The position numbers were made by a program, and so were the translations under genes. Under the pieces are notes generated by a model, which worked only from the letters and a program-made list of their open reading frames with translations, searched no databases and was not told the DNA's origin. A DNA stretch of 16,812 nt from an uncultured bacterium. Lineage in GTDB: Bacteria > Abyssobacteria > SURF-5. Shown piece after piece: positions 1 to 16,812 of the stretch (within the stretch, counting starts at the first letter, position 1; each line of letters opens with the position of its first letter). The stretch spans positions 1 to 16,812 of the forward strand of contig CAZEBC010000025.1 of the NCBI GenBank assembly GCA_964510165.1. The letters run 5' to 3'.

Positions 1-63
1 AGACAGCCCATTTCATCAGCGAAAATCTTGGCAATCTGCGGATAGATGATCTCAGGTTTTCTA

Positions 64-588
64 TCATTGCTTCTGCCGCAGGATGTCCGCCGCCTTCTTG
101 AGGGCGTCCGGGTCGGCGGATGCAAGCAGGCTCTGTATCTCGCGCTTCAGATCGTCCGACTTCTCACTCGGAGGCGGACCGGCCTCGATGCCGAGCTCTC
201 TCTTGACCATGCCGACGAAGTCCTCGGCGCGCACCGGCTTCTCCAGGTATACCTGCGGCCCCTGAATCGTCCGTCCCTCAAGAATCTCCTTCAGATCATG
301 GCTGCCGAGTTCATCGCGGGCGTGCGCGGTCACGATGACCACAGGAATGCGCGCCCACTCCTTATGCTTGCGGAGTTCATACAGAAACTTGACGCCCGAC
401 TTGCGCGGCATCACCAGGTCGCACGAGATAAAGTCGGGAACGCGCTCCTTCATCCTCTGAAGAGCCTCTTCGCCGTTGGTGGCCGTCACCACGTTGAAGC
501 CCGCGTCCTCGAGGGCCGTCTGCAAGAAAAACACCACATCGGGCTCATCATCAACAACCAGAACAGTTTTCTCTGATGGAGTCGCCAT
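64..588 (-). CDS. Response regulator (receiver domain plus short C-terminal extension, no DNA-binding domain)
   Basis: VLVVDDEPD acidic pocket, phospho-acceptor in ISCDLVMP, VTAH, YLEKP. Start placed at ATG 588 (MATPSEK), preceded by AAAGGA RBS. Confidence 0.9.
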   Translation of the reverse strand: MATPSEKTVLVVDDEPDVVFFLQTALEDAGFNVVTATNGEEALQRMKERVPDFISCDLVMPRKSGVKFLYELRKHKEWARIPVVIVTAHARDELGSHDLKEILEGRTIQGPQVYLEKPVRAEDFVGMVKRELGIEAGPPPSEKSDDLKREIQSLLASADPDALKKAADILRQKQ

Positions 589-667
589 TGTCGTTCCTTT
601 CACCGTTTCATGGTGACAGATTGCCGCGCGCGACGCGCGAATCAAATCCCCTCCGCAACACTTCCGG

Positions 668-2476
668 TCAGCCGGTCCCCGCCTCCGCCGTCTGTGTAGG
701 CTGGGGAAGCCTGTCGCGGGGAAAGACTAGCCGGAACAGTGAGCCTTCCCCAGGAGTAGATTCTACCATAATCTTGCCGCCGTGTTCCTGCACGATCTTC
801 CGCGTGAGCAACAGGCCCAGTCCCGTTCCGCCGGTCCCCTTCGTCGTGAAGAAGTTCGTGAACACTTTCTGCTTTATCTCGTAATCCATGCCGGCGCCTT
901 CATCGGCCACCTCGTACACGAGGGAATCCCCTTCCTCCTTGCAGCGCACGGTCACCCTGCACGCCGTTTTCTCGCTCATCTGGCAGGCGTCCAGGGCGTT
1001 GGAAACGAGGTTCGCGAGGCAGGTGTGTATTTCCTCAGCATCGAGCGGGGCAGAAGAGACCGATTCGTCGGTCTCAGCAACCAGGATAATGCCGCCCTGT
1101 CGGGCGCTCTCCTGGTACAGCGACACGATGTCCTGCACGAGGTCGTTGGGGTTGACCACGCTCACGTGGGGAGTCCGGCCCTTCGAGAAATTCAGCAGGT
1201 TCTTCACCAAAGTTGATATCTTGGCGATGTTACGCTTGAGCATATCCCAGCCGACGTCAATGCGGTCTTGCTGATGTTTCTGCAAGCCCGAGTTCACGAC
1301 GTACATGCCACCCTCAAGCCCTGTCAGGATGTTCTTGATCCCGTGCGCCAGCCCGGCCACCGTCTGGCCGACCGCCGCCATCCGCTCGGCCTCTATCTTC
1401 TCGCGTTCGAGTTGCTTTATCTTGCGGAGGTCCTGAAGGAAGATGGCGACCCCGATCGACTTGGAATCCCTTTTCAATGGCACGCCGGAGAAGCGGACCG
1501 GCACCACCTCGCCGTCACTCGCGCAGACCGTGGTGTCCGGCAACACACAGACACCCTGATTGGCCGCCATCGCCTCCTTGAACTCAGGGGGAAACGCCGA
1601 CTCCGGCACATGCTGGCCCATCAGTTCGGTGCTTCGATATTTGAGAATCGATTCGGCGGCAGGATTGAAAATCATGATTCTCTCGTCCGTGCCGAGCGCG
1701 ATGACGCCGTCAACCGAGTTCTCGATCAGGTTCTCACGAAGCGCGTTGGCGAGCGCAAGTTCATCCTCGAGATGGTGCACCTCGGTCATGTCCAGCGCCA
1801 TCTGGATCACGTGGGAAATGGGCTCGCCACGGGATAGCGGCGTGGTGCTCACGATGTAATACGTCTGCTTGCCGTCCTTGCTCACGCCGACGTGCGCGCT
1901 GCTGTGCGAGTGACCGTCCACAAACGTCATCTGCGCCGTGCAGTCCTCGCATTTTTCGCTCCGTCGTTTGTAAATCTCGTAACAATGCTGCCCCGTCGTC
2001 TCGCCGAATGTCTCGCGGAACCGCTCGTTGGCGCGCACTATCCGCAAGTCCCGGTTCAGCACGGCCACGAAGCACGGCACCCGCTCGAACAGAATCTGGT
2101 ATTCCCGCTGGAGCCGCTTGGTCTCGGTGATATCGGTGGACATCTCCACCACGTGCGATATCTTACCGTTCACGTCGTAGATGGGGGCTATGTGCGAGAT
2201 GAAGTATGCGGGCCGCCCCTTTCGGTCGATTCCCTCCTCATCGTTCACTCTCAGCTTGCCGTCCTTGAACGTCTTGGCCGCAGGGCATGCCTCGCACGGC
2301 TTGGTCCTGCTCTTGTACACTTCGTAACACGGCCGACCCTTGCCCTCACCGAACACGTCGGCGAAACTGCGGTTGTTCTCGACAATCGTGTAATTGCGGT
2401 CAATGATGGCTATGTTACACGGGACCCAGTCGAACAACTGGTCGTATAGCCATCGTTGCCAATCAAGGTGATCCAT
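668..2476 (-). CDS. Cytoplasmic multi-PAS sensor histidine kinase (3 PAS + HisKA + HATPase)
   Basis: H-box AGLAHGIKNILTG, N-box NLVSNALDA, G1 DEGAGM, F-box FTNFFTTK, G2 GTGLGL. Three PAS-like repeats; no evident TM helix. Confidence 0.93.
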   Translation of the reverse strand: MDHLDWQRWLYDQLFDWVPCNIAIIDRNYTIVENNRSFADVFGEGKGRPCYEVYKSRTKPCEACPAAKTFKDGKLRVNDEEGIDRKGRPAYFISHIAPIYDVNGKISHVVEMSTDITETKRLQREYQILFERVPCFVAVLNRDLRIVRANERFRETFGETTGQHCYEIYKRRSEKCEDCTAQMTFVDGHSHSSAHVGVSKDGKQTYYIVSTTPLSRGEPISHVIQMALDMTEVHHLEDELALANALRENLIENSVDGVIALGTDERIMIFNPAAESILKYRSTELMGQHVPESAFPPEFKEAMAANQGVCVLPDTTVCASDGEVVPVRFSGVPLKRDSKSIGVAIFLQDLRKIKQLEREKIEAERMAAVGQTVAGLAHGIKNILTGLEGGMYVVNSGLQKHQQDRIDVGWDMLKRNIAKISTLVKNLLNFSKGRTPHVSVVNPNDLVQDIVSLYQESARQGGIILVAETDESVSSAPLDAEEIHTCLANLVSNALDACQMSEKTACRVTVRCKEEGDSLVYEVADEGAGMDYEIKQKVFTNFFTTKGTGGTGLGLLLTRKIVQEHGGKIMVESTPGEGSLFRLVFPRDRLPQPTQTAEAGTG

Positions 2477-2487
2477 TTCAGTACCTC

Positions 2488-2868
2488 TTACGACGTGAGT
2501 CTTTGAATCGCATCTATCAGAACCGCCAGGTCTATCGGCTTCTCGATGTAGCCGTCCGGCTCGCGCCTGTCACCGTTGCTCCCGAATAGCCGGCCGAGTT
2601 CCTGCTGCACGTTCAGCCCGCTGATGATCAGGACGGGGATTCCCTTGAGGGTCTTGTCATCCTTGATCCTCTTGTACAGCGAGCAGCCGGTTTCCTCAGG
2701 CATCAGTATGTCCAGGCACACCAGGTCGGGGCGCTGCGTCCGGACCAGATCGAAGCCGTCGTTGGCGTTGGTCGCCGAGCAGACCTCGAACCCGTTGTCC
2801 TGCAAGACGGAACTCAGGTATGTGACAATATCCTGCTCGTCATCTATAATCGCGATCTTCTTTTTCAT
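2488..2868 (-). CDS. Single-domain response regulator, Rrf1/DivK-like
   Basis: IAIIDDEQD, LDILMPEETG, IISGL, YIEKP. 126 aa, receiver only. It follows Hmc-like genes, as rrf1 does in the Desulfovibrio hmc operon. Confidence 0.9.
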   Translation of the reverse strand: MKKKIAIIDDEQDIVTYLSSVLQDNGFEVCSATNANDGFDLVRTQRPDLVCLDILMPEETGCSLYKRIKDDKTLKGIPVLIISGLNVQQELGRLFGSNGDRREPDGYIEKPIDLAVLIDAIQRLTS

Positions 2869-2896
2869 ATCTCATCAACTGTTCTCTTGTAGTGAC

Positions 2897-4846
2897 TCAT
2901 CCTCTCGAAATCAGTGTCTCCGATTTTGGCTGCGGATAAGGCTCGATGATGGTCAGCATGGACTCATCCAGCCCCTGATGGCATGCCGCGCAGCGCGCAA
3001 GGTCCGGAGCAAGCTCCGCCTTCTCCGTCTGTTTCTGCTTGTGGCATTCGACGCACAGATTATGCATCGCGGTCATGTACCCGGCGGCAAACCCTTCGAG
3101 CTTCTCCTCAGCCTTCACGAAGCTATTTGGCGCCCGCATGTTCTTGTGACATTCCTCGCACTGAGTGACGGTCTGGCGGTTCTTGGATTGTGCCGGGTCG
3201 CGATGACACTCGACGCAACCGCCCTTCTCTTCGAGCTTTCCCCGATGGTATTCGTGATCGAATATGTCGGTCGTCAGGAACATGTCGCGGTGGCATTCGT
3301 TACAGGATGTGTCCTTGTCGAGCGGCTTGTTCATGTGGTGACACATGCCGCAGGATTCCTTGCCGCCGTTCTTCTCCTGATGCATGTCATGATTGAACAG
3401 GACAAACTTGTTGTTGCGGTCACCATCAATGAGGAGCATCTCCTTCTTCTCGCCATTGACGGGATTCTCGCTCGCGCCAGGCTCATACAGCGCGTACACA
3501 AAAAGCAGTCCATCTTCGGCTTTGGTCTCGAGTCCGTCAACGCGACGAGCGCCTTCAACCGGCGTTTGCTCCGGCGTCACTCCTCCTATCGTGTAATCGG
3601 GCATAAGCGCCAACGCAAGGGCGGCGCCTATGACGAAGATCAGCGAGTACACCCGTACCCCCGCCATGTTCGACCAGCCCAGCCTCACTCCGGTCACCGG
3701 GTCGGCCTCCGGAATGTCGTATTTCTCCTGCCTCGCCGCCCTCGGCTCTTCATAGACGTGGAAATTCTCCACGAAGAAGAAGAACGCCAGCCCTGCTGCC
3801 GAGACGATGCCTATGCTGACCGCAAACTCGGTCCAGGACGGGAAGTAGCGCGAGCCGGTCTCGGAAACCGACGCAAGCCCGCTCACATTGATCCGGTTCA
3901 GCACGAAGCCGAGCACGGCCATGCCCGCGCCGGTCGCCAGGCCGCCAATGCTTTCTCGCACCTTCGCCGAGGAAAACAGAAGCGCCGGCACAATCGCGCT
4001 TATCAGCAACTCGAAAATGAACAGGCCGCCTTCCCATGAATCGGCCAGATAATGCAGCTTGCCGGTGACCGCCACATCAACCAGCCGCATTGCGGCGTAC
4101 AACCCGAGCACATATGCCGCCGCCCTGGCAAGCCCTTTGAGCAGGTCGGTTTCCGCATGCTTCTTATATAGCCAGGATGTCACCATGGACTCCGTCATCA
4201 CCATCGTCAGGCCGAGCCCGATCGCCGAGACAAAGAACAATATCGGCAGGATGGGCGAATACCACAATGGATGCGTCCGGTACGGCATGATGAGGAACAG
4301 CGTGCCGAGCGATGACTGATGCAGCGTCGAGAGCATGATCCCCAAAATCACGAGTGGCAGCGTCAGCGCCTTCAATATCTTGTAAAGCGTCTGGAAAATG
4401 GGAATCTGGATGCGTTCAAGCACGACGGGCGCGAATTCGAGCTGGAGCACCGTGAAATACAGCATCACGCACCAGGCAACCTCGAACAGCGCCGAATGAT
4501 GCTGCCAGAAGAACATCGGTCGCCATATGTTCCACGGTATCCCGATGTCGAACATCAAGCCCCCGACGACCGCCGCGTACCCCAAGAACGCGGTCAGCAC
4601 GGCCGGCCTCAGGAACGGCCGATATTTCTCCATATGGAAGATGTAGACGGTCGCCGCGATGACGAAGCCGCCCGCCGCCAAAGCGACGCCTCCGAGCACG
4701 TCAAACCCGATCCACAGCCCCCACGGCGTCATGTCGGTGAGCGCGGTCACCGTTCCAAGTCCCTTAAGGAACCGGAACACGGTCACCGTGGCGGCCACCC
4801 CAACCAGGAACCACAAGATTGCTTTTACAGTCCTGAGTCTAGTCAT
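2897..4846 (-). CDS. NrfD/HybB/HmcC-family integral membrane subunit fused to a C-terminal six-heme cytochrome c3-like domain
   Basis: PWGLWIGFDVLGGVALAAGGF and STLHQSSLG motifs of HybB/HmcC with about 10 TM helices, then one extra TM helix. Six CxxCH motifs (CGMCH, CNECH, CVECH, CEECH, CVECH, CAACH) plus FNHDMH, FDHEYH and AMHNLC class III cytochrome signatures. Confidence 0.9.
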   Translation of the reverse strand: MTRLRTVKAILWFLVGVAATVTVFRFLKGLGTVTALTDMTPWGLWIGFDVLGGVALAAGGFVIAATVYIFHMEKYRPFLRPAVLTAFLGYAAVVGGLMFDIGIPWNIWRPMFFWQHHSALFEVAWCVMLYFTVLQLEFAPVVLERIQIPIFQTLYKILKALTLPLVILGIMLSTLHQSSLGTLFLIMPYRTHPLWYSPILPILFFVSAIGLGLTMVMTESMVTSWLYKKHAETDLLKGLARAAAYVLGLYAAMRLVDVAVTGKLHYLADSWEGGLFIFELLISAIVPALLFSSAKVRESIGGLATGAGMAVLGFVLNRINVSGLASVSETGSRYFPSWTEFAVSIGIVSAAGLAFFFFVENFHVYEEPRAARQEKYDIPEADPVTGVRLGWSNMAGVRVYSLIFVIGAALALALMPDYTIGGVTPEQTPVEGARRVDGLETKAEDGLLFVYALYEPGASENPVNGEKKEMLLIDGDRNNKFVLFNHDMHQEKNGGKESCGMCHHMNKPLDKDTSCNECHRDMFLTTDIFDHEYHRGKLEEKGGCVECHRDPAQSKNRQTVTQCEECHKNMRAPNSFVKAEEKLEGFAAGYMTAMHNLCVECHKQKQTEKAELAPDLARCAACHQGLDESMLTIIEPYPQPKSETLISRG

Positions 4847-5664
4847 TTCTTCGCCTCTGAATTATCTTCGCCTTTGTCGGTCGCCGAGTTCTGTCCGTTG
4901 GAATCGCCCATTGCCTCGGCCTGCAGTTTCATGCGTCGGTCAATGATCCAGTACACGCCGTACATCATGGCGCCCACTCCGATGAATACGCCGGGCACCT
5001 TGTTCAGGAACACCCACGTCTTGTGCGGGAGCGGGTCCTTCTCCAACTCGGGCTTCAGCCCGAGGAAGTCCAGACTGATGTCGGACACATAGAGAACCGA
5101 GGTCCCGCCGACATCATGCTCTCCGTATACCTTGTTGATGTAAAGATCGGGCTTTTCCTCGATTCTTTTGTGGGCTTCGACCAATAGTTCCTCGCGTTCG
5201 CCGTAAATGGTCGCTTTTTCAGGACAGGCTGCGGTGCACGCCGGCTGCTCGAGTTCGCCGCTCTTGATCTTGTCGTAGCACATGACGCACTTGCGCACAT
5301 ACGGAACCGACTGCGCCCAGTCGTAGCGCGGGATGCCGTACGGGCACGCCATCATGCAGTAGCGGCAGCCCATGCATATCTTCGAGTTGTACACGACCGG
5401 CCCCTCAGGCGTCTTGTGCATCGCGCCGACGGGACACACTGACGCGCATGCCGGCTCCAGGCAGTGCCGGCACTGTTTTCGCACGTAGTGTTTCTGCGGG
5501 CGGTTGACGACGGTGGTCCACCGGCTGGCGGACAGGTCATCAATCTTTCTCTGCCACCGCCAGGGCCTGTCGTCTCCCGTCTCGTTGGTCTTCTTGCACG
5601 CGGCCACGCATTCCTCGCAGCCGATGCACTTGGTCACGTCTGTCAGAATGCTCATCTGTTTCAT
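4843..5664 (-). CDS. 4x[4Fe-4S] electron-transfer subunit (HybA/HmcB/FdnH family) with C-terminal TM anchor
   Basis: CIGCEECVAAC, CRHCLEPACASVCP, CMGCRYCMMACP, CVMC...PACTAACP; YGEHDVGGTSVLY; hydrophobic C-terminal helix. ATGA overlaps with both neighbours. Confidence 0.92.
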   Translation of the reverse strand: MKQMSILTDVTKCIGCEECVAACKKTNETGDDRPWRWQRKIDDLSASRWTTVVNRPQKHYVRKQCRHCLEPACASVCPVGAMHKTPEGPVVYNSKICMGCRYCMMACPYGIPRYDWAQSVPYVRKCVMCYDKIKSGELEQPACTAACPEKATIYGEREELLVEAHKRIEEKPDLYINKVYGEHDVGGTSVLYVSDISLDFLGLKPELEKDPLPHKTWVFLNKVPGVFIGVGAMMYGVYWIIDRRMKLQAEAMGDSNGQNSATDKGEDNSEAKK

Positions 5665-6365
5665 ATCGGCACGTTCTCTTTCTTAAGGGCCCTTGCAACG
5701 TCATCGCCCGATTCCGCGGGGAAACGCCAGCCCACTTCCGACACAAGCTGGGTCGCGGGCAACAACACGATGTGGCCGAGCTTGCTGAACGGAATCATGA
5801 CGAATATCACATTGGCGCTCATCACATGAATGAACATCACGAGGTTGTAATCGGCGGGGTTCCAGGCCGGATGCATCGCGAAGAATCCCGTTATGAACGG
5901 AATCACGAGCATCGCCGGAATCACCAGGTCCTGCACGCGGCTGATCCGCCTTGACTCGCGGTTGCTGAGCCGGCCCGCCAATAGCCCGATGGCCGCCGCA
6001 ATCGTCACCAGCGTGAGCGCATCGGCGAGCGCGTGCGGAATCGACGGCCAGGCTATCCCGAGTCCCCGCTCCCACAGCTCGATATGTGGAAGCAGGAAGA
6101 TGGGCGTCAGAATCAGTCCGACATGGAAGACCACCGACATCACGCTGTACACCGGCCGGTTGACTCCCATCTTCTTGAATGGGATAAGCCAATCGATCGT
6201 GGTCTTGAACACCACCTTGTAGGGAATATTCTTATCGCCCGCGCGCCTGATCGCCAGGATGATCTCGACAGCCTCGACGACCACGTTGCGAGCGAGCGCC
6301 AGAACCATCAGCAGGAATGCGAACTTGAACACCGGGCCTCGTGCCCACTCCAACCATTGTTCCAT
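5661..6365 (-). CDS. NarI/DsrM/HmcE-like membrane cytochrome b subunit
   Basis: N-terminal WARGP motif, about 5 TM helices, four candidate heme b histidines (VFHVG, LPHIE, FIHVM, LGHIV), IPFSKLGH motif. Confidence 0.85.
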   Translation of the reverse strand: MEQWLEWARGPVFKFAFLLMVLALARNVVVEAVEIILAIRRAGDKNIPYKVVFKTTIDWLIPFKKMGVNRPVYSVMSVVFHVGLILTPIFLLPHIELWERGLGIAWPSIPHALADALTLVTIAAAIGLLAGRLSNRESRRISRVQDLVIPAMLVIPFITGFFAMHPAWNPADYNLVMFIHVMSANVIFVMIPFSKLGHIVLLPATQLVSEVGWRFPAESGDDVARALKKENVPI

Positions 6366-6369
6366 TGCT

Positions 6370-7752
6370 CTATTCCTTCTCTTCCTCTTCTTCGCCCTTT
6401 GGTCTTATGCCGTAGTATTCGTAGTCAATGGCCTTCAGCACCAGGTCGTGAAGGCCGATCACTTCCATGTCGTGCAGTTCGTTGTCCTCGCACACCTCGC
6501 GAAGCTGCTTCTTGCAGTTGGCGCACGGAGCCACGATGTACTTGGCGCCGGTCCGCTTGAGTTGCTCGGCCTTGACTCTGCCGCCGATGCCGGTGCGGAA
6601 CTTGCGGATTTCGTCTATCGAGACCGTGCCGCCTCCACCGCCGCAGCAGATATTCATCTGGCCGCTCGGGACCATGTCCACGAAATCCTTGCAGATGGCC
6701 TCGAGTATCTCTCGCGGTTGGTTGATTATCCATTTCGAGCGGGCGATGTTGCAGGGGTCGTGATAGGTGACGCGCTCGGGAATGGAGCCTGCCTTGACTT
6801 TCAGCCGGCCTTCCAGGAGCGCCTTGTGCGTGTATTCCATGATGTTGACGACCGGCGGCGCGTCTCTCCCGCCGCAGAACGTCGGGATGAACGCCTTGGC
6901 CGAGCGCGACGCATGGCCGCATTCGCCGATCAGGATTTTCTTCGCTTTGAGGCGCTTCAGTTCTGTCACCTCTTTCCTCACGATGCGGCACAGAAGCGAG
7001 TCGCTGTAAAACAGGCCGTAGTTGATGCCATCATAGTAGCCGGTCCCGATGGTCCATGAGCCGTTGGTGACGTGCATCACGGCGGCGTTTCCCATGAGCG
7101 TGTCAGGCTCAAGCAGGTAGTCGCTGACCGCCGGGAAGAACACGTATTCGGCGCCCTCGACGTCCATCGGGAATTTCGCGGGCAGGTTGTACATCTCGAT
7201 CAACTCTTCCTCGAGGAACTCGCACGTGTCCTTCAAGGCGATCACGGGAATGGCCGACGTGTTGCCGGTCTTGCCCTGTAGCTGCTCGCGCGTCGCGACG
7301 ACGAGCGCCTTGGGGACGATGCCGACCTCGGCGAGAATCCAGCGCGCCAGATGCGTCATGAGGCCGTGGTCAACTCCCATCGGGCACCCGAATTTGCACC
7401 TGCGGCAGGCCGTGCAGCGATACACCGCTTCGGCCATCTCGTCAATGTAGGCATCGGTCAGCGTGAAGCTGTTGTGAAGCCTCGCCCGAATCGTGCCGCC
7501 GAGCGTGAAATACCGTCGGTACACTCTGAACAGCAGTTCCGAACGGTAACACGGCACGTCTCTCGGGTCGCCGCTTTCCAGAAAGACCTGGCAGTTGCAT
7601 CCGCAGCGCGCACATTTGGTGCTTGTGCGGGTGTACGTGTCAAGCGCCAACCCGTAATTTGAATGTTTCAGAATGGCCGCGAACGCTTCCAGGAAACGCC
7701 GCGGCCGTTCTGTCTCATTGTACGGCTCGACATAGTAAGGGTATTTTGCCAT
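6370..7752 (-). CDS. HmcF/DsrK/HdrD-like Fe-S oxidoreductase with CCG domain
   Basis: CTACRRCKFGCP ferredoxin motif, GECGH, YHDPCN, CCGGGGG and APCANC motifs. Confidence 0.9.
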   Translation of the reverse strand: MAKYPYYVEPYNETERPRRFLEAFAAILKHSNYGLALDTYTRTSTKCARCGCNCQVFLESGDPRDVPCYRSELLFRVYRRYFTLGGTIRARLHNSFTLTDAYIDEMAEAVYRCTACRRCKFGCPMGVDHGLMTHLARWILAEVGIVPKALVVATREQLQGKTGNTSAIPVIALKDTCEFLEEELIEMYNLPAKFPMDVEGAEYVFFPAVSDYLLEPDTLMGNAAVMHVTNGSWTIGTGYYDGINYGLFYSDSLLCRIVRKEVTELKRLKAKKILIGECGHASRSAKAFIPTFCGGRDAPPVVNIMEYTHKALLEGRLKVKAGSIPERVTYHDPCNIARSKWIINQPREILEAICKDFVDMVPSGQMNICCGGGGGTVSIDEIRKFRTGIGGRVKAEQLKRTGAKYIVAPCANCKKQLREVCEDNELHDMEVIGLHDLVLKAIDYEYYGIRPKGEEEEEKE

Positions 7753-7810
7753 GATGTGTTCCTGATTTTGACTGGGGTGTTGTCAAACGAGACTTGCGAA
7801 AAGAGTAAGG

Positions 7811-7827
7811 AGCAAGAGGCGGGCCAA
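7811..7827 (-). promoter_or_regulatory. Sigma54 (-24/-12) promoter for the Hmc-like operon
   Basis: Minus strand TTGGCCCGCCTCTTGCT has exact GG-N10-GC spacing, lies about 60 nt upstream of ATG 7752, and sits next to a divergent sigma54 activator gene. Confidence 0.8.
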
Positions 7828-7880
7828 TGCGCTTACCATGCGGCAACACGGCGTTGCGCACCGCTCTAAGCCCATGTCGC

Positions 7881-7893
7881 AAATATATTGAAA
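7881..7893 (-). promoter_or_regulatory. Putative IHF-binding site
   Basis: Minus strand TTTCAATATATTT resembles WATCAANNNNTTR. It lies in an AT-rich patch between the sigma54 promoter and the candidate enhancer. Confidence 0.45.
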
Positions 7894-7983
7894 AACAAGA
7901 CATTAGCCCGCAATGTCGCGGCAACACCGGCCCCTTGCGACGTTGCGATACGCCGTCGTGCTGCCCCCATCATCCCATGCTGT

Positions 7984-8011
7984 CATGTCACATAATTGAG
8001 ACATGTCACAT
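7984..8011. promoter_or_regulatory. Candidate enhancer (UAS) or operator for the sigma54 activator
   Basis: Imperfect palindrome TGTCACATAATTGAGACA (7986-8003) and direct repeat CATGTCACAT at 7984 and 8002, about 160-180 bp upstream of the -24 element. Confidence 0.5.
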
Positions 8012-8019
8012 TACGCATG

Positions 8020-8048
8020 TTGTATTCCTGGAACGGAGATGTTATAAT
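8020..8048 (+). promoter_or_regulatory. Sigma70 promoter of the activator gene
   Basis: TTGTAT-17-TATAAT with extended -10 TG; AGGGGG RBS before ATG 8075. Confidence 0.7.
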
Positions 8049-8074
8049 ATAGGCAAAACATAAGGGGGCTTATC

Positions 8075-9484
8075 ATGGCCCAAGAGAATCAAACACCCCA
8101 GGAATCAACACCCCGATTCACGTTGTTTGATGATGCAAGGAGAAAGATGGCGCAAAAAGAGTTGGACATCAGATTCTTCCCTCTCATCTTTGACACAATC
8201 TCCCACGGTATCTTCACCATTGACTCCGGAGGCCGAATCACCTCGTTCAACCGCATGGCCGAGAAGCTGACCGGTTACACGAGGGAGGAGGCCATCGGCA
8301 AGCAGTGCCACGAAATCTTCAGGGCCGACTTCTGCGAAGTGGAGTGTCCGCTGAAGCGAAGCATCAAGACGCGCGAGCGCAGCGAGGCGGTGGAAGTCAA
8401 CATCATGACGAAGGACGGCAGGCGTTTGCCGATCGCGATTTCGACGTCCGCGCTCGTGGACAAGGAAGGGCGCGTGCTCGGCGGCGTGGAGATGTTCCGC
8501 GACCTTTCGACCGTCACCGAACTTCGCAAGCGACTGGCCGGCACGTACGTCTTCGAGGATATCGTGAGCAAGAGCCCCTCGATGCGGAAGATTTTCGAGG
8601 TGATCCCGCTGGTTGCCAATAGCCAGAGCAACGTGCTCATCGAGGGCGACTCGGGCACGGGCAAGGAACTGGTTGCCCGCGCGATCCACAATATCAGCCT
8701 GCGCCGGCACAAGCCGTTCGTGGCCGTCAACTGTGCGGCGCTGCCCGACCAGTTGCTCGAGTCCGAGCTTTTCGGCTATAAGAAGGGCGCGTTTACGGAC
8801 GCGAAGAAAGACAAGCCGGGCCGCTTCGCGATGGCGGAGGGCGGCACGATCCTGCTGGATGAGATCGGCGACATCTCTTCGGCAATGCAGGTGAAACTTT
8901 TGCGCGTGCTCGAGACCAAGGAATACACACCGCTCGGCTCGAATCAGCCGGTCAAGGCCGACGTGCGCGTGATCGCGAGCACCAACCGGAACCTGGTGCG
9001 CGAGGTGCAGCGCAAGCGGTTCCGCTCGGACCTTTACTTCCGGCTCAACGTGGTCCGCATACAATTGCCGCCGCTGTCGGAGAGGCGCGAGGACATTCCT
9101 CTGCTCGTCAACCACTTCATCGAGCGATTCAACGCGCTGCAGGGGCGGCGCATCGCGAGGTGTTCGGAGCGCGTGATGGCCGCGCTGATGGGGTATCCGT
9201 TCCCCGGCAACGTGCGCGAGCTTGAGAACGCGATCGAGCACGCATTCGTCATCTGCATCGGCGACACGATTCAACTCGAGGACCTGCCGAGCCACATCGT
9301 GGCGTCGGTGACCGACTCGTCCGCAAAGACGAAGGCGCGGATGCTGCCGCTCGATAACGCCGAGGCCGAGACCATCCGCTCGACCTTGAGCAAGCATTTC
9401 GGCAACCGCAACCGCACCGCCGCCGAACTCGGCGTCTCGCGCAATACGCTGTGGCGCAAGATGAAGCGGTACGGCTTAATATAA
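8075..9484 (+). CDS. PAS-domain sigma54-dependent transcriptional activator (PAS-AAA+-Fis HTH)
   Basis: GDSGTGKE Walker A, ESELFG, GAFTDA loop, LLDEIGD Walker B, FRSDLYFRLNV, FPGNVRELEN, C-terminal LGVSRNTLWRKMK HTH. Confidence 0.96.
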   Translation: MAQENQTPQESTPRFTLFDDARRKMAQKELDIRFFPLIFDTISHGIFTIDSGGRITSFNRMAEKLTGYTREEAIGKQCHEIFRADFCEVECPLKRSIKTRERSEAVEVNIMTKDGRRLPIAISTSALVDKEGRVLGGVEMFRDLSTVTELRKRLAGTYVFEDIVSKSPSMRKIFEVIPLVANSQSNVLIEGDSGTGKELVARAIHNISLRRHKPFVAVNCAALPDQLLESELFGYKKGAFTDAKKDKPGRFAMAEGGTILLDEIGDISSAMQVKLLRVLETKEYTPLGSNQPVKADVRVIASTNRNLVREVQRKRFRSDLYFRLNVVRIQLPPLSERREDIPLLVNHFIERFNALQGRRIARCSERVMAALMGYPFPGNVRELENAIEHAFVICIGDTIQLEDLPSHIVASVTDSSAKTKARMLPLDNAEAETIRSTLSKHFGNRNRTAAELGVSRNTLWRKMKRYGLI

Positions 9485-9584
9485 AGGGGGAAAAGGGGAA
9501 AGGGAAAAAGGGGACGTGTTACGTATTTCGTGTTGTGTGTTGCGTGTGGACCCTGAACCCTAAACCCTGAACGCTAAACGTTCT
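9485..9584. repeat. Three abutting heptamer tandem-repeat tracts
   Basis: (AAAGGGG)-like x~4, then CGTGTTA CGTATTT CGTGTTG TGTGTTG CGTGTGG (9515-9549), then ACCCTGA ACCCTAA ACCCTGA ACGCTAA ACGTTCT (9550-9584). Confidence 0.8.
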
Positions 9585-9585
9585 C

Positions 9586-10002
9586 ATGCCTGACTTCAGC
9601 GTAACACCCCCAAAGCAGAAGGCCCTCGAGGATAAGATGGAGCGCCTTGGCATCTTTGAGAAGGACCTGGTCGAGAAGTTCATCCGTTCAGGCGGCCCCG
9701 GCGGGCAGAACGTCAACAAGACCGCGACCGCCGTGTATCTCAAGCATATCCCGACCGGCATTGAGGTCAAGGTGCAGCGTGAGCGCTCGCAGGCACTCAA
9801 CCGGTTCCTCGCGCGGCGGCTCTTGGCCGACAAGATCGAGGCGATGCAAACCCGCGAGAAGACCGACGAGCAGCAGCGCATCGAGAAAATCCGCCGCCAG
9901 AAACGAAAACGCTCGAAGCGCGCGAAAGAGAAAATCCGCCGCCACAAGAAGCTCCAATCCGAGAAGAAGCAACTCCGCTCTGCCGTCGAGCCGGAGGGAT
10001 GA
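9586..10002 (+). CDS. arfB: ArfB/YaeJ-like GGQ peptidyl-tRNA hydrolase (RF-1 domain ribosome rescue factor)
   Basis: FIRSGGPGGQNVNK, HIPTGI, RSQALNR and a highly basic C-terminal tail; 138 aa. Confidence 0.85.
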   Translation: MPDFSVTPPKQKALEDKMERLGIFEKDLVEKFIRSGGPGGQNVNKTATAVYLKHIPTGIEVKVQRERSQALNRFLARRLLADKIEAMQTREKTDEQQRIEKIRRQKRKRSKRAKEKIRRHKKLQSEKKQLRSAVEPEG

Positions 10003-10093
10003 AACCGGTGGAGCCGGGAGGAAAGGTCTTCTTCACCACCAAGGAAACCAAGAATCACCAATATTTGGTGGGCATTCGATTTGGTGGTATCTG

Positions 10094-10122
10094 TTGCCAA
10101 AATGCACACAATGTGATACAAT
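10094..10122 (+). promoter_or_regulatory. Sigma70 promoter of brnT operon, probably giving a leaderless mRNA
   Basis: TTGCCA-17-TACAAT with TG extension; ATG begins 7 nt after the -10 box; CACAATGTG near-palindrome in the spacer. Confidence 0.65.
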
Positions 10123-10128
10123 CCAAGA

Positions 10129-10413
10129 ATGAAGAGGCTTAACTGGAATACGGAGAAAAGCCTGCTGCTCAAGGCGAAGCGGGGAATCGGCTTTGAGGAA
10201 GTGGTTTTCCACATTGCAGGGGGTGACATACTGGATGACTATGAGCATCCAAACCAACAGAAATACGCTGGCCAACGGATAGTCGTGGTTGGCATCAACA
10301 ACCGCGCCTATCTCGTGCCCTATGTCGAGAACAAGGACGAAGTGTTTCTAAAGACAATCATCCCGAGCAGGAAGGCGACTGAAAAATATTTTGGAGAAAG
10401 ACATGAAAACTAG
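10129..10413 (+). CDS. brnT: BrnT-family (DUF497-like) toxin
   Basis: WNTEKSLLLKAKRGIGFEEV, HPNQQKY, LKTIIPSRKAT motifs; overlaps the downstream antitoxin gene. Confidence 0.85.
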   Translation: MKRLNWNTEKSLLLKAKRGIGFEEVVFHIAGGDILDDYEHPNQQKYAGQRIVVVGINNRAYLVPYVENKDEVFLKTIIPSRKATEKYFGERHEN

Positions 10414-10681
10414 ACTGACAAAAGAAGAGGAGGAAATCCTTGAGAGCTTTGAGAAAGGCGAATGGATTCCCGCGAAGAACCTTTCGAGCAGGAAGAAACA
10501 TCTGATGAAGTACGCGCGGGACACGTTGAGAAAGGACAAGAGGCTCAACATCCGGATTTCCGAACGAGACCTTCTCGAGTTGAAGAAGATGGCGGTGAGG
10601 GAAGGATTGCCGTATCAGACGTTTGTGTCCAGCATACTTCATAAGTTCGTGAACGGGAGACTGGTCGAGCAAAAGAAATAG
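10403..10681 (+). CDS. BrnA/CopG-like RHH antitoxin
   Basis: EEEEILESFEKGEW N-terminus and RLNIRIS...EGLPYQTFVSSILHKF RHH region; GGAG RBS before ATG 10403. Confidence 0.85.
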   Translation: MKTRLTKEEEEILESFEKGEWIPAKNLSSRKKHLMKYARDTLRKDKRLNIRISERDLLELKKMAVREGLPYQTFVSSILHKFVNGRLVEQKK

Positions 10682-10697
10682 CGTCCTGCTGCCGTCC

Positions 10698-10926
10698 AAA
10701 ACTGTGGGTTGAAGCTAAAACACATCTTCCCAAACTCCTCGAACGGGTGGCAAGAGGGGAGCGAATAACGATTACCAAACACAGCGTTCCCGTGGCCACC
10801 CTGCAACCCGCAGACTCCGCGAAGAAGCCCGCGCGCGAAACTATCGCGCAGTTGAAGCGGTTTCGCGCCGGGCGCCGGCGTGGCGGCCTGTCGATACAGA
10901 GCATGATCAAAGAGGGAAGACGGTGA
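10698..10926 (+). pseudogene. Phd/YefM-family antitoxin, start lost and frameshifted
   Basis: KTVG in one frame, then EAKTHLPKLLERVARGERITITKHSVPVA...MIKEGRR* in another; no ATG or RBS; TGATG overlap with vapC. Confidence 0.8.
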
Positions 10927-11270
10927 TGTCCACACGATTCGTCGTCGATAATTCGGTCGTGATGGCGTGGTGTTTCGAGGATGAACCAGCCGGTTACGCC
11001 GAGGCCGTGCTCGAAACGCTCGAGACCTGCGAAGCGGTTGTGCCCGCAATATGGCCGCTGGAGGTCGGCAATGTTCTGCTGGCGGCGGAACGGAAGAAAC
11101 GGTTGAGCGAGGCCGATGTTTTCCGCTTTCTCGCGCTGCTATCCGACCTGCCGATTACGGTGGAACAGGAATTCCCGTAAAGAACGCTCAAAGAGATCGT
11201 TGCGCTCGCGCGGGAACAACAGCTTGCGACCTATGACGCTTCCTATCTGGACCTCGCGATGCGGTCGGGA
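10926..11270 (+). pseudogene. vapC: VapC/PIN toxin with in-frame nonsense codon and truncated C-terminus
   Basis: FVVDNSVVMAW, VPAIWPLEVGNVL. TAA at 11178-11180 is followed in frame by RTLKEIVALAREQQLATYDASYLDLAMRSG; the final PIN strand (LPxATxD) is missing. Confidence 0.85.
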
Positions 11271-11494
11271 GCAGTAGTGAAGATAACCAACACAATAACT
11301 GGATCGGTGGAAGAGTCTGCCGCCGTTTCTACGGATCCCGGGAAGACGGGCAACACGTTCAGATATGATCCCGCGGCTCAGCAATACATCTACAACTGGT
11401 CCACGAAGGGACTTACTGCAGGCACATATCAGCTTCGCATCAGCCTTGATGATGGGACTACGCACAAGTGAATTTGTCTCTGCGGACAAAATAA
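11271..11494 (+). pseudogene. C-terminal fragment of a PxKF-domain-like secreted/surface protein
   Basis: FRYDPAAQQYIYNWSTKGLTAGTYQLRISLDDGTTH followed, after a frameshift, by VNLSLRTK*. No N-terminus. Confidence 0.6.
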
Positions 11495-11759
11495 CAAGTC
11501 TTCGAATATTGGGGGCGAGGAGTCGTCCATGGTGGCGGCTTCTCTCTTTTCCGAGGGAATCCATCGCGAGTTCAGGAAAGAAGCACTCATTTTGTTGAAA
11601 GTTTGACTCATTCATGTGCTCCCAATAAGCGAAGGTGTCGCCGGAACTCTTCACTTATCCCCATCTGCGCAAGAGTCAAGATTCCGTTTTCAACTCAATT
11701 TCAAGGTCTGAGGTCTTTATCCCCATTGCCCACTCCGTCGCGATTTTCAGTGGCTTCAC

Positions 11760-11783
11760 GGGCGCAATGAATTGCGCCCCTAC
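11760..11783 (-). repeat. GTAG-type REP-like palindrome
   Basis: Minus strand GTAG-GGGCGCAATTCATTGCGCCC. Confidence 0.75.
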
Positions 11784-11871
11784 AAGGATTCTTGATTGCG
11801 GCCGTGGCCGCGCTGTGTCCTCCGCGTCTCGGCGGTTAAATCCCGCTTGGGTTCCCACATTGGTTTTGGAT

Positions 11872-11930
11872 TTGACGCTTTGACGTTATGATGTTATAAT
11901 GTCATAGTGAGAGAAGGGAGATGACATTAT
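11872..11930 (+). promoter_or_regulatory. Sigma70 promoter with operator repeats for the RHH/RelE operon
   Basis: TTGACG-17-TATAAT; four 8-bp tandem units (11873-11904); perfect inverted repeat ATAATGTCAT (11896) / ATGACATTAT (11921). Confidence 0.8.
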
Positions 11931-12162
11931 GGCGACTGAGAGCAAACGCGCTACCGTTTACTTCGATCCCGATTTGCACAAGGCGTTGCGGCTGAAATCG
12001 GTCGAGACCTCCCGGTCGGTGTCTGACCTCGTGAACGAGGCCGTCCGAGAAGCGCTGCTGGAAGACGCGGAGGACCTTGCCGCCTTTGAGGAAAGGGCCG
12101 GCGAGCCCCTGATCAGTTACGAGGAAGCGTTGAAGAGGCTGAGAAAAGATGGCCGCCTATAG
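11929..12162 (+). CDS. CopG/RHH-family antitoxin
   Basis: KRATVYFDPDLHKALRLKS...SVSDLVNEAV RHH fold and acidic C-terminus; overlaps relE. Confidence 0.88.
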   Translation: MATESKRATVYFDPDLHKALRLKSVETSRSVSDLVNEAVREALLEDAEDLAAFEERAGEPLISYEEALKRLRKDGRL

Positions 12163-12406
12163 GCTCTTCTTCAAGAAGTCAGTGCTGAAAGACCTGAGCG
12201 CGATTCCGAAGAGGGACCTAAAGAGAATCCTCAGCCGAATCGAGGCCCTCGCCGAAGAACCTCGCCCCGCTGGATGCGAAAAACTCTCAGGACATGAAAA
12301 GTATCGGCTGCGCCAGGGAAGATACCGTATCTTGTATTCCATTCAGGACGATGAACTGACGGTGTGGATGGTGAGGGTCGCACACCGGAAGGACGTCCAT
12401 CGCTGA
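12149..12406 (+). CDS. relE: RelE/ParE-family toxin
   Basis: YRLFFKKSVLKDL, PRPAGCEKLSG, YRLRQGRYRILY, VAHRKDVHR. Confidence 0.92.
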   Translation: MAAYRLFFKKSVLKDLSAIPKRDLKRILSRIEALAEEPRPAGCEKLSGHEKYRLRQGRYRILYSIQDDELTVWMVRVAHRKDVHR

Positions 12407-12604
12407 TACATGCACAGTCCGGCAGCGGTGAGAAGAGCTATCCACTAAGCGCACGAAACACCAATTTTCCCCTGTTCTGATCGGATTATATGATTCCCTT
12501 TCCCGTCCTGCATCGCGCTTCACATCGAAACCGTTCAGCGCTTTTCTTTCTTGCCCGAATCAGGCGGACTGCCGAACAGTTGCGCCGTGACGGAATTCAA
12601 GACT

Positions 12605-13876
12605 TCACGATGAGCGATGCAGGGTTTCGGGGATTTTTCGGATGAGGAAGAGTCCCGCCAGAAGGAAGACCACGATGATGGAGAAGAGGATGTTGTATCC
12701 TGTTCCCGAGGCTGCGCCGAAGCCGTCAACTATGGGGCCGAGCGTGAGCGGAGTGACCACCCAGGGAATGAGCATCGTGTATTGCATGAGGCCGATGTAC
12801 TTGCTGGCCTCTTCGGCGGGGATCATGTCGGACACCAGAGTCCAGTACATGCTCAGGTAGGCGCCGTTGCCGAGGCCGAACAGCAGGCCGCTCAGATACA
12901 GGGTCGCGTAGCCGCGCGGGGCCAGCAGGAAGTTGACCATACAGGCAAGCTGCAAGAGGCACGCGACCAGGAAAACGCGCCTGCGCCCGAAGCGGTCTGC
13001 GAGAAACCCCGCCGCCAGAGACGAAGGGATGCCCGCCCCCATCGCGATGAGGACGGTTTTTCCGAAGGTGACGTTGAAGTTTTCGCGGTCGATCTGGTCC
13101 TTGACGAAGTAAAGCAGGAAGCACGTCATCGCAACGACCCCCATATACGTGAGTATGTTGCAGGCGGCGAGCCATCCGAGGCCGCGTGTCTTCTCAAGCC
13201 TGGGAAGGTAAACCTCCCTCCATGAGGGAAGGCTCCGGCTGGACTCGCGCTCGGAGGGCTTCTCACGAATCCTGAGGGCGACCCAGAGATTGGCCAGGAT
13301 ATTTGCGGTTATGGCTATCAATGCGAGCAGAAACATGCGAGTTCCGATGAGCCGGGACGCGACCGCGTGAGCGAGCATGATTCCAAGAGTATTGGTGAGA
13401 TTGCTCAGGCCGGAGATGCGGCCGCGTCGCTCCAGCGGAACCAGGTCGCGGATAAGCGCGCGGTTGGGAAACCAGAGCGCGAGCGCCCCGTGCATCAATA
13501 CCACCAGGCTCAGGAGAAGAATGTAGGCGTGACAGCGAGTGACCAGGAGAAGCAATATGCTCATGATGAGGGCCGCCGTGAGAAAGAAGGGGCGGCGCCT
13601 TCCGAATCGAGAGGTCGCCCCGTCGCTCAGCGCGCCGAACAGGGGAATCAGGATTATCACAAAGAGATTCGAAAGGCTTGTGATGAGTCCGAGGCGCGCG
13701 TTCTTGACGGAATCGTCCACCATCGTGAGAAGGGCGTTCGGGACCATGTAGGACGTTGCGGTCGTCCAGCAAAACGCCCAGCCGAGGTAGTTGACGCTCA
13801 ACTGCATCAGGTACGGCCACGTCTCGGGCTTTGGGGGAGATGCGCTGGTTGTTGTCTGCTGTATGGTCAGGGACAT
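12605..13876 (-). CDS. MFS transporter (12 TM; sugar/glycoside-cation symporter-like)
   Basis: GALSDGATSRFGRRRPF and GFLADRFGRRR loop motifs, about 12 hydrophobic helices. Start uncertain (ATG 13876 chosen). Confidence 0.88.
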   Translation of the reverse strand: MSLTIQQTTTSASPPKPETWPYLMQLSVNYLGWAFCWTTATSYMVPNALLTMVDDSVKNARLGLITSLSNLFVIILIPLFGALSDGATSRFGRRRPFFLTAALIMSILLLLVTRCHAYILLLSLVVLMHGALALWFPNRALIRDLVPLERRGRISGLSNLTNTLGIMLAHAVASRLIGTRMFLLALIAITANILANLWVALRIREKPSERESSRSLPSWREVYLPRLEKTRGLGWLAACNILTYMGVVAMTCFLLYFVKDQIDRENFNVTFGKTVLIAMGAGIPSSLAAGFLADRFGRRRVFLVACLLQLACMVNFLLAPRGYATLYLSGLLFGLGNGAYLSMYWTLVSDMIPAEEASKYIGLMQYTMLIPWVVTPLTLGPIVDGFGAASGTGYNILFSIIVVFLLAGLFLIRKIPETLHRSS

Positions 13877-13975
13877 GTTGAGGTACCGCTTGCTGTTGCT
13901 CTTGCTGCCTACATGGCGTCCATTATAAACCGATTTCGCATGTTTGTTCCAGAGAGCGTTGATTGTCATAGGAAC

Positions 13976-13999
13976 CGTGCAAATGAATTTGCACGTACA
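13976..13999. repeat. REP-like palindrome with AATGAATT core
   Basis: CGTGCAAATGAATTTGCACG followed by TACA. Confidence 0.6.
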
Positions 14000-14182
14000 G
14001 CCCTTCGTTCCATGTTTTCATGGTGAGAGATGCAGGAAATTTCTTGCGGTTGTGCACGTAGAGCCTTGCATTTGACCTGGGGTTACGGGCCTTGTCGAAA
14101 GGCCGGAACGGCGGGCTCTGGTATTCATAACATTTGTTTGTACAACAGGTTAGCCGCACTTCTCTCCTTCCGCGTTCGTTCA

Positions 14183-14198
14183 TGGCATGGTTCTTGTT
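14183..14198 (+). promoter_or_regulatory. Possible sigma54 promoter
   Basis: TGGCATGGTTCTTGTT has a good -24 element, but -12 reads GT instead of GC. IHF-like CAACAGGTTA at about 14143 and palindrome GCAGGAAATTTCTTGC at 14032-14047. Confidence 0.45.
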
Positions 14199-14243
14199 CT
14201 CCTTTTGAATAACAGCGGGACTGATATGAATGGAGGGGTAGCC

Positions 14244-14480
14244 ATGAGCGACAAGACAAAGAACACCCTGAAAAAGATATCGGTCGGCACGGCGCTTGGA
14301 GCGCCGGTAGGTTTCGCGATTTTCACCAATGGGAGTTTAGCGATGGACCCGAGTTCGGCCTTTGCCTTTACCGTGGGAGTGAGCCTGTTCTGCATGTTTA
14401 TCATAATGGGCGCGGCTCTCATGGGAGCGTACAGGTTCCTGAGAAACGTGGGCCTGTTCAAGGGGCATTACTACTACTAG
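14244..14480 (+). CDS. Small hypothetical membrane protein (78 aa, about 2 TM)
   Basis: Strong GGAGG RBS before ATG 14244; two hydrophobic segments. Confidence 0.65.
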   Translation: MSDKTKNTLKKISVGTALGAPVGFAIFTNGSLAMDPSSAFAFTVGVSLFCMFIIMGAALMGAYRFLRNVGLFKGHYYY

Positions 14481-14492
14481 TTTGACGTCGTC

Positions 14493-14551
14493 CGGGCGTG
14501 CGAATGAATTCGCGTCCGCAACATGGATTTCCGCTTTGACGGGAATGACGG
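14493..14551. repeat. Two adjacent REP-like elements
   Basis: GCGAATGAATTCGC palindrome (14500-14513), then TGGATTTCCGCTTTGACGGGAATGACG, a degenerate CGTC-type REP resembling GTCATTCCCGCGAAGGCGGGAATCCA. Confidence 0.65.
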
Positions 14552-14601
14552 ATGTCGGCGACTCTGCGATATGTGCAAGAATTTGTGACTCTGAGCACAA
14601 C

Positions 14602-15417
14602 ATGACGACTGTATCCACAATGCCGAAGAAACCGCTCGCGCCCGCATTCAGCCTCATTCGCGGGCCAGTCGGGTGCCTGCTTGTGCATGGCTTTGGCGAT
14701 ACCGCCGCCCTGATGGAGCCGATGGGCGCCCATCTCGGCGCGCGGGGCATCAGCACGAAGGGCATCACGCTGCCCGGCCATGGCACGACGCTCGATGACT
14801 TCGCGGAGACATCCAACCCCAAGTTGATCGCGAAGGTGGAGATGGAATACGCGAAGCTCAAGCAGGAGTACGAATCGGTCGTGGTAGTCGGTTTCAGCAT
14901 GGGCGGACTGCTCGCACTCCAGCTCGGAACGATGCGGGAAGTGGATGGAATAGTGGCCATCTGCGCGCCTGTGTATCCGCGCGGTGGAGAAGCGGGCGAG
15001 AAGTTGCTCAAAGTAGTTGCCCGTGTCGGCTCGGTCTTTGGGGCAAACATTCCGAAGCTGGGGATGACGAGCCTGACCGATAAGACGCTGTCTGAATATA
15101 TGGTGGGTTACAAGGCGTATCCCTCGCAGAGCGTGCTCCGGCTTGTGGAACTGATGCAGCTCACCCGCGCGGTCATTGGTCGGGTGGCTTCCCCGATACT
15201 CGTCGTGCAATCGCGGCGGGACGACGTTATTTGGAGAGACAGCGGCAAAGTGATTTACGACTCGGTCAAGAGCAAAGAGAAACGGCTCATATACCTCGAG
15301 AACAGCAGGCACAAGGCGCCGATCGACCGGGATCGCCATATCCTGTTCGAGGAAGTCAGCAAGTTCTGCCTGTCCCGCGCCACGCAGCCTATGTCTTCCG
15401 CCCCCAAGAGGAGATGA
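14602..15417 (+). CDS. Alpha/beta hydrolase, carboxylesterase/monoacylglycerol lipase (YvaK/Est30-like)
   Basis: LLVHGF, LPGHGT, GFSMGG nucleophile elbow, Asp in RRDDVI, His in NSRHKAP. Start is 14602 or 14620. Confidence 0.9.
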   Translation: MTTVSTMPKKPLAPAFSLIRGPVGCLLVHGFGDTAALMEPMGAHLGARGISTKGITLPGHGTTLDDFAETSNPKLIAKVEMEYAKLKQEYESVVVVGFSMGGLLALQLGTMREVDGIVAICAPVYPRGGEAGEKLLKVVARVGSVFGANIPKLGMTSLTDKTLSEYMVGYKAYPSQSVLRLVELMQLTRAVIGRVASPILVVQSRRDDVIWRDSGKVIYDSVKSKEKRLIYLENSRHKAPIDRDRHILFEEVSKFCLSRATQPMSSAPKRR

Positions 15418-16511
15418 CATCCGCCGAACGCCTGGCAGCGGCCATCGCGCTGAAGGAACCTGATCGCGTACCCGTCTCGCCATTCATCATCTATCACATC
15501 GCCGCCACCGCGGGCATATCCATGCGTGATTACGTGTGGGACGTGGACGCCTGCCACGGCGCCTCTCTGAAGACGTTTCATTACTACGACGACCTGCTCG
15601 ACACCATGAATCTCACGCCCATGCGGTTTGCCTTCACCGCGACTGCGCCCATCCTTTACAGCGCGCTTTACTATGATTGGCGGTTCTTCGACGACGAAAT
15701 GCCGCAGTTCATGGAGAGCGTACAGGCGGGACCGGAGATTTACGCACGCGTGATGAAGAGGGGGTTCACGGCGATGCGGACCTATAAGAGGGTCACGCGC
15801 CGGGAAATCTTGATCACGATGACGCTGCATCTCTTCAAGCACTTCCGCTGGATGAACTACTGGGAGAAGAAGTGCGACGTCGTGCCGTGGCAGCAGGCGA
15901 TCTCGTATCTGCCCGCCGAGATGATGCTGTTTTACAGAGGTGAGCAGGGCTTCACCGACCTGCTCGATTCGCCCGAAAAGATAATCGAGATAAACGAGAA
16001 ATACAATACGAGGATAATCGCGACGACGCTGCGACTCGCAAGAATCCTGCGAGCGCGCAACATCTGCATCCCCAGCCTGAAGTTCTCAAGCTCAATGGTG
16101 TCGCCGCGCATGTTTGAGAGATTCGCCTGGCCCTGGCTCAAACAGCAGGTCCTTGAATACTCGAAGGCCGGATACCTGGTGATTCTTCATCTGGACGGCA
16201 ATTGGAACCCGCTGTTTGAGTATTTCACCGAGCTTCCGCCCGGCTCGGCGGTGATGGAACTCGACATTTCCGACATGTCCCACGCCAAAAGCGTCCTGGG
16301 GAAGACGCTCTGCATCAAGGGAAACGTGGACCCCGCTCTTCTGGCCTTCGGCTCGAAAGAGGAAGTGGAGACCGCCTGCAAGAGGCTGATTGACGGCTGT
16401 GCCTCCGGCGGCGGGTTCATCCTCAGTTCAGGTTGTGAGGCCCCACCCAACTCCAAGCCCGAAAACATCCGGGCGATGCTGCGCTGTGCCGTGGACTACG
16501 GCCGGTATTGA
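15414..16511 (+). CDS. Uroporphyrinogen decarboxylase / MtaA-CmuA methyltransferase family protein
   Basis: MTSAERLAAAIALKEPDRVPV start, SPRMFERFAWP, LHLDG, IKGNVDP, GGFILSSGCEAP..SKPENI. ATGA coupling to the esterase gene. Confidence 0.9.
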   Translation: MTSAERLAAAIALKEPDRVPVSPFIIYHIAATAGISMRDYVWDVDACHGASLKTFHYYDDLLDTMNLTPMRFAFTATAPILYSALYYDWRFFDDEMPQFMESVQAGPEIYARVMKRGFTAMRTYKRVTRREILITMTLHLFKHFRWMNYWEKKCDVVPWQQAISYLPAEMMLFYRGEQGFTDLLDSPEKIIEINEKYNTRIIATTLRLARILRARNICIPSLKFSSSMVSPRMFERFAWPWLKQQVLEYSKAGYLVILHLDGNWNPLFEYFTELPPGSAVMELDISDMSHAKSVLGKTLCIKGNVDPALLAFGSKEEVETACKRLIDGCASGGGFILSSGCEAPPNSKPENIRAMLRCAVDYGRY

Positions 16512-16525
16512 GCAGAAATTTCCTA

Positions 16526-16554
16526 TTGACATACTACATATTGTGTGATATAGT
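16526..16554 (+). promoter_or_regulatory. Sigma70 promoter containing an NrdR-box-like site
   Basis: TTGACA-17-TATAGT; the spacer contains ATACTACATATTGTGT (16531-16546). Confidence 0.65.
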
Positions 16555-16747
16555 TAGGTAGGATACAGGATAGGCTACCATAGGCTATTCTTAGGTATCC
16601 GGGAAACTTTCTGGCGTTAGTGCCTGAAAGCGAGGGTGTGACACATCAAGACGGGGCCGGAACTTGGCCGTCAAAGGCTTCCGAGCATCCGCCCGATGTA
16701 ACCAGCAGTTGAGCCGAAGCGTTGCCGAGTTGATGTGAGTTGCGTGA

Positions 16748-16776
16748 TTGACATTCGGTTCGGCTCAAGGTACAAT
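16748..16776 (+). promoter_or_regulatory. Second sigma70 promoter for a gene beyond the window
   Basis: TTGACA-17-TACAAT. Confidence 0.65.
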
Positions 16777-16812
16777 AGATTTTAGCCTCGCGGCGGATAT
16801 CTCGAAAATCAA

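Follow-up and report, generated by a model that had tools for sequence, protein, structure and literature searches.

The window (the whole stretch of 16,812 nt that was analysed) contains a cluster of four genes, P0001 to P0004, that runs from position 7752 to position 2897 on the minus strand (Table 1). The genes are tightly packed, with a 4-nt gap at the P0001/P0002 junction and 4-nt overlaps at both the P0002/P0003 and the P0003/P0004 junctions. Read in the direction of transcription, the ORFs confirm the initial annotation, which had described four overlapping or nearly abutting genes in the order F-E-B-C. The same annotation had pointed to the absence of a stand-alone cytochrome, HmcD, a hydrogenase and a molybdoenzyme, and genes for these were indeed found neither in the window nor in the remainder of the 31.6-kb contig. 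It had missed three regulatory genes downstream on the same strand, a divergent sigma-54 activator upstream, and the fact that the Fe-S subunit has no signal peptide.

Table 1. Genes, protein domains and a candidate promoter of the four-gene locus (positions in the window).
Feature	Position	Strand	Description	Evidence
P0001	6370-7752	minus	DsrK/HmcF/TmcB-like CCG Fe-S protein, cytoplasmic	460 aa ORF
P0002	5661-6365	minus	NarI-type membrane cytochrome b, HmcE/TmcC-like	234 aa ORF
P0003	4843-5664	minus	4x[4Fe-4S] protein, C-terminal membrane anchor, HmcB/HybA-like	273 aa ORF
P0004	2897-4846	minus	NrfD + six-haem class III cytochrome c fusion	649 aa ORF
P0004 residues 1-367	3746..4846	minus	NrfD-type quinone-interacting membrane domain, HmcC/HybB-like	PF03916, 10 helices
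P0004 residues 397-414	3605..3658	minus	eleventh membrane helix, cytoplasm to periplasm	AlphaFold2 model + alignment
P0004 residues 418-649 + stop codon	2897..3595	minus	periplasmic six-haem class III cytochrome c domain	PF02085
First receiver	2488..2868	minus	stand-alone response-regulator receiver, 126 aa	PF00072, 73.5 bits
Histidine kinase	668..2476	minus	three PAS domains, 602 aa	PAS_4, PAS, HATPase_c
Second receiver	64..645	minus	response-regulator receiver, up to 193 aa, start codon uncertain	PF00072, 78 bits
Sigma-54-dependent activator	8075..9484	plus	PAS + AAA+ + Fis-type HTH, divergent	Sigma54_activat 232 bits, PAS_9, HTH_8
Candidate sigma-54 promoter	7811..7826	minus	-24/-12, TGGCCC-N5-TTGCT	motif search

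In a profile search, the CCG domain of P0001 (PF02754) reached 49.3 bits (cut-off 20.6). The protein scores 256 for DsrK, 202 for TmcB and 201 for HmcF, all below the NCBIfam cut-offs. The cysteines C47, C50, C54, C68, C113, C116, C119 and C123, together with C278, C334, C369, C370, C410 and C413, are each kept in 56-57 of the 57 family members. In the tree, P0001 and its family make up a separate clade on the DsrK side, and by sequence the CCG subunit is closer to DsrK than to HmcF. P0002 is a NarI-type dihaem cytochrome b. It scores 130.5 for TmcC and 121 for HmcE (both below cut-off), while its Pfam NarI match, at 21.9 bits, lies slightly under the 22.9 cut-off. Four of its histidines, H81, H94, H180 and H198, are conserved in 63-64 of the 64 four-gene family members and line up with His of three HmcE, TmcC and DsrM; this family is likewise a clade of its own in the phylogeny.

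P0004 combines two modules in one polypeptide. Its NrfD domain matches PF03916 with 55.3 bits and scores 329 for HmcC and 270 for HybB, both below the NCBIfam cut-offs; it falls in its own clade, and its HybB-type quinone and proton-path residues are kept in 67-70 of 70 family members. The AlphaFold2 model has 11 long helices, ten of them up to residue 362, and the helix at 397-414 matches a conserved hydrophobic stretch in the alignment. The charge pattern of the loops, read from sequence, fits an N-terminus inside. The cytochrome domain matches PF02085 with 53.7 bits (the AlphaFold2 model has a mean pLDDT of 72) and is preceded by a small beta-sheet subdomain with strands at 434-485. Six CxxCH motifs are invariant in alignments of 19 and of 37 homologues, together with five or six further invariant His (six in the 19-homologue alignment), and exactly six CxxCH occur in 70 of 72 homologues. 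The attachment of c-type haem occurs outside the cytoplasm, and the position of the six invariant CxxCH after helix 11 therefore supports this topology. Public records misname the fused protein 'Ni/Fe-hydrogenase cytochrome b subunit'.

The Fe-S subunit P0003 matches Fer4_11 with 72.4 bits, as well as the HmcB and HybA profiles, and its 16 Cys are invariant among 40 homologues. Its match to the HmcB profile (244.5 bits, cut-off 420) begins only at profile position 37. No Tat or Sec signal was found among 69 homologues with a full N-terminus, related loci leave no space for a signal peptide on the P0003 homologues, and none of the operon's products bears a Tat signal with which P0003 could be carried across. 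An RR signal is present in 6/6 canonical HmcB, and E. coli HybA and the genome's own DsrO also carry a signal. In the anchor of the P0003 family, K/R are more numerous after the helix than before it in 63 of 75 proteins, and R243 is invariant. Because an export signal is missing family-wide, the periplasmic location that we infer for P0003 is drawn from just three sources: this charge bias, homology, and the retention of the subunit in a three-gene form of the cluster (see below). The missing export signal is one unexplained point.

This arrangement of genes is not accidental. At least 557 species genomes carry the fused NrfD-cytochrome gene, and the four genes occur in the same order in 61 of the best 80 loci, across many phyla, which is a strong co-conservation of the gene order. 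In phylogenies, each subunit forms its own clade (SH-aLRT 82-99) outside the HmcB, HmcC, HmcE and HmcF clades; all four stand apart from Hmc, Tmc, Dsr, Qrc and Hyb, and all miss the NCBIfam equivalog cut-offs. The suggestion that this might be an undescribed family has held up, in that no paper describing the four-gene complex was found in the literature searched. None of the runs on record as RNA holds the stretch.

The cluster shares parts with several known systems. Like Hmc of Desulfovibrio/Nitratidesulfovibrio (HmcABCDEF), it has an HmcF-type CCG protein, an HmcE-type dihaem cytochrome b, an HmcB-type tail-anchored 4x[4Fe-4S] protein, an HmcC-type NrfD protein, a class III multihaem cytochrome and regulators after the operon. 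However, Hmc has a separate 16-haem HmcA, whereas here six haems are fused to NrfD via an extra helix, HmcD is lacking, and the order is F-E-B-C rather than A-B-C-D-E-F. As in DsrMKJOP, a cytoplasmic CCG protein and a dihaem cytochrome b (the K and M roles) accompany a periplasmic Fe-S protein, an NrfD protein and a c-type cytochrome (the O, P and J roles), and the best profile of P0001 is DsrK, with the shared Cys set retained. But P0002 has no DsrM match and P0004 no DsrP match, P0003 reaches 94 for DsrO against a cut-off of 200, and the fused hexahaem c3-like domain takes the place of the trihaem DsrJ. TmcABCD likewise pairs a CCG protein (TmcB) with a NarI-type cytochrome b (TmcC, the best profile of P0002), both fed by a periplasmic class III cytochrome; in contrast, it has no NrfD/Fe-S pair, the four-gene cluster has no TmcD, and the scores of P0001 (202 vs 735) and P0002 (130 vs 240) fall far short. 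The tail-anchored 4x[4Fe-4S] protein and 10-helix NrfD protein are paired as in HybA-HybB of E. coli hydrogenase-2, and the conserved quinone and proton-path residues are those named for HybB in PMC8076601. Unlike that system, the contig has no hydrogenase genes, P0003 has no Tat signal, and the complex adds the fused cytochrome and the b-haem and CCG subunits. Finally, QrcABCD and alternative complex III also link periplasmic cytochromes with quinone through a multihaem cytochrome c, an Fe-S protein and a cofactor-less NrfD protein, but they have a molybdopterin-like subunit with a Tat signal and no b-haem or CCG module (QrcC and QrcD score 63 and 118 bits in the four-gene cluster).

The genome of the window encodes sat, aprA, dsrAB, dsrC, dsrD and dsrMKJOP, and is that of a complete sulfate reducer; the check for dsrAB and dsrC that the initial annotation proposed thus came out positive. 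Elsewhere it carries a true DsrMKJOP, over all five cut-offs, a Tmc (TmcDCB on contig C26) and two true Qrc. The view of the cluster as a minimal complex accordingly needs correcting: it is not a stripped-down Hmc replacing the known complexes, as DsrMKJOP, Tmc and Qrc are encoded in the same genome.

More generally, the fused gene is found almost exclusively in genomes with dsr genes, although the association is not absolute. A dsrA over the cut-off is present in 61 of 80 genomes carrying the fused gene, and 13 of the best 80 loci have dsrAB, dsrJOP, sat, aprA or dsrN no more than 6 kb away from the cluster. A sample of 401 Acidobacteriota contains 31 genomes with the fused gene, every one of which has dsrA or dsrB; the 41 genomes with dsrA include 27 of the 29 strong fused-gene matches, and the other two have dsrB (Fisher p = 2e-29). 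Twelve of the 43 dsr-bearing genomes in this sample lack the fused gene. Among 401 sampled Planctomycetota, six of the eight genomes with the fused gene are among the eight with dsrA (Fisher p = 1e-10). Dsr-bearing genomes make up 10% and 2% of these samples, respectively, and the Fisher values overstate the case because related genomes are not independent. Four genomes with a complete cluster, whose assemblies may be incomplete (G780, G813, G034 with locus L040, and G074 with locus L080), gave neither a dsrA nor a dsrB match, and the dsrA search found no dsrA in the genome of locus L027. A three-gene form without P0001 occurs at eight Planctomycetota loci, which probably represent one lineage and one loss event. 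All eight have R in place of H81 and S or A in place of H198 but retain H94 and H180, and no dsrA was detected in any of their genomes; the Fe-S subunit keeps all 16 Cys. A cytochrome with 23 CxxCH lies directly downstream in the five of these loci that were inspected.

We consider it probable, if well short of certain, that the products of the four genes assemble into a single transmembrane redox complex, which would be related to Hmc, Tmc and DsrMKJOP but distinct from them and would work in dissimilatory sulfite reduction. The six-haem domain of P0004 would exchange electrons with periplasmic carriers and pass them to the four clusters of P0003. From there they could reach either menaquinone, at an NrfD domain that retains an intact proton path, or the outer b haem of P0002. 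The two b haems of P0002 would conduct electrons to the cytoplasmic side, where the DsrK-like P0001 would receive them at its two [4Fe-4S] clusters and its CCG-bound cluster; P0001 may then reduce the disulfide or trisulfide of a sulfur carrier, most likely DsrC. The link to DsrC-type thiol chemistry in the cytoplasm proposed in the initial annotation is supported by the co-occurrence with dsr, by the proximity of dsr, sat or apr genes at some loci, and by the restriction of the CCG-free variant to genomes that lack dsr; which way the electrons flow, that quinone is used and what the substrate is are here presumed. A role in reducing DsrC would be redundant in this genome, since it already has DsrMKJOP and Tmc.

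Other readings place the same parts in different roles. The complex might take part in periplasmic or extracellular electron transfer as a general quinol:cytochrome c (or cytochrome c:quinone) oxidoreductase, with a CCG protein acting on a cytoplasmic thiol or another substrate, though not on DsrC, and a link to dsr that reflects a shared anaerobic habitat or co-transfer. The full retention of the HybB-type residues and the four complete-cluster genomes without detectable dsrA or dsrB fit such a role, as does the CCG-free form beside a 23-haem cytochrome in dsr-free Planctomycetota, whose existence implies that the outer module can function alone. We nonetheless regard this as unlikely, given the near restriction of the fused gene to dsr-bearing genomes in two phyla where these are a small share of the sample, the adjacency of dsr, sat or apr genes in some loci, and the loss of the CCG subunit together with the inner haem ligands exactly where dsr is absent.

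It is more doubtful still that the cluster is simply the Hmc of these phyla, an orthologue with a shortened, fused cytochrome that would, like Hmc in Desulfovibrio, transfer electrons across the membrane between a periplasmic hydrogen/cytochrome c3 pool and the cytoplasm. HmcB and HmcC are the best profile matches of P0003 and P0004, which are 38-44% identical to the HmcB and HmcC of three genomes with an over-cut-off HmcA; the cytochrome domain has a weak HmcA match (35 bits), and c3, HmcA and NhcA are the top, weak, Foldseek rows. A regulator gene also follows the operon, as PMC10924467 describes for hmc. Yet all four Hmc equivalog cut-offs are missed by wide margins, the clades are separate, the CCG subunit groups with DsrK rather than HmcF, HmcA and HmcD are absent, the HmcB-like subunit has no Tat signal, and the gene order differs. 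That missing signal also gives some room to a very improbable arrangement in which the Fe-S subunit is cytoplasmic and connects the CCG protein with a further partner in the cytoplasm, electrons pass straight from the hexahaem domain to the b haems, and NrfD is a proton or quinone device only. The anchor has the charge bias of HybA and HmcB, however, and the canonical orientation of the NrfD domain, with the 10-helix topology given in PMC8076601, suggests that its partner face is periplasmic. Moreover, a cytoplasmic Fe-S subunit would be left unconnected in the three-gene form, where the inner haem is lost, and yet all its cysteines are kept there.

Expression of the complex would be under the control of its own kinase, a pair of receivers and the sigma-54 activator. 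In 36 of 60 four-gene loci, the upstream side has a homologue of the activator (48-67% identity). The candidate promoter, 59-74 nt before the P0001 start codon, has the right strand and position and is the window's only match with one mismatch. The evidence for it is weak: total matches are not above those of shuffles, and just 5 of 58 related loci have the strict sigma-54 motif upstream. The first receiver begins 28 nt after P0004 and has homologues at the same place in many related loci. Of the 50 four-gene loci with at least 2.5 kb of downstream sequence, 36 have a kinase homologue (47-57% identity) immediately after the fused gene, and homologues of the second receiver (44-58% identity) follow the kinase in related loci. 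Two of the three PAS domains of the kinase contain a Cys-rich motif.

The four genes encode a widespread, uncharacterised variant of the known Hmc/Tmc/Dsr-type complexes. Read in the direction of transcription (7752 to 2897), they specify a CCG iron-sulfur protein (P0001), a NarI-type cytochrome b (P0002), a 4x[4Fe-4S] protein (P0003), and a fusion of NrfD with a hexahaem class III cytochrome (P0004, the product of the fused gene), so the ORF listing and the profile searches bear out the order F-E-B-C proposed in the initial annotation. The unit extends past these genes, with three more on the minus strand separated by gaps of 11-28 nt. Neither the window nor the rest of the 31.6-kb contig, which carries housekeeping genes, holds a hydrogenase, a molybdoenzyme, or an extra cytochrome, as had been claimed for the close neighbourhood.

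Genes of the redox and regulatory unit, with their positions in the window
Feature	Position	Strand	Description
P0001	6370-7752	minus	CCG-domain iron-sulfur protein; 4-nt gap before P0002
P0002	5661-6365	minus	TmcC/HmcE-like membrane protein; 4-nt overlap with P0003 (ATGA)
P0003	4843-5664	minus	HmcB/HybA-like four-cluster ferredoxin; 4-nt overlap with P0004
P0004	2897-4846	minus	NrfD domain (HmcC/HybB-like, residues 10-367), then class III cytochrome c domain
Receiver	2488-2868	minus	follows P0004
Histidine kinase	668-2476	minus	three PAS domains (profile search)
Second receiver	64-645	minus	profile search
Sigma-54 activator	8075-9484	plus, divergent	with PAS domain (profile search)

The suggestion that these genes might form an undescribed family is upheld by trees in which each of the four subunits groups apart from the canonical references; these were quick, unrooted IQ-TREE runs with few references and SH-aLRT support only. 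Reference Hmc operons, in which B, C, E, and F come after HmcA, were taken from three genomes with an over-cut-off HmcA; the window's own genome supplied DsrMKJOP, Tmc, and Qrc subunits, with NCBIfam scores at or near cut-off, and E. coli K-12 supplied HybA and HybB. P0001 falls on the DsrK side (support 95), away from a 100-supported HmcF/TmcB group, P0002 beside HmcE and TmcC (97), P0003 outside the 100-supported HmcB clade (82), and the NrfD domain beside but outside HmcC and HybB (96). True Hmc subunits B and C share 38-44% identity with their counterparts here, and E and F share 28-32%. Such separate clades and moderate identities argue for a distinct relative, with an outer (periplasmic-side) module that looks Hmc/Hyb-like and an inner (cytoplasmic-side) module leaning to DsrK. 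All NCBIfam scores of the four proteins are well under the equivalog cut-offs: P0001 reaches 256 bits with DsrK (cut-off 400), 202 with TmcB, and 201 with HmcF (750); P0002 130 with TmcC and 121 with HmcE (275); P0003 244.5 with HmcB (420) and 196 with HybA (263); and the NrfD part of P0004 329 with HmcC (550) and 270 with HybB (450).

The architecture departs from each of the known systems. Hmc has a separate 16-haem HmcA encoded first in the operon, whereas no such gene exists here (HmcA profile 35 bits against a cut-off of 400) and the only c-type haem sites are the six CxxCH fused to the NrfD subunit. HmcB has both a twin-arginine signal and a C-terminal anchor, of which P0003 has the anchor alone, and the small HmcD encoded between HmcC and HmcE has no equivalent, the 4-nt gap and overlaps leaving no space for an extra ORF. 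DsrMKJOP has a separate trihaem DsrJ that lacks a counterpart gene here; DsrO scores 94 against 200, and there is no DsrM, DsrP, or DsrJ match at E <= 0.01. In hydrogenase-2 (HybOABC), HybA and HybB are encoded with hydrogenase subunits, which are absent from the 31.6-kb contig. Another contig of the same genome, C26 (L089, 3372-13707), carries an unusual Qrc-Tmc supercluster in which TmcA is enlarged: TmcD, TmcC, and TmcB come directly after QrcABCD, and after them a 519-aa cytochrome whose front matches HmcA (242 bits, under cut-off) and whose end matches TmcA (140 bits, over cut-off).

The first part of the fused subunit P0004 matches PF03916 (55.3 bits against a cut-off of 25.8), and 67-70 of the 70 family members keep D49, D100, S118, E122, R80, Y90, E137, H176, E279, and R318. 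These are the counterparts of HybB residues to which the NrfD review PMC8076601 ascribes roles in binding quinone and conducting protons. From sequence and model, this part of P0004 is predicted to be a cofactor-less, ten-helix NrfD domain with quinone-site and proton-path residues. The AlphaFold2 model (mean pLDDT 64.6) has eleven long helices, ten of NrfD plus one at 397-414, and the sequence shows Lys and Arg to be abundant at the N-terminus and in the even-numbered loops. If the N-terminus is inside, eleven helices place the haem domain outside the cytoplasm, which is where c-type haem attachment takes place. All 19 fused homologues aligned share six CxxCH motifs and six additional invariant His, and the same Cys and His recur in 37 C-terminal domains, which fits a cytochrome domain holding six bis-His haems. 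That domain matches PF02085 (53.7 bits against 22.9); its model, with a pLDDT of 72, does not confirm a c3-like fold, since with Foldseek it retrieves no PDB match at E <= 0.001 and the top rows, which are weak, comprise c3, HmcA, and NhcA. A PDB sequence search with P0004 found no match. An origin of the fusion as an assembly artefact can be rejected, since both Pfam domains occur together in 118 of the best 120 database relatives and six CxxCH in 70 of 72 locus homologues. The fused protein is named 'Ni/Fe-hydrogenase cytochrome b subunit', 'HybB-like protein', or 'NrfD/PsrC family molybdoenzyme membrane anchor' in databases. Neither a hydrogenase nor a molybdoenzyme lies beside the fused gene on the window's contig or among the plus-strand ORFs listed for five loci with a three-gene form of the cluster, and the label 'hydrogenase cytochrome b subunit' can lead metabolic reconstructions from metagenome-assembled genomes to infer hydrogen metabolism wrongly.

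The inner module is expected to comprise P0001 and the cytoplasm-side haem of P0002. P0001 matches PF02754 above cut-off in the Pfam search and combines two ferredoxin-type Cys motifs with the CCG Cys set common to DsrK, TmcB, and HmcF; C113, C116, C119, C123, C278, C334, C369, C370, C410, and C413 are present in all 57 family members and in the references. In the first cluster motif, C47, C50, and C54 are kept, whereas residue 44 is Ser/Thr instead of the Cys of DsrK, TmcB, and HmcF. C68, 24 residues on, is present in 56/57 family members and absent from the references, and one ligand of the first cluster thus appears to have been relocated. The conserved D-R-P-R-R-F-L-E-A-F-A-A-I-L at the N-terminus of P0001 might be mistaken for a Tat signal; it has no hydrophobic core after it, its spacing is unlike RRxFLK, and DsrK and TmcB carry a matching helix at the equivalent place. 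The PDB sequence search gave no close relative of P0001, with one weak CCG match (9ojn_A, E = 2.7e-8). P0002 matches the Pfam NarI family at 21.9 bits, slightly below the cut-off of 22.9. Four of its His (H81, H94, H180, and H198) are retained by 63-64 of the 64 members and line up with histidines in HmcE, TmcC, and DsrM, and their placement on helices 2 and 5 is that predicted for a NarI-type dihaem protein. By analogy with NarI, the cytoplasm-side haem would presumably be ligated by H81 and H198, and the outer haem by H94 and H180.

A word-indexed protein search returned 5456 relatives among 8000 scored candidates, and a scan of one genome per species confirmed at least 557, from which 80 loci were kept. 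All 80 come from metagenome-assembled or uncultured genomes, and they include Acidobacteriota, Planctomycetota, Gemmatimonadota, Latescibacterota, Zixibacteria, Chloroflexota, Thermodesulfobacteriota, and others. By tblastn, all four genes occur in the same order in 61 of the 80 (counting L084, whose P0001 match is partial); 8 have the last three genes but lack P0001, although at least 3.6 kb of sequence is available upstream, 9 are cut by a contig end, and 2 are arranged otherwise. Within the window's own family, five of nine other genomes have a full-length fused gene, and one more has a copy truncated by the contig end.

Several observations associate the complex with sulfite reduction. The initial annotation had called for a check of the genome for dsrAB and dsrC, and profile searches found both. 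The genome (97% complete) encodes sat, aprA, dsrAB, dsrD, dsrC, and dsrN, together with a complete DsrMKJOP on contig C8, all five subunits over cut-offs, two Qrc, TmcDCB, and further DsrK-like and HmcF-like genes. Since it already has DsrMKJOP, Qrc, and Tmc, the four-gene complex is an addition and not a replacement. Of the 80 genomes with a fused gene, 34 in a set of 50 and 27 in the other 30 have dsrA over cut-off, and four more have fragments or only dsrB. Evidence of dsr accompanies 57 of the 61 four-gene loci and none of the 8 three-gene loci. Physical linkage to dsrAB, dsrJOP, sat, aprA, or dsrN within 6-kb flanks is found in 13/80 loci, and in one of the loci (L029) dsrJ and dsrP are directly upstream of the cluster. 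Phylum-wide samples gave a similar association. Among 401 Acidobacteriota genomes, dsrA is present in 41 and a strong fused match (E <= 1e-150) in 29, of which 27 have dsrA and the other two (G017, G173) dsrB; two more genomes with a likely fused gene (G222, G122) also carry dsrA, and one partial match (G263) was left unclassed. Among 401 Planctomycetota genomes, 8 have dsrA, 8 the fused gene, and 6 both; the exceptions G780 and G813 have complete four-gene clusters, and searches for dsrA and dsrB detected neither. Fisher tests give p = 2e-29 (Acidobacteriota) and 1e-10 (Planctomycetota), values that are overstated because the genomes are related and not independent. We consider it most likely, with moderate confidence, that the complex is a Dsr-associated transmembrane redox complex. 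As a separate observation, contig C8 has two copies, 100% identical, of a 2.65-kb stretch that contains dsrA and dsrB and runs up to the beginning of dsrD. The copies lie at about 7800-10450 and 22090-24740 (L087 and L088) and differ in their flanks, sat and aprA coming after one and dsrN, dsrC, and dsrMKJOP after the other. This repeat could have arisen by a genuine, recent duplication or through misassembly.

The three-gene form offers a natural experiment, because the CCG subunit and the inner haem ligands are lost together, which marks the part of the complex that serves the cytoplasm. The eight loci of this form, all lacking P0001, are all from Planctomycetota and probably represent one lineage. 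In all eight, P0002 has Arg in place of H81 and Ser or Ala in place of H198, and H94 and H180 are kept. The sixteen cluster Cys of P0003 are retained in the three of the eight that were aligned, and the six CxxCH of the fused cytochrome in the five inspected. An N-terminally anchored cytochrome of about 850 residues with 23 CxxCH lies directly downstream in L015, L018, L032, L033, and L038 (at about 8000-10600). This pattern fits a complex of two modules, in which an outer one (the outer b haem, the iron-sulfur chain, NrfD, and the hexahaem domain) could alone serve periplasmic electron transfer, and an inner one (the inner b haem and the CCG protein) would be present where Dsr is present.

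The location of P0003 raises a concrete, testable problem for the Tat field. All sixteen of its cluster Cys are kept in 40/40 homologues, and the protein begins right at the first cluster motif; its match to the HmcB profile starts only at profile position 37. RR signals are present in all six reference HmcB, in E. coli HybA, and in the genome's own DsrO, whereas none of 69 full N-termini of P0003 homologues has a twin-arginine motif. A Tat signal hidden upstream can be dismissed, because the ORF is bounded by a stop codon that in many of the related loci lies 0-8 codons ahead of the start and leaves no room for one. The cluster domain is nonetheless likely to be periplasmic: there are more K/R after the helix of the C-terminal anchor than before it in 63/75 homologues, which is the HybA-type bias, and the NrfD partner has the canonical orientation; R243 is invariant. 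None of the operon proteins has a signal able to carry P0003 across the membrane. The only published signal-less HybA-like protein that the literature searches brought up (PMC10924467, section 12) lies beside a Tat-signal FeFe hydrogenase, whereas P0003 has no such partner. A complex prediction for P0004 418-649 with P0003 1-222 scored 0.00, a 'no answer' that is neutral either way. The same export puzzle is posed by an HmcB-like subunit on contig C15 of the same genome (L090, 2534-15363), where a paralogous HmcB-like/HmcC-like pair without a signal, sharing 49% identity with P0003 and with the NrfD part of P0004, is preceded by three N-terminally anchored GcvH-like proteins and followed by a histidine kinase, a 460-aa multihaem cytochrome, and QrcABCD.

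Dsr genes are known from numerous uncultured phyla that live in soils, peat, sediments, and the subsurface, and the electron supply to DsrC in these organisms has been deduced by analogy with Desulfovibrio. A complex that occurs in hundreds of species, that is almost diagnostic of dsr-bearing genomes in two phylum-wide samples, and that has its own sensor system is of interest in this context. In its most ambitious form, the joint reading of our results would be that the complex is the principal route from periplasmic carriers and the quinone pool to DsrC in the newly recognised Dsr-bearing phyla (Acidobacteriota, Planctomycetota, Gemmatimonadota, Zixibacteria, Abyssubacteria, and others), a single proton-motive complex merging the roles of Qrc, Tmc, and DsrMKJOP, with P0003 reaching the periplasm with neither its own Tat signal nor a signal-bearing partner from the operon. 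We regard this full combination as unlikely; were it true, it would imply an export or assembly route not yet described for cofactor-containing proteins. We found no description of the cluster or of the NrfD-hexahaem fusion in the main texts of the literature searched, most of it outside the subscription journals. In the portions covered, the review PMC8076601 uses 'fused' or 'fusion' 0 times and does not describe the cluster, nor do PMC9386147, PMC10553843, PMC10924467, and the description of Abyssubacteria (PMC6121073), which names Hmc, Tmc, Qrc, and dsrMK 0 times.

The regulatory genes are frequently conserved with the cluster, a kinase homologue coming directly after the fused gene in 36 of the 50 four-gene loci whose downstream sequence is long enough and an activator homologue lying upstream in 36 of 60. 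A three-Cys motif occurs in the PAS domains of both proteins, twice in the kinase (CYEVYKSRTKPCEAC, CYEIYKRRSEKCEDC) and once in the sigma-54 activator (CHEIFRADFCEVEC), and recurs in 26/42 kinase and 15/36 activator matches from related loci, counted in the best aligned pieces only. The similarity of the motif in both suggests that they may sense the same redox or metal signal. A candidate -24/-12 element with one mismatch lies 59-74 nt upstream of the P0001 start codon. We take a sigma-54 promoter as a hint and not as a finding, because the 7 motif matches in the window are not above those of shuffles (mean 8.4) and the strict motif is upstream in just 5/58 related loci (20/1160 control windows). 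Among the sequencing runs on record, none of RNA contains the stretch and 6 of DNA contain all or part of it. Beyond the activator, the region 10000-12400 has a G+C content of 51-53%, against 57-60% elsewhere in the window, and contains short ORFs only. A candidate BrnT-like toxin (10129-10413; 28.6 bits, under the Pfam cut-off) is followed by an overlapping 96-aa ORF without a family, and an RF-1-domain protein (ArfB-like) is encoded at 9586-10002.

Follow-up and report, generated by a model that had tools for sequence, protein, structure and literature searches.

A conserved fusion of an NrfD-type membrane subunit with a six-heme class III cytochrome c domain in a predicted Dsr/Hmc-like redox module

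Membrane subunits of the NrfD type are viewed in the field as cofactor-free anchors, the redox partners of which reside on separate proteins. The described systems closest to the present locus are the DsrMKJOP complex, the HmcABCDEF complex of Desulfovibrio, and certain HybA/HybB-like pairs. In DsrMKJOP of Archaeoglobus fulgidus, as related in the cryo-EM report (bioRxiv 10.64898/2026.08.25.746951), the electron path begins with quinol at DsrP and continues through DsrO, DsrJ and DsrM to DsrK, and DsrJ makes contact with DsrM on its periplasmic side; DsrJ is given three hemes there, one of them Cys/His-ligated. For the Hmc complex, the tail-anchored nature of HmcB is mentioned in PMC10924467, which also discusses a signal-less, tail-anchored HybA-like protein paired with a HybB/NrfD protein, next to a Tat-signal Fe-Fe hydrogenase that is its presumed carrier. 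Here we analyze a locus of an uncultured bacterium of the Abyssobacteria lineage, in which the counterpart of the separate cytochrome appears as a C-terminal extension of the NrfD-type subunit itself.

The locus lies in a 16.8-kb window, i.e., the whole stretch of DNA that was analyzed (16,812 nucleotides; GCA_964510165.1, contig CAZEBC010000025.1). The open reading frame at 2897..4846 (-) translates without interruption into a single protein of 649 amino acids plus a stop codon, with a calculated apo mass of 72.0 kDa. The first-pass annotation of this DNA, made without database searches, had proposed an NrfD/HmcC-type subunit of about ten helices, extended by an eleventh helix, a linker and a six-heme, class III-type cytochrome. 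It was indeed found that the fusion is real: it occupies one reading frame, every motif named was located, and the Pfam models for both halves scored above their cut-offs.

The NrfD-type core comprises residues 1-365 (3752..4846 (-)), in which ten transmembrane helices and a predicted cytoplasmic N-terminus were assigned from hydropathy, loop charges, AF2 modeling and Foldseek comparison. Pfam NrfD (PF03916) matched residues 35-319 with an E-value of 1.1e-14 and 55.3 bits against a cut-off of 25.8, which places the core in this family. It contains only one cysteine (C126), and its predicted periplasm-side loops are its most conserved part, exemplified by the invariant H176-T182 stretch. Judged from sequence and model, the core has the predicted features of the polytopic NrfD/PsrC fold, in which two four-helix bundles make up a protein of 8-10 helices that has no redox cofactor. 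Among the NCBIfam models, HmcC (NF045714) was the closest, with 329 bits against a cut-off of 550, so that the core is related but not an equivalog; HybB (NF008133) reached 269.7 bits against 450, likewise below the equivalog level, and the DsrP model gave no match to the core at E <= 0.01. Hydrogenase genes were absent from the window and from the flanks of 23 related loci, and the hydrogenase-2 context of HybB is therefore missing. In the databases, such proteins are labeled only as 'HybB-like' or 'NrfD/PsrC family'.

Hydropathy and AF2 secondary structure agreed on the helix count, i.e., ten helices before residue 365 and an eleventh at 397-413/415. The loop between helices 10 and 11 (residues 366-396; 3659..3751 (-)) carries five Lys and Arg residues and is predicted to be cytoplasmic; the AF2 model shows it without secondary structure, at a pLDDT below 50. 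Helix 11 (residues 397-415; 3602..3658 (-)) has a Kyte-Doolittle peak of 2.19 and was modeled as a helix over 397-413; the stretch YSLIFVIGAALALALM corresponds to residues 400-415 (nt 3602-3649), where Y400 is invariant and S401 and F404 are nearly so among 15 relatives. It is followed by a beta-rich linker (residues 416-483; 3398..3601 (-)) leading to the heme domain, for which both AF2 models gave four strands, at low confidence; R434, L471, D474 and V482 are invariant. The linker is shorter in some relatives.

The attachment of c-type heme requires that the receiving domain be located outside, in the periplasm. The predicted topology is consistent with this, since 20 Lys and Arg residues fall in the predicted inner loops against 6 in the outer ones, with the N-terminus inside. 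In the ten-helix NrfD-like subunits HybB, DsrP, QrcD, NhcC and ActC/F, both termini are described as cytoplasmic (PMC8076601), and an eleventh helix added to this topology would place the C-terminal domain outside. The hemes are therefore predicted, from the charge bias and by analogy with the ten-helix subunits, to be periplasmic, as the first-pass annotation had it, and a cytoplasmic C-terminal domain finds no support in these predictions. Helix 11 may return the chain to the periplasm, and it would most simply be the retained signal-anchor of a formerly separate cytochrome, the gene of which once lay downstream of the NrfD gene.

The heme domain comprises residues 484-623 (2978..3397 (-)). 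Six CxxCH motifs begin at C499, C515, C544, C563, C598 and C619 (nt 2978-3352), accompanied by two F-x-H-x-x-H motifs (F484/H486/H489 and F529/H531/H534) and an AMHNLC motif (A593-M-H595-N-L-C598). The 234-residue C-terminal part contains 12 cysteines, every one of them within the six CxxCH motifs, and 12 histidines; in 200,000 composition-preserving shuffles of this part, the maximum was two motifs (in 49 shuffles) and none had three. All 15 full-length relatives compared retain the six CxxCH motifs and six more histidines, namely H486, H489, H504, H531, H534 and H595, as do all 13 diverse C-terminal domains, which share 30-69% identity. Six motifs plus exactly six further invariant histidines would suffice for six bis-His hemes, although this ligation is inferred from sequence.

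The class III signatures that the first-pass annotation had pointed out were borne out by Pfam Cytochrom_CIII (PF02085), which matched residues 477-567 with an E-value of 2.8e-14 and 53.7 bits (cut-off, 22.9); Cytochrome_C7 and, at residues 542-624, Cytochrom_c3_2 matched as well. We take the order F-x-H-x-x-H ... CxxCHH ... CxxCH ... H ... CxxCH ... CxxCH to fit the heme-ligand pattern of cytochrome c3. Profile matches in the PDB were headed by the 16-heme HmcA (1z1n, 3e-15; 2e84, 7.5e-11) and included c3 (2bq4, 1.6e-6). The c3 entry aligned over hemes 1-4 (A2 positions 87-177 to c3 20-115), whereas the stretch with hemes 4-6 aligned to HmcA residues 43-120. Compared with c3 and c7, with which it shares the Cytochrom_CIII region, the fused domain has two extra hemes in the stretch that resembles HmcA domain I, contains a second F-x-H-x-x-H inside the unit, is tethered to the membrane and is preceded by a beta-rich region. 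The first-pass annotation had called it a reduced, periplasmic, HmcA-like domain; the periplasmic placement stands as a prediction, but the likeness to HmcA is weak in sequence terms, since the HmcA model (NF045713) reached 35.2 bits against a cut-off of 400 and HmcA has 16 hemes to the 6 found here, even if 1z1n was the best match.

It is to be noted that the AF2 models were poor (mean pLDDT of 55.6 for the whole protein and 56.3 for the C-terminal domain), so that heme geometry and domain packing could not be read from them; their use was restricted to secondary structure and to the fold match of the NrfD part. With the low-confidence model of the core, the best Foldseek match was ActC/ActF of alternative complex III (6btm_C; E-value 3.2e-7, TMt 0.58), followed by PsrC; the top matches were 6btm_C, 8k9e_C, 6lod_C, 6f0k_C and 2vpw_C, at a sequence identity of 11-20%. 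By sequence, the family profile matched no NrfD-type chain in the PDB. According to PMC8076601, ActC/F have the same ten-helix layout, with both termini cytoplasmic, as the core described here. In the alternative complex III and PsrC complexes, however, the cytochromes (ActA, ActE) form subunits of their own, in contrast to the fused domain of our protein. The fold search with the C-terminal model yielded no match at E <= 0.001 and was uninformative.

A scan with two peptide patterns (5 closer sequences) retrieved 24 genome loci in about ten phyla, a number that is a lower bound since distant members escape such patterns. The fusion occupies one reading frame in 23 of these 24 loci and was recovered in 20 of 22 related protein clusters, of which the remaining two are fragments on contigs shorter than 3 kb; an assembly artefact, the first-pass annotation's own caveat, was rejected on these grounds. 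The carriers include Gemmatimonadota, Poribacteria, Latescibacterota, Myxococcales, Planctomycetota, Ignavibacteria and others, which are mostly not known as sulfate reducers. Six hemes were counted in 47 of the 150 best representatives at 50% identity. No split version, with the cytochrome standing alone, was found among proteins shorter than 356 amino acids, a search that reaches close relatives only; it gave five matches, four of which were fragments that start inside conserved sequence, and the fifth an 81-residue protein on a 902-base contig. In a FastTree phylogeny of the NrfD domain (130 rows), the window protein belonged to the starred clade (95) of 53 rows, 45 of which have six hemes, five another heme count, and three none, a composition that fits a single origin of this fusion. 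Further NrfD clades have acquired cytochromes by independent fusions, whether of the c7 type, the DmsE-like decaheme type or the octaheme tetrathionate-reductase type. Full-text literature searches returned no description of the architecture, although the NrfCD review of Duarte et al. 2021 (BBA Bioenergetics) may mention fused forms; in a 2021 review of the NrfD family, the words 'fused' and 'fusion' do not occur.

The fusion gene is the last of a four-gene module, the order of which is always a DsrK-like (F), a DsrM/HmcE-like (E), an HmcB-like Fe-S (B) and the NrfD::cytochrome (C) gene, kept in each locus as far as the contig extends; 22 loci have all four genes, while L018 begins inside B and L023 is frameshifted. 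Subunit F (6370..7752 (-)) is a predicted cytoplasmic Fe-S protein of the DsrK/TmcB/HmcF kind with a Pfam CCG domain (256, 202 and 201 bits with DsrK, TmcB and HmcF, respectively), in which C47, C50, C54, C68, C113, C116, C119, C123, C334, C369, C370, C410 and C413 are present in 19 of 19 sequences. Subunit E (5661..6365 (-)) is a TmcC/HmcE/DsrM-like membrane di-heme b protein (TmcC, 130.5 bits; HmcE, 121 bits); at least 20 of the 21 sequences compared share H81, H94, H180 and H198. The stop codon of E overlaps the start codon of B (ATGA). Subunit B (4843..5664 (-)), similar to HmcB, HybA and FdnH, has four [4Fe-4S] sites and a C-terminal membrane helix; its 16 invariant cysteines begin at residue 13, and R243 and R244 behind the helix are invariant in 15 of 15 sequences.

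The top NCBIfam models were thus DsrK for F, HmcB for B, HmcC for the core and TmcC/HmcE for E, yet every subunit stayed below the curated cut-offs of all Dsr, Hmc and Tmc equivalog models. Module by module, F corresponds to DsrK, E to DsrM, B to DsrO, the core to DsrP and the fused domain to DsrJ as these are laid out in the cryo-EM report (bioRxiv 10.64898/2026.08.25.746951), where DsrK is the cytoplasmic CCG subunit, DsrM has two hemes, DsrO four clusters and DsrP no cofactor, and the periplasmic DsrJ is tethered to the membrane. The module differs from DsrMKJOP in the fusion of its cytochrome to the NrfD-type core, in the lack of a Tat signal on B, in its low equivalog scores (DsrK, 256 of 400 bits; DsrO, 93.8 of 200) and in its predicted hemes, which are six and bis-His, against the three of DsrJ; as all 12 cysteines of the domain belong to CxxCH motifs, there is no heme of the DsrJ Cys/His type. 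In comparison with Hmc, the models of which (HmcB, HmcC, HmcE and HmcF) all match and the HmcA of which is the best solved relative of the heme domain, there are four genes in the order F-E-B-C rather than six, no HmcD-like reading frame between them, and six hemes fused to the HmcC-type core in place of the 16 of HmcA; the scores against the Hmc cut-offs, besides that of HmcC, were 244.5 of 420 bits for HmcB, 121 of 275 for HmcE and 201 of 750 for HmcF. B is tail-anchored like HmcB but lacks the signal peptide region, its match beginning at profile position 37.

The missing signal is a family trait: no signal peptide was found on B in 15 of 15 loci, nor in 119 of the 120 best homologues. B resembles in this respect the signal-less HybA-like proteins with their conserved C-tails, as described in PMC10924467, but the Tat-signal hydrogenase of that system has no equivalent in the window or among the 82 reading frames flanking 23 loci, where no other Tat-signal partner was seen either. 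Subunit F was considered as a Tat carrier and rejected, since its N-terminal RR is not conserved.

The module is flanked by regulatory genes. A sigma-54 promoter-like site, TGGCCCGCCTCTTGCT (7811..7826 (-)), lies 59 nt upstream of the ATG of F and is the sole one-mismatch match to TGGCAC-N5-TTGCW in the window; since the pattern had 7 matches in total against 8.4 expected, i.e., not above chance, this site is supported by its position and orientation only. Divergent from it is a sigma-54 activator (8075..9484 (+); Pfam Sigma54_activat 3.3e-69, PAS, HTH_8), a homologue of which adjoins the cluster in 16 of 24 loci; the Cys triad of its PAS domain (C78, C87, C91) is conserved in 15 of 16 aligned loci. 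Downstream (64..2868 (-)), Pfam identified a response regulator (2488-2868), a soluble PAS histidine kinase (668-2476) and a second response regulator (64-645). The kinase, which has conserved Cys triads at C50/C61/C64 and C165/C176/C179, adjoins the cluster in 23 of 24 loci.

On the reading that we consider probable, these proteins form a four-subunit, Dsr/Hmc-type transmembrane redox complex, in which the DsrJ/HmcA counterpart is fused to the C-terminus of a predicted cofactor-free, quinone-interacting NrfD subunit. Helix 11 would hold the hemes in the periplasm, on a tether over the NrfD subunit. With the cryo-EM structure of DsrMKJOP as a guide, menaquinol would be oxidized at a periplasm-side pocket of the core, and electrons would pass from the Fe-S subunit B to the fused hemes c, from there to the hemes b of E and on to the clusters of F, where a non-cubane cluster would hand them to a sulfur or disulfide substrate in the cytoplasm. 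Protons would be released outside, so that the complex would work as a redox loop; reverse flow along the same wire is also possible. The direction of flow and the substrate are pure inference. No dsrAB or dsrC was found in the window or in the flanks of the loci. The account of Abyssubacteria in PMC6121073 is of organisms without dsrAB, which, together with the carriers being mostly not known sulfate reducers, makes a substrate of the DsrC type doubtful. The proposed path further requires an exported B, and would fail between B and the hemes c if B stayed inside.

In the import-port interpretation, in line with the HmcA-like reading of the first-pass annotation, the six-heme domain would serve mainly to dock soluble electron donors of the periplasm (for instance c3-type cytochromes, hydrogenase or formate dehydrogenase) and to take in their electrons, which would move inward to the quinone pool and the cytoplasmic CCG subunit, as proposed for HmcABCDEF. 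That HmcA provides the best solved relatives (1z1n and 2e84), with hemes 4-6 aligning to its residues 43-120, and that B and the core score highest on HmcB and HmcC, is in its favor, as is the precedent of the six Hmc redox proteins, which are stated to link hydrogen to sulfate (PMC10924467). However, the 82 reading frames that flank the module in 23 loci include no conserved gene for hydrogenase, formate dehydrogenase or a soluble cytochrome, the HmcA model falls far short of its cut-off (35 of 400 bits), and a tethered six-heme domain is equally expected of an internal, DsrJ-like wire. Such a port is therefore considered unlikely, and the heme domain may, by analogy with the DsrMKJOP structure, act more as an internal wire of the DsrJ type than as an entry port of the HmcA type. 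The two roles are mutually compatible.

The lack of an export signal on B raises the question of whether the cytochrome has replaced the Fe-S partner, such that B is cytoplasmic, tail-anchored and works with F, while the heme domain exchanges electrons directly with the quinone site from the periplasmic face of the core. The signal-less B of the 15 loci and 119 homologues, the missing Tat-signal partner and the unconserved RR of F all point this way. Nonetheless, the invariant R243 and R244 behind the helix, read with the positive-inside rule, predict a cytoplasmic C-terminus and hence an outside Fe-S domain; the tail has the pattern of known Tat-dependent tail-anchored proteins, and signal-less HybA-like proteins are thought to be exported with a Tat-signal hydrogenase, both according to PMC10924467; and in the solved NrfD complexes covered in PMC8076601 and bioRxiv 10.64898/2026.08.25.746951, the Fe-S subunit always docks on the periplasmic face. 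Replacement is thus rather improbable. A complex prediction of the heme domain (with four hemes) against the Fe-S domain of B (score 0.00, mark 0.32, run without controls) argued neither for nor against binding. It is also conceivable, if highly improbable, that B and the NrfD::cytochrome work together as a quinol dehydrogenase, with acceptors in the periplasm or outside the cell, E and F being a separate DsrMK-like unit that is merely co-transcribed. A role as quinol:acceptor reductases has been proposed for the NrfCD-like pairs with separate multiheme cytochromes of Melioribacter, MBNT15 and Methanoperedenaceae, as outlined in PMC3534657, PMC9386147 and PMC7327174, and the fusions of other NrfD clades to c7-type, decaheme and octaheme cytochromes are in line with such a role. 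Against it, wherever a locus extends to F and E, these genes stay linked to B and C in an unchanging order, the overlap of the E stop and B start in the window argues for one complex, and no outer-membrane conduit genes are conserved among the 82 flanking reading frames.

The four-subunit reading can be taken further, although tentatively and with more doubt than belief: the module could be an undescribed, laterally spread 'mini-Dsr' of mostly non-sulfate-reducers, with its cytochrome wire joined to NrfD, a B subunit that is periplasmic without its own signal or an operon-encoded carrier, and a redox or sulfur signal that switches it on through the Cys-triad PAS sensors with the sigma-54 activator. 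If this were true, there would be either a so far unrecognised way to export a folded Fe-S protein, perhaps through the C-tail with its invariant RR, or a cytoplasmic location that is without precedent for a subunit of the HmcB type; either way, the module is a clean test case for the placement of a signal-less Fe-S subunit. The fusion corrects a systematic misannotation as 'Ni/Fe-hydrogenase cytochrome b subunit' and offers a compact, self-contained model of electron exit or entry at the NrfD quinone site. It defines a large, conserved NrfD clade that carries its cytochrome covalently, against the prevailing view of separate partners, and the module, while it resembles the Dsr and Hmc complexes of sulfate reducers, is found in other bacterial phyla.

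Translation of the reverse strand gave an uninterrupted ORF of 649 codons at 2897..4846 (-), with a calculated apo mass of 72.0 kDa. Its NrfD-type core of ten hydrophobic helices (residues 1-365) is followed by a charged loop between helices 10 and 11 (residues 366-396), an eleventh helix, VRVYSLIFVIGAALALALM (residues 397-415; nt 3602-3658), a linker stretch that has four beta strands in both AF2 models (residues 416-483) and a heme domain (residues 484-623; nt 2978-3397). The heme domain contains six CxxCH motifs (C499, C515, C544, C563, C598 and C619), two F-x-H-x-x-H motifs (484-489 and 529-534) and AMHNLC at 593-598. Since the ORF, the helix and all of these motifs were present, the coordinates and motif list of the first-pass annotation proved to be correct by translation, motif position and helix count. 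The C-terminal 234 residues contain exactly 12 Cys, all within the six CxxCH, and 12 His; in composition-preserving shuffles of this region the maximum was two CxxCH, reached in 49 of 200,000, and the observed six exceed chance. Pfam matches were to NrfD (1.1e-14, residues 35-319) and Cytochrom_CIII (2.8e-14, residues 477-567), with further matches of the heme part to Cytochrome_C7 and Cytochrom_c3_2 (residues 542-624).

The two parts were found joined well beyond this contig. A word-indexed search with residues 400-649 retrieved 22 other protein clusters at 37-88% identity, 20 of which matched NrfD as well as class III cytochrome in Pfam; the remaining two were fragments from contigs under 3 kb. 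The genome scan, restricted to a single genome per species, gave 24 loci, exclusively from metagenome-assembled genomes, labeled as Poribacteria, Pseudomonadota, Myxococcales, Latescibacterota, Gemmatimonadota, Planctomycetota, Fibrobacteraceae, Ignavibacteria, Bacteroidetes, Hyphomicrobiales and Acidobacteriota; the NrfD and heme parts share a single ORF in 23 of them, the remaining one being broken by frameshifts. With this record in loci and protein clusters, the fusion noticed in the first-pass annotation is real, and that observation is confirmed. The closest named relatives (88-92% identity) carry the label Candidatus Abyssubacteria, and databases call the fusion 'Ni/Fe-hydrogenase cytochrome b subunit', 'HybB-like' or 'NrfD/PsrC family'. 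A search for short, stand-alone heme-domain proteins gave five matches only, and these were rejected: the four sequences read start mid-sequence, and the fifth (81 aa) comes from a 902-base contig. The six CxxCH are invariant in 15 full-length relatives and in 13 C-terminal domains (30-69% identity), and the only other invariant His in these sets are H486, H489, H504, H531, H534 and H595; six spare His and six hemes would fit six bis-His hemes.

An exhaustive phmmer search of 1.84 billion representatives gave 2686 matches at E <= 1e-3; among the best 150, at least two CxxCH occur in 69 and exactly six in 47, the remaining 81 being plain HmcC/HybB-type proteins of about 380 aa. In a FastTree of the NrfD domain (130 rows, fragments not covering query positions 30-345 left out), the window protein falls in a starred clade of 53 rows with support 95, comprising 45 six-heme proteins, 5 whose heme count differs and 3 that lack hemes, the last probably truncated entries. 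Outside this clade, HmcC/HybB-type proteins are fused to other cytochromes: c7-type triheme units (single, double or fourfold), a DmsE-like decaheme, or an octaheme belonging to the tetrathionate reductase family (1096 aa); P0064, P0075, P0096, P0120, P0153, P0068 and others exemplify such independent fusions. Because these proteins carry different cytochromes, NrfD::cytochrome fusion is, judging from the sequences, a recurrent theme, and the tree fits a single origin for the six-heme form and several for the theme. Five further proteins (P0082, P0125, P0129, P0076 and P0108) have 150-390 additional residues N-terminal to the NrfD domain, without hemes, and may be NrfD fusions with an Fe-S subunit.

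Three genes of the same strand precede the fusion, and their stops and starts overlap or abut. F (6370-7752 (-)) matched DsrK best (256 bits, NCBIfam), then TmcB and HmcF, and its two ferredoxin-type Cys groups and CCG-domain Cys C334, C369, C370, C410 and C413 are kept in 19/19 sequences. E (5661-6365 (-)), with best matches to TmcC and HmcE, has four His, each kept in 20 or all 21 of the sequences, enough to ligate two hemes b. B (4843-5664 (-)) matched HmcB (244.5 bits) and then HybA, with FdnH as its best solved relative; it has a membrane helix in its C-terminal part and 16 Cys that are invariant, enough for four [4Fe-4S] clusters. The order F-E-B-fusion is common to all 24 loci as far as contigs extend, and all four genes are present in 22, L018 starting within B and L023 being frameshifted. 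In L020, unrelated TrmO_N and DUF6125 ORFs interrupt the otherwise compact cluster between F and E (2894-3903 (+)).

A soluble PAS histidine kinase, with receiver proteins, adjoins the cluster in 23/24 loci, and a PAS sigma-54 activator in 16/24. In the window, the kinase (668-2476 (-)) has PAS Cys triads C50/C61/C64 and C165/C176/C179 (C-x10-C-x2-C) and the activator (8075-9484 (+)) has C78/C87/C91; these triads, kept in nearly all loci, suggest a metal, Fe-S or thiol redox sensor devoted to the operon. A sigma-54 promoter-like site, TGGCCCGCCTCTTGCT (7811-7826 (-)), precedes the first gene of the operon by 59 nt; further upstream, ATGTGACATG occurs twice in direct orientation, 18 nt apart (7984-8011 (-)), and these copies could be binding sites of the activator. 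Beyond cluster and regulators, neighbors vary between loci, and no hydrogenase, formate dehydrogenase or molybdoenzyme was found among 82 ORFs flanking the cluster loci. The rest of the window encodes an MFS transporter, a hydrolase, a URO-D-like ORF and a small ParE-like ORF (12149-12406 (+); ParE toxin family, 1.7e-11). In three Gemmatimonadota loci, a large PPDK_N, PEP-utilising mobile and receiver protein sits just past the regulators (L011 9397-13586, L012 10384-14378, L015 12873-14648 (-)), adjoined by an Alph_Pro_TM protein in L011 and L012. In L024 (Bacteroidetes/Chlorobi-group), the stretch directly 3' of the fused gene (7940-11906 (+)) encodes a multiheme Cytochrome_cB, cytochrome b561, two YeeE/YedE-type sulfur-transport proteins and a rhodanese domain, which may point to sulfur chemistry in this lineage.

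Attachment of c-type heme is confined to the periplasm. On the side that includes the N-terminus, the loops of the fusion carry 3, 3, 3, 4, 2 and 5 K+R; those on the opposite, less positive side carry 1, 1, 1, 1 and 2. Both termini are described as cytoplasmic for the 10-helix members HybB, DsrP, QrcD, NhcC and ActC/F, and as outside for the 8-helix PsrC (PMC8076601). Fold matching of the fusion model, which is of low confidence, ranked two subunits of alternative complex III first, ActC and ActF (E 3e-7 to 5e-4, TMt 0.52-0.61), ahead of PsrC. Because loop charges, the rule for 10-helix termini and the ActC/ActF fold agree, and one extra helix follows, helix 11 is predicted to carry the heme domain into the periplasm, which supports the first-pass interpretation of the fusion.

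The module set of the cluster matches those of DsrMKJOP and Hmc. A 2026 cryo-EM preprint on DsrMKJOP (10.64898/2026.08.25.746951) reports quinol oxidation in DsrP at under 8 Å from a cluster of DsrO, proton release outside, and electron flow from DsrO through the membrane-anchored cytochrome DsrJ, which touches the periplasmic face of DsrM, to the DsrM hemes, DsrK and a cytoplasmic substrate. Transferred to the present cluster, quinol would be oxidized at the NrfD core and electrons would pass to B, the fused hemes, E and F, the six-heme domain being the putative counterpart of DsrJ, and helix 11 that of its membrane anchor. DsrJ is anchored by an uncleaved signal peptide, and joining an NrfD gene to a downstream gene for such a signal-anchored cytochrome would yield exactly the helix-11 topology. 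An HmcA-like role, in which electrons from periplasmic donors would enter through the fused domain, is rather unlikely in our judgment; in its favor, the best solved relative of the heme domain by family profile is the 16-heme HmcA (3e-15), the stretch with hemes 4-6 aligning to HmcA residues 43-120. In the same comparison, c3 aligns over hemes 1-4.

The proposed Dsr-type path places the Fe-S domain of B outside, and the invariant RR right behind its membrane helix fits this, with a cytoplasmic C-terminus, by analogy with known Tat-dependent tail-anchored proteins. B itself lacks an N-terminal signal: the first of its cluster Cys is residue 13, its ATG overlaps the E stop, the HmcB, HybA, DsrO and NrfC models start matching it only from about model position 37-42, and a signal was absent in 15/15 loci and in 119 of the 120 top-ranking homologues. 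The sole published precedent, a signal-less HybA-like protein, is adjoined by a Tat-signal hydrogenase as presumed carrier (PMC10924467). No Tat-signal carrier for B is encoded in the window or among the 82 flanking ORFs, and F was rejected as one, its N-terminus not being a Tat signal. A carrier encoded elsewhere and export by a route so far undescribed remain as readings; that B stays in the cytoplasm and the hemes take its place at the quinone site, a reading that the missing signal would suit and the RR would not, we regard as quite improbable.

A prior description of the fusion, allowed for in the first-pass annotation, was not found, nor was any NrfD subunit fused to a c-type cytochrome, in searches of a full-text library with few subscription journals. 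Because none of the subunits reached the curated NCBIfam equivalog cut-offs for Hmc, Dsr, Tmc, Hyb or Qrc, the cluster is, by these sequence criteria, a relative of those complexes and a member of none. The Abyssubacteria genomes described in PMC6121073 are reported to have sat and aprAB and to lack dsrAB. Overall, by analogy with the known complexes, the cluster most likely works as a path of the Dsr/Hmc type.
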